This document shows positions 1-64,000 of a DNA stretch of 64,000 nucleotides, piece by piece (position 1 is the first letter of the stretch; every line of letters starts with the position of its first letter). The translations under genes were made by a program, and so were the position numbers. The DNA is from Oopsacas minuta (Eukaryota > Animalia > Porifera), in the NCBI GenBank assembly GCA_024704765.1, contig JAKMXF010000300.1, positions 248,001 to 312,000 on the forward strand, given 5' to 3'. The notes beneath the pieces were generated by a model. That model had not been told where the DNA came from. It made no database searches and saw nothing but the letters and a program-made list of their open reading frames with translations.

Positions 1-1
1 T

Positions 2-2113
2 TGCTGGTCACCTAATATCAATGTTTTTGCATTTGCATCAGAAGCTGGGGACCTGTATCTTTTCAGGTATATCCCATGGCAGAAAGTATGGGAAATTCCT
101 CCAAGAGAAGATCATACAAAATTCACTGTATTAGAATGGTCGCGTGATGAATTGATGCTAGCTGGGGGGAAAGACAATGGAAATGTAGAAATCTATCATA
201 TAGAAAAAGGTACTCTTCTCTTTCAATTCTCAATTTCGGCTGAAGTTACATGTTTGAGTTGGTCTATTCATGAAGTGGACGCCCAGAGCGATTTGTTAAC
301 TTCACTTAAAAAGTGCAATGATGATTTTCACGCCTTTTTTGGGCCTCTACCCAAACTGGAAAGTGTTGATGAATTGTGTAGGGTACAAGAAACATTATTT
401 GAACCTAATTTGCTGAAGAAATTCGCCAAACAGAATACATTAAGTATATTGTTAATTGGAAGCAAAATTGGAGAAGTTTGGTTGAATATTGATGGGTTAT
501 TTTGTCCAAGTTTTTTCAAACTCCATTCAGAACCCACGAAAATAACTGCACTGAAAATATCTAATAATTTGAATGATATTTTCATCACTCATAGTGACGA
601 ACAGGAAAACATATCTGTTTGTCTTGCGAAAACTTGTTTTTTTAAGCAATATAACCACGAAATTCGAGTATTTTCTCAACAATTCAAAATAATATCCTTC
701 CTTCTTCAATACATGAGTACAGTTATTAACGTAATGTCAGAAAGCTACGAAGCAGTACTAACGAAATTAGACGAAAAACTAGCGAAATTTGTCGAGTTGT
801 TACCAGATGATGTTTTAGTGGTGGATGAGTTCTTAAAACTTCTAAGCATGGGGAATAACAGACCTGAGATTCTCCCGTTTATAAGTAGAGATCTTTCGTT
901 TTCTAACCCTAGAAATAAGAAGCTCCCCAATGACATTGAAACTTCACACCAAAATTTAACATCAGTCATCAAAAATCATCTTTTGCTCAGCTCTGAGATG
1001 CTCTACTATAAATTAATACAAGTGCAGAAAGTATGTAAAATACGTGCATTCGATAAGTTAGGGTATAAATCAGATGCGTTTGAGAGTTGTTCTATGTTAA
1101 CTGGTACGTTTATGTTGAAAACTTTTGAACTTCTTCATGTCACGCAAAGCAGTAAGGAAAGTTTTCAAGTGTTCTTTGAATGGATAAATATTGTCGGAGA
1201 TAGGATACAGGGAATTGACCAGAATAGCAATAAAACATTGACAATGAAGCAGTACGAGATTTTGATTGAATTCTTAATGAGTCAATTGAAACAATCTGGA
1301 ACACCTCCGTACGTGAAATTTAATGTAGAATTAGTTGAACAGTATTTCATGCCGAAAGATCTGTCTTGTCAACAAAGAAACAACTCACCTTGGCTGAAAA
1401 TGGCCGAGGAAATTCTTCCACAAGATTTCCCATTAATACGTCCTGATCCTAGCTCATCTTTACTACAAATAATGCAATCTTTGCTGACACGAGTTAAAGA
1501 TAGTTTTCTAATCGCTTCGGGGAATATCTCACAGGAAATTTTCAAGAATTTAACACACAATAAGATTAAGACTGTCTCAGCATCTACTAAACCTATTTTC
1601 GTGGAACATAAAAATGCCATGCTTGTGATTATAACTCTAACTGCCCCGTTAGAAAAGTACATACTTATTCTACGGTATGCTTTTGGAGAATTTTATTACA
1701 CATTTATATCATTAACTGGGTTAGAAGGATCTTTGAGTATAGATTCTATTTGTGAATATAATGATCTGTGTTTTGCTGTAATGGTGAATTATTTGGATGA
1801 ACGAAAGGATAGTTATTCTATGTTTATCATATCGTTTGATGTGCTGTTGGATGCGAAATATTTTTCATTTTCGTATGATTTCCCTGAAGATATTGATGAA
1901 ATAGCTTTACAAGTTTCAGCTTCAAGTTGTGTGTGTTTGACTCTTGATCGTTTCAAGGTTAGCACATGGACTGTGTCCTCGAGTCGTAAACTAGCAGGAT
2001 TCGTATATCAAGATAAGAAAAGTATCCGTCTTTACAATCTGGATGGTAGTGGAATGAAAAAGATTGAAGAGGTAATGCAGGAATCAATGGATGAGAGTTT
2101 ATCACATAATTAG
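2..2113 (+). CDS. ANAPC4: Anaphase-promoting complex subunit 4 (5' end outside window, no intron seen)
   Basis: The 152..2113 frame is open back to base 2 and reads CWSPNINVFAFASEAGDLYLFRYIPWQKVWEIPP...LEWSRDELMLAGG, matching the APC4 WD40 N-terminus (WSPKRDLIALAN..GEVLLHRL..FHRVW); a long helical domain follows. Confidence 0.88.
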   Translation, partial: CWSPNINVFAFASEAGDLYLFRYIPWQKVWEIPPREDHTKFTVLEWSRDELMLAGGKDNGNVEIYHIEKGTLLFQFSISAEVTCLSWSIHEVDAQSDLLTSLKKCNDDFHAFFGPLPKLESVDELCRVQETLFEPNLLKKFAKQNTLSILLIGSKIGEVWLNIDGLFCPSFFKLHSEPTKITALKISNNLNDIFITHSDEQENISVCLAKTCFFKQYNHEIRVFSQQFKIISFLLQYMSTVINVMSESYEAVLTKLDEKLAKFVELLPDDVLVVDEFLKLLSMGNNRPEILPFISRDLSFSNPRNKKLPNDIETSHQNLTSVIKNHLLLSSEMLYYKLIQVQKVCKIRAFDKLGYKSDAFESCSMLTGTFMLKTFELLHVTQSSKESFQVFFEWINIVGDRIQGIDQNSNKTLTMKQYEILIEFLMSQLKQSGTPPYVKFNVELVEQYFMPKDLSCQQRNNSPWLKMAEEILPQDFPLIRPDPSSSLLQIMQSLLTRVKDSFLIASGNISQEIFKNLTHNKIKTVSASTKPIFVEHKNAMLVIITLTAPLEKYILILRYAFGEFYYTFISLTGLEGSLSIDSICEYNDLCFAVMVNYLDERKDSYSMFIISFDVLLDAKYFSFSYDFPEDIDEIALQVSASSCVCLTLDRFKVSTWTVSSSRKLAGFVYQDKKSIRLYNLDGSGMKKIEEVMQESMDESLSHN

Positions 2114-2223
2114 TATAATCAGTTTACCCCATCACTTGTTTGATTAGTTTAATACAGCAGATTCTCATGAAAACGAATCCCTTTCATCGTCGAATTTGTA
2201 CTACTCTTTCACGAAGGTTAGTA

Positions 2224-2345
2224 TACAGTGTAATCTCCACAAACGGAGTCCAAAAATGCTACCCCGTTTGTGGAGGTTCATTTGGACTAGGTATTTGCTC
2301 TATTTTTCACTCCGTTTCCATACCCGCTGGTGGAGGTACACTGTA
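2224..2345. mobile_element. TA-flanked MITE, family B (Tc1/mariner-like ends)
   Basis: Inverted ends TACAGTGTAATCTCCACAAACGG / revcomp TACAGTGTACCTCCACCAGCGG. The internal AAAATGCTACCCCGTTTGTGGAGGTTCATTTG recurs inverted at ~49144-49176 and in part at ~25390. Confidence 0.7.
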
Positions 2346-2734
2346 AACCGGATTCGTCTAAATCGAGGCACACTGCACTGCATATTGACTATATTTGTGC
2401 AAAGAGTTCAATCATAAGAGTTCATCATAAGGACTGAACTTTTTTGAATACATTATCAATAATATTTCTTTCAAAGTAATTGAGATTCTCATTGTGTTTC
2501 CATGTAGTAGTAAAATTGATAAGCAATATGTGGTGAGTAAAGTTCTTAAAGGGAATAAAAATATGAACTTCAAAATAGCATATCTAAATGTAAGTATCTA
2601 TTTAGTTGACAGGACATGACACTGATTACAGATTAAAATATTTAATTATGTTTTCATCTTTCTGATTGTTCCCTCCCAAATAGTACAGCCTCACACAGTG
2701 AAAAATAGGCTGCTTTATCGATTTAAAAATATTC

Positions 2735-5700
2735 TCACAATTCTGTGCCTATTCTAAGCTGTTTAGGCAATTTAATGCTGGGATCTCCTCTGTCTGAGTG
2801 ATATTTCTGTAAATACAGTTTTCATAAAATACACATATTTGTTGCAATTATTCTAATAGAAATTAACTTACTAGACATGATCTAGGTGCTTGAGGTAGAG
2901 GTTCTCCTGTGTAAGGATGTCTAGCGCTAAAATATAAATGAATAATTATATACTTCTCCTCTTGTATAAATCTATTGAATTTACTGCGGATTTGGCCTAT
3001 TAGCAATCGTATTTTTTGCACGAAAATTCCACTTGCTAAACGTGAATTTGCTATTAGAGGAATTATTTCCAATCTCGCTAATAGGCGAACTCCACTGTAT
3101 TCTCAAAGTATTTTCACTCACTTCATAGATATTTTGGAACTGATTGACTGATCTGATTCTACTTTTTTTAGATCATTAATGTATTCATCTCTTTCAGTAC
3201 GACAAGCATATATCAGTCCACATAATAGAGTAGTTACCACACACACAAATAGAACAATGCCAGCTATAGGTGTAGCGATCCATACAGCCAAATTCACAGG
3301 GTTAACTATAAGAATAAAAGTTTTAGAATTTTTACACTATTAATATATTAGATATGGAAACAGACTATTTTATGGGTCATGATTTGCTACGAGTTATTTT
3401 CTATTCATTTTCTATGTTTATCGCATCATATGCTGCTGGATATTTGCCGTTATATTTCAATTTATCAGAGAAGATGATCGCATACACAAGCTCGTTGGGT
3501 GCTGGACTCTTAATAGGAACTGCTCTTGCAGTTATTATTCCAGAAGGAGTAAACACGCTATACAGTACTGAGAATGTTGTTAATACACTCGATACTTCTG
3601 ATCAATTACAAACCGATTACAGACATGTGTATCTTGGAACAGCCCTTGTAACTGGATTTCTATTAATGCTAATAATAGACCAACTCTTATTTCGTGACCA
3701 ACACTCACACGGACATGAAGAGGCCACCATTTCGTTACCCACCTCCTCAGAGAAGCAAACATCCCACAAACGCACAAACCAGTCTACAGCTACTATAGGA
3801 CTAGTAGTACACTCAGCAGCTGATGGTATAGCATTAGGTGCAGCATCTGCATCAGGTCATTCTCATGTAGAGCTACTCATTTTCATAGCTATTATGCTGC
3901 ATAAAGCTCCTGCAGCTTTTGGGTTAACTTCTATACTACTACATGCTGGTTGTGAAAAGCGTAAAATTAAACGCCATCTATTGTTATTTGCTGTTACTGC
4001 TCCAATCGCATCTCTCATCATATTCCTGCTACTAACTCGTGTTTATCAAGAGGCAGTTATTAGCGATAAAATAAATGGAATAGCTCTGCTATTCTCTGCA
4101 GGGACTTTCCTATATGTTGCTACAGTACATGTTATCCCAGAGCTATCTCAAGGAAAGATACAGCTAGGTAGATGCGAAGTAGTGTATATTATAGTAGGTT
4201 CAATTCTACCTTTACTATTCTCTGTTATGCACCAGCATTAATGCACACGATTGAATAATCACTTTATTAATTATTTGGTTTGTAAATTTTGCTTCTATTT
4301 ATAGATTTATTATAATGTATACTTATTTATTTTAACTTACTACGATTCTCATTGGTGACGTAAAGTTCTGTGCAATTACGTGATTGTAATATCCCTGACG
4401 CTTCTACTTCAATACAGACTTTGGAGTATTTCGTTCCATCCAGATTGGAGAAGTTGTAAGAAGTAATGTTTGAAGATAATGGGCCGATTTCATAGAATAT
4501 TTCTAGAGATAATTTAATGTAATTTGAATACTTTTATTGTTGAAAATAGTCCATCAGTTTGCTTACCTCCTGAATAGCGTAATAGTATAATGTAGTATTG
4601 TATTTCTACATTAGGTTCTTCCTCGAGAGCCCATTCTATTATCCAACTCAAATCGACCATCTTTTTTGTTAATAGTAACGAGGGAAATTCAAAGGTATCT
4701 ACAATTGTAGGATGTAAATAATGTATAAGCTATACAATAAAACTGTATTACATATATGACACATACCTGCATAAGTAACTACTTCTATGATTGTAGAATT
4801 GGGACCAAATCCTCCCTCAGTGTACGCTTGTACCTTGACTGAATATTTCGTACTAGCTAGTAATCCCATTAGAGTATATCGAGTAATGGTACCGTCAACT
4901 AAAACACTTTCATAGTTTTCTTCCGTAGAAGTCCACCACAATCTATAGCTTATAATAATTGAGTCTCCATCCGAATAAGCTTGTGCTGGTTTCTATACGA
5001 AATAGAAATTGATAAAATTCCTTCTCTTAGAATTTCTATATATAATTATGACCTAAACTTACATTCCAGTTATATTCTAATATTGAGTTTGATATTGTTA
5101 TTCCTTGCAGATTATCTGGTGAGTTTGTTGGAGCTAATAAGATAGATATAATTCAAACATATATGAGTTTTAAATAAGTGTATTCGCGAAAATACTCACC
5201 TCTGTGTAATGTTTTAAATTGAATTGGGCTTCCATAAAATTGTCCTACACTTGCGAAGTACACAATCCTGACCATATAGTAGGTGTTACCTTGTAGATTA
5301 TTAATTGTAGTTTGTTGAGTGCCGACTAATACCTCACCTCCAGCCAACCACATAGATATGCCCTAATATAGAAGTTAATATATTACATGATATGTATTAG
5401 GATTGTATTGCAATACTTACATTAGCGGCCTTCTTATAATCAACTCTGTATTTATTTATCATATAATCTTCTGATGGTTCATCCCAGGATACTCTCACTT
5501 GATTTGAACCTATATCGCTTACCCATGGGATGCTCATAGGGCCTATTTAGCAATTGATAAATTCGAATAATTTCAAATATTTAAATAGGGGAATTGTCTT
5601 ACTTGTAACTTGTATGTTGATTGTATTAATTGTACTTCCAACTTGATTGCTTGCACTACAAGTATAGCTACCAGCATCACTCTGTGATAATCTTTTCAGC

Positions 5701-8700
5701 TCCAGCTATATATCAGTTCATATTATTTAACAATATTCGAAACTTTTAAATTTTATTTATTACCTCTGAATATTTCCATCTTCCAATAGACTCTGTAGTA
5801 ATACCTTCAGTTATTTCTACTCCATCAGGATCATACCATGTTATCGTTACCATGGGGTAACCTGTATAGTTGCATGACAAAGTTGCTGTAGAGTTTGCTA
5901 GCAATAGTGAACCAGGGAATACATTCTTTTCCAAGAAAATTGGCTTGTGTTTTACAATTAATCCAACCTAATTATAATTATTAAAATTATTTAAATAAAA
6001 TGTATATCGTATTTATAATTAACTCACACTTGTAGTAGCAATTCCTGCTTTATTTTCGCTAGTTAAAGTGTATGAAGCTTGATCTGACAGTGTAAGAGTT
6101 GAAAATGATATGATAACGCTGGTGTCTGTAATTTCTAGTTGAATATTGGAATCGTTTTCAACTGATTCGGAACCTTTCAGGAGATCGATTTTTGTGAGGG
6201 GTTCACAGGTCCCTGAATAGTCTAGAGTTATGGTATAGAGTTTCCCTTCTGTCCCTTGGAAGGGGGCGAAAAAGTTTGGGAAAACTGGAAGCTCTAGAAA
6301 ATTGTAAAATTGCATTATCTGTATCAGTATCTTAATTATTTCTATAACAGTGTATCGAGTGGCTTTACTGCTAATTTGCCTATCGTTATGTATTCGACAC
6401 GATTCCCATATAAATGACTTGGATTCCAATTCTTCTATTAAACTTTGAAATTATCCATCCGTTTACAGATTTAACGTTATTACTTCCTATTAGACATCTT
6501 AATTCGTTTTCTATTGCATTGGCGATAATTTTCATTTCCTATCTGTCTGGCATTTGATTGGGAATTAGACTTTGAAATATTTGATAAATAGTATGGATTT
6601 CAAGCCTTCAACTATCAATTAACGGTAGTAGTAGTAATTACAAATATATTTCCAATTATGTGGTTCTGAATCTTGAAATTGGTTTAATTACTCGAAAATA
6701 CAAATTATGGCCTCTAATTATACTGAACTCTATCCTACATATTAACGCGTTAGAAAAATACAACTAAATATTGGTGTGTAATGAAATTCAAATATTCATT
6801 GTGTAAGTCGGGTTCACAGGAAGAATGGAATATGTCCAGACAATATTTGCTAAATATCCAAAGTGTTCACCACACATATTGGCGTCCCCTTGCGAATAAT
6901 AGAGCGAGTTTTTAAGGTCAAATTCGCATCTAAGATATAATTACAATGCCGAATTAACCGCTATAGTCTCCTTATTTTGAACTACATACTTGTGTTTGAA
7001 CCCATGATATATTTAGTGATACTAATCCACATTTTGAAGATTCGTTTATCTGTCTAATGCTATTATTTTCAGAGTAATAAACTGATATTTCTCTTTGTAT
7101 ATTTAGATGCGAATTCTGTCACGTTACGACCAGACTACAGTAATTCATCGATATTAAAATGCTAAATTCTGGAAATTCAACAAACCCAATGTTGCTACAT
7201 AACAAATTACATAACAACAATGAAACAACGAGATGGTTAGCTTCCGCTGCGACTACTGGAGGCTCAAAAGGCAGCAGAAGACATCCAGGTAAAGCTATAC
7301 TAGCTGGAGGCATAGCTGGTGGTATTGAGATAATGATAACATTCCCTACTGAATATGTAAAAACGCAATTGCAATTAGATGAAAAATCTGCAACACCTAA
7401 GTTCAAGGGTGTAACAGATTGTATAAAACAAACTTATCGAGGTCATGGGTTCTTCGGCTTCTACCGTGGCCTTAGTTCTCTGTTATACGGTTCCATACCT
7501 AAAGCATCTGTTAGATTTGCAATGTTTGAATACCTCAAAAATCAATTATCTGATGAGAAAGGAAATCTCTCACAGGGAGGAACATTATTATCAGGATTAG
7601 GAGCAGGTATGACGGAAGCTGTGTTGGTTGTGTGTCCAATGGAAACAATCAAAGTTAAGTTTATTCACGATCAAACTCAACCTAGTCCAAGGTACAGAGG
7701 ATTTTTCCACGGAGTTAGACTTATACTTCGGGAAGAGGGATTTTTTGGCGTTTATAAGGGTCTATTACCAACTATCTTGAAACAGGGCACTAATCAAATG
7801 ATACGATTTTTCGTGTTCACAAATCTTAAGAAATGGAAGCAAGGAGGCGAAAACACAAAGAATATTGGTAGCTTTTATACTTTTATTTTCGGTGGACTTG
7901 CGGGAGCTGCCAGTGTATTCGGAAATACTCCAATTGATGTTGTAAAGACCCGTATGCAAGGTCTTGAATCTCACAAGTATAAAAGCTCATGGGATTGTGT
8001 TGTACAGATTTTCAAGAAAGAAGGAGTTATGGCTTTTTACAAAGGAACAATCCCAAGATTGGGTCGTGTATGTGCTGATGTGGCTATTGTTTTCACTATT
8101 TATGAAAAGGTAATGCAAGCCTTAGATTACGTTTGGAAAACTTAACCAGTTTATTGTTACATTTTCGTAGCTAATATTATTTATTCTCTTCTTCTTCTCA
8201 TAAAAATCATATCTGCTGATATCTATGTGTATGTATTAACTATGGGAAGATTCATAATTTAGTTTTTGATATAAACTGCACTAGAGTGTGATCGAGTTAT
8301 CATTCCAGTAGGAAACGTTTAAATTTCCCTTTAAGAACGGATTAATCTCGATAATGATGTCAATATACTTTATCTTTTCTACGATTGCTATAAACGCGAA
8401 AATAATTATGAGTAAAATATCATAACACAACTTTAATGAAACTTCTGACATTTTAATTGATTATCACTCTCTATTATCTTTGGTTCTTGTTAATATTAAC
8501 TTTATTACATAATTTTATATGTAAATCTTTTCTATAGTAGAAAGTTCAATTGCAATTAATCATTACATATCACTTCATTAGATATGAAATGACACTCACC
8601 TAATAAAAAATTAGCAAAAATTTTCTACATGAATGGAGAAACCTATACATTGTTCATTTTAGTGCTTCTTACAAGGGACCATTTTTGGCACTAAATTCGG

Positions 8701-9471
8701 CGACACACTTGTGGAGCCAATTAACAACTATACTCAATAAACTGTCTTAGTCATTCGGTTATCCCTTATGTCATATTTAAATACGCAAGGCAGCTCTCTG
8801 GCCTCTGGTTACTGAATCACAATAACTTTGTTGTAGAGTCCAATTTGCTACCAAATCCTTAGGATTAGGATTATACTGCATATTTACTGATAATTGAAAC
8901 ATCTATACAATTCGACAAGTTTTTGTATGAATTGTTAAAAGTGAGCGAATCTAAAATGACAATTTTTGTATTATCTTATCCATATTTCAACAATTTCTCA
9001 TTCGAAATTACAACCATATTTGGCTAGAAACATATTTATAAATGTACTCACCTTCAATGCATATATATGCTGTTTCAGATATTTCGCTGGTTTGATTATA
9101 TATTCGACATCTATATGCGTTTGACGGACCTGCATCTTGATCTGTAATACTCGAAAATACTAGATCTCCACAATTTCCTATCACACAACTGCAATCATTC
9201 TCTGACCCTGTGTTGATAGTTTTTTCGTTTTTTGTCCAGATTAATATTTGAGCTGAACACTCAAGAACAGCTCTACTGCCTCGCTTCACAACAATATTAT
9301 TTGGTAGTTTTATATCCGTGCATTCTAGAACAAATTGTGATAAATTCAAAATGGGAAATTCGCGGAATGTCCTAGAAAACTATCGTCGATCTTACCTTGT
9401 GTTTGTACGATTTGCATCTTGATAATGCTGAACAAGATTAGTAATAGAAAATACTGTAGCTTCATTTGCAT
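2735..9471 (-). CDS. Type I membrane receptor: signal peptide, 3 Ig-like, 3 FN3, TM, short tail (14-exon model)
   Basis: Traced by eye with phase-consistent GT-AG introns. Exon 1 is 9471-9396 ([17 protein letters not shown] signal peptide); Ig exons are 9324-9052 and 6293-6028; an Ig I-set follows ([35 protein letters not shown]); FN3 exons include [19 protein letters not shown], and [21 protein letters not shown]; TM exon 3305-3122 ([30 protein letters not shown]); stop at 2737-2735. Confidence 0.8.
2982..3099. mobile_element. Small TA-flanked MITE inside an intron of the Ig/FN3 gene
   Basis: Left TACTGCGGATTTGGCCTATTAGC vs revcomp of right end TACAGTGGAGTTCGCCTATTAGC (19/23 identical). Confidence 0.6.
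3354..4241 (+). CDS. SLC39A9: Zinc transporter ZIP9, intronless, nested in an antisense intron
   Basis: [48 protein letters not shown] and [18 protein letters not shown] are ZIP9 signature segments; His-rich loop QHSHGH. Confidence 0.93.
   Translation: METDYFMGHDLLRVIFYSFSMFIASYAAGYLPLYFNLSEKMIAYTSSLGAGLLIGTALAVIIPEGVNTLYSTENVVNTLDTSDQLQTDYRHVYLGTALVTGFLLMLIIDQLLFRDQHSHGHEEATISLPTSSEKQTSHKRTNQSTATIGLVVHSAADGIALGAASASGHSHVELLIFIAIMLHKAPAAFGLTSILLHAGCEKRKIKRHLLLFAVTAPIASLIIFLLLTRVYQEAVISDKINGIALLFSAGTFLYVATVHVIPELSQGKIQLGRCEVVYIIVGSILPLLFSVMHQH
7159..8145 (+). CDS. SLC25A1: Mitochondrial citrate/tricarboxylate carrier, intronless
   Basis: Three carrier repeats [10 protein letters not shown] / PMETIKVKF / [10 protein letters not shown]; [15 protein letters not shown] and [11 protein letters not shown] match the citrate carrier. 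Confidence 0.93.
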
Positions 9472-10375
9472 GAATATATTATAACCTTGTTGTGTACAAA
9501 TAATGAAGTAACAAATAATAATAATCTATTTGAACTACCATAAGAGTGAGCTTTATATACTCGCTATTCATAGTACTATCTCTGAAGCCATTTGTGCCTC
9601 TAATTTAAATGCTGTTAGAGTGGCTCGACAAATCGATTTCTACTTAGAACAATAATGCCTATTATTGTACTCATTATCGGGTATGTATTTGATTGAACAC
9701 TTGATGGATAATTAGCAGGTTCAAAACACAATTGAAACATTTGCAAATGATTGATTTGAATGAGACAGACTTGTGATCTTTAAGATACATCAATTTGTCT
9801 ATTCCTCTTTTTGCAGACTTTTCAAAATTTGAATTTTGGATATCAAAAGCTAAGGTTAGCTTCGAAAATCTACAATGCCCCTATCCTATTATTTATGAGA
9901 TATAGCATAATATGCATGTTTTGCATTAATAGTGAACAAAGGAGATGCCGTATGTTCACGTTGGCTTCATTCTATGTATTGTCTACAGCAATGTGCCCAA
10001 AGATAAATATTTGTCAAATTTCCAAATATTATTTGCTTCGTACTCTTCTGGAAAATATTTAATACATATTCATTATACGTATTAAGTAATACAAATGTAA
10101 AATATCTATATTAATTCTCTAATTTTGATGGAATTCAATCCGCGGTTACTTTTCAATTAATATTTAGAAATTCGTCTAATTAGCTTAATTATGTATTTTG
10201 TATAATTCGTGTTAAATTTTACCGAAAATTAATAAATACCATTATTTTGACTAAACTCAATTGTTTATATTGCATATATGTTATTCATGAATTGATTTCC
10301 TCTGCGATATTTTGTTATTCAATACTCGCATATGATTTGTCTGGAATTTATTTATAATGGTTCTTAGCGATTACT

Positions 10376-13300
10376 ATGATAACTTCCAACAATACGCTAC
10401 TACTAACACGTCTGGAAAAAGTCCCTACGAATGACAAGTTAAACAAGAGACCAGCAAGATTAAGCTCGAAAAAATTTACTAGTACTAGCAAAACTAATGT
10501 AAAATCTGACAATTTATTATTATCTCGCGAAAAAACGGGTTCTAGTTTGCTATATTATAAGAGATTGGAAACGAATCCTGGCTTATCTAAACCTATTTAC
10601 TCACCAGAATTAAACAAAGTGGTCTATCGCGGCATACATGATAACATCAATCATGAATTTATTTCTCATTTCTCTACACCTCTTGAATTCAAGAAAAGAG
10701 ATTCAAATCTTCCCAACTTAAATATTTCACAAAGATTAAAACCTAAGATTACCCCTCTCACATGTACGAGTGGTAATAATCATTTCGGGGTTAGTACGTC
10801 ATCTATCCTCTCCAAACACTGCAGACAGACTAATACATTCAATTGGGTGAAACACAAGATTCCTCTTCCTCCTCCAAACCTCGAACAGGTAGAGCGAAAA
10901 CTCTATCCTCATCGGTTTAAAATTGTGCTCAAAGATATCACAACTTTCTTCTATATACCTTCTCCACCTCCTCCCATGCGAGAGGTGATCATACTACTTG
11001 AATTGATACCACCCCCACCTCCTGATATACCCAGATATCTTATGAGTGGGATTCATTCTAAAACAATTAAAGTTAGAACTGACCGTGTTCCTAATCCTAT
11101 TTTATCTATTATACCCGATCCTCCACCGAACCTGCCTAATGAATCTCAACCAATTCTGGACAGAATAGATCCTACTGGAAGTGACTTTCGCGCAGCACAT
11201 TTACTCGAAATTGTGAAAGCTGCTAATCTCAGAGAAAAGGAAAGAATTTCTAAATCTCAAAAAGCAGTCATTAGAGATAACAGAAATACAAATCCTGTAG
11301 ACTTTCATGCAATACATTTACAGGAAATTATAAATGTTGCTAACCTCAGAGAGAAAGAAAGAATTTCTAAATCTCAAAAAGTGAACATGTTGCTTGAATT
11401 GATTCCATCTCCACCCCCTGATATACCCAGTTATCTACTCAGTGAGATTATTCCTCAAACGATTAAAATTAGAACTGACTGTATCCCAAACCCGATCCTA
11501 TCTATTATACCCGATCCTCCACCAAACTTACCCAATGAATCTCAACCAATTCGGGACAGATCAGATTCTAATGGTAGTTGGGATTCTATTATTTCTCCTA
11601 CTGATGCATCTGACTTTCGTGCAGCACATCTACAGGAAATTGTGAAAGTTGCTAACCTCAGAGAGAAAGAAAGAATTTCTAAATCTCAAAAAGTGATCAT
11701 GTTGCTTGAATTGATTCCATCTCCACCCCCTGATATACCCAGTTATCTACTCAGTAAGATTATTCCTCAAACAATCAAAATTAGAACTGACTGTATCCCA
11801 AACCCTATCCTATCTATTATACCCGATCCTCCACCAAACTTACCCAATGAATCTCAACCAATTCGGGACAGAACAGATTCTAATGGTAGTTGGGATTCTA
11901 TTCTTTCTCCTACTGATGCATCTGACTTTCGTGCAGCACATCTACAGGAAATTGTGAAAGTTGCTAATCTCAGAGAGAAAGAAAGAATTTCTAAATCTCA
12001 AAAAGTGATTATGTTTCTTGAATCAGATTCTACTGATAGTTGGGATTCTATTATTTCTCCTACTGATGCATCTGACTTTCGTGCAGCACATCTACAGGAA
12101 ATTGTGAAAGTTGCTAATCTCAGAGAGAAAGAAAGAATTTCTAAATCTCAAAAAGTGATCATGTTGCTTGAATTGATTCCATCTCCACCCCCTGATATAC
12201 CCAGTTATCTACTCAGTAAGATTATTCCTCAAACAATCAAAATTAGAACTGACTGTATCCCAAACCCTATCCTATCTATTATACCCGATCCTCCACCAAA
12301 CCTGCCTAATGAATCTCGAATAACCACACCTCCATTTCTGAAAAGATCAGCAGATTCTGCTGGAAGTTGGGATTCCACTATTCCTCCCGATTCAACCAAC
12401 TTTCATGCAATACATTTACAAGAAATTGTATACGTAGCTAATCTCAGAGAAAAAGATAGAATTTATAAATCTCAAAAGGTGATCATGCTGTTTCAATCAA
12501 TACCATCTCCTCCTCCTGATATACCATACTATAAATCTACTGGCAATTTGCCTCAGGTGATCAAGGGTAATCGTGTTTCTAATCCAGTATTATTAAGGAT
12601 ACCCAATCCTCCACCAAACTTGCCTAATGAATCTGAAGTACCATCACCTCCTTTTCTGGACAGATCAGATTCTACTATTTCCCCTACTGATTCCAACTTT
12701 CGTGCCGTACACTTAAAGGAAATCGTAAAAGTTGCTAATCATCGGGAGAAAGAAAGAATTTCTAAATCTCAAAAAGCAGTCATTAGAGATTACAGAAATA
12801 CAAATCCTGTAGACTTTCATGCGAAACATTTACAGGAAATTGTAAATGTTGCTAATCTCAGAGAGAAAGAAAGAATTTCTAAATCTCAAAAGGTGATCAT
12901 GTTGCCTGAATTGATTCCATCTCCACCCCCTGATATACCCAGTTATCTACTCAGTAAGATTATTCCTCAAACAATCAAAATTAGAACTGACCGTATCCCA
13001 AATCCTATCCTATCTATTATACCCGATCCTCCACCAAACTTACCCAATGAATCTCAACCAATTCGGGACAGATCAGATTCTTCTGGAAGTTGGGATTCTA
13101 TTCTTTCTCCTGATTCAACCGACTTTCATGCAATACATTTACAAGAAATTGTAAACGTTGCTAACTTCAGAGAAAAAGATAGAATTTCTAAATCCCAAAA
13201 TGTAATCAGAGGAGATAACAGAAATACAAATCCTGTAGACTTTCGTGCAATACATTTACAGGAAATTGTTACCGCAGCTAATCTCAGAGATAAATCCACA

Positions 13301-14854
13301 AAGAAATTCAAAAATATTCTTCAAGTTAGCGATCGTAACTTTCCTCAACTACACCTAGAGGAAATACAAAGAACATCACTAGATAGACAACAAGAAAGAT
13401 ACGATACCAAAAACCTTCCCACCATACAATCCACCAGATTATCTATCTGTCTGCCTTGCTTAAAAAAGAAATCCTATTTTCTAAAACTTATTTCTGCGCT
13501 TGGATTAACTCCTGTTAATAATGATATATTTATTCATAAACATACTCAATCTTCTATCAAATTTCCGATTGAGGAAATTTTGAATCTCTTAACTGAAGTA
13601 GAGAATAATTTACTCATGGATAAACCTATTCGCGAAATTTTACCTCAATGTATTTGGAATATATGCGCTTCATCCTACCCTGATTTGACACGATCCTATA
13701 ACCATATGTCACGGCATTTGACAGCCGAAATGTACAATAGACTCTCAAAACTGAAAACAGCATCTGGATTCACAATCGATCAAGCCATACAAACAGGAGT
13801 AGATAATCCAGGAGATCCATTTAGCCTATCTGTAGGCTGTGTAGCAGGTGATGAAGATTCCTATTCAAAATTTTCAGAGTTATTTGATCCAGTTATCTAT
13901 AGTGCTAACAATGGCTATACACTTGATAGAGTTCATTGTTCTGATTTCGATCCTTACTCAATTAAAGATGGCTATTTCGATCCTAATTACGTCTTATCTT
14001 GTCAAGTGCTAGCTGCTCGTAGCATCAAAGGTTTCCCTCTGTTACCACACTGTACACGAGGTGAACGTCGTGGTGTTGAAAATGTTGTAAAAGAATGCAT
14101 TACAAACATGCCACATCCATTCAAAGGTAGTTACTATCCTCTTAGCAGTATTAAACAAGATGTCCATGGATATCTTACTGCACGTAATTTTCTATTCACT
14201 AAGCCTACATCTCCCTTAATAATATCAGCCAGAATGAATAGAGGCTGGCCAGATGCTAGAGCCATGTGGTTAAACAGAGATGAGAATTTCATGGCGTGGG
14301 TTAATACAGAAGATCATATAAGGTTAATTTCAATGGAAGAGGGTGGAGATTTTAAAAGTGTGTTTGAGAGGTTTTGCTTGGGCGTACAGCTGTTTGAAAT
14401 GACGGTATCATTAAGGGGACATGCTGTAATGAAGAGCGATCATCTTGGTTATTTATTAACCTGTCCATCTAATCTTGGTACAGGTATGATTATAACTATT
14501 ACTATGACGTCACCGAAATTACTTTCATATCCTGGATTTGAGATTATTCTTGAATTCCTTCGTCTGGAAAAGAAAGGGAAAATTGACTCGAAAACTGGAG
14601 AATTTCAAGTATGCAATAAAGATAGACTAGGATTCACTGAAGTTGAGTTAGCTCAAAGTCTCATCCATAGTGTACAGCTACTTATAAGAATTGAGAAGAC
14701 ACTTTGGTCAGGTTTGGATTTAATAAAGTTCCTACAAGAGGTCAAACCTGAATTAGCTAATCTTCTTCTCGTAGGTGTATACCCTAAAGATAATTACAAC
14801 AGAATTATGATACCAAAATTTATTCCTTCTTATCCTGCAGATATCTTGGCCTAA
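10376..14854 (+). CDS. Creatine-kinase-like phosphagen kinase domain (probably catalytically impaired) behind a ~1100 aa repetitive N-terminus
   Basis: Single 1492 aa ORF. From ~13676 it reads YPDL...NHMSRHLT, TASGFTIDQAIQTGVDNPG, GCVAGDEDSY, WVNTEDHIRLISME, LTCPSNLGTG and DRLGFTEVE, all creatine kinase fold motifs. Confidence 0.88.
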   Translation: MITSNNTLLLTRLEKVPTNDKLNKRPARLSSKKFTSTSKTNVKSDNLLLSREKTGSSLLYYKRLETNPGLSKPIYSPELNKVVYRGIHDNINHEFISHFSTPLEFKKRDSNLPNLNISQRLKPKITPLTCTSGNNHFGVSTSSILSKHCRQTNTFNWVKHKIPLPPPNLEQVERKLYPHRFKIVLKDITTFFYIPSPPPPMREVIILLELIPPPPPDIPRYLMSGIHSKTIKVRTDRVPNPILSIIPDPPPNLPNESQPILDRIDPTGSDFRAAHLLEIVKAANLREKERISKSQKAVIRDNRNTNPVDFHAIHLQEIINVANLREKERISKSQKVNMLLELIPSPPPDIPSYLLSEIIPQTIKIRTDCIPNPILSIIPDPPPNLPNESQPIRDRSDSNGSWDSIISPTDASDFRAAHLQEIVKVANLREKERISKSQKVIMLLELIPSPPPDIPSYLLSKIIPQTIKIRTDCIPNPILSIIPDPPPNLPNESQPIRDRTDSNGSWDSILSPTDASDFRAAHLQEIVKVANLREKERISKSQKVIMFLESDSTDSWDSIISPTDASDFRAAHLQEIVKVANLREKERISKSQKVIMLLELIPSPPPDIPSYLLSKIIPQTIKIRTDCIPNPILSIIPDPPPNLPNESRITTPPFLKRSADSAGSWDSTIPPDSTNFHAIHLQEIVYVANLREKDRIYKSQKVIMLFQSIPSPPPDIPYYKSTGNLPQVIKGNRVSNPVLLRIPNPPPNLPNESEVPSPPFLDRSDSTISPTDSNFRAVHLKEIVKVANHREKERISKSQKAVIRDYRNTNPVDFHAKHLQEIVNVANLREKERISKSQKVIMLPELIPSPPPDIPSYLLSKIIPQTIKIRTDRIPNPILSIIPDPPPNLPNESQPIRDRSDSSGSWDSILSPDSTDFHAIHLQEIVNVANFREKDRISKSQNVIRGDNRNTNPVDFRAIHLQEIVTAANLRDKSTKKFKNILQVSDRNFPQLHLEEIQRTSLDRQQERYDTKNLPTIQSTRLSICLPCLKKKSYFLKLISALGLTPVNNDIFIHKHTQSSIKFPIEEILNLLTEVENNLLMDKPIREILPQCIWNICASSYPDLTRSYNHMSRHLTAEMYNRLSKLKTASGFTIDQAIQTGVDNPGDPFSLSVGCVAGDEDSYSKFSELFDPVIYSANNGYTLDRVHCSDFDPYSIKDGYFDPNYVLSCQVLAARSIKGFPLLPHCTRGERRGVENVVKECITNMPHPFKGSYYPLSSIKQDVHGYLTARNFLFTKPTSPLIISARMNRGWPDARAMWLNRDENFMAWVNTEDHIRLISMEEGGDFKSVFERFCLGVQLFEMTVSLRGHAVMKSDHLGYLLTCPSNLGTGMIITITMTSPKLLSYPGFEIILEFLRLEKKGKIDSKTGEFQVCNKDRLGFTEVELAQSLIHSVQLLIRIEKTLWSGLDLIKFLQEVKPELANLLLVGVYPKDNYNRIMIPKFIPSYPADILA
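10980..13400 (+). repeat. Coding tandem array of two modules: proline-rich (~55 aa, 6 copies) and helical (~27 aa, 10 copies plus 1 degenerate)
   Basis: Near-identical copies of MLLELIPSPPPDIPSYLLSKIIPQTIKIRTDCIPNPILSIIPDPPPNLPNES and DFRAAHLQEIVKVANLREKERISKSQK, visible in both DNA and protein. Confidence 0.95.
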
Positions 14855-14943
14855 TTCTAGCGATTCTTTTGAACATGTATTGATGTATTGATTTATTGGC
14901 GATTATTTGTATATTATGTGCTATAGTATAGATATTTGTATTA

Positions 14944-15082
14944 TACAGCGCAATGGATTCCTGTTACAAGAACACCTGATATAAGCACCATCCTCTGGGA
15001 ACAGTTCGCGTATATTCCAGTATATTTTATGTCAGTTATAAGAACATGCATTGCTACTCCCGTATAACCGGCATCCGCTGTA
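14944..15082. mobile_element. Degenerate TA-flanked MITE between the CK-like gene and CFAP99
   Basis: Left TACAGCG..GGATTCCTGTTAC vs revcomp of right end TACAGCGGATGCCGGTTAT. Confidence 0.4.
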
Positions 15083-15127
15083 ATCACACTTTTGAATTGA
15101 TGATTATTTTAATGTACTTTGTTTAGC

Positions 15128-17026
15128 ATGGCAAACCAATCACAACAACCAACTCTACTCGATGTTCTTCTGAGGCTTAACAAATATGTTAAAGAAAACC
15201 CTAGCAACCTAGAGAGCTTAAAGGAATGCATCTATTCCCATCCAGTTATCTACTGCGATAATGTACCATTAGCTATAGAGTGTGCTCGTGGTTGTTTCAG
15301 ATTTTCTAAACTTATAGATACCACTGTTACTCACTTCTTCAAACACCCATTTGGTGAAACTGCTTCTAAAATGGATTCTCCTTTATATCGTGCTATAACC
15401 TACCTCGTAATTTTCCAGTTTTCAAAGTTAGGACTTGAACAATTCACTCAAATAATACGAACACAAGCACCAAGAAACATATACTTTTACTTATCATATT
15501 TACTTGATCAAGAAAATATACAAACTTGGTTCTATCAAGAATGGTGTAAGAGTTATGACACTGAATTTATTGACAATAACATCCGAAAACCACTACTAAA
15601 CATCTCTGAAGAGTTATGCGATTATTTACAAATTCTAAATAACAAAATTGATAGTAAACAAATACCCAAGCTGCCAAGCATACCCAAAATCCCCAACACA
15701 CAAACACTTCTTTTCAATCTAACTCAGTCAAAACCTAAACCAAAACCTGAGCCAGAAGAAGTATCAATTAAACTTCACTATAAACCAGTTGATCCTAAAA
15801 TATACCAAGAGCCTAATGAAATTACACAGATTGAAAGAGCTAGAGAGAATAATAGAAAGAATGCTGGTAAGAAACTGTTAGAAGCTCAGAAGAATCGTCC
15901 CAGATGCTCTAACTGGGAAAAATCTGATAAAACTAAAGCAAAGATACAGGAAATAATGGATGAGCGTGATAGTGCATTTACAGAGTCTCATACTCGTAAA
16001 GCTAAGCCTTATATACCTCCCAAACAGGATGATAATCTGGTGAAGAAAAACGCAGCTAGCATTCTGAGGGAAGGAATTATTTTCCAGAAAGAGGAGCAGA
16101 AGAAAATACAGGAAATACTGCACTTAGAAGCTGGTGGTAAAGATGCTGGTGAGTATTACAGATGGCAAGGCACTGTACTAGAGGAACAGCTGGAGAAGGA
16201 ACAGTTTGAGATAGAAAAGAAACATCTTTTGGGTAGAATAACATATGAAGAAGCTATTATAGCCAAACAACAGCTGAGTGAGGATAATAAAGTACTTGTT
16301 GAACAGTTGAAAGAGGAGCGACAAGCCCTCTTGGAGGAGTATTTCAAGCAGAGGGAGGAAGAGAAGAAGAAAATGCAGAGATTAGTTGAAGAGATAGCTG
16401 CTGGGAAAGAGAATGCTAAACTAGCACAAGAGAATCTCAAGGAAATGAAAAGGAAAATTGTTGAGCAAGTTTCAAGAGAGAATAAAGCTATGATGCAGGC
16501 TGCTATTGAAATGGCTCAAGCTGAGATGGAAAAGAAAATGGAAATGATACAACAAATACGAGCTATGGAGAAGGTACCTATTATTCGTGTACAGTTCTTT
16601 GACACTACAGAGACTGGAGGTCATGGATTGTTATCAGAGATGTCAGTTGCTGAACTTAATGAGAGAATTAATCTCATGAAAATAGCAATGCAGGAAGATG
16701 AAGAGAAGAAACGGAATGAGATTAATCTGGGAAAGAAAGAACGTAACGAGATGTTAGAATCTACTATAGAGTATATAAAGGAAGCTAGATACAATCAACA
16801 ACTTGAATCTGCTAAGAATAAGAATGTATTGTCTACAAAACAAGCGAGCAAAAAGGCACAAACAAATCCTGAAGTGTTAGCTCTGAAAGAAAGACTCCTG
16901 TCTAGCCAGAATGTTAGAAGAGAGAAGAAAGAGCTATTATCTTCTCCCAAACACTCTTCTAAGAAAGAAGAGGTTTTTCGTTCAGCTAATATTCCCAACA
17001 AGTCTGTATTAGCTGGTATACTATAG
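15128..17026 (+). CDS. CFAP99: Cilia- and flagella-associated protein 99
   Basis: FYQEWCKSYD..FI...IRKPL, KKNAASILREG, LEAGGKDAGEYYRWQ, GRITYEEAIIAKQ and GHGLLSEMSVAELNERI match the CFAP99 pattern; coiled-coil C-terminal half. First ATG at 15128. Confidence 0.8.
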   Translation: MANQSQQPTLLDVLLRLNKYVKENPSNLESLKECIYSHPVIYCDNVPLAIECARGCFRFSKLIDTTVTHFFKHPFGETASKMDSPLYRAITYLVIFQFSKLGLEQFTQIIRTQAPRNIYFYLSYLLDQENIQTWFYQEWCKSYDTEFIDNNIRKPLLNISEELCDYLQILNNKIDSKQIPKLPSIPKIPNTQTLLFNLTQSKPKPKPEPEEVSIKLHYKPVDPKIYQEPNEITQIERARENNRKNAGKKLLEAQKNRPRCSNWEKSDKTKAKIQEIMDERDSAFTESHTRKAKPYIPPKQDDNLVKKNAASILREGIIFQKEEQKKIQEILHLEAGGKDAGEYYRWQGTVLEEQLEKEQFEIEKKHLLGRITYEEAIIAKQQLSEDNKVLVEQLKEERQALLEEYFKQREEEKKKMQRLVEEIAAGKENAKLAQENLKEMKRKIVEQVSRENKAMMQAAIEMAQAEMEKKMEMIQQIRAMEKVPIIRVQFFDTTETGGHGLLSEMSVAELNERINLMKIAMQEDEEKKRNEINLGKKERNEMLESTIEYIKEARYNQQLESAKNKNVLSTKQASKKAQTNPEVLALKERLLSSQNVRREKKELLSSPKHSSKKEEVFRSANIPNKSVLAGIL

Positions 17027-17423
17027 GCACTTTCAAGCTATTCATCAACTATTTAATTCTCTCTCGCTCTTATTATTTATTAATATCGATTTAAGAGACA
17101 GACAATTTGCATTAAGTTTAATATTTTCCATTTGACTATTTGCCTTGCAAATGAACTATTGATAAGTTATAGCATTATTGAATAGTGACCCGCACATGAT
17201 AGTTATATTGAATACTCCGTAGGGTGTGGCTTAGCGTATGATCATTTAACAAATAGATATACGAGCATTTAACTCAATTAACTCGTATAAAATGGCCTAC
17301 ATCTCAGAGAGGAGAACTCAAACATTCTAACGCTATCTCCAAGTCTGACGTAGAGCGAATACACTGAATACTTTTTAGTTAACTTATGACAAAATTGGTT
17401 CTTCATATTTTAGTTATTAATTC

Positions 17424-20400
17424 ATGAGTTGGGCATGGACTGTGATCGCGGTGACTGCTCCTACACGAGACAGTGCTCTTGCCTTTCAGGCCGAGCTCGT
17501 CATACGTCAGAAGAAAGGTATTATTAACCGCGAAACCGCAATAATAACTGTAGATGATCCTAAACCTCGTATTGGCTCAGGATCTGCTACTCTCAATGCT
17601 CTGCTTTTGGTTTCAGAATTGTTATCGTCAAAAGCTGGTTTTAAAATAATGAGAACTGAAGTGTTTCAAACCGCGAGGGTACTCATATTACACGCAGGGA
17701 GATTATTCCCTTTCGCGTCTTGTGGTCGCGCCTTTTCGACCCTCCCTCTCAAAAACCATCTAACAAATGCACCGAACCTTCTCACGGAATATAGTGAGCT
17801 ACCATGCGAAATCGATCAGCTGATATCATTCCTACAAAACTACTTATGTCATAACGCGGGACCTGGTGTCTGGGTATGCTCTACTGGTATGGTGCTACAC
17901 CTATCAGCTGATAGAGTAGCTCTAGATCTGACAGATATGACAGGTGTCAAGATATTTGCTACAAAAGCTGATCCTAGTTATGCAAAGGACCATGGGGTGT
18001 GTTTATATTGTATTACTGAACTATGGATGATGTTTGTATAATAATTTAAGGTTTGTAGGCTCTCCAGTTCTGATCCTGAGGTAGTAGAAGATATCTTATT
18101 TCAAGTAGATGACCTTAAGGAATGTATTATGGAAGATGGTACAGTGCCCTTGATATCAGGGGTAGTGTTTCTCTCCCACCAGTTTGTAGAGAAGTTACTC
18201 TCATTACATGCAATCCCTCCATTAGATGCATGTACTTACATAGGCCTAGACAGCGGAGCTCAGCCTCTATCCATTTCTCTGTTCTTTGATATTCTCAGAT
18301 GCATGACTTATTCTGTTAAGCTAGATCAATTCATTGAGAGGTAACTTCCTTTAATTCCCATTTGATTAATTCAATAGATAATTACAACAGTCAACTCCCA
18401 TTATGTCGAACACGGATATATTGAAATACCCGCTTATATCAAAGTCTGAAAATGTACAAATATGGACACAAACCGTCAAACTAACATACATTTTATCGGG
18501 GTTATATCAAACACTGCTTATATAGAAATGCTTTATCGCGGTCCCTTGAGTTTCGATGAGCTGAGTTGACTGTAATATTACGTATTTTGGATGTCTGTAT
18601 TAATTAATGAGATTCTTCTATACTATTAATTGTTAATTATTTTATAGTACTTCTACACTAAGAAACAGATTCGAATTCGACCCTATATCCCCGCTAACAG
18701 AAACAATCAAGAAAGCACGTGCTATTCTCTGGAGGGAATTACGGTCTACTAGACTAACTGCTTGTCTCTTACCTGGTGTAGAACATAAGTATCCTCTCCT
18801 TATAGCTAATGAATTACTGTCTGTTTATAGACAGATAGCACCACAACACACTCATTCTAGAGTAGTAGTAATAGACTCTCCTGTTGATATAGAATTAGAT
18901 AATCAAACGTTTAAAACTAGCTTGTCAATTGAAAATGCCAAGTAAGTTTATTTATTCATATACAGTTACTCCCGTATATCGAAGCTCAAAGATAACAGAT
19001 TCGTTATATCAATGTTCGATATGACAGGAGTTGGCTGTATGTATTTTTTCATAATTAGTAAGATCCTACTTTATTCAAAATAGATTCGTCTAGCATAATT
19101 TCAAGCTAGTTTCACGGCTTTTTGAGTCTTGTAATTTATTTAATATCTCGTCTAGATTAGAAGAGAAAGATCACAGCTTCCCAGTTGTTTCTACAATTGA
19201 AAACTGTATTCTAATTAACAGTAGGCTAGAAGGACAAGTGTCAATAGGAGAAGGATCCTTGGTACTACACTGCCATATAGAAGGTAATCTACAATTCGGT
19301 AAGAGAAATATCCTCATTGAACTTGAACCAACAATATTTCAACCTTACGACAACATTAGCTCTTATCCAGCTGTATTTCCTGATGATATTATGCTACAAC
19401 AAGTTCTGCTTAAATTCTTACCTGAGAAACAACCTACTCCCGTGTGCACATCTCTATTGACAGTATTCGGTATTTATGATAATCTTATTCTGCCGGTAAA
19501 TGACGTCACTGCTACGTTTCTTAACAAACCGTGGGAGATGTTTTTCTCACGGACCGGGATAATACCTGATGATTTATGGGGACTTGATATAGAGGCTGAT
19601 AAGAAATTTCTTTTCAAAGCCAAGCTTTTCCCAGTTGCTCTGCTAGAGGGCGAGAGTATGCTCTCGTTTATAACTTGGTTAATTGGTGTGAATGACCGCG
19701 ATTTAGTTAGTAAATGGCGTGATCAGTGGCGTATGTCAATGGAGCAAGTGTTAAGACATGTTAGCTACGCTAAAACTATGGATAATCGTAGAAACCTTAC
19801 TTTTCAGATAGGATTAGAGGAAATGAGTGAGGCTCTTGTTAACGGTAGTCCCCGATATTTCCTCTCATTTTTCAGGGGTTCCTTCCACGAGGGTCGTGAA
19901 GTAGAAGTTTTAAAGAAACTTGATGAAGTAGCTAGCTCCCTAGATGACGTCATAATCCTATGTCGTGTATTCTCGTGTATAGCTGATGTGCTGGGGATAA
20001 TGGCTGGTGAAGCAGGTGGAATTAGAGGTGGCCCTGCTGCTAATGCTAATTGGAATCATGCTTTCTCTCTGATACAACAAGGCAAGTATAGGAATGCAGT
20101 GAGAGAGCTAGCTAGTGAAAGAAATGACTGGTTAGACCGGCCTGATAGGAATCTACGTGCTTCTAGACATTACGAGAGAGCTGCACAGATTCTAACTAGT
20201 ATTGGTGTGTTGTCTGTTAAGCAGTTTATAAAGGGAAGTTCATCTGGAAGAATTGAAATAGGGAAAACTTTGAAAGTAACTTGTGCGTCACGGATTGATT
20301 GGGCTGGTGGTTGGAGTGACACACCTCCGATTACGTATGAGATTGGTGGCGCTGTGTTAGATTTCGCGATAGAGATAGAAGGTCGTAAGCCTATCGTAGT

Positions 20401-21370
20401 GTTTGTTAAGAGAATACCTGAATACAAGCTTGAATTAGTAGAAAGTGATGGAGAGAGTGAGAAAGAAATTATTTGTACGGAATTACAAGAAATATCTGAC
20501 TATAACCAACCATATGCATTCGCTAGCCTTCTAAAAGCATGTTTTGTATGTACAGGTATTCTCGAGTATCCTTCTACTCGCTCTCTAGCTCATCAGCTGA
20601 GAGATAAGTTAGATAGCGGAGTAAGGGTAGTGTCTATAACATATCTTCCTCAAGGATCAGGGTTAGGTACTAGTTCAATACTAGCAGGTGCTATTCTTGC
20701 TGGTCTATGGCGATTGACAGGTGTCATGCATGACAACCTGTCACTCTCTCATGCAGTGCTACACCTAGAACAGCTCCTTACGACGGGAGGAGGCTGGCAA
20801 GATCAATGTGGAGGGATTTTCCCTGGAGCAAAACTATCTAGCACTTCTAAAGGTTTACCACTTAAAATCACAGTAGAAGAGATTCTTATTTCAGAAGAAA
20901 TTATTGATAAATTCAATAGACATTTTGTACTGGTTTACACAGGTAAAACTAGACTAGCTAGGAATTTGCTGCAGGATGTACTAAGAAATTGGCATGCACG
21001 TCTACCTGCTATTGTCTTGAATGTTAACGATCTTGCTTTGAATGCTCGAGCTTCTGTAGAAGCACTGCGTAATGGAGATTTTGTAAAGTTAGGAAAATGT
21101 TTGAGTATGTCTGGAATGCATAAATTGATAATGGCTCCTGGTTCAATGCCTTTAAGAATTGAATTATTTATTGACCAGGTTAAGGACGATCTCCTGGGGT
21201 ACCAGATGGCAGGAGCTGGGGGTGGGGGCTTCATGATCCTCCTCACCAAGGAACCTAATCAACAAGAGAAGATGAATACGATTCTTGGGAATATTCCTGA
21301 AATGTCTGGAGCTAGAGTTTACCCTGCGGTATTCTCCAGAACAGGTTTAGAATATGAAATACTCGATTAG
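17424..21370 (+). CDS. FCSK: L-fucose kinase (5 exons: 17424-~17995, 18051-18340, ~18648-18788, ~18830-18941, ~19159-21370)
   Basis: N-terminus WTVIAVTAP, VDDPKPRIGSGSATLNALL, LILHAGR; GHMP kinase motifs RIDWAGGWSDTPP, LPQGSGLGTSSILAGA, LTTGGGWQDQCGG and AGAGGGGF. Confidence 0.93.
18388..18574. mobile_element. MITE family A in FCSK intron
   Basis: TIRs CAGTCAACTC ... GAGTTGACTG(TA); shared internal TTAT(G/A)TCGAACACGGATATA and CCCTTGAG(C/T)TTCGAT. Confidence 0.8.
18961..19039. mobile_element. Short MITE family A copy in FCSK intron
   Basis: TACAGTTACTCCCGTATATCGAAGCTCAA ... TTCGATATGACAGGAGTTGGCTGTA. Confidence 0.7.
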
Positions 21371-21519
21371 CCATAACGTGTTGTTGATATGCATACATTT
21401 AAATTATCTTCTCTATTTATTATCTATATCACTATATTAACCTATTTTTACTTGTATACTTGATCTCCAAGTTTATCTTATTTGATTAGTTCTAACACAT
21501 AAACAGCAAGTGTAACAAG

Positions 21520-23156
21520 ATGAGTGAATTCCAGATGAAGAATTTCGGTTTCCTTATTTTCCAGTTGATCATCAGTTTTGTTATGGTGCTAACAGGAACT
21601 ATTAATACGCTCAGTACTAAAGCAGCTGATTTATTGATTGTAAGAGGTAATAATCCTCATGCTGCTCACCACTTCGATCATCCTTATGTACAGGCTGTTG
21701 GGATGTTTATTGGAGAATTCTCTTGTATGCTGGTGTTTGCTATCTTTGCATTAGGTGAGTTACAATAGTAGAGTTAATATCACATTATAGACTGTATTAT
21801 CACTTAATTTGAAGCATTAAACCTGCATAATTACCAACCCTCTTTATACAAATATCTCAAGATTTTCCCTGCCAAACACCGCGATTTTCAAAATTTACCC
21901 GAAATTTCACTCTTTCCCAACTTATTCCTCTCACAAATCTTCAATTTCTTCCATCGCTTTTATACATACATACATACATACATATATTTTAAAAGAATTT
22001 TACATTTATAGGTTTCTTCCTAGTCAAGCGTACTATCAAACCCCTTATCCCTAAGAGTTTCAATCCTCTAATCTTCCTACCACCAGCATGTTGTGATATT
22101 CTAGCCACAAGCACTATGTACCTAGGTCTTAATCTAACCTCAGCTAGTAGCTTCCAAATGCTTAGAGGAGCTGTCATAATATTCTCAGGTCTCCTGTCTG
22201 TTGGATTCCTTGGATCTCATATTACTGGTACTCAGTGGTTGGGGATGATAACTGTGTTTTTTGGACTCATGGTTGTGGGTGTAGGAGATCTGGTGATAAA
22301 TGGGATTGGTACAGAATCAGCATCTCAAGTTATAACAGGGGATTTGCTTATTTTGGTCGCTCAGATTATTGTGTCTATCCAAGTTGTAGTTGAAGAGTAT
22401 TTTATCAAAGGATATCAGGTAAGTCCATGGATAATAGCATTACCTTATGAATATTAGTATAATAATTATATCAATCTTTTTCACCCGATAAAAGATTGAT
22501 TCGCTGAATTATATGAATGAGGGAATTTGTCGAAATGACCTTTCTCTCATTTTTATGAAATTTCTTGAATTGCTTCGCGTATCTTCCACATTATTATTTT
22601 CTAGGTTGATCCGTTATTGGCTGTTGGGTTTGAAGGTATGTTTGGTTTGGGTATTACTCTAACTCTACTTGTTCCTATGTATTTCATTCCATGGCACATC
22701 CCTGGTACAGAATTCTGGCAAGAATTCCCTAGATATGAAGATTCTTTAGACGCTTTATCACAGATAGGTAACAGTTGGTTATTAGTAGTGTTTGTATTGG
22801 GTAATATTATTAGTATTGCTTTCTTTAACTTCACTGGATTGACCGTTACGAAGTATCTCAATGCTACAACTCGAATGGTACTCGATTCAGTACGTACTCT
22901 ATTCATTTGGCTATTCAGTTTAGCTATTATGTGGCAAGGCTTTTATTTCACACAGCTCATAGGATTCGTACTACTTATCGTTGGTGCATTTATTTACTAT
23001 GATATTCTGATACCACCTGGCATACGCTGGATATACAGGAAAGTTCCCGGTAGATCTCCAAAGCCTCGGCTGATGACCGGGACTTTTCCTGATGAGGTTG
23101 AGAACAGCGATGAGAGGGATGCCTTGATGGGCAAAGGAAGAGAGGATATTAATTAG
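21520..23156 (+). CDS. SLC35F6: Solute carrier 35F6 (nucleotide-sugar transporter family; exons 21520-21754, 22011-22418, 22605-23156)
   Basis: MVLTGTINTLSTK, HHFDHPYVQAVGMFIGEFSC, FNPLIFLPPACCD, ASSFQMLRGAVIIFSG and ATTRMVLDSVRT. Confidence 0.92.
21962..21982 (+). repeat. (TACA)n microsatellite in SLC35F6 intron 1
   Basis: tatacatacatacatacatacata read directly. Confidence 0.8.
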
Positions 23157-23524
23157 TTACTCCGGGGACTACTAACTTTTTGTAGTTGATATGTTTTTAC
23201 TTTAATGTGTATGCTACTTATGTCATATTTGAATAAGTGTTAGGCTTATGTAGTAGTTTTAGAACTTTACTGTACGTATAATGCTGTAAATATTACCTGT
23301 TATTTTTGACCTGATTTATACTTATTCTATGATTCGCATACGTGAATGCTATCTAAAGTTTTCCTTGAGAATATACAGTTAGGATTGTTCCTATAGGATT
23401 TGTATTACTTGAGTTCCCTTTATATGAAGATTTTTGACCCGTGGAGGTTTATAATAATCGACCCTAACTGTACTACAGGTATATTATCATCTGATATATA
23501 TTTCAAAAAGGTTAGATAACAGCT

Positions 23525-25224
23525 ATGTCATATTCACAAATACTAACATTCGGATTGAAGATATTTCAAGGCACCACTTTCAATGAAGTTAATCTACAGC
23601 TAGAACCTCTTTGGACAAACTTTGCTAAAAGGAAGCATTATATACCTTACAGTACTAGAACAGTTGCTAAAATGCTAGTACATGATAAATACACACAAAC
23701 ATTATTGAATCGATTGGAGTTTTCACATAAATGGTTCACTACACAGATTTCTAGCTTAATCCTGGAAAAGAAACACCAAAATTCAAATGCAAAGTTAAAT
23801 AGTGATCTTCAATTGCTTCTTAATAGGTCAAAAGCTTTGAAAGATACAATTTCACTTCTTAAGAAAGAAGAAAAAATGCGATTTCAAACACTACAACAGG
23901 TAAAACCTCAAATTCTCGATTTTATTATTGAAATTTATCAAATTCTTATTTCTAGTTATTCGAGTCTTTTCCTAATATATTACACCAGAGTGTGCCGGAT
24001 AAAATTCAAGTTATAAAGACAACTCCCAAAATCACTAGGTTTGGTTCGGAGTGTAGAGATCACGTACAACTGGGAATAGAGCTAGATCTATTTGACTTAC
24101 AAACTGCTAGTAATGTGAGTGGACATCGTTTCGTGTATCTCAAAGGAGATTGTGCCCTTCTAGCGCATGCATTGGAAAGCTGGACAATTGACCTTCTAGC
24201 GGACCATGGATTCTTATTGATATCAACTCCTGATGTGATTAAGAATGATATATTAGCAGGTTGTGGATTTAAACCTGATGGACCATCTAGTCAGATATAT
24301 GGAGTATCTCATGGTAAGAACCATGGGATATCTCTAGCTGGTACGGCTGAAATTCCACTAGTTGGATACTACGCTAACAAGAATCTGATGGCGGATTTGA
24401 ATAAATCTGATATCCGTGTTTGTGCTGCTAGCAATTGCTACAGAGCTGAGGCTGGCGATAGGGGAAAGAAGATACGAGGCTTATATAGACTGCATCAGTT
24501 CAGGAAAGTAAGTAAAAATATTGATACAGTTAATTCCTGTTATATCGAAGCTCAAGGGATCGCAATAATTTCTTCGGTATAGCCGATGAATTTTTGTTAC
24601 TTTATTTGTACAATTTTAGACTTCGGTATATCCGTGTTCGCGTTCGATATAACGAGGAGGAGTTGACTGTAGTTTTGAAAATATTTTTTTGTTCAGATAG
24701 AGATGGTCTGTATAACCCAACCTGACAAAGATCGTAGTAATAGTGTTTTTAAACAGCTGGTTAATATCCAAGAGTCCATATACAAAATGTTAAGGCTACC
24801 TTATCGTGTAATACACATACCTGCAGATGATCTAGGTGATGTAGCATCTAGGAAGATAGATATTGAAGTTTACATGCCTGGTATGGGTATGTATGGGGAA
24901 GTTACTAGTGCTAGCGAGTGTTTAGGTTATCAGAGTTCTAGACTCAATATTATGTGTGATAGTAAATACGCGTATACTCTTAATGCAACAGCTGTTGCTA
25001 TACCTCGTACTCTGATTGGAATTATTGAGAATTATCAACGTCCTAACGGTATTGGAATACCTGCTGTATTGCAATCATATATGAGACAAATGACTCACAT
25101 TCCAATCAGGACGAAAAAGTGGAATAATGGTAATAAATCGATTAGTACTCATTACCTACAGAACTCTATTGGAGGATTTTCTCATTTCAAAGCAGATACA
25201 AGCAAACTCTTAAGGATTGTTTAA
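23525..25224 (+). CDS. SARS2: Mitochondrial seryl-tRNA synthetase (exons ~23525-23899, ~23956-24507, ~24696-25224; start uncertain)
   Basis: FPNILHQSVP, LAGTAEIPL, SNCYRAEAG..RGLYRLHQFRK|IEM, DLGDVASRKIDIEVYMPG, GEVTSASEC..YQSSRLNI and TLNATAVAIPRTLIGIIENYQ are class II SerRS motifs of the mitochondrial type. Confidence 0.88.
24525..24671. mobile_element. MITE family A in SARS2 intron
   Basis: TACAGTTAATTCCTGTTATATCGAAGCTCAAGGG ... TTCGATATAACGAGGAGGAGTTGACTGTA. Confidence 0.8.
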
Positions 25225-25351
25225 TCTAGAATTTGTGGGTATTTTGGTAAAATTTTACTTGTTTTCACTTAGCAATCAATGAATCCATTCGTTTATAATA
25301 TTCTCGTTAATTAGTTGGAATCTGTAATCCATATCCACAATGTATGTATTA

Positions 25352-25466
25352 TGCAGTGTAAACGGTGTGTCAGTAACGCCGAAAATCTTACTCCGTTTCC
25401 CCGTTTGTGGAGGTTTATTCGTATGCGACTTGGAATTCGCTACATTTATTTTCACTCCGTTTATGT
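25352..25466. mobile_element. Degenerate MITE family B fragment
   Basis: Contains CCCCGTTTGTGGAGGTT and ATTTTCACTCCGTTT, both shared with 2224-2345. Confidence 0.5.
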
Positions 25467-25529
25467 AAATTCTCTGTTTTTATGATATCTTGATTATTTT
25501 CTTAGAATTTGTTAAATCAGTAGAATACA

Positions 25530-28500
25530 ATGAGGTTCAATGAAAAGGAGTTGATCGCGTTGGCCAACTCTAAAACCTTTACGATTGAAGGAATATTATG
25601 GAAGAGACCTAAACTAGGAATTCAATATAAAGATAGATTCTGTAGACTGAAAGACAATCTCCTATTCTACTTCACAGTTAACTCAGTAATTGGTATAGAC
25701 GGAATAGTTCAGAAACAGAGATGCGGAGACTTATTAGGAGTTGTTGTAACGGAAAATATGGTCATACAAGAATTAGGAAGTGATCAGAAGCACCCTGATC
25801 AAATGTATGGGTTTTGTATATATTATCGATCTCAACAAACTGACAGTCTAATTCCACCGAAACTCTACGAATTTCGTTGTGGTTCTCGCGAAATTCAACG
25901 CTGCTGGATGGACTGTTTGAACAAATCATCTTTCAGTTCTCTCCGTAGACATTACACATATATACAAAATGAATTTATATCTTTAAATATTGACTTACCT
26001 CCTGAATCGATCAGATTTCAAGATAGATCCTCTAAAGTAACATTCTCAAACATACAAACTCTTGTGCCAAGGGGAAAATCTAGTATTTGTGGTGTGTGTT
26101 GTTCCCCTCCTGTTCCTGTTAAGAAACTACTAGATATTGATTTACTCGTCAGAGGACCGTGCACTTATTCACCAAAACGTCCTGACAGTAAAGGAATCGA
26201 ACTCAAATTGTCATGTAGCAATTTAATAGCATATCATAATGTTGGATATTACGTAGATGTTAGCGCAGGAAATGATAAGCAAAAGAGCCTGGATTTGATT
26301 TCTCGCACTGAAACAATTTACAATACTTCTAGACCGAGCTATTGTTCTACAATCCTACTCGATAAAGACAAATACTTATCTAACAAATGTTTCTTAACCT
26401 TTTTAATAAAACAAGTACTCAATGAAGACACAGATCTTGGCATAGATATTAGTATTCTTATTCTACATAAAGCTAGACTAGCAGTAAGTGAGTTATTTCT
26501 TAATGGTAAGATAGATCTTATGACTGAAGATGGAAAAGCTTGTGTTACAGTCAAAACATTAAAGCCTATCACAGCACTATACTTTAAGCCACAGAAATTC
26601 TATGAGAAATTCTACAAGCATTTACACTGTGTGAATTACTGTACACAGCGTTCACCGTGTGATATGCTGTTCTTGAATCCGCTATACTTATTCCCTATGC
26701 GTAAAACATATGAGTTGCCTCTTAGCGCACACAGGCCTGTAGCAACAATACGTGCTATGGAAGTTACCGCAGAATCTCCGTATAATAACATTATTCCAAT
26801 TGAATATCTTAAGATGTGTTTGAGAGATAATAAGAATATCTGTAGCGATCTCATTTCGCTAGGAACGTTGTTGTCTGGACTGGAGATTCATAAGGAGCAA
26901 TTAGCTACACAGCTAGAGGAGCAAATAGTGCATTATAACGCTACTATTAACGAACTAGTTGAATTACAGTTTTTCTTTCATGCAAGCTCAAAACGATATA
27001 ATACAAAGCTAAGTTTCCTACCAATTAACCTTCATGTACAAAAATTAATATCAGTAAATGAGTTACCCTTTAATCCACATAGATCTCCTATTAAAGATGA
27101 TTCAACACATACTCCACCTGCTTTACGCAAATCTCTCCCTATTACTAGAACCATGACAGATACATCATCACCTAGCCATGGTATCTCTAATACACGATTC
27201 AATACTTTATCCTACGTCACTATGGGTGCCCCTACTCATCATGTAGTTGGGTTTGATAAAGGTAGTCTACTCACAATGCTGCGTGAATCTAATCATCTCC
27301 CTTTCTTTGTTTTCTCTGATCATAATCTTGCTAGACGGTATGTTGAGCTAGCTGATGAACTTGCCGATTGTTTGTATCAGTTTACGGAGTATAAAGATTT
27401 TTTATTTCGTACACTAGCTAATACAGCATTCAATATAAGTCAAGATGCTCTGACTGGTCTATCTAGAACTATGCAACGTATGTTCACTGTTCTAGAATCT
27501 TCTGAAGTACAGCAAGGTATATGCCTATTCCATCAATTAACTGCTAACAGTATGATCACCCAACCATCAGTGTTACCAAATCCTGCGATACAAGACAGTA
27601 TCCAAAAACCTGACAAGACGGTTGATAAGTCAATACGTCATTCATGGTACCCTGGAATTGGTAATAAATTAGATCTCGCTCTCCCCAAATCAGCAGATCT
27701 TATCAATCCAACTAAACGCACCATGGAGTCTAAACTGTCCTACAGACAGAGACAAGCCTCCATCCTACATGATTACATAGAACTAGCAAAGAAAGTAGAT
27801 ATGACGTCAGCTAATATTACAAACATGAGAGAGCATTTAGCTGATCTCTCCCAGCTAGGTCTTTTGAGTTCTACAAAGATAGAATTAATATCTTGGACTG
27901 ATGAACTAATCCCTCTCACATCTAAGATATTGGTTAAACTTAATAAACTGTATTTAACGGCTAAAAATGGGCTTACATTGAAACGTCTGGATTATGAGAG
28001 TTCAATAAAAAACTATGTTGAAATGCTTGAACGTCATGACGTCATTATGTCACAGCTCGTTACCTGTTTGGTGACAAGTTTCGCGCAGGCACTACAGACT
28101 CACGCTGAATCGTTCAATCATACAGCTAGAATGACGTCATTCATTAAAAAGTGCACTAGCATTGGATATTTATTCTGTGTGGATTCATATCTTAATGTTA
28201 TAAACGAAGAAAAGTATATGCATGAAGATCTAGCTATCGGAATACAGCAATTATCAGCTGTTAAAATCAGATTAACTTGCGGTTGTTGTCACGATCATCC
28301 AGAGATTACAGGCTCAAGAACGAACTTTAAAATCCTTATACCAATTTGTTCTGGTTATTATAAAATTATTCCTGCTACTCTGAGGGAAAGTGATATCACT
28401 ATTTACCCATTGCTTTTCTCAAGAAGTGTATTCCCTTCTGCTAATCAAACTGAAAAAGTGTCAGCTTATGAGTTCATTGCTTCTACTAACAAACAGAGTA

Positions 28501-28976
28501 TTTTAGCCTTGAAAACCTATTATGATATTTGTGAGAAGAACAAGATGGAATTTGTGACGAATCCTTTAACAAATAAAGTCTATATACTCGATAAGTTAAT
28601 GTCTAAATTATCCGCCAAGAATTTCACTTCTAAATTCACTAATATCTACGACATGCAGTTGTTTCAATTGGTCGAACAAGCAACTCGTGAGCTAGAAGGT
28701 GGAATGGTAATAATGTGTAAAAGTGCTAAGGACCGTACAGGTTGTGCTGCCACGCTACAACAAGCCCAATTCCTTAAAGATACATACTCAAACATTATTA
28801 GTGAAGATGAGAAACAAACTATATTAAATGCTATGCGGATGACTGGTACAAAACTTGATGTTTGTGCTAAGAATACGAACATTAGCTTATTTGCATTTAA
28901 TCCTAAGAATATGCTTTGCCTTCCTCCTTCCTTGATACCACCGATGGAAGTTTGCGGAAGAGATCAAATTACTTAG
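25530..28976 (+). CDS. INPP4: PH + C2-like + inositol polyphosphate 4-phosphatase (type I/II family), intronless
   Basis: N-terminal MRFNEKEL..PH domain (EGILWKR..YKDRFCRLKDNLLFYF); catalytic CX5R motif CKSAKDRT; LPINLHVQ motif. Confidence 0.88.
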   Translation: MRFNEKELIALANSKTFTIEGILWKRPKLGIQYKDRFCRLKDNLLFYFTVNSVIGIDGIVQKQRCGDLLGVVVTENMVIQELGSDQKHPDQMYGFCIYYRSQQTDSLIPPKLYEFRCGSREIQRCWMDCLNKSSFSSLRRHYTYIQNEFISLNIDLPPESIRFQDRSSKVTFSNIQTLVPRGKSSICGVCCSPPVPVKKLLDIDLLVRGPCTYSPKRPDSKGIELKLSCSNLIAYHNVGYYVDVSAGNDKQKSLDLISRTETIYNTSRPSYCSTILLDKDKYLSNKCFLTFLIKQVLNEDTDLGIDISILILHKARLAVSELFLNGKIDLMTEDGKACVTVKTLKPITALYFKPQKFYEKFYKHLHCVNYCTQRSPCDMLFLNPLYLFPMRKTYELPLSAHRPVATIRAMEVTAESPYNNIIPIEYLKMCLRDNKNICSDLISLGTLLSGLEIHKEQLATQLEEQIVHYNATINELVELQFFFHASSKRYNTKLSFLPINLHVQKLISVNELPFNPHRSPIKDDSTHTPPALRKSLPITRTMTDTSSPSHGISNTRFNTLSYVTMGAPTHHVVGFDKGSLLTMLRESNHLPFFVFSDHNLARRYVELADELADCLYQFTEYKDFLFRTLANTAFNISQDALTGLSRTMQRMFTVLESSEVQQGICLFHQLTANSMITQPSVLPNPAIQDSIQKPDKTVDKSIRHSWYPGIGNKLDLALPKSADLINPTKRTMESKLSYRQRQASILHDYIELAKKVDMTSANITNMREHLADLSQLGLLSSTKIELISWTDELIPLTSKILVKLNKLYLTAKNGLTLKRLDYESSIKNYVEMLERHDVIMSQLVTCLVTSFAQALQTHAESFNHTARMTSFIKKCTSIGYLFCVDSYLNVINEEKYMHEDLAIGIQQLSAVKIRLTCGCCHDHPEITGSRTNFKILIPICSGYYKIIPATLRESDITIYPLLFSRSVFPSANQTEKVSAYEFIASTNKQSILALKTYYDICEKNKMEFVTNPLTNKVYILDKLMSKLSAKNFTSKFTNIYDMQLFQLVEQATRELEGGMVIMCKSAKDRTGCAATLQQAQFLKDTYSNIISEDEKQTILNAMRMTGTKLDVCAKNTNISLFAFNPKNMLCLPPSLIPPMEVCGRDQIT

Positions 28977-29196
28977 AAAATCTTCCTCTTTATTTGAAAT
29001 AGCAGATATTTTGTGTACAACTGATCAGTGTGTGTATATATTTAAACCGTTTGGATAGTCAATATTATGTATGTATGTATATATTCTTGTGTCGAGCTTA
29101 TTACTTGTACACATTTATTATATTATATTATTCATAGCTGCTTTTATTGTATTATTTCTTGTAATTCAATCAGCTGATTTTGTATTTCTGTCTCAG

Positions 29197-32100
29197 ATGG
29201 GAGATGGAATGCTAGCTACACTTTTCGGTACAGATTTCATTCATTGTCGTATGGATGGACTTTGTATTGGGAAATTCAAGTTCTCCAGCGACAGAGAAGA
29301 TTACCTTATATGGCTAAGTCCAATTAGAGAAGATATCTCTAGCTTTACACTGAATCTATTTCATGTACCAACTTCTGATACATTTAGTGGACATTTCACT
29401 ACAGCATATGTCAGTCAGCTGACACAGAAAACTGGTTCAATCAAAGATTTTAAAACATTCTTGAATATGTTAAAATCTGCCTTGTCACAAAAATCTCGAT
29501 CAGTGAGGATAGAATTTCTGTCTACAGAAGAGATACAAGCATTGAAAGGGAATACAGCTACTACTGGTCATACTCATAAATGCTATATTCTCCTGTCTTA
29601 TAACTCTGAGTATGATCAAGTTCGTTACCCAATTCCACTAACCTTTATCGGTAATTTTAGTTTAATTATTTATGTCGCATATTTTCAATTTCATCTTCTA
29701 TTTTTAGGTAAACTGGATCACTTAACTCTCCTCGAGTGTGTTTTGAATGTTCAGTATTCGAAAGGAGGGAATATTCTAGAAGCGAGGCCAGTTGATAGAG
29801 CTACCGAGAAGGACAGAGAGGAGATTAATAGACTACTTCATGATAAGAGAGAATTAGAGGAAGAAATTCAGATATTAAGGCATTTCCAAAGGAGAGAAGA
29901 TACAGAGATTCCATCCAAGGAAATCAAGGTACACAAAAATTTATTCTTATTTCATTATGTTATTTGTCATTCTACAGGTCTTGAAACGTGTAATTCGGAG
30001 TCTTGAACAAGACCTACTGATTGAGAAATCACAACACAAGAAGTTCGCTAGTAAGAAGAACGATGAGTATAGTCGAATAGGTTCTGAGCTAGATAGACTC
30101 AGAGCTTCAGAGAGAACTTTAAAAATACGAGTCAAAAATCTTACAGAAGAATTAGCTACTATTAGGAGACATCGTGTATCAATGAGTCCAATTGTCTCTA
30201 GTACACAGCCGGGGAGGAGACGATCTCTGAGTGCGGATAGGGGTAGAAGCAGTACTCCTGTTAGTAGAAATACTAGCAAGGAGAGATATGTAAGGCGGAG
30301 GTCATCATCTCTTGAAAAACCAGGTAAGTCAATTCTGTATTGTTTAAGAGATTGATTTAACAGAATATTCTTTAATGAGTAGCTTATTTAGCAAATGTAC
30401 AAATATCATTATGGAATAGTTACACAAACACAAATTTATTATACAACTTAGTTCTCCATAAGAAGAGGTTCTAGTAGTGCTTTGTTTATTCTGTAAGTAT
30501 GACCTTTTCCAGTGCATTTGTCATAGATATAGTTTGCCAGATAAAAGAAGAGAATGCAGAATGATGGTGTCATTAGTATTGTTAAGAAAAGTAAGAAATG
30601 GGTGAAAGGTACCCATCTGATTACCTCCTCAAATATTGAATATTGTATGAATTTGTTTGTGACATTAAAATTGAGATCAATATTATAGACATCTTTCACA
30701 TAGCACTGTCCTGTTAGTACTAACTGTAATGTAAAGGTTAAAAATGCGAATATCGCTCCTATAGGTAAGAAACTAAATGCTGCGAAAATAAATCTGAATG
30801 TGATTTTGTAGAATTTTAGATTTATTTGATGATTTCTGTATTGAGTTAGGTTGGATTCAAAATTTCGAATTTCTTTTATTTTTGACCTAATAGCATTTAT
30901 CATATTCTTCCTAGTGCGATAAAGATTCCATAAATTCAAAACCGATAATAGCGTTATAGCTGGGAATATGAATAGTTGAAGTTGTCTTATACAGAATATC
31001 GTTTGCACTAGCCATTGGGAAATCCAGAAACAAATGTACTTGAAACGAGTTTTTCTTGGCAATTCATGTCTGAAATAACGCGCAGCTAAATACGAATTCA
31101 AATATGAGATTAACATAATCTGTGTGATAACCAACATATCTGCAGATATGTATATGAGAACTGTTTCTGGATATATGTTAGTGTATGCGATGAATTTGTT
31201 AATTGTACAAGGAAATTTCTTTTTAATCTTTTGTGGATCAACATGGCTCGCATAGAAAGTTTTCTCTATGGCAAAGGGCGCAACTAACGAGGAAAATGCA
31301 AAAATTATTATGTCGATTATAATTATTGTGAGCAAGAAGGCATCTCTGTATCTGACTGTTTCCAAATTATAAAGATTTTCTTTTCGAACTTGAGAATCGG
31401 CGTCATACGTTTCAATACAGCCCTTACGTTTCTTATACGTTATGCTTAAACGGTAAATAAGTATTATCATCCAAAACAGCAAGCAAATCAAACCTAAGCT
31501 TCCAACGAATGCAAATAGCGGAACCTGAATTTCTCCACTACTAACCATTTTTCTATATTACTTCTTTTACAAAAGATGAGTTTATATACGTATAAATGGT
31601 AATATTCTGTCAGTATTTAGCTGTATATTTCCTAATTTATATCCACGTGTTTTATTCATTTATTGTTTGCATATTGGGTTACATAATATCATATTGTATT
31701 TTATGTAAAACTTTTAAACTATCCTAACTTGTAGTTACAGATGAAAGAATGTCGAGAAGGCAAGAATACCTTCATTCACAGCAAAATATGGGAAGCAGAT
31801 CTAGGACACCCTCACCTCGTTTCGACCCTACAGCGTATATTCGTGAGCGGACACGAAAAAGAACTGAGAGCGGAGGAAAGAAAAATCGACCACCATCTTT
31901 CCCTAATCAGCGAAATGGTAACCGTATTCGCTCTAGATCACACTCAAGGGAGAGTTATCGCCCTGGGGTGTCTAACGGAGGTAGATGGTCTCACTATTCA
32001 TCAGCTAGCAGTCTAGATTCATCACCAAACGAATATCTGACACGAGATGGTAACTACAGACGAAAACACTATTCCCGAGAATCTATTCATTCTCTAAACT

Positions 32101-32276
32101 CAATTCAAGACAGTAGTACCCCTGTACACAAGAATAGTAAACGTGGCTTCAGATCTAAAAGCAAAGATACGAAACAGCCGAGAACTAAATCTAAACAATC
32201 TTTAGACCACTCGATTAATCTCTCTGATATTGATCAGAGATTGAAAGCACTGAAATTTTTAATTCACGATCACTGA
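29197..32276 (+). CDS. CCDC61: Centrosomal coiled-coil protein CCDC61/VFL3 (4 exons; large intron 30324-31740)
   Basis: QLTQKTGSIKDFKTFLNMLKSAL, YILLSYNSEYDQVRYPIPL.FIG|KLD, PSPRFDPTAYI and DIDQRLKAL. The junction CCA G|AT GAA across 30324-31740 keeps frame. Confidence 0.88.
30448..31548 (-). CDS. Orphan 7-transmembrane (GPCR-like topology) protein, intronless, nested in CCDC61 intron
   Basis: 366 aa ORF with seven hydrophobic segments counted by eye; C-terminus ..ALLEPLLMEN; similar pattern to 42169-43221 and 43880-45025. Confidence 0.72.
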   Translation of the reverse strand: MVSSGEIQVPLFAFVGSLGLICLLFWMIILIYRLSITYKKRKGCIETYDADSQVRKENLYNLETVRYRDAFLLTIIIIDIIIFAFSSLVAPFAIEKTFYASHVDPQKIKKKFPCTINKFIAYTNIYPETVLIYISADMLVITQIMLISYLNSYLAARYFRHELPRKTRFKYICFWISQWLVQTIFCIRQLQLFIFPAITLLSVLNLWNLYRTRKNMINAIRSKIKEIRNFESNLTQYRNHQINLKFYKITFRFIFAAFSFLPIGAIFAFLTFTLQLVLTGQCYVKDVYNIDLNFNVTNKFIQYSIFEEVIRWVPFTHFLLFLTILMTPSFCILFFYLANYIYDKCTGKGHTYRINKALLEPLLMEN

Positions 32277-33023
32277 CATCAATATCATAATTATTATCTA
32301 TATCCGTATGCACTGTTTTTATTTTAATGCTGCTGGCCCTACTCAGTACACTTTATCACATCTCATTCGTTGTTATTTACACTTTTCAGGAAGGTTTCAT
32401 GCTTAAACCATAGACACATACGAACAAACTTGTCTAATTAAGTCGAATTCTACTATAATAGTTTTGTATTATAACTAGGGGTAAATAATGTTTTATAACC
32501 CAATTCAATCTACTCCCAATCGATAGTTATTCAGGTACAAAATTCAATTTGGAATATGAACTTTGTACCTGAATATATCATACTTACAAACCCTAATTAT
32601 CCCAGGATTTTACAGGAAATCTAATTCATTTTTGCAAATTTAACTTGATTATACCAATTATTCCAAAGAAATCCATTGTTATAATTTTTGTTTCTTTACC
32701 AATACCACCCATTCTTCCTTCTTTTTCTTAAAATCATTCTCCCAACTTCCCCACTAGCAACTTATGTACTATTTATCTTGTAATCTACTGTATTACATAC
32801 TATTATTACATTTATATCAGGTGCAGTGTATGCCTTGTGCTAACACCCTGTACTTTCTAATTTTATCTGACAGTGCACTTTCTAATTTCCATCACCTCCA
32901 ATAAGTAATATACTTATGTATTCATGAAATAGAACTTATTGTATACTGTCATAGCGGGTATAACGGGTGTTAACTGTATGTTCATTTGTATTTCATATTT
33001 AGTATAAACTGTCCGTGAATAAG

Positions 33024-33500
33024 ATGATTAGGTTCCTTGGAATTTCTCGTCGTCTCATGAGTACTACTCCAGCACTCCGTACTGTCACCAGACAGGACCC
33101 ATACAATCATATGGAGGTTTACGGAAGCCTACACCATCCTCTAACTTTACGCTTTGAATATGTTGACAAATCCCCTGACGTCACTTCCCTCATTGAGAAA
33201 GCAAAGGGACCATGGACGGAACTATCTATGGAAGAAAAATATCGCTTATACAGAGGAATGTTTCCATACTCATTTGCTGATATACAAGCTGACGGAGGTA
33301 AGACCTTATACGTCATAACAGGCACTACAATACTGGTTATTGTGGGGATAGGCGTGTTCTTTGTAACTCAGAACATTATGAGCAGATATAAAGAACCTAC
33401 ACGTACTCTAACACCTGAATGGGAGGCTGCGGCTTTGGAGAAAAACCGCGATAATCTTTCTAATCCCGTATTCGGGATGTCATCTAAGAAATACAAATAG
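33024..33500 (+). CDS. COX4: Cytochrome c oxidase subunit 4
   Basis: LIEKAKGPWTELSMEEKYRLYR..F..SFADI, one TM helix, PTRTLTPEW and NPVFGMSSK. Confidence 0.88.
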   Translation: MIRFLGISRRLMSTTPALRTVTRQDPYNHMEVYGSLHHPLTLRFEYVDKSPDVTSLIEKAKGPWTELSMEEKYRLYRGMFPYSFADIQADGGKTLYVITGTTILVIVGIGVFFVTQNIMSRYKEPTRTLTPEWEAAALEKNRDNLSNPVFGMSSKKYK

Positions 33501-33752
33501 ATAAATAGCCAAGATAGGTATAAGACTTTGTCAGTGTTATCCTCGATGTCTTAATTAATGTTTGTAACTCCTCATCGTTTGTTATATTGTTATTAGCTAT
33601 ACTTGATGCGAACTATGCTATTGTCAATGCATCACTTGTAATGATTACTACTCGTTATCTTTTGTGTTATATCGAGATATTAAGGTTTAGTTCCTATTTC
33701 ATATTATCGAAGTTCCACTATATATTAGTTTCATAATCTAGCTACTCTGTTT

Positions 33753-36700
33753 ATGGCTGAAAAACAAGAAAGAGGGCGAGGTAGGGGTAGACGTTTGTAC
33801 AAACAGAATCCAAGTTTATGTTCTACCGATCATAATTCTTACAGAGTGAGTGGTACAGGCGAAGTAATCCCAGAACATACATCTACTATCCCAGAAGAAA
33901 TACTGTCATTAGCACAGACCACACAATTACCTATAGGTGAGATATCAAAGACGATAGATACTCAGTTTGATAGTCCAAACCCTGGTTCTTATGTCTCTGA
34001 TATGAGTAATCTATTTCATGTACGAATCACGGAAGTAATGGATCCTAGTTGTTTCTACGCTATGGTATCTTATAAGCAAGATTTGGATAAGTTTGACCAG
34101 ATGTCAAGTCGTTTAATTGAAGTTTGTGAGTCTTATGAAGCTGAAGAGAATATTATACCAAGGGTGGATGATATCATAGGGGTGAATACAACTAATATTG
34201 AGAATTTTGGTCTGGAGTATAAATGGGTACGAGGGAGAGTTGTTAGAATACACTCGAAAGATGATATTGAGGTTTGTAAACTTATTTGATATGCAGTTAA
34301 CTTCTGTTATATCTAACACACGAATATATCCAAATTCCCGCATATGTTGGAGTACACATTGTACAAATATGTTCCCAAATCGTCAAAGTAATTATCGCGA
34401 TCTCTTGAGCTTCGATATGACAGGAGTTAACTGCATTTCATAACATCTTCCTACTATAGGTTATCCTGCTTGATTTCGGATCATCTCATCATGTGAATAT
34501 AGCTAGCACATGCTTTCGCATAAAAGAGAGTACTTTATTGCCATCATTATGTATGCATTGTGGGTTAGCAGATTGTCAACCTATTGCTAAAGAATGGTCC
34601 AGAGACTCGTGTGATTATTTCCACTCCCTCATTTCCAAATGTACACCGCATCTACGTGGTATTCTATATCTGAGCTCTATATTGAACCCAGTAATAACAG
34701 GTCTAACTCTATACGGTTATAACAGTGAGAAGGGCGGATGGGTTTCATTTGGACATTCTCTCATTGCTGCAGGTTATGCTGTAACTTATCATAATACTAG
34801 TAGAGTACAGTATCAAGCACCAGCTAATCCTACTCTTACAGCTGATGTTACTGCTTGTACTTCTCAACAGGTATAATAATTATTCAAGTTCTGAGGAACG
34901 CTCTGATCTTCACGTTGTATTATTACAGTCAACTCTCGTTATATCGAACACGGATATATCGGAATACTTCCTTTTATACTAGTAATTCTTACTGTCCCTT
35001 GAGCTTCATATAAGGGTAGTTGACTGTGTAAAAAAACAGTAAAATCCGTATAATCAAATCCATTTTCTTTAGTATCAACTTGCAGATTCGACTGTTTCTC
35101 AACCATTCGATACTAAGCAGTATTTATCAATGAGTACAGCTCAATCAAATAACGAGCTACAACAGCAGTTACAAGATATACCCACACACTCATACAATCT
35201 TACTTATACTGAACAAGAAATATTACGGAATATTAATAATGATACTTATTTCACTTATTTTATGACTAGTAATGAGCATAGAATTCGTAGTTTAGACTCT
35301 GTTACTAAGTATGAAGAATTTGTACCAAAGATACATCCTGTAAACATTAACAATGGGAATACAGAGTCTGTGGTTCAACCTGCGGATTTGAACCAGGAAC
35401 CTAGTAATATTACAGAAGCTGAAACAGCTGATAAGGTAGGTTTTAACCTTTGAACTTTGTACATTAGTTAACACCGATTACGACCACTGTTACGAACGTA
35501 ATGAAACAGAACATTACATTCAGCCATTCCCTCCCAAATTCGACATTTTACACTTTTTTGAATCTTCACAAATTCCAAGTTTTAATCTATCTCATAGAGT
35601 TCTCCAAATCAATTGGAACCCTCAGCTACAACTAATCCCTTACAAACAGACTTGGTATCTGCTACGCCCCCACAAACACACAAAATCTCTCCAGGGACTA
35701 AGTCTTCCCGAGGGTTGGGAAGAGGTCACATAATAAAACAGAACATGGAGAGAGCCCGTAGAGGTAAACCTTCATCCCTTGCTTCTAACTCAGATACTGA
35801 ATTGTCTATACAGATAGCTAATATCGTAGTTACATCTAAACCTAATGACCAGAAATCTAATTCTGAACCTCAACATAGTTCTCCTAAACATCCTCCTTCA
35901 CATTCTAGCTCAGATAACCAAGTTGTTACCAAAGATTCAAGTGAAAATGGTGATATAGGAAATGATACTTTAAATATTAGTGAAAGACTTGATGCAAATT
36001 CTAACAGTGATTATGCTGAAGATTTTGAACAGTCATTTGGGCATTCAAAGCATGAATTGCCTAATAAACCGTTTAGAGGCCGTGGTCGTAAATCCCCTGC
36101 TCATTGGAAGAAAGGAGCACAATCTGACAATAGAAATAGACAATTAGGGAAAGATCCGAACCTCCCTCTGGCTACTAAATACGCTAAAAGTATTACTTCT
36201 GAAGCAAAAGCTAAATGTGAACCTACAATACAAGAAACGGAGATAGCACATTTAAAATCTAAACTAGCTGAAGAATTGGATAATCTGTTAGCTAACTTTA
36301 GAGAAGAAACACAGAGGCAATTCCCTGAAAATGTTATGAAGATTTTGAATGATAATCTTTCAAACAAAATTGCTACTATTCTAGGCCCAAAAGGACCTTT
36401 AACAATATTACTTAAATGTATTTTTCAACGTTCAGTTTATCACCCAGAATTCCTGCCTTTCTCATTCATGGTTCTAGCAAGATTATACCCTATGTACAGA
36501 CAAATGATGACTGAGGATATTTCTTCTTCTCTAATTAAAACACATTACGAATTATTGACTGAGGTTAAGGCAGAATCTGATAATTCTGAAGAGTATAAGG
36601 CTAATTATTGTCAGATGATTTCAGCTTGTATCGATTATGTATCGATTAAGGAGATAAATCCAGGTCTTACTGGTATATTGGAATCTGCGATACTTGATTT

Positions 36701-37260
36701 ATTGATGCTATTTGCTGGGAAAGGTATGCAACTTCCAATTATAGATCTTCAAGGTTTTCTGATTAAAGCTAGTTGCATACTGACAATATTCGAGAAATCT
36801 GGCCGTGTTCTGTTAAACTTGAAAAATGACTGCTTCAATAAGGTTAAACAGGAAATATCATATAACGTGTCTGAACTAAAATCTATGCCTTTTACCCTAT
36901 TAAACACATACACGAAATGTTTGGAACTATTTGAAACTATATCTTCAGCTGGTAAACAAGCTCCCCTTGGTCTTACAAATTTATCACCTCATATTATTAA
37001 GAATCCTACACAATACTATACAAATACAAATCCTCCTGACTTGAATTACCAAAATCCACGTGCACAACTACACTTCGCTATCCAACAGCAATATCCATCA
37101 GTATGTCCTCAATACCAAACTAATACTATTCCACCTCAACATATACAGCAAGGAGTTGGAAATAATATTAATAATACAGTACAGCCGAGTTATATACAAA
37201 CACAATATGATGCTAGTTATTATATACAGAGACAGCCTCAACAGATTGCAATACCTAACC

Positions 37261-37307
<47 letters not shown>

Positions 37308-38375
37308 CCTATTTCTAATCAACTCACACAACAACAAACAGTGTATCCAACATATCAACAACAACAATCTATTCCTATACAACGTCAACATTCATCCACC
37401 TCACAACTTACTCCTGAGAGTACCGCATTATCTCCAACTTTTCCCGATCCTTTTGAGCAAATTAAGAAAATGTTAATAAGTTTTAATGAAACAGATCAAT
37501 TGAAGAAATTTGAAGAAGCTCGTATACAAGATGATCTGCTGTTGATTGAATGGGTGGAATTAGAGAAAATTCTCAAAGATTCTTTTATACCCCCTGGCCT
37601 CGTGTTTAGGATTAAACGGTTTTTGAGTTCTCAGAATATTGCTCCAACACAGCAACAACAACAACAACAATTATACATTCCAGCTGTTCCATATCCACAG
37701 CAACAAAATATATCTCATCCTGTTAACCCAATTGTCTCAATGGCTAATCAACAAATGTATCCTACTTATTTCCCACAAACTAATACACAAGCTTACTACC
37801 AGCCACAGCATCAGCCACAGCCACAGCCACAGCTACAGCTACAGCCACAGCTACAGCCACAGCTACAGCATCAGCCACAGCCACAGCTACAGCCACAGCT
37901 ACAGCTACAGCCACAGCTACAGCATCAGCCACAGCTACAGCCACAGCTACAGCCACAGCCACAGCCACAACAACAACAACAACAACAGCAACATTTACTC
38001 AATACAAATAGCAATTCTAATAATAACAATAATTATCCACTCTACACAAATGAAAACAGACAACCTGGTGTATTCATATTTCCTGCATCAGATACGAAAC
38101 CTATTACTCCATCAACTCACGTAATTCCTCCTACTCAAGCTATGCAACAAAACACAAAGCCTCAGGATATCGCATACCCGTCAAATACTCCCGGACAGCA
38201 GTTTATACCACAAGATAACAAACTGGTAGCAAACGTATACACTACTAATATAGCAAGACACCCTTTGCCCACACGAAACCAAGTAAATGCTCCGATTCAA
38301 ACAATATCACAATCTGCACCTCCCCCTCATTTGCAACAGCCCAACGATTACACTTTGCCTAATTACACGAAATAA
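33753..38375 (+). CDS. Extended-Tudor protein with RG motifs, helical MIF4G-like and SAM-like segments and polyQ (4 exons)
   Basis: FHVRITEVMDPSCFYAMV...KWVRGRV...IE|VILLDFGS...LPSLCMHCGLADCQP..KEWS is an extended Tudor; in-frame junction across intron 34272-34460; long Q-rich last exon from ~35600. Confidence 0.7.
34291..34436. mobile_element. MITE family A in Tudor-gene intron 1
   Basis: Perfect inverted ends ATGCAGTTAACT ... AGTTAACTGCAT; internal CTTGAGCTTCGATATGACAGG. Confidence 0.8.
34924..35027. mobile_element. MITE family A in Tudor-gene intron 2
   Basis: TACAGTCAACTCTCGTTATATCGAACACGGATATATCGG ... CCCTTGAGCTTCATATAAGGGTAGTTGACTGT. Confidence 0.8.
37260..37307 (+). repeat. Pure (CAA)16 coding microsatellite (polyQ)
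   Basis: Uninterrupted CAA run encoding 16 Gln. Confidence 0.93.
37800..37990 (+). repeat. Hexamer coding repeat (CAGCCA/CAGCTA/CAGCAT)n encoding QP/QL/QH, then polyQ
   Basis: Read directly; protein QPQPQLQLQPQLQPQLQHQP... Confidence 0.93.
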
Positions 38376-38684
38376 ACTAGTACTATTTTGGTCTTCTTCA
38401 AATTGCCAGTCAATCACTCATGTTAGATTCTCAGAAATTGCATGGATGTCAGAGTTATACTGATTGGAAAATTATTTGATTCCAATTAAACTCCAATACT
38501 CTTAAGTAACAACATTTTATTAATAGAAATTGTTTCTTAATTATATCTATTTTATATGTTCTTACATACTTACAGTATAATTTTGCATTAAATGATTGCC
38601 TTCTTTTAAACGTGTTTAGTTATTCTTATTAAATCTACTTATTTACAATAGAATATTAGGTTAAATCTTATTTTTATACTTACA

Positions 38685-41270
38685 ATGGATAATACTAAGT
38701 CTCTTAGTGGCAAAGGTAAGAATAAGAAGGTAGATACGGATGATAAAGATGCGGTAAGTATTTGCGGAAATTATTCAATCTCGCATTTTCTGTATGTTAT
38801 CTTGTGTTTACACTTTACAGAAAACAAAAGCTAAGGAATTTGTTGAAGGAAGTGGACTCAGTAGAAGTGAAATACAAGTTGGTTACAAACTTATGGCAGC
38901 TTCTTTCGACTGCAAATGGTTTGTAAATCTGTATTTAATTATTTTAATTTGCTTTATACGGTGTTTGACATCTGACAGGTATCAAGGGCGTATTGTAGAA
39001 GTTGATGAGAGTGACAGTACATTCCTGGTACATTTTGACTTCTGGAATTCTAGATTTGATGAATGGTACAAGTTTACTACTAAGAAGGTAAAACCTTTGC
39101 AAGAAGAGCCATATAGTAGAAAGAAGATAATTCCAGTAAGTTACCCTGTTATGACCAAATGAAATCATTATTGTTCTATTTCTATTTAGAAATTCAAATT
39201 AGGTGATCCTGTAACAGCCAAATGGATAGATGGTAAACAATATAGAGGAAAGATTGATGAAGTAAAACCAAATGGTTAGAATAGTATGAATGATAACAAT
39301 CTTGTATGTTCATTGACCATTTATTATTCTATGCTAGATTGTTATGACGTATTGTTTGAAGATGGAGTTATATATTCTACGGATATTTCAACACTGAAGC
39401 TTGGAGATGTGAGTTGTTTCAAAATATATTTATTGTAAATTCATATTCTTATAGAAATCTTTATTTACAGAGGAGGGATGCTAGTCTTGAAGAAGAACGT
39501 TTATTGAAGAGAGATGAAGTTATTAAACGTTCAAGAGAGCGGGAATTTAGGAGTCAGAGAAGATCTCTAGAACCAGGGAGTATCTTCCCTAGTTTATCTC
39601 TACAGTTAGATGACATTAAGCCATCTTTCACAGCTGTAAAACATACAACAAAATTGAATCCCTCTCTCTCCCTAGGATTATCTTATCCACTCAAAAAAGT
39701 TTCACTCTCTTTTGATTTTGAATTGAATAAGAATGTTTGTGTGTCACGTGGTAGAACATACAATGTTCCTTCTCCTACTAATGTCTTAGGAACTGTTAAG
39801 CACACAGTAACTACTGCGACAAAACGTGCATTATCTCCTGAATTTGAAACCCCTGAAAACTCACCACGTAAAAGAGGTAGACCTAAAATCCATAGTCCAA
39901 CTTCTACCATTCCTATTAAACATACAGATGATACGGATATCTTACCGAAATCTATTTCCCCAAATAAGAAGACTATATCTAAGAAAGTGCTACACAAACA
40001 CATCATATTATCATCTATCTCTCCTACCCCAAAATCCCCTGTAAATAAAACACCCACTAAATGCACTGTGTCAGTTCAAACAGATCCTATAGAAGAATTA
40101 AAAGATATTCGACCCATTGCTAATCCATTATTAGCTCCAACTGCTCTCAGGCCTCATTACCCTGTTCCTCCGGTTCCTCCCCAACCAGCTCCACCCCTCT
40201 TACAAACTGAGACAGTTCTAACCTCAGATGGACGATGGATAACAATAGCTACTCCACAAATGGCAGCACAACAACCATTACAAATATCTTCTGACGTCAC
40301 TCAGAGACAACCCCCTACGGCTCCTAACACATACTATCAGCTGGTACCCATGGGTGCTAACGGGCCTATTCACCCCTCTCCTGTAGCTCCTCTCCCTCCA
40401 CCCTCTCAACCACAAGACCCCCTATCTCACTTAGTACTAGCTCAACCTACACACAATCCGGTTATGATGCTACCACCACAGCCTAGACCTATCCTACAGA
40501 ACTCATCTCCTTATATACAGTCTAGACCTATTCTACAGTATCAAGCTACTAGCTCAGCTATGCTGCAACCACAGAATCCTAGTACCGTGTTAATGCATAC
40601 TAATCCGTTACATCAACAGATTATTTTACCTCAACAACCTGTTGTTAATAATTCTACACAGTTGACAACTCATCAGGATAATGCAGCAGCTCCACAGATT
40701 GCTCAGAGACAAACTGATCCTCCTAGTGCTATGAATCTATCCGCTAACTCTCCGGTACCAGTCTCCCCCCTCCCCTATACCTCCCCTACTGATCCTGTTC
40801 CCCCGGTTAGCTCAAATCTCGTTGCTTCTCGTGCTACTATAAGACTACCAGATGTCCAGGCTACTGCCCCAGTTATGACCACACCTCAAGTACTGACTGA
40901 GAAGAGGGAAAATGGTGAGAACTTCTCTCCAACTTCTCTTATTTCTCTTAGTTCACGTCTTCCTTTCTCTTCTCTTCTTTCAAATACCATTCAACCATCT
41001 CAGTCCCTACCTATAACATCATACGTCACTGCAGTCTCTGAGCATTCTGGAGAAGTCACGACTATTTTTGCATCATCGTGTTCCACTCCAAAAGTCACAT
41101 CAACAGCTGAAATAACCACCCCAACGGGTCCTATCCCAGACCCCGCGGTACCAACAACCCCCTCAATAATACCAATTCAAACTCCTACCCCCTTAGATAC
41201 AAATACATTACTTAAATCCCAATTGCAGCAAGCTAATGAAGATAACACGGACCTCATAGGATCTTCATGA
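38685..41270 (+). CDS. PHF20/PHF20L1-like tandem-Tudor protein with AT-hook and Pro/Gln/Thr-rich tail (6 exons)
   Basis: Exons give ..KW|YQGRIVEVD..FLVHFDFWNSRFDEW and FKLGDPVTAKWIDGKQYRGKI..|CYDVLFEDGV, as in PHF20 Tudor 1 and 2; AT-hook RKRGRPK; no PHD seen. Confidence 0.68.
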
Positions 41271-41430
41271 ATTATTTCAGTAGTTTTCTCTTCTATTTTC
41301 CACTTAGTCAACTGTCGTAATATTGATATTACTCTTTGAGGTTATAATGCTTATTATTTTACTGTAAATTACTCTTAAATTATTTCGCGTATAAGTGTTA
41401 AAATAGTATTTTGTGTTTCTTGTGAGCTGA

Positions 41431-44400
41431 ATGGCGTTATCTGCAAAAGAACTCACAGATTTAATGACTCTTCTCTCTGAAGAAACTATTCTCGGTCCAC
41501 TTTCAAATGTAGCTATAACGCTAGAAGGATTAACTACAAGTTTTTATCGCCAATTTTCTAAATCAGATAATTTCCGAATTGGAACAGTGTTGGTATTATT
41601 AATTCAAGAAAGAGACTTATTGCCTTCATCTTGTCAGAGAATAGCAGCTCTATATTTATTATACGATATCTTTCATCCTGATCCTATCCATCTCAACCCA
41701 TTCGTTTCCATCTTCTTTGAACTTCTTCAACCTTCTATTTCTGATTTTGACTGGACTAATAGTGACATTATTTCAGGAGTGAGACCATCATTACCCGAAA
41801 AAGTAAGTCACTAGAAAATTGAACTATAATTATTATACCCAAAATATTTGCTCGAATAAAGTCTGCAGCTGCTATACTAACAGGTAAAACACACTGGCCA
41901 TATTTTGTTGAACTTTATTAAAACTACGTAATGTATTAGTTGTAAATGGTGCAATAGTTATGTCGTTTTGCTGACATCTCTGATTTAGAATTGCACACTA
42001 ATATTACTTAGTATATTTATACGCAAGATATTTTGTTGACTAATATTATCTATTTCTTTTCCAAGAAAGGTAACTAATCCGGGTGTTCGAATTAATTAAT
42101 ATATTTCAACAAATCGTTAGTGATGAGCTCTAAAGTTTTAATAGCCTATAGGATACAATTTAACAATATTATTCATTTACTAAAGGTTTTGTGAGATCTG
42201 TTTGTTTCTCTGTTTTCACACGGCAGTAACAACAACCACTAACTCGATGTTGGCTCTTTGTAAAATACATTAGAGTGTACAAAATGTGGACAGGGAACAG
42301 CACAACACCTCCAGTGAATATAAAAAGATCTGTGATAAATATCAAGTAGATTTTATGTGACGTAATCTCATTGAAAACTGCTAGTTCTATATGTTGTAAT
42401 TTCAAGCAAATTCCTGCTTGATTTAGTATAACTCCAGTAAGGCTAATAGCACTGGCTAACATCCAGAAGAATACGCCTGTCATTAGCCATCTTGTAAACC
42501 ATCTGTAATTGGTTTCTTTCTTTTTGTTTTGTCGATATTGGAAATCTCCTTCACTATTGTTTTGTCTCTTGTACTCAGTACTCATTCCTCTCAGAGCCGC
42601 GCATAATTGAATTGAGCCTTTCACGTGTTTTACATATTCACAAATCGAACGTATAATTAATATTACCCCAAGAGGGATTATTGGAATCCACAATCCTGCT
42701 AGTAAAAAAAGTACCAACGATTCTATTAAAATGAACTTCAGATCATCTTTTATTTTATCAGGTTTATACTCTTCCCAATTATAAACCCCAATCAAGTATC
42801 TGATGGTGATGTTTAATAGTTTTAAAACAGTCAGAAGCAGGTATAAGCAGATTATGTATAGGAAATCGTGTATGTAGGATAAAGCTATTTCCACTACGAT
42901 ATCGCTGTTATAATATCGTAGAATTCGGTGCATACATATTGTCAGTCCCGCTATTAACAACGCAAACATCTCGCATAAGCTAATTAACAGTAATAATCTG
43001 AATTTCCATAACTGTACTGTTAATTCTTTTACTTTTTCTTTGTTGTTATAAGTAATTTGTACTTGTCTAGTGCTACGTTTTATATTTCTCAATGTTGTTA
43101 TGATGTATATAATCCATAATAGTATGTTCAAAACCCATAGTATTATGAAGAATAATATCAGACCGTAGTTTATCCAGAAGAACATGAATATCTCTGAATT
43201 TGTAGAATTGAATAGACCCATTTTGAAACCTGGAATTGCTAGATAAACTGAAATAACCTATATTTATACTATTAAACTGCGTATAATCAAATAGAATATT
43301 CTATAATATATCTCATTCTTGGCATAATTCATCTGAGGTGATATTATATCAAATTGTATATTTGCTGAGATTTTCAGGCTTTCACAGTAATTATTACTTA
43401 GGTACTCTATGTTTGCTTAATTACATCCATAACATCATTTGAGTTATGTAATATTTTGCTAATATTGTCAATTGACTTTGGATATTTTCTTATAGAAAAT
43501 TCCCAGGAATTGTAATGTAGTTACCAGTTATTCATTTGATGCTATCCTGAGTCCCGATTATTGGTTACAATTATAATTTGGGCGAGGGGATCTTTTCGAA
43601 TTGTAGAACCAGGACCCGATCACAAATATATTCGATCATTACATAATTCTTAATTGATTTAATACAAAAGTCTGAATGAGTTATATTAACTACTACTCGA
43701 TTAGCAAGTGGAATTATACGTAAAACTTATTAGAAATAATATTACACAGCATTATATTGCAATATTATGAACAATGAAATAACAACACTGTTATGACGAA
43801 CATTAATATTTATTATCTCAATATTGAATTCTACTTCATTCTTTTGAGAATTTATTACATGCAATTACTAACTTAATCTTTAATCTTTTTCAACTTTATT
43901 GATAAGTGGCTGTGTAAGCTCATGGTGTACCTTGGGTCCTGGTTTCCTGAAGCAATTACTAGCACGAGATAGGAAATTCAGTATTTGAGTAGGACAGCAT
44001 ACAATACACGAGTAGTAGAACGTATAAGGTAGGAAGAATGGGACGAAAATTATGATCACCATAGCCCAGCTTCCCCACACTAGCAGTTTCATGAAATGGA
44101 ATAGGATTCTAATGTAGTACCTTTCATCCGGGAATATTGTGCATGAAGCTTCCACTATTGTTGCTAACGGGTCAAAAGTTAACTGAGCTATATAGAATCC
44201 AGCTCCGAAACAAAACACAGTAGCTATGTATCCATAATGTGTGCATTCTGATTCTAGATTATCACCGTGTTCAATCAGAGATTCTGATGCTCCATCTCTT
44301 ATATTTCTATCAATTCTATGTCTGTAGACTTTATAACCTTCTTTGCAGTTGAGCGAGAAACGAATGAATTTGACTAGAATCAATACGAATAGAATAGCGA

Positions 44401-46626
44401 GTGCAATTGGTATTCCTACACCGATTATCGAGATAATGTTTATGAAAACGAACTCAAAGGCGATCAGTATAGCGCAATTCCGAATTTCCTGCGTATTATA
44501 CTTTTTTTTGTAGTAAACACATTTTAAATACATCAAGATTAGATTGAATGTGGAGAGCATGCACGAGGCATTTACCATTGAGAACACTTGGAACAATGTC
44601 ACCGTGTAATAGTAGATAAACCCTGACTTCAAAGTTGTATTGAATGCATATTCTGAATCACATGTACTGACGTTCATTACTCCATTTTCTACCATCACGC
44701 TAGTCACTATTTTCCCTATTATATAGCTTGCGATTACTCCGTATTGGAAGCACAACCCGATAGCTGTCAGTACATATTTCCAAAATTCGGTTGTAAGTTG
44801 AGTTTTCATTTCGATACTTGCTTCCTTCACATCGATACCTGCTTCCTTCACATCGATACCTGCTTCCTTCACATCGATACCCACCCTGAATGCTCTGTAG
44901 ATCATGTACACTATCCAAACTATGTAGAACAACCCCATTAGAATCAATATACCCGATCCAATTTCATATTTGTACGGTTCAAGTTTCTCTGCGTATTTCT
45001 TCCATTGTTCATCAGTCGAACTCATTTCTTATTAGCGCAATAATAACCTGATATACTTGCTGATTCTACTTTTGATAAAATTACGATAGATATGTCCTTT
45101 TATACTGCAAGATTTACGATAGACATATTCTTCTGTATATTACCCTAAGGTTTATCATTCTAATTATTATATTTGCAACTTTCATAATAGCATAAATGTA
45201 TTATAGTTATCTGGAAATGATGTTTACTACCAATTCTGAAAGTAATACATTTTATTTATTATTAATGTTTTCACTTTCAACAGATAATAATTTATCCTTT
45301 TGCTGACATACATATTTTCTTTTAGGCGTTTGTGTATCAACTTCTGACTACCACTAATAAACAAGAAATTTCTAAGAAAGCTCCAAAGATAATCTGCACT
45401 GAAACTACTACTATTTCTCCAACAGATATACTTCAGTTCGTAAATTACAATAAATCATTAATAGACACACCTCCAAGTGTTTCACAGGTAGGTCGTAGTA
45501 CACTACTTCCAGATATCGACATTCCTGGAACTGTTCAGAAAGAAATAACGCCAAACACGTCTCTAGGACCTACTCTTAACATAGCAGCTATCAAAACCGC
45601 AGAATCTTTGTTATGCAATGACATACCATCTCCAATCTCAGCTACATTTGAACCTGGCTACATTAGGCCACCTCCTCCACTAACTCTATCTCAACAGGAA
45701 CTTGTATGGATGAATCCTACTGAATGTCTTCAAGCTATTCAATGGGATAATTCTATGTGTATGGATAACAGGGCTGTTGTTGTAAGAAAGCTACTTGGTA
45801 ATATATTATAATTATTCGTGTATTCCCCCAAATTTTTGCGAACATATACTACAGTAAACTCCATGATATCGCAGTTTCACACTTATTACAAATTGTGAAA
45901 CTGTACAAATATGATCCCAACTAGCAACTGGCCAAAAACCGTCAAAGTAACATAAAATTACATCTGTCATATCGAACTTATTTCGATTTTATTATTGCGC
46001 TCCCTTAAGCTTCGATTTAAAGGGCGTTGACTGTAATTGTTTTCAGGCAAATCATTCAAAGAACCATTGACTCGTGATGAAGAGTATCAATTCACTCTAG
46101 CGGTTGAAAAAGAACCTAAATTAATTCTACAGGGTGGATTAACTCCAACTAAGCTCCCTCTAATCGTAGAGAACAATCCTACTATTGCTATTTTCCTGAC
46201 AGGCAAACTCACAAACTTTCCTAATCTAATCAATGAATACCTTGAGACTCTTGTCTCCATGGAGATGTCTCTACACTCTATTGAGGTTGTATATAACTAC
46301 TAATAGGTGTACTTTTAACTATTAATAATTGTATATAGGTTCTCAACAATCTTTCTACGACGGTAGACTTTCCTACAGAATTCCTGCAGCTTTATATAAC
46401 TCGCTGTTTAGAATCTTGTCAATCTTTTAAAGATCGGAATCAACAGCAAAGATGTGTACGATTAGTATGTGTGTTCTTGCAGTGTCTAATACGAAATAAG
46501 AAGTTTAATCCTCAGGACATGTTTGCAGAGCTTCAGGCATTCTGTATAGAGTTCAGTAGGATTCGTGAGGCAGCTGGGCTATTCAGGTTACTCAAGAATA
46601 TGGACACTATTGATAATAAAGTATGA
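41431..46626 (+). CDS. CNOT11: CCR4-NOT subunit 11 (exons 41431-41802, 45326-~45796, ~46048-46288, ~46340-46626)
   Basis: [28 protein letters not shown], junction LPEK|[16 protein letters not shown]...[16 protein letters not shown] and [34 protein letters not shown]. Confidence 0.93.
42169..43221 (-). CDS. Orphan 7TM protein, intronless, nested in CNOT11 intron 1
   Basis: 350 aa ORF with ~7 hydrophobic segments; N-terminal NST sequon; C-terminus DLTKPLVNE. Confidence 0.72.
   Translation of the reverse strand: MGLFNSTNSEIFMFFWINYGLILFFIILWVLNILLWIIYIITTLRNIKRSTRQVQITYNNKEKVKELTVQLWKFRLLLLISLCEMFALLIAGLTICMHRILRYYNSDIVVEIALSYIHDFLYIICLYLLLTVLKLLNITIRYLIGVYNWEEYKPDKIKDDLKFILIESLVLFLLAGLWIPIIPLGVILIIRSICEYVKHVKGSIQLCAALRGMSTEYKRQNNSEGDFQYRQNKKKETNYRWFTRWLMTGVFFWMLASAISLTGVILNQAGICLKLQHIELAVFNEITSHKIYLIFITDLFIFTGGVVLFPVHILYTLMYFTKSQHRVSGCCYCRVKTEKQTDLTKPLVNE
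43880..45025 (-). CDS. Orphan 7TM protein, intronless, nested in CNOT11 intron 1
   Basis: 381 aa ORF with ~7 hydrophobic segments; C-terminus [13 protein letters not shown]. Confidence 0.72.
   Translation of the reverse strand: MSSTDEQWKKYAEKLEPYKYEIGSGILILMGLFYIVWIVYMIYRAFRVGIDVKEAGIDVKEAGIDVKEASIEMKTQLTTEFWKYVLTAIGLCFQYGVIASYIIGKIVTSVMVENGVMNVSTCDSEYAFNTTLKSGFIYYYTVTLFQVFSMVNASCMLSTFNLILMYLKCVYYKKKYNTQEIRNCAILIAFEFVFINIISIIGVGIPIALAILFVLILVKFIRFSLNCKEGYKVYRHRIDRNIRDGASESLIEHGDNLESECTHYGYIATVFCFGAGFYIAQLTFDPLATIVEASCTIFPDERYYIRILFHFMKLLVWGSWAMVIIIFVPFFLPYTFYYSCIVCCPTQILNFLSRASNCFRKPGPKVHHELTQPLINKVEKD
44811..44881. repeat. 21-bp tandem repeat x3.4, in frame (GIDVKEA)
   Basis: TCGATAC(T/C)TGCTTCCTTCACA repeated. 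Confidence 0.93.
45850..46035. mobile_element. MITE family A in CNOT11 intron 2
   Basis: TACAGTAAACTCCATGATATCG ... CCCTTAAGCTTCGATTTAAAGGGCGTTGACTGTA; internal AAACCGTCAAAGTAACATA shared with the 18388 and 58737 copies. Confidence 0.78.
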
Positions 46627-46672
46627 TCATATATTTATTACAATATTGCTCGAATTCATTAAAGTTTACAAA

Positions 46673-46756
46673 AGTCAACTCCAGTTATTTCGAACATGGA
46701 TATATCGAAGTAATTTTCGCGGTCCCTTGAGCTTGCTATAGTGTGAGTTGACTGTA
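46673..46756. mobile_element. Short MITE family A copy between CNOT11 and SPMAP1
   Basis: AGTCAACTCCAGTTATTTCGAACATGGATATATCG ... CGCGGTCCCTTGAGCTTG...GAGTTGACTGTA. Confidence 0.75.
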
Positions 46757-46792
46757 CATTTCTTACATTTACTTCCTATTCGAAAATTAGCA

Positions 46793-47320
46793 ATGGAGAA
46801 GTCATTCATACTAGATGGTGTCCCTCTATCAAATCTGAGCAATAACGATGTCTTTCGCTCATCTCCACAGCATGACATATCTCTACCTTCTTACAATCCT
46901 GTCAAAGACAAACATTGTAGAGTGTACTTCCAATTTGCTAGCATTCCACGCGCTGTTTCAGCTCGAATTTCGCGTAATCGTCCTCTCTCCACTCAAGCTG
47001 GTCATCATAAGGATGTGTTCCTAGAACGGTGTTCCTCTGTCCAATATATCTCACATCGTAATCGTAACGGTGCTGGTTACTCCTGGGATACTTATCGAGG
47101 ACACGATACTGAAGTGTATAAACCTGTGATCGGCTGGAATGGAGATGCTGGTTATAGAACAAATACTTTCAAGCTTAGATATCAACCTTCTTCATTCAAT
47201 ATGCCTGTTGAGAAGAGATTCGGTATGTATCTTGATTATCAAGGATTGTTACCGCATAGACCCGGAAAGATTGAACCTTCGTATAAGAAATTCTCTCGCT
47301 CGTTATCGTCTCGTTCTTAA
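46793..47320 (+). CDS. SPMAP1: Sperm/axonemal microtubule-associated protein, C17orf98-like
   Basis: EKSFILDGV, LPSYNPVKDKH..YF, QYISHRNRNGAGYS..RGHD and GWNGDAGYRTNT..LR match C17orf98 (EKGFILDGV..IPPYNAQQD..GFNGRFGYRRNTP.LR) as I recall it. Confidence 0.78.
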   Translation: MEKSFILDGVPLSNLSNNDVFRSSPQHDISLPSYNPVKDKHCRVYFQFASIPRAVSARISRNRPLSTQAGHHKDVFLERCSSVQYISHRNRNGAGYSWDTYRGHDTEVYKPVIGWNGDAGYRTNTFKLRYQPSSFNMPVEKRFGMYLDYQGLLPHRPGKIEPSYKKFSRSLSSRS

Positions 47321-47582
47321 TATGACTATTTCTTTATTTATCATCTTTGGACTAAAATTCTTCCTAAACCCTTATTATAATTATTATCGATATTTTATTG
47401 TGCTTTCTTTTGGAATTCTCTCAATTTATCGTTTTACTTTATACTTACTAGCTCGTATTGATTGTTGCAGTAAGTAAGTGTTAAAGAAGGTCCAAATCTA
47501 TTGAAGAATGTGATTCAGTGATTGTGTATAGATCAAACTTGTCAGGTCGCTTTTATGAAGATTCTCCTCCATCTTATACACC

Positions 47583-47880
47583 TACAGTCACACCTCTGAG
47601 ATCCAGGTAGTGCCGTCCGGATTTCTGAAATTGCCCGGTTCATAGAAATACCACTATGTCTATGTGAGTTCTAAAGTGTTTCTAATCCACAATTTCGAGA
47701 TGCATTTCTGCTGGTAAAGAATCGTATTTGACGTCAAAACTAAAGTCAAAGTCTATTACGGGAAAATTATCTGAAAATGCTGGATACGTTTTGAACTGAT
47801 TGAAAATATTGTGTCAGTTTAGTGAGTCGGGATGTGCCCGAATCTTTGAGGTCTGGATCTCATCTCAGAGGTTCCACATA
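47583..47880. mobile_element. ~300 bp TA-flanked MITE-like element
   Basis: Left TACAGTCACACCTCTGAGATCCAG vs revcomp of right end TATGTGGAACCTCTGAGATGAGATCCAG. Confidence 0.5.
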
Positions 47881-48190
47881 TATCCACTATTTGTGATAAC
47901 ATCAGAAAATATCCAGAGTCATACAGAAGAGCTACAAGATTGTCAATTACAACTATACATTAAGTATATTTCTTTGTGTTGTTGTTGATATCTATTCACA
48001 CTTTTTTCTTAGATTCTCTAATGATTTCCCTGTCGATTGTTCATTTTATTAGAATACACCCATTATGTATGTACTCTTCCCTCGGTTATTTGTGTTATTC
48101 TCCTCCTTCTCGCTATATTTGTGCACTTTATTATAACTTTACATTGGGCATACGATTATACGGAGTTTATTAGTATATTGAGTGAATTAG

Positions 48191-50729
48191 ATGGAGAGAA
48201 TATCTCGTACTGAAATTGAGAGCTCCGTAGACTCATTCCCAGACTTGGATTACAAGTTTGAACACATAAACTGGGCTGATATTATGGATGCAGAAGAGGC
48301 TAGTAATCCTGAATTGAAATTACAAGTTTTACAACAGAAATCTTGTAATATGCGCACTGACGAATTATTTCGATCTTCTATTCTTCAATCTGGATTGCCT
48401 TCACTAAATAGTTTAAATTTAGAAGATCACTCACGGGGACTCCCTCCTCTGGACACCAAACAGCTGAGAGGTATCAATAATGGTACAGTACCTTCTCTAG
48501 TCTCATTTTCTGGTGTTTTGAATAAACCGAAACCTAAACCTCCTGTAAACCAGTTAGTATATTTTTGTTATACTATTTGAATACTTTTTTTATATTTTCT
48601 GTTTTAGCATTCCTGAGAGTAAACCTAAGGAACTATTCAAAATACCTGCTATACCAAAACAGACGGGAAAGCGATCACTTGAAGATTCAGGACATAATCC
48701 TAATACAGAGACGAAGGTTGTATAAATATACATCGGAACCTCGTTTATACGAATGACCATCCGTTGGCGTTTGTATTAACGAAGTTCTACTGTGTTTGAC
48801 TTGAGTTTGATTTAAGTTTGTGTGTGTAACGAAATGAAAGCACTTCGTTATAACTAGAGTTTACTGTCTTTTATAGAGTATTAGATTGCCCCCATCTCCT
48901 TCATCTTTGCATGACACTAAACGAATAAAGATATCAGAAAATTCTTTCAACAGAGATTGGAAGTCTGGAGATGATGATTTTATATTTACTTCAGATTTGG
49001 ATTGGAGATCTAATAGCCGTTAGTATTTGATAGAATTTAAATATTCATTTTATTTCATACGGTGAAACCTCTACGAATGGCCTATGGAAGGGGAACTTCT
49101 CGAAACACAGTGAGAAATATATTGAGCGAATCCCTAGTCCCATACAAATGAACCTCCACAAACGGGGTAGCATTTTCAGCCTTCCTGGCAAACCGTTTGC
49201 CGAGGTTACATCGTATTTTACTTATATCTATATAGGTGCAGACTCATGCCGGCTTCCTATCCCCCACTCAGTTTCAGTTAGCACTCTAGAGTCTGACGCA
49301 GAGATTGAGACCAGTTCTGCGTTTTCTGACACTTCTTCCACTTCTACACTAACTAGCAAACGTTCCAGGCGTACAGAAGAACTACCCATAATTACTGATG
49401 TACATAAACTTGAGCAGAGACAGAAACAAATAGATTACGGCAAAAATACGGACGGATATCAGAACTACATCCAATTGTATCCAAAATACAATAGAAAACC
49501 TGATATGCCTAGAACTCCTGATAAACATATAGGATATTCACATAGACGATGGTTGGGGCTCTTAACCAAATGGAGAAAAGCTCTACACAAATGGGATGGA
49601 ATGAATACCTCAATTTTAGCCCCAAAAAACGTAAGATTTCAATAAAACTTGAATAAAATTTTGTGATAATTATTGTTTTATAGGAATTTCATAGCCATTT
49701 TGAAGATGCTAATATATTTCCTGGCCTGTCATTAGAAGAAAGGTCTCCTACTATACATATACCTGTAATACAAACTGAAGTATTATCATACAGTGACATA
49801 TTACAGAATATACGACAAGGTAATTTTAGTAATTTATTATTTCAATGTATATTTGATTTCATGTGTGTTATTGAGTAGAAAACATTGATCAGCAAGAGGA
49901 CACTCCAGTCGCTACAACTATAGAATGTAATAATCAAGACTTGTCAGTAAAAACTCAAGCTAGCTCTATGATTGAGGAAATACATTGTAGTCCAATGAGT
50001 TATGCTTCTGTTTTGAAAACTCCTATTTCAATACAAGTACCAAAAATAACTCAAACTCAACAAGAGATATCACAACTAGTTATCCAGCCGGTTGAAGATA
50101 AAGCGTTAGGAGCTAATATTGCTGATAATGATAAGGAAGATGAGACAGAATTCAAAGAGAATATTCCTCCTGTCTCTGAACCCATTCCACCTTCTAAACT
50201 TACATATAGTCAAGTTCTAACAGCCCCTAAACCGCCCCAAATGTCTGTCGAAGAGCCTCGTAACGTAAACTTACCAACAGCTAAAGAGCCAGAAAACATT
50301 GATAATATTAAAGAACAGATTCCTCAACATGAAGATTCAATGGAAGTAGACACACAATCTAACGATATTATCCTCGGTAAAAATACTCCTAAGTCCTACT
50401 CACAAGTATTAAAATCACATCCGCCAGTTAAGCAAGTTAATTCCGATACTATTAATAATAATGCTATAGGAACAGAGGTAGTAAACGAAGAGGACAATAA
50501 TTGTAGAGATAGTGTTAAAATTATTGAAATTCCTCCTAAAGCTGAATCAAGTAACCCCACATATTCTCAAGTATTAATAGACCAACCCACCACGGTTAAA
50601 CAGGATAACATTGTATTGAATGGTCTCAATGAAGAAGCACTATTATCTGAAGATATTTGTGATACAGACAATACAAATTATCATCACCTCATCCCACAGA
50701 ATAAACTCTCCCTACAAGAACAGAGCTAA
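48191..50729 (+). CDS. SLBP: Histone mRNA stem-loop binding protein with long C-terminal extension (5 exons)
   Basis: RNA-binding domain TDVHKLEQRQKQIDYGKNTDGYQNY...PRTPDK..YSHRRWLGLLTKWRKALHKWD; N-terminal NWADIMD motif; in-frame downstream exons 49684-49819 and ~49879-50729. Confidence 0.88.
48729..48794. mobile_element. 66-bp foldback/MITE in SLBP intron 1
   Basis: TACATCGGAACCTCGTTTATACGAA vs revcomp of right end CACAGTAGAACTTCGTTAATACAAA. Confidence 0.45.
49058..49215. mobile_element. MITE family B in SLBP intron 2
   Basis: TA-flanked inverted ends TACGGTGAAACCTCTACGAATGG / TACGATGTAACCTCGGCAAACGG; 32-nt inverted match to the 2224 copy. Confidence 0.7.
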
Positions 50730-51021
50730 TAACGTATTTCGCTCTACAGAGCTCATTTACATACCCGATCATCTGTATGTACCTTTCTCTACTTATCTAA
50801 GCCAAAACATGTGTCAGATAAATAGATTGCATTAGACTTAAATAATTAACGTACACAAGTTCTGCCTTTATAGAATAAGTGTAATTATTTTATCCGATGT
50901 GAATTACAATATTTCTCTTTGATTATTGAGGTTATTTTATTTGTATTCAATTTCCTCCCTTCACTATATTAGTTCATAAATGATATTTTAACTATTTCGA
51001 TATTTTCAATTAATTGCTTGA

Positions 51022-52248
51022 ATGGCGTCTTTTCTACGAGATAATACAGCGGGTTCTAATGAGAATGTGTTTATGAAAATTCGAAAAAGAATAGAAGAGA
51101 AGTTTGATTCTATTATTCAAAAAGTTGTAGAGAGAAGAGAAGCTCTCATAGTACAACTAGAACTATTGGAAAGAGAGTATGAAACACAGGTTCTGAAAAT
51201 GGAAGAAATAGAATCGTCTAAACAAGAAATGGAACAACTATTTACAACTTTGAAATTAGAAACAGCCAAGAAATCCTTGAGGAAGAGTATCACTGAATTA
51301 AATGAAGAAATTGAAAAGAGTAGCAAAGTTGAATATCCAGAATTGTCATTTGTTTGTGAAACGAATGATTTAGAATGGAGGATTTCTGAATTGGGTAAGT
51401 TAGGTGAAGCTAAGAACAAAGAATTTGTTGTTAGAAAATACGATAATATCAGTAAACCGGTGAAAACCTTTGGGAAGAATGGTAATAATTCAGGGAAAGG
51501 TAAATTTAATGAACCAAGAGGAGTATTGGTAGATGACAAGAATAACAGAATATTTATTGCTGATATGGATAATAATAGAATACAAGTATGGTCCATTAAT
51601 GGTGATTATATCTCTGAGTTTGGTAAAGGTACTCATGATCGGCCATGGGAGATTGTATTATGTGATAATGCACTGTATATTTCTGACTTTGCTAAGCATT
51701 GTGTAACAAAATGGTGTTCTAGCACTCTTAGTTTTATGACTCAAACTAAAACCACTAAAGGTAGGAATGAAGGTCAATTGGATGGTCCAGCTGGTCTAGA
51801 TATTGATTCGGGAGAAGTGTTTGTTGTAGAGTATAGGAATAATCGTATTTCTGTGTTTGATGTAAATCTGTGTTTCAAGAGAATAATGGCTTTTAAGATG
51901 ATAAACACATCACATTGTCTGAGAATTAGATCTAATACTATCTATATTGTAGAAATGACAGGAATTATTAAGCTATTCTCTAAAGCTGATCAACTGATGA
52001 GAACTATTGGAAAGAATAGATGTTTTTCCAATAGTATATTTCATTTTAACTTTGATTCAGCAAACAATTTCCTTATAACTGATGTAGATAAGAATTCTCT
52101 ATTTATACTATCCCCAGAAGGTGAATTGATACATTCAATTTGTTTCAAAGATTGGAAGCCTAATTCCCCGTTTGGTATCGATGTATCAAGGGAAGGGAAA
52201 TTGGTAGTTACTTTTCCTGAAGGATCAGCTGCTGTAGGGATTTTTTGA
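51022..52248 (+). CDS. Coiled-coil + NHL beta-propeller protein (TRIM-NHL-like, no RING/B-box), copy 1
   Basis: NHL blades GKFNEPRGVLVD..RIFIADMDNNRIQVW and GQLDGPAGLDID..VFVVE..NNRISVFD; N-terminal heptads; intronless. Confidence 0.9.
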   Translation: MASFLRDNTAGSNENVFMKIRKRIEEKFDSIIQKVVERREALIVQLELLEREYETQVLKMEEIESSKQEMEQLFTTLKLETAKKSLRKSITELNEEIEKSSKVEYPELSFVCETNDLEWRISELGKLGEAKNKEFVVRKYDNISKPVKTFGKNGNNSGKGKFNEPRGVLVDDKNNRIFIADMDNNRIQVWSINGDYISEFGKGTHDRPWEIVLCDNALYISDFAKHCVTKWCSSTLSFMTQTKTTKGRNEGQLDGPAGLDIDSGEVFVVEYRNNRISVFDVNLCFKRIMAFKMINTSHCLRIRSNTIYIVEMTGIIKLFSKADQLMRTIGKNRCFSNSIFHFNFDSANNFLITDVDKNSLFILSPEGELIHSICFKDWKPNSPFGIDVSREGKLVVTFPEGSAAVGIF

Positions 52249-52328
52249 TTAATTTATCATAACTATTTTGGAGCTAATTAATTTATTCTATTTCACATTT
52301 TACTTGTATAGTATAGTGAATTGTATCT

Positions 52329-52747
52329 TTAGTTTCTAAAGAACTTTTGTCGGATTTTTGTATAGTTAGTTTGTTTTTTCCTGCTGCTCCTATAGGTGGG
52401 TGTCCTAATGGCATGGACGATGTATGACGTCAGTACCTCCGTCCGTCTGCGTGGCTGTGCGAAATCTAGCAGCCCGATTAGCATGAAAATTGGTACACAT
52501 AGACATTTTGGGTCAGAGATTTGCACTTCGGGTATGAATTTTTCTGAAGTGGATATTTCACACCTTTCTATGTAAAATTCAAAAGCATGCTAGAGATTAG
52601 GTTTCAACATGTTGGTAGGGGTAAGTGTATGTATATTTGCCTATTTTGAGATTGTCACCCCTCACCCCTCGAAAGTAATTATTTCACAGATTTATTTATG
52701 ATTAATCTCTTTTCACACCTTTTGAAATATTTCAAAATTATGCTAGA
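52329..52747. mobile_element. Non-autonomous Helentron/DINE-1-like (HINE) element, copy 1
   Basis: CCGTCCGTCTG and CCGATTAGCATGAAAATTGGTAC resemble HINE/DINE-1 cores; short inverted GTAGGGGT/ACCCCT; near-identical copy at 55727-56144. The class is inferred. Confidence 0.5.
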
Positions 52748-52923
52748 CATTTCGTTTAACTGCTAGTCAGGGAAAATCGATGTGTAGATTCCAAAATTGC
52801 CATTTTTCAATCTCTGACTCAGTGATTAATCCTATGATTAATCATATTTTGACACCTTTTGGCACATATTTCAGATTGATGCTAGTGATCTCGTAACAAT
52901 TTCGTTATTTTCACTTAGCTTGA

Positions 52924-54141
52924 ATGGCGACTTTCCTACGAGATAATACAGCGGGTTCCGATGAGAATGTGTTTAAGAAAATTCGGAAAAGATTAGAAGA
53001 GAAGTTTGATTCTATTATTCAGAAAGTTGTAGAGAGAAGAGAAGCTCTCATAGTACAACTAGAACTATTGGAAAGAGAGTATGAAACACAGGTTCTGCAA
53101 TTGGAAGAAATGAAATCGTCTAAATCACAAATGGAACATCTATTTAGTAATTTGAAATCGGAAACATCTAGAAAATCTTTTAGGAAGAGTATCAATGATT
53201 TCGCTGAGGAAGTCCAGTACGCTAGCAAAGTTGAATATCCAGAATTATCATTTGTTTGTGAAACGAATGATTTAGAATGGAGGATTTCTCAATTAGGAGT
53301 GTTGAGTAAAACTATGAAAAATGAACTGATCCCTATAAAATACGATAATATCAGTAGACCGTTAAAAAGTTTTGGGAAGATTGGTTCTGGGAAAGGTGAA
53401 TTTTACAACCCCAGGGGAGTATTTGTAGACAACAAATATGACAGAATCTTTGTTGCTGATAAAAATATTCGAATTCAGGTATGGACGATAAATGGAGACT
53501 ATCTTTCTGCATTTGGTAAAGGCGTTCTTAGATGGCCATGGGAGATTATGTTATGTGATGATAATCTTTATATTTCAGATATTGAGACCCATTTTGTAAC
53601 AAAATGGTGTTCTACGAACTTTAGTTTTATAGCTCTATCTAAAACGACTAAAGGTTCAAACCTAGGTCAATTGTGTGGTCCAGCTGGTCTAGATATTGAT
53701 TCGGGAGAAGTGTTTGTTGTAGAGTGTGAGAACAATCGTATTTCTGTGTTTGATCTAAATCTGTGTTTCAAGAGAATAATGGCTAATAGCATGATAAACA
53801 CATCTTATTGTCTGAGAATTAGATCTAATACTATCTATATTGTAGAAATGACAGGAATTATTAAGCTATTCTCTAAAGCTGATCAACTGATGAGAACTAT
53901 ATACAAACATGAAAATTTTTCCAATAATATATTTCATTTTAACTTTGATTCAGCACGCAATTTCCTTGTATCAGATACTAGCAGGAATTCTCTATTTATA
54001 CTGTCTCCAGATGGGGAAATAATTCATTTTATTTGCTTCAAAGCCTGGAACCTTGAGAACCCATTTGGTATCGATGTAACAAGGGGAGGGAATCTTGTGA
54101 TTTCTTTTAACAGTAGACATTCTGCTGTTTCTATTTTGTGA
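52924..54141 (+). CDS. Coiled-coil + NHL protein, copy 2 (more divergent)
   Basis: Same architecture and MATFLRDNTAGS start; colinear with copies 1 and 3. Confidence 0.9.
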   Translation: MATFLRDNTAGSDENVFKKIRKRLEEKFDSIIQKVVERREALIVQLELLEREYETQVLQLEEMKSSKSQMEHLFSNLKSETSRKSFRKSINDFAEEVQYASKVEYPELSFVCETNDLEWRISQLGVLSKTMKNELIPIKYDNISRPLKSFGKIGSGKGEFYNPRGVFVDNKYDRIFVADKNIRIQVWTINGDYLSAFGKGVLRWPWEIMLCDDNLYISDIETHFVTKWCSTNFSFIALSKTTKGSNLGQLCGPAGLDIDSGEVFVVECENNRISVFDLNLCFKRIMANSMINTSYCLRIRSNTIYIVEMTGIIKLFSKADQLMRTIYKHENFSNNIFHFNFDSARNFLVSDTSRNSLFILSPDGEIIHFICFKAWNLENPFGIDVTRGGNLVISFNSRHSAVSIL

Positions 54142-54384
54142 AGAATTATGTATATCTTTGGGGACTAGCAATTCGCATTTTTATGTTTGTACTTTAACGA
54201 ATTCGTAATTTTAATTCTAGTGTATAGTTATTGAGTTAGATTGATTTGTTCTATTTATATTGACTAATGGTTTAAAAAATATTTATCTATTCTACAAATT
54301 GAAACTTACCTTTCCTGCCTGTAATTAATATTTTAGTAGTTGGATATTTTTAATGAGATTTAATATTTCCACCTATTAGTATGA

Positions 54385-55611
54385 ATGGCGTCTTTTCTAC
54401 GAGATAATACAGCGGGTTCTAATGAGAATGTGTTTATGAAAATTCGAAAAAGAATAGAAGAGAAGTTTGATTCTATTATTCAAAAAGTTGTAGAGAGAAG
54501 AGAAGCTCTCATAGTACAACTAGAACTATTGGAAAGAGAGTATGAAACACAGGTTCTGAAAATGGAAGAAATAGAATCATCTAAACAAGAAATGGAACAA
54601 CTATTTACAACTTTGAAATTAGAAACAGCCAAGAAATCCTTGAGGAAGAGTATCACTGAATTAAATGAAGAAATTGAAAAGAGTAGCAAAGTTGAATATC
54701 CAGAATTGTCATTTGTTTGTGAAACGAATGATTTAGAATGGAGGATTTCTGAATTGGGTAAGTTAGGTGAAGCTAAGAACAAAGAATTTGTTGTTAGAAA
54801 ATACGATAATATCAGTAAATCGTTGAAAACCTTTGGGAAGAATGGTAATAATTCAGGGAAAGGTAAATTTAATGAACCAAGAGGAGTATTGGTAGATGAC
54901 AAGAATAACAGAATATTTATTGCTGATATGTATAATAATAGAATACAAGTATGGTCCATTAATGGTGATTATATCTCTAAGTTTGGTAAAGGCACACTTA
55001 AGTACCCATGGGAGATTGTATTATGTGATAATGCACTGTATATTTCTGACGTTGCTAAGCATTTTGTAGCAAAATGGTGTTCTAGCACTTTTAGTTTTAT
55101 GACTCAAACTAAAACCACTAATGGTTGGAATGAAGGTCAATTGGATGGTCCAGCTGGTCTAGATATTGATTCGGGAGAAGTGTTTGTTGTAGAGCGTGAG
55201 AACAATCGTATTTCTGTGTTTGATCTAAATCTGTGTTTCAAGAGAATAATGGCTAATAAGATGATAAACAAATCTTGTTGTCTGAGAATTAGATCTAATA
55301 CTATCTATATTGTAGAAATGACAGGAATTATTAAGCTATTCTCTAAAGCTGATCAACTGATGAGAACTATTGGAAAGAATAGATGTTTTTCCAATAATAT
55401 ATTTCATTTTAACTTTGATTCAGCAAACAATTTCCTTATAACTGATGTAGATAAGAATTCTCTATTTATACTATCCCCAGAAGGTGAATTGATACATTCA
55501 ATTTGTTTCAAAGATTGGAAGCTTAATTCCCCGTTTGGTATCGATGTATCAAGGGAAGGGAAATTGGTAGTTACTTTTCGTGATGGATCAGCTGCTGTAG
55601 GGATTTTTTGA
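54385..55611 (+). CDS. Coiled-coil + NHL protein, copy 3 (recent duplicate of copy 1)
   Basis: Same length (408 aa); first 145 aa identical to copy 1. Confidence 0.9.
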   Translation: MASFLRDNTAGSNENVFMKIRKRIEEKFDSIIQKVVERREALIVQLELLEREYETQVLKMEEIESSKQEMEQLFTTLKLETAKKSLRKSITELNEEIEKSSKVEYPELSFVCETNDLEWRISELGKLGEAKNKEFVVRKYDNISKSLKTFGKNGNNSGKGKFNEPRGVLVDDKNNRIFIADMYNNRIQVWSINGDYISKFGKGTLKYPWEIVLCDNALYISDVAKHFVAKWCSSTFSFMTQTKTTNGWNEGQLDGPAGLDIDSGEVFVVERENNRISVFDLNLCFKRIMANKMINKSCCLRIRSNTIYIVEMTGIIKLFSKADQLMRTIGKNRCFSNNIFHFNFDSANNFLITDVDKNSLFILSPEGELIHSICFKDWKLNSPFGIDVSREGKLVVTFRDGSAAVGIF

Positions 55612-55726
55612 TTAATTTATCTTAACTATTTTGGAGCTAATTAATTTATTCTATTTTGTAACAAATTTACGTGTTTTATCTATTTAGTATTTCACATTTT
55701 ACTTGTATAGTATAGTGAGTTGTATC

Positions 55727-56144
55727 TTTAGTTTCTAAGAACTTTTGCCGGATTTTTGTATAGTTTGTTTGTTTTTCCTGCTTCTCCTATAGGTAGGTGT
55801 CCTAGTGGCATGGACGATGTACGACGTCAGTACCTCCGTCCGTCTGCGCGGCTGTGCGAGACCTAGCAGCCCGATTAGCATGAAAATTGGTACACAAATA
55901 CATTTTGGGTCAGAGATTTGCACTTCGGGTATGAATTTTTCTGAAGTGGATAATTCACACCTTTCTATGTAAAATTCAAAAGCATGCTAGAGATTAGGTT
56001 TCAACATGTTGGTAGGGGTAGGTGTATGTATATTTGCCTATTTTGAGATTGTCACCCCTCACCCCTCGAAAGTAATTATTTCACAGATTTATTTATGATT
56101 AATCATCTTTTCACACCTTTTGAAATATTTCAAAATTATACTAG
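55727..56144. mobile_element. HINE-like element, copy 2
   Basis: Near-identical to 52329-52747 and in the same position relative to the upstream NHL gene. Confidence 0.5.
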
Positions 56145-56282
56145 AGATATCGTATTTTATATCTGAACATTATTCAGTTTGTATTATAGTTGTCTAGCTG
56201 GATTGATCTTTATTGTTTATTTCTATAAAATCCATTTACTTGATTATCCCAAACTTTACGATAATGTATTAGTAAGTTTCAG

Positions 56283-59200
56283 ATGCCTCTTGAAGAGTTT
56301 GATCATCAACATAACGTTGAGATTGCATCCCGTCTCTCTTTTCTACGAGAAATCCTCTTGAACCAGGGATTAACTAGTCTAGGTGAAGACTCAAGAGTTG
56401 ATCTAAATGCAGCTAGAGATCTCAATGATACGAGACATAACTGTAGATGTGGTTCTGTTGTATCTATCGGTTCATTCGAGTCTCTGCTAGACACTTTATT
56501 TACCGTGTTTAGTGAAGATAGATTGAACACTTATAGAGAAGATAATGTTCTTTTTACATTAGCAGATAGGTTAATATTTCAATTTTAATCTGTATTTATG
56601 AATGATAAATAATTTGAATTTACCTGTAGATATGCAGATGAGATTAAGCTCCTCAAACAGCTGTACCCTGCTACAGATGACTTTATTTCTAAGGATGTAA
56701 TCGGTATTGGGCAGTTTGGGGAAGTTAAAGTTGTACAAGAGAAACACACTGGAGAAATCTACGCTATGAAGACACTAAGGAAATCTCAGCTGTTTCAGCT
56801 AGGTCCCAGTGTAGCTTGTTTTAAAGAGGAACGTGACGTCATGGTACGTGCACAAAAGAGTCCATGGGTAGCTAGACTCGTGTATTCATTTCAGGATAGT
56901 AGAAATCTGTATTTGATTATGAAATTCTATGCTGGAGGGGATCTACTGAATGTATTAGAGCAGTTTGATCCAATGAAGGTAATATTAAATATTTATTCAC
57001 TGAATGATTCATTAATTATTGAGTATAGGAATACATGGCTCGCTTCTACTTATCAGAAATATCTACTGCGATACATTTCGTACACGAAATGGGCTATATA
57101 CACAGAGATGTAAAGCCTGAGAATGTATTAGTAGATGTATCAGGACATATCAAGCTAGCAGATTTCGGATCAGCTGCTGCGCTAACAGAGGATGGTAGGA
57201 TCATGGGACAAATACCTTTTCCAGTAGGGACACCTGAGTATGTAGCTCCAGAGGTTAGATTTGTAATTTACATCCATGGTTACATTTATATAATTCCTGC
57301 TAGGTATTGTCAGTGTTGGAACATAGCGGATCAAAGAGTTGTTTGTATGGTCGTGAATGTGACTGGTGGTCTCTAGGTGTTCTTGCTTATGAAATGCTGG
57401 TAGGGAGAACACCATTCGAATCAGGTTCTCGTATAGAGACACACGCTAATATACAGAACTATAAGAAATCTCTTGTGTTCCCTAGTAACCCTGAGTTATG
57501 CAAGGAAGCTGTCGACTTAATCAGTTCTATGTGTACTGGTATAACAGATAGAATAGGTTGGAAATTTTTCACGGTTCTTATATGTGTAATTGATTTTCAT
57601 TGTGCTGTTATAATGCAATGGTCACTATATGATTATTTGTTATTTAACCATGGATTGTGGGATTAGTTTATCAGCTTTGGATGTTGTTCTAGGTCATTTT
57701 GAGGAGATGCTCCTTCCTTGTTTGAAGGGGAGATTTTTAGATAACATCAAGAGAATAAATTCAGCATCCATGGTTAAATACTTTTTCAATAATATAGGGA
57801 TACATTTTTGTCAAAAACATTATATCCAATATATTCAATTTATTTTCTAGGTTATTCTGAGCTTACCAGACATGGCTTTTTCAATGGAATTGATTGGGAT
57901 GAATTGCTTACAACAGAACCTCCGTATATTCCTAAGGTCAAAGGACCTGATGACGTGTCAAACTTTGACAGCTGTGACAGAAGTATAATTAGCACCAAGG
58001 ATTGTGAATTTGAACTCTCCACAAGTAATGGAACTTCTTTAGTACTCCATTTATAGTAGTTAGTGTGAAAGTTTTTAGGTAGAAAGAAACTGGCCAATCC
58101 AGAGAATGAACTATGTTTTGTGGGCTACTCCTACCTACCCTTTGGTTCTAGTCATGCTGATGAATTAAGAAGAGAAGACGTGACGTCATTCACTCTTTCC
58201 AAACCTTCACAAGGATGGTCAGATATTGATGAGTTAAGAAATCAACTGAAATACAGAGAGAGAGAATTGGATGTGAGTATAGAAGAGAAAGGAATCATGG
58301 AGAAAGAGAGCGATATCATGAGAGAGCAGGTAATTTTACATTTCATTTTTCTCTGTTTCTGTATATTTTAACGTGTTTTTAGGTTAAGGAATTGAGAAGT
58401 AAACTTGAATTTGAACGAAATGATAGAGTCAGCTTGGAGGAACGTACACTACAGCTGCTGGAAGATGTACGTGAAGGGTCTCGTAAAGTTACAGAAATTA
58501 GAGAAGCAGATACAGCACAGAGAGTAGGAAGAGAACAGGAAATAGTTCTAAGACAAATATCTCAAGAGAAAGAATTAGCTATGCAGAGAGCTAGGAGATT
58601 GGAGGAGGAGCTAATGATGAAGAATAGTATATGGGATGAACAGGCTAATGAGGTTAATGAGATGAAAAAGAAACTAATGCAAGCGAGAGTAGAAGCGAAT
58701 AATAGCTCTGAAAAGTTCAACAAGGTAAATCATAGACAGTAAACTCCTGTTATGTCGAATCTGGATATACCGAAATATCCGCTTATATGCTAAGTAGAAG
58801 TATGTAATTATGCGAATATGATTCCAAACCGTGAAAGTAACATAATTACACCGGTTATATCGAATTAATTATTGTTGTAGCTTGCTGAAGAAGCTCATGC
58901 ACATTTAATGCAAAAGAAAAGGGAAATTGAAATGAAGGATTTTGCCCTGGAGGAAGCTGAAGAAATGATAAAGTTAGCTCAACAAAAGGTGATTGACACA
59001 GACAAACAGTTATGTCATGAAATAGAATTGAAAGAAGCTAGTCAATCTAGATTAGTACATCTGACGGCTAAGATAAAGGAGATGGAAGAACAAATAGAAT
59101 TGGATAAGTTGAATCAGAAGGCAAATGATGATAAATCTATATCTGATAAAGAACGCGAAAAGATACAAGATTTGGAGCAGGAATTATTGGACACAACTAG

Positions 59201-62200
59201 ATCGAAAGAAGACCTTGAATCTTCCGAATTCATGAAAGATACACAAATTCAACAAATGGAGCAGGAATTGATTGAAGTTTTAGCAGAGAAAGATCATATT
59301 CAAGAGGAATTAGAACTTATAAGCTCTGATTTTGATCTGAAAGAGAAAGAGTATGTTACTCAACGAGAAATAATCTCACAGTTAGAACAAGAACTCAGCA
59401 CGGCTAAAATACAATTACAGAGATACGAGGAAGACACTGCTTCACGATTAGAGTATAGACACAAGGAAACTCTAATGACATCTATGCATGAAGATGGAGC
59501 ACAATCTGATACAGAAATTGTAGGAATTACAGACCATAATAAACAAATTAAATTACAGTATTCAAAGCAGATTTCGAATCTAAGAGCTGAATTGGATAAA
59601 GAGGTGAAGGAACATACACAAGCCAGAGAGAAATTCTCAGAACATAATAGAGTTACTAAGAAGAGATTACAAGATTTGGACCGGGCTTTAGAACACCAAA
59701 AATCTAAATTCGCGTGCAATGAAACAAATCACAAAAAAACCATGGATACTCTAGAAAAACGTAATATTGATTTACAGAATCAAAGCAATAGGAGTATGGG
59801 TAAGGTTGCTGATATGCGGCGTGTTCAAACTTCACTCGAGAGAGAAATACAGCAAATGAAGAAGCAAGAGGTTTACAAAGAAGAGCTTCGTTCTAAATTA
59901 TCTTCTGCTAATTTACAAGAGAAGATAAAGCAATCTGATCAGGAGATTAATCGACTGAACACTGCATTAGTAGATGTCACCAAATTGAATAAAGACTATG
60001 AGGATTCTGTCAGGAGCTTGCAAACTGAACTACGAAATTTAAGAACAAATTCTCTACGTACTGAATCTCAGCTACAGCAAGCTAACCAAAAACTTAAAGT
60101 TGATAAAGTTGATATTGAAAATCTATGCGCTAAGTTAAATTCTTTAGAAGAAAATCCCTCTAGAAACGATCAAACTGAAGCTACTAATAACATGAACATG
60201 CAATCACAAATAGATGATTTGAAATCTAAACTTACACAAGAAACACAGAGACTTCGTATTAGCGAGCAAGAATTACAAGATACGAATAGGACACTACAAC
60301 GAGCTCAAAATCTCTACCAGGTTGAGATTGACTCTTGGAAGAAATTACACGAGGAAGAGAATCGAAAATATGTTGGTACTACTGACAAAAACCGCGAAAT
60401 AGAAGGCCTTTTACAAATGAAGGAAGAAGAAATACAACAGTTACAACGAAAAGAGATCAGCATTGCTAACCAAATGTTGGAGTTAAAACAGCAATTACGT
60501 GAAGCTAATGGATTAGTACGTCAGGAATCAAACAAAGATCATGCTAACCAGTTATCTCAGGAATTAGCTTATGAAAAAGCCTCGAAAGAAGAAGTAAAAA
60601 TTAGATTAAACGAGCTTAAAGAGCGGGATGAAGCTCAGAGTTTGGAGATTATTACATTGAAGAAAAAGATGGATGAAGTGATAAAGAGTAACTCACAATT
60701 GAGCTCGCTACGTACGGAATATCGAGCTCTAAAAGACTCAGAGCTTGAGAGCAGTAAACACTTGAATGAGTTGAAGAACGAGATCGAAGAAAATTGGAAA
60801 GTTAGACAGAATTTTGATAAAATGAAACTAGAATTGGTTGTAATACGATCTTCCCTTGAATCTAAAAGTGACGAAATACTAATCCTACAACAAACTGATT
60901 TAGTTAAAGCTTTTGAGATAGAAAAGTTACAAGAAAAACTACAACTCAAATTGGAAGAAATTGAGAATGCAAGAGATGAAGTAAGGAAAGTTAATTTAGA
61001 AATAAAGGAAGCAGAACAACAAATGTCTGAGCTTAGAACTGCAACTAGCAAACATGAGCTACAATCTGTACAATGGACAGGAGAACGAGCTAAATTGAAT
61101 GACGTCATTTCTACTCATAAAAATGAGGCTGGGAGGGTAGTGACGGAGTTAATGCGTACACGAGATGAAGTTAAGAAATTACAAATGGTAGTACGTCAGC
61201 TTGAGAAGGGAAGTTTGAGTGAGCCAGAGAGGGTTTTAGATCTTGAAGATGAAATTAGCTCTAACAAGCTGCGTCTAGAAGAACTGGAAGATGTCAGAGA
61301 TAAGTTTAATAAGGCTAAAATTGAAGCTGAGAATCATACGCGAATAGTGAATGCTTTGAGAGAAGATAATTCTATGAAAGAGGGGGAAATATCCAAATTA
61401 ACAGATGATAAACTTGGAGTTGAAGAGAGGAACAAGACTTTAGCTCTCCAGCTTGATTTACAATTTCAAGAATTACAAAAGGCAAAAGATGAAGCTACAT
61501 GTGCTCGATTCCAAGTTCAACAACTCAAAGCTACAAAACACAAATTAACAGTAGACTTAGGCACGGCGAATAAACGAATAGTTGATAAAGATAGTGATGA
61601 AGTTAATCACAATTTGGAAGAGAAGAGCTACAAGGAGAGAGAATTTAGAATGGAAACACAGCTACAACAACAAGCTAAACTTATTGACTATTTAACTGAT
61701 GGTAAATCTGATGGAGCAAGATGGTCAAATAAGTTAAAAAAGAAGGAATTTGAATTGAATAAATCAAAAGCTGTAAAACCAACTCAAATACTTTATCCAC
61801 CTAAAACCAACGGATCTGATTCTGGTATAACTTCTATGGAATCTGACATAGATCGTGCTACCCCTGTAGACCCTGAATTTGATATTCCACACTCTGCTCA
61901 TGTTGTGTCACAACCTAATCCGTTTACATTTGAGGGAGCTGATGAGTTTGAAGATCACCCACGTCATCATGGTGGAGTGTTTGACAAGGTTAAGAAAACT
62001 CTAAGTGGACGGAGATTTGAAACACCAACAGCCATGACAGGCTCTAGACAACTCAACTCTAAATCACTTAAGAATGTAACAATACAAAGAATGGATTCAG
62101 ATAAATTATCCCCTACCAGTTTACAAAGTACAAACACATATTCTCTATCCTCGTGTTCTGAAACTGAGGGTGCAGCTAAACGCAGTAAAGATGCGGATGA

Positions 62201-64000
62201 GTGTGATCATATTGCTTCCCCACCCAAGAAAATATGCTCAGAATTCCAAGAACCAGCTGCTAGATTACTTCCCAAACACTTTTTCTCTTCAAAGATTTGT
62301 AAATCAGGAGTTATATGCGATGATTGTGCTCTCCCGATTAAGTTCGGAGAGAGGAAAGAGAAATGCGCTTTTTGTCGAGCAGTAGTCCATCCTAAATGCT
62401 CCAGTCATTACGATAGGGTTAGTCAATGTCAATCCAAACTTCCCTCACTTGCAAAATCACTCAGTGTTGATACAAGCACAATAGGACCACAACCTTCATG
62501 TGATTGGTTTAGGGTATTATTCTGGCCTTGTCCTAGACAATGTTGGGAGAAATACTTCATAATTCTAGCGGATGATGCTATATTGTTATACCAACAACAG
62601 CCTTCAATCCCTAATAGATCAGAGGCAACACGAATACTTAAGCTAGGTCCCTATGATGAAGCTATTGTATCCGTCAATAGTGAATTTATTCGTAAGAGAT
62701 TGAGTGCATTTTCAAATACTCAATACTCGTGTACTCTAGCTCTGATCCTTAAAAAGGAAGGACAGCCTATTACTGATTCTTCAGAGGGTGTTTACCTGCA
62801 AGCTCCTTCTACAGAGAAGAAATTCATGTGGATTGATTTATTGACTGGTACAATTAATGAATTGGAGAAGAATCGTAATAAAAGACCTCCTTTCGTTATG
62901 GAGGTCATATATCGTGGACCTTTCCTGGTTCAGCAGTACTTTTTCTCGGGTTTGCATATCAAGGAACACAATTTTGTTCTTCTTGCTGAACACACTGCCA
63001 TATTTGCAATGTCAATGCCTACATTCATTAATCCATGGTCCGAACCGATTAAACTTGAAATTTCACAGTCAATTGCTCCTATTTATACCATCAAGCTATT
63101 TGCTGAGATGGGTATGATCGTGTTGATAGCTGGAAAAGAACGTCAAATTTACACAACACTGCTGGAGCCAATGATTGAATTTGTTGGTGGGCTATTCCGT
63201 GATAAGAAAAAGGCAACACCCAAATTCATTCCTATTCCAAACAGCACAGGCTGTCATATCATAGAAGTCGGAAAAATAACTGAAATTCCATTCATGTGCA
63301 GTTTCCACCAAGATTTGAAAGGTACGGGTAATCGAATAATGTCTCATTATAATCAACCATCTAATCATACTAAATGTCCATTACAGCTTTGTGATGAGAG
63401 ACCTCTTGCTCAATGTGCTAGCATATTAGTAACTCCTGGAAAATTCTTGATTGGCTCACACGTCATTCTATGTTATAACCCAATAAAAAAGTTCATTCGT
63501 GAGTCACAAATTTCAATGCATAATAATGCGATGAAAAAAACTAGAACTCTTCGTAATCCTATTGAGATGGTTCCTCTCCCTAGTGGAGTGGAATATCTCC
63601 TGGTATACTCGGATATAGGAGTAGTTATCTCGCGTGCAGGGGGTGGTATGTATGTGAAGGAAGAGGCGTTATTATGGGAGAGTACACCTACTCATGCGTG
63701 GATAGATAATGGTATTCTCTTCGTTCTTTCTTCCAAGAACGTTGCAGTATACAGGTTTGTGAATGACAAACTACCAATGAATCCAACATATTACAAGCTC
63801 TGTTCTAACACTGGACAATTCCTCTGTTACATCCCCTTCAACAAATCTATGCTATACACTTCATCTGAAGGTGATTCTACTTTTATATTTTCGTGCGAGT
63901 TTCTTTTCCATAATTTAATCAAACGAACCGGTTCGGCAAAGTCAGCGAAACCTGGAAACTCTAACATGACACGACAGAAGACAACTTCTTTGATAGACAT
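56283..64000 (+). CDS. CIT: Citron Rho-interacting kinase-like (kinase, long coiled coil, C1, PH, CNH); runs off the window
   Basis: N-terminus ..IASRL..LLDTLF..|RYADEIKLLKQLYP..DDF; kinase IGIGQFGEV, YAMK, HRDVKPEN, DFG, PVGTPEYVAPE; one open exon from 58881 to the window end (no stop, so absent from the ORF track) with coiled coil, C1 (HFF..C..C..KC..C..VVH.KC) and CNH-like region. Confidence 0.85.
58737..58866. mobile_element. Partial MITE family A in CIT intron
   Basis: CAGTAAACTCCTGTTATGTCGAATCTGGATATACCGAAATATCCGCTTATAT and AAACCGTGAAAGTAACATA match the 18388 copy; right TIR missing. Confidence 0.68.

Follow-up and report, generated by a model that had tools for sequence, protein, structure and literature searches.

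Proline motifs and amphipathic helices arrayed on a degenerate creatine-kinase domain in a glass-sponge gene family

Creatine kinases (CKs) are dimeric or octameric, and among the known flagellar enzymes are multi-domain CKs. WH2 motifs bind actin monomers at the cleft formed by subdomains 1 and 3, and the tandem-WH2 nucleators (Spire, Cordon-bleu, Vibrio VopL/VopF) carry 3–4 of these short amphipathic helices after proline tracts; in VopL the C-terminal domain dimerises the arms. The active site of creatine kinase is an arginine cluster (PMC12467219). NAA80 is an enzyme fold with polyproline stretches that recruit profilin-actin (PMC7864067), and a passage of the same source describes the mDia1 FH1 peptide IPPPPPL as binding profilin via its Ile and Leu anchors (PMC7864067; PDB 2V8F).

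We find that a gene of Oopsacas minuta, located in a 64,000-nt stretch of contig JAKMXF010000300.1 (the window), resembles each of these systems in part. It shares with creatine kinases a full-length two-lobed phosphagen-kinase domain (PF02807 and PF00217) with the CPSNLGT motif kept, 44–52% identical to the genome's own CKs (cytosolic-type, mitochondrial-type and two-domain) and matching human muscle CK at E about 1e-109, but its family has lost phosphate-binding arginines and other active-site residues, has a shorter closing loop, and adds two parts absent from every canonical CK, an N-terminal motif array of 1100 aa and a conserved C-terminal tail. As in the tandem-WH2 nucleators, short amphipathic helices with WH2-like L-x2-I-x5-L-[KR] spacing stand in tandem after proline tracts, and by analogy with VopL the folded domain at the C-terminus could join the arms into a dimer; however, the helices fail WH2 profile tests, are without LKK[TV] and have a nearly invariant His for Leu, they number up to 11, and the folded domain is a metabolic kinase predicted to be dead. 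The proline tracts have the Ile anchor, proline run and hydrophobic anchor of formin FH1, but they are interleaved with helices and not followed by FH2, and this gene has 12 exact motif copies, whereas none of the genome's formin loci has more than 3. With NAA80 the protein has in common a globular enzyme-type fold and proline motifs, for which profilin binding is here predicted; whereas NAA80 acts catalytically on actin and bears its three stretches within a single loop, the fold described here is predicted to be inactive and its array is long and N-terminal.

An array and a kinase domain in one conserved frame

The gene is identical to P0001 and stays open over 4.5 kb at 35% GC (Table 1), with array and kinase domain in one uninterrupted frame, as an earlier note on this DNA had proposed. 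Within the conserved N-terminal block the order is FxWVK-IPxPPPNLE-VERKLYPHRFK, IPSPPPPM and then the first proline pair. The AlphaFold monomer model of the protein is unusable (mean pLDDT 36).

Table 1. Features of the locus, in positions of the window
Feature	Position	Strand	Remarks
Whole gene	10376..14854	+	single open frame, 1492 aa including stop codon
N-terminal region, aa 1–139	10376..10792	+	variable, basic, Ser-rich; dN/dS 0.31–0.43 between orthologues; no Pfam match
Conserved N-terminal block, aa 140–262	10793..11161	+	many invariant columns across 7 orthologues
First proline pair	IPPPPPDIP 11006–11032, IPDPPPNLP 11111–11137	+	inside N-terminal block
Repeat array U1–U11	11183..13411	+	10 type-A helix motifs and 1 type-B, interleaved with 5 further proline pairs
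Truncated unit U4, 50 aa	11924..12073	+	helix motif without proline block
Linker	13412..13693	+	conserved LPxLKKxxYFxxLIxxLGL segment (orthologue consensus); no Pfam match
Phosphagen-kinase N-terminal domain ATP-gua_PtransN, PF02807, aa 1107–1174	13694..13897	+	Pfam E 5.6e-25
Phosphagen-kinase catalytic-type domain ATP-gua_Ptrans, PF00217, aa 1234–1442	14075..14701	+	Pfam E 2.7e-43; degenerate active site
C-terminal tail (LWSGL..L..FLQEVKPELANLLLVGVYPK...)	14702..14851	+	conserved in orthologues
Downstream neighbour, CFAP99-like coiled-coil protein	15119..17026	+	conserved synteny; separate gene

Scanned with the regular expression [DN]F[RH]AxHLxEIxx[VA]ANxR[ED]K, the window protein has 10 strong helix copies (starting at aa 270, 309, 413, 517, 567, 675, 774, 813, 916 and 955), followed from aa 989 by a degenerate 11th copy (NFPQLHLEEIQRTSLDRQQER). 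The type-A helix motif reads DF[RH]AxHLQEIVxVANLREKERISKSQK and type-B reads NFPQLHLEEIQ.... Exact IPxPPP[DN]xP tracts number 12, in six IPSPPPDIP / IPDPPPNLP pairs at aa 211–890, with two further tracts (IPLPPPNLE and IPSPPPPM) upstream of them. These figures bear out the 6 proline modules and 10–11 helix copies counted in the earlier note, and the truncated unit that it placed at about 12000–12060 is real: it is U4, in which a 54-aa proline block is absent (junction near 12014–12025) and which over its helix part shares 95–96% identity with U3 and U5. Two periods come out of Tandem Repeats Finder, one of 312 nt with 95% matches and one of 150 nt with 96%, the second also being evidence for U4. 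Nucleotide identity between array copies runs from 53% to 99%, and old and recent duplications are therefore mixed. U3–U5 are three near-identical units (95–99%) whose exact number is fixed by the assembly only, but since the older copies are distinct, an array produced purely by mis-assembly is disfavoured. The recent expansion by unequal exchange that had been suggested agrees with units this similar and with a truncated one, and the number of helices, which is 2 to 11 among species, may be tuned by unequal crossing-over.

The earlier note had proposed a search for the fusion in other sponges, and we find it in synteny in seven other assemblies, one per species, which makes eight orthologues with the window gene. 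Each has the N-terminal block, proline tracts, helix motifs and CK domain, in the gene order Mito_carr – gene – CFAP99 – fucokinase. Seven independent assemblies have one unbroken frame that begins at the conserved start and takes in the kinase domain; in the eighth species the frame is disrupted within the proline repeat. Conservation extends to both ends of the protein, the N-terminus (MITSNN..LLTRLEK) and the C-terminal tail; the orthologues end in another IPxPPPDI motif, which is degenerate in the window protein (IPSYPADILA). The CFAP99-like gene lies 45–431 bp downstream on the same strand in 8/8 species, and the window copy shares 77% identity with its counterpart next to P0002, in which PF27956 (CFAP99_CC) is found. 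The sole functional hint from the gene neighbourhood is cilia, not actin. Run against 1.84 billion proteins, an HMM of the N-terminal module matched this family alone, which we take to be restricted to glass sponges.

For the pairs P0005/P0006 and P0004/P0006, dN/dS is 0.17–0.18 in the N-terminal block plus proline tracts, 0.14–0.15 in the helix region and 0.14–0.15 in the CK domain. For the block at aa 140–262 it is 0.14–0.19 in 4/5 pairs and 0.40 for P0002/P0003. Between old copies within the gene the helix core has pN/pS of 0.12–0.48, with synonymous differences per site up to 0.63. Purifying selection on the array equals that on the CK domain (dN/dS 0.14–0.18), which indicates that the array is translated and that array and kinase fold make up one conserved protein, as had been supposed.

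Helix and proline motifs compared with actin regulators

The helix had been read as a WH2 motif, and this is not established. In a Pfam scan of the genome with WH2 (PF02205), 0/10 window copies matched at E<=10, and six sites elsewhere did, three of them above the cut-off. The profile search that the earlier note had called for gave no match in whole proteins, single units, variant units or any orthologue, in a scan that recognised two control ORFs, L004 and L006, at E about 0.015. HMM searches of helix against WH2 in both directions returned noise only. Where WH2 has LKK[TV], the window copies have LREK, FREK, HREK or LRDK; an LKR[IV]T ending occurs in one unit only in each of three orthologues, and type-B units are without an LKK[TV]-type motif altogether. 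In place of the first Leu of the WH2 'LL' pair the helix has a nearly invariant His, and its most conserved residues (His, Leu, Glu) are outside the WH2 signature.

For the proposed WH2 spacing the picture is mixed. Leu, Ile/Val, Leu and Arg are spaced as in LLxxIxxGxxL[KR], with Ala or Val for the Gly, and a proline tract (IPDPPPNLP) stands 25–35 aa ahead of the helix, as in WH2 proteins. The profile-profile signal is weak: hhalign aligns helix and WH2 profiles in the expected register with a score of about 14 (P 0.0015–0.003, probability 11–17%), which 0/300 column shuffles reach. Ranked against 500 natural 29-mers, the main window unit comes within the top 0.4% and the family median only within the top 9%; one orthologue unit ending in LKRIT outscores all 500, and type-B helices score at noise.

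The suggestion that the proline modules are of actin-regulator type is supported by the genome itself. IPxPPP[DN]xP has 45 matches, of which 12 are within the window gene, against 0 for the reversed control. Ten others lie 59–548 nt upstream of FH2, in FH1 position, in 6/7 formin loci (one motif-bearing locus is confirmed as Drf_FH3+FH2). Three matches are in Abi and two downstream of WH1 domains, and in other genes the motif stands 30–55 aa ahead of WH2 motifs, of which two give Pfam matches at E about 0.015. Domain-level evidence for an actin regulator exists for at least 12 of the 25 other motif loci (6 formins, Abi, 2 WH1, 3 Pfam-level WH2). The motif is also found in IBR E3 ligase, UBR4-like and MTFR-like proteins, with no obvious actin link, and in a WW-domain protein and an SH3-SAM protein. 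No FH2 domain is found by Pfam in the window protein, and none of the genome's FH2 matches is inside the window. Profilin genes are present in the genome. A tract of three consecutive prolines is short for profilin.

A creatine-kinase domain predicted to be catalytically dead

Both Pfam domains are full length and CK is the nearest relative; the best solved relatives are human and rabbit creatine kinases (E 1e-107 to 1e-109 over 350 residues). In human CKM numbering the window protein has the substitutions R130Q, R132L, E231T, R292I, H296T and R320K, its GGVDTAA loop is shortened by 4 aa (4–6 aa across orthologues), and it retains C283, S285, N286, E232, R236 and R341. The six arginine positions R130/R132/R236/R292/R320/R341 thus read Q, L, R, I, K, R, which leaves 2/6 phosphate-binding arginines, and the catalytic set of arginine cluster, E231/E232, C283 and flexible closing loop is incomplete. 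In 7/7 orthologues other residues stand in place of R292, H296 and the DHFLF-motif His, and R130, R132, E231, E232, R236, R320 and R341 are each replaced in different subsets of them (E232K in P0007, for example); C283W is found in the eighth species. As different orthologues have lost different catalytic residues, this is the pattern of a site free of catalytic constraint. All of these residues are intact in the genome's four canonical CK domains, which score 249–262 bits, against 153 bits for the window domain. In the tree the window family is a separate long-branch clade, not nested with the two-domain CK that the O. minuta genome has.

Judged by its residues, the CK domain is predicted to be catalytically dead, a pseudoenzyme. 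This feature is absent from the earlier note and alters the sense of an array 'attached to a creatine kinase'. As the domain is degenerate yet under strong purifying selection, we suggest that the fold, without most of its ATP-phosphate arginines and part of its closing loop, has been retained for a non-catalytic role, which by analogy with dimeric/octameric creatine kinases would most likely be dimerisation or anchoring.

Possible roles of the protein

We tentatively favor, as the most likely of the readings, a multivalent scaffold of actin-regulator type on a non-catalytic CK core, not an energy-buffering enzyme. The N-terminal half would be a long, probably disordered arm with 12–14 copies of the short IPxPPP[DN]xP motif; as the same motif builds formin FH1 and precedes WH2 motifs, these are predicted docking sites for profilin, profilin-actin or other proline readers of the actin machinery. 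The alternating amphipathic helices (F[HR]xLHLQEIVxAAxLREKE), with their L-x2-I-x5-L-R spacing and WH2-like position, are predicted to bind a partner, possibly actin monomers, and the whole protein could be a multivalent, probably dimeric, platform for actin assembly or actin tethering. A more specific form, in which glass sponges have recruited the pseudoenzyme as dimeric core for an actin-assembly factor of a new class, with FH1-type tracts that recruit profilin-actin and up to 11 divergent WH2-like helices that bind monomers, we consider unlikely; if true, such a factor would serve a lineage-specific need, e.g. syncytial-tissue actin systems or actin-templated spicule formation.

Alternatively, the protein could be a generic docking scaffold in a signalling or trafficking complex, its proline motifs read by SH3, WW or EVH1 proteins without contact to actin or profilin and its helix bound to an unrelated lineage-specific partner or folded back on the dead kinase domain. 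This would agree with the occurrence of the motif in ligase, UBR4-like, WW-domain, SH3-SAM and MTFR-like proteins and with a helix that fails WH2 membership and whose invariant residues are non-WH2 features, but the share of actin regulators among the other motif loci, the WH2 position and spacing of the helix and its weak but non-random profile signal speak against it, and we regard it as a doubtful though serious competitor. Considerably less probable is a ciliary or flagellar structural protein, the relic of a flagellar creatine-kinase shuttle that has lost catalysis and would now serve as a scaffold associated with the axoneme, its helices docking onto axonemal partners. The CFAP99-like neighbour and the two-domain CK in the genome point that way, although synteny among related species is weak evidence of shared function, the helix by eye misses the published AKAP docking-helix pattern at 1/6 constrained positions (polar Asn/Glu), the proline motif is of formin FH1 type, and the family does not group with the two-domain CK.

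It seems very improbable to us that the protein is a phosphagen kinase still active through an unusual active site, with the N-terminal arm as an anchor for local ATP regeneration, e.g. at sites of actin polymerisation. In its favour, the domain has kept the CPSNLGT cysteine motif, E232 (6/7), D233, W228 and R135 and is under strong constraint (dN/dS 0.145); against this stand the small remainder of phosphate-binding arginines, the loss of R292 and H296 in all orthologues, catalytic losses that differ between orthologues, and the shortened closing loop. That the array is an assembly artefact or a non-coding expansion, with the kinase domain alone expressed, is hardly credible: the number of the three units that are 95–99% identical could be mis-assembled and the frame of the eighth species is broken, but a frame of this length is open at 35% GC, seven independent assemblies keep it single, and purifying selection on the array is seen both between species and between copies.

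The array-kinase gene and its relatives

The gene in the window is a single exon and a single uninterrupted frame of 1492 aa. A motif scan of its translation found the helix motif [DN]F[RH]AxHLxEIxx[VA]ANxR[ED]K in 10 strong copies, with a degenerate 11th starting at aa 989, as well as six IPSPPPDIP/IPDPPPNLP pairs and two more proline tracts upstream. Tandem Repeats Finder detected two periods, one of 312 nt with 95% matches and one of 150 nt with 96%, and the array was split into the units listed in the table below. The description and position of the array in the earlier note were correct, and the truncated unit that it mentioned is U4. Nucleotide identity among the copies ranges from 53% to 99%, which shows that old and recent duplications are mixed, and the expansion by unequal exchange proposed earlier fits the near-identical units, the truncated unit and the variation in copy number among species.

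Positions of the array-kinase gene, its repeat units and other loci (window coordinates unless a locus or contig is named; G000, the sponge's own genome)
Feature	Position	Strand	Remarks
Array-kinase gene	10376-14854	+	
Repeat array, U1-U11	11183-13411	+	divided into units
Long units (n=5)			99-108 aa each; helix, proline pair and Ser/Asp-rich spacer
Short units (n=3)			39 aa each; helix and linker AVIRDNRNTNPV
Truncated unit U4	11924-12073	+	proline block missing
CFAP99-like coiled-coil gene	15119-17026	+	265 bp downstream of the array-kinase gene
Orthologue in the eighth species	L042:2080-6025		frameshift within the expanded VPSPPPDLPREIST repeat
Short exon/ORF with proline motif and WH2	L004:1498-1968	-	
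Short exon/ORF with proline motif and WH2	L006:1285-1563	+	
Small proline-motif family, own genome	L039:1563-2462	+	
Small proline-motif family, other species (P0009)	L018:5001-5723		
Mitochondrial-type creatine kinase (L009)	G000:C300:241669-242310	+	424-aa frame
Two-domain creatine kinase (L011/L012)	G000:C26:about 30800-35600		one frame

Queried with the repeat region, a word index yielded six proteins of 952–1407 aa with the same layout as the window protein, each from a different ENA assembly (P0002–P0007), and the order mitochondrial carrier, array-kinase gene, CFAP99-like gene, fucokinase-like gene is common to the window gene and these six orthologues. The same locus is present in an eighth species with a frameshift inside the proline repeat, which may be either a sequencing error in C-rich sequence or gene decay in that species. 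Beyond the window, the fusion of array and kinase is found in seven further assemblies. The CFAP99-like gene lies on the same strand as the array-kinase gene, and the two are paired in all eight species; the CFAP99-like protein is 77% identical to its counterpart beside P0002, compared with about 56% for the array-kinase protein.

A profile covering the N-terminal block together with the proline tracts and the helices was also run against 1.84 billion representative proteins. The search returned this family only, plus one weak match (E 8e-4) to a 240-aa protein that has only the proline motif in common, and the N-terminal module therefore appears, at the level of sequence, to be confined to this clade of glass-sponge-type assemblies. 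An ESM Atlas search with the N-terminal module gave no usable match. The minimal layout consists, in order, of the N-terminal block, proline tracts, an SSGSWDS spacer, one helix of the kind described above (type A), one helix of a degenerate kind (type B), a linker, the kinase domain and a tail. The number of helix copies varies from 2 in P0005 and P0006 to 10–11 in the window protein and P0002, and the sub-modules that are amplified differ between lineages, a pattern consistent with repeated rounds of unequal exchange on top of one minimal layout that is conserved.

For the pairs P0005/P0006 and P0004/P0006, dN/dS was 0.17–0.18 in the conserved block and proline tracts, 0.14–0.15 in the helix region, 0.14–0.15 in the kinase domain and about 0.4 in the variable N-terminus. 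P0002 and P0003, the closest pair, show weaker constraint in the array regions (0.35–0.40), with the kinase domain unchanged at 0.146. Among the old helix-core copies within the window gene, the differing fraction is up to 0.63 for synonymous sites and at most 0.16 for non-synonymous ones, with pN/pS of 0.12–0.48. A single frame from the conserved start to the kinase domain is kept in seven assemblies, which counts against expression of the kinase domain only. Judged by these comparisons, the array is translated and constrained. An assembly artefact or a non-coding repeat was rejected on the conservation and on the selection seen in dN/dS and pN/pS, and we give this reading hardly any credence.

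The proline motif and the helix

The published Oopsacas minuta (Hexactinellida) genome comprises 365 scaffolds, about 61 Mb, with 36% GC (PMC10280926), and the sequence searched here 61,460,524 bases in 365 contigs. A DNA pattern for IPxPPP[DN]xP matched 45 times, 12 of them in the window gene, whereas a reversed-pattern control did not match at all; the motif is short and specific in this genome. The 25 other motif-bearing loci were compared with whole-genome domain searches. At six of the seven formin loci, 10 matches lie 59–548 nt upstream of the FH2 domain on the same strand, and one of these loci was confirmed as Drf_FH3 plus FH2 with the motifs immediately preceding FH2. Three matches fall in an Abi homologue (Abi_HHR and SH3 domains), and two loci are downstream of WH1 domains. 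Two short exons or ORFs (L004 and L006) carry a single IPxPPPD[IM]P motif and, after an acidic/Ser spacer, a WH2 at the C-terminus (LRKV, LRHV); the motif is 30–50 aa ahead of ALFSEIKKGLNLRKV and ALLDNIVQGTQLRHV, which Pfam WH2 matches at E about 0.015. At a third WH2-linked locus the motif is 1.5 kb from the best WH2 match of the genome, and five further loci have WH2-like sequences downstream, as judged by eye only. The motif also occurs in IBR E3 ligase, UBR4-like, WW-domain, SH3-SAM and MTFR-like proteins, with no evident link to actin. By domain-level evidence at least 12 of the 25 loci encode actin regulators. From its placement we infer that IPxPPP[DN]xP is the formin FH1 unit of this sponge genome.

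Ile and Leu anchor the mDia1 FH1 peptide IPPPPPL to profilin 2a (PMC7864067, citing PDB 2V8F). The sponge motif has the same Ile–proline–hydrophobic layout, but with one residue more. Profilin genes are present in the genome, and it is reasonable to regard the tracts as putative docking sites for profilin or profilin–actin. Genome-wide (loci L019–L041, L004 and L006), copies of the Asp type often have an aromatic residue 2–3 residues later, as in PPPDIPQGW, PPPDIPPNW, PPPDMPEDW and PPPDIPxYLL, which hints at a longer recognition motif. A small protein family, found in this genome and in another species, combines a helical N-terminus with three copies of IPxPPPDIPxxFLLG, an extended form that is also that of the first proline motif in the array units. 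Pfam gives no match to this family.

The earlier note read the repeated helix as WH2-like, and Pfam and HMM searches gave no support for membership in WH2. Pfam WH2 found six sites in the whole genome and none of the 10 window helix copies at E<=10, nor did it match the whole protein, single units, variant units or orthologues. An HMM built from the six genomic WH2 matches placed the window copies within noise in a six-frame database of the fetched DNA, where its top match in the family, a unit of one orthologue, scored 7.4 bits; the reciprocal HMM of the helix motif finds no WH2. Since Pfam misses several sequences of the genome that look WH2-like by eye, its negative result on the helix is not decisive. 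Against PDB sequences, the sole match of the helix profile, over 9 residues of Dps proteins, is a chance one. The L004 and L006 genes are the nearest analogues of one array unit within the genome, and BLASTP alignments between them and the repeat units are confined to the proline motif.

Points in favour of the earlier comparison are the L-x2-I-x5-L-R spacing and the place of the helix after a proline tract. Against it, the residues nearly invariant among 27 aligned units are His, Leu and Glu, the His taking the place of the first Leu of WH2, and LKK[TV] is LREK in the window copies; the LKK[TV] element is altogether missing from the type-B helix (NFPQLHLEEIQ... in the window protein), which is found in every species. 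In hhalign, the helix and genomic WH2 profiles aligned in the expected register with a score of about 14 (P 0.0015–0.003, probability 11–17%), which none of 300 column-shuffled profiles reached (mean 6.5, maximum 11.8). Ranked against 500 natural 29-residue windows out of long ORFs, the main unit of the window protein falls within the top 0.4% and the units ending in LRK[ND]E within the top 0.2%; an orthologue unit ending in LKRIT beats all 500, while the family median is in the top 9% only and type-B units are average. In our reading the helix falls short on two defining features of WH2 and its membership is not established; a divergent actin-monomer-binding helix is a serious possibility, although less likely than not. 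An AKAP-type docking helix was considered and rejected: in a by-eye check against the literature pattern, five of six constrained positions fit and one is a polar Asn or Glu. An AlphaFold2 model of P0006 from an 8-sequence alignment was unusable (mean pLDDT 36), giving a low-confidence hint that both of its helix motifs may be long helices.

The kinase domain and possible roles of the protein

In the window protein Pfam finds nothing but two phosphagen-kinase domains (aa 1107–1174 and aa 1234–1442), and the solved structures nearest to the kinase domain are creatine kinases (E about 1e-109). The creatine kinase fold that had been noted earlier is indeed joined to the array in one frame. The seven orthologues, window protein included, were aligned with four canonical creatine kinase domains of the same genome (a 424-aa mitochondrial type, a 370-aa cytosolic type and both halves of a two-domain enzyme), with residues numbered after human muscle creatine kinase from the alignment. 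All four canonical domains retain all active-site residues. In all seven orthologues R292, H296 and the His of the DHFLF motif are substituted, while R130, R132, E231, E232, R236, R320 and R341 are substituted in varying subsets, and the GGVDTAA closing loop is 4–6 residues shorter. The window protein reads Q, L, R, I, K, R at the six arginine positions and T at both E231 and H296; E232K occurs in P0007, and C283W together with R236A in the eighth species. PMC12467219 describes the arginine cluster as the active site. The domain is predicted to be catalytically dead, and the loss of different catalytic residues in different lineages is the pattern expected after catalysis has gone; a kinase that is still active despite its odd active site seems very improbable. 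The low dN/dS of the domain shows that its fold has been retained all the same, for some other purpose. The tree places the family in a separate long-branch clade from the canonical creatine kinases, and it scores 153 bits against the catalytic-type domain PF00217, compared with 249–262 bits for the canonical domains.

We tentatively prefer to see the protein as a multivalent, actin-regulator-type scaffold whose core is a non-catalytic creatine kinase. Creatine kinases are dimeric (PMC12467219), and by analogy with these known dimers the core could dimerise the arms. Proline-reading domains other than profilin are also possible readers of the tracts, and a generic SH3/WW/EVH1 docking scaffold, in which the partner of the helix has nothing to do with actin, is an unlikely but serious candidate. 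A ciliary scaffold, for which the conserved CFAP99-like neighbour is the sole hint, we regard as distinctly improbable.

Full-text searches turned up no phosphagen-kinase pseudoenzyme and no paper with both 'phosphagen kinase' and 'pseudokinase', and matches to 'creatine kinase' with 'pseudoenzyme' were unrelated. Nor did any search turn up an architecture of phosphagen-kinase fold plus actin-regulator-type motif array. The parts are of known kinds and their combination is new, so far limited to glass-sponge-type assemblies; a dead creatine kinase kept under selection is likewise new. The molecular basis of the syncytial organisation of hexactinellids is poorly understood. If the actin-regulator scaffold reading is true, the protein would be a candidate lineage-specific actin-assembly factor of this group, and would show clearly how, in nature, the fold of a core metabolic enzyme can be retained for a structural role. 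The genome-wide result is useful alone, with a compact FH1 unit marking some two dozen further genes, of which many are actin regulators. The family, with between 2 and 11 helix copies, forms a natural series relevant to how motif valency relates to function.

The mitochondrial-type creatine kinase shares contig and strand with the window gene and is situated about 16 kb upstream of it, outside the window. The two could possibly derive from an old local duplication, although the tree does not group them. The two halves of the two-domain creatine kinase are identical over their central ~150 residues but not in the flanks, a contrast that points to recent gene conversion between them.
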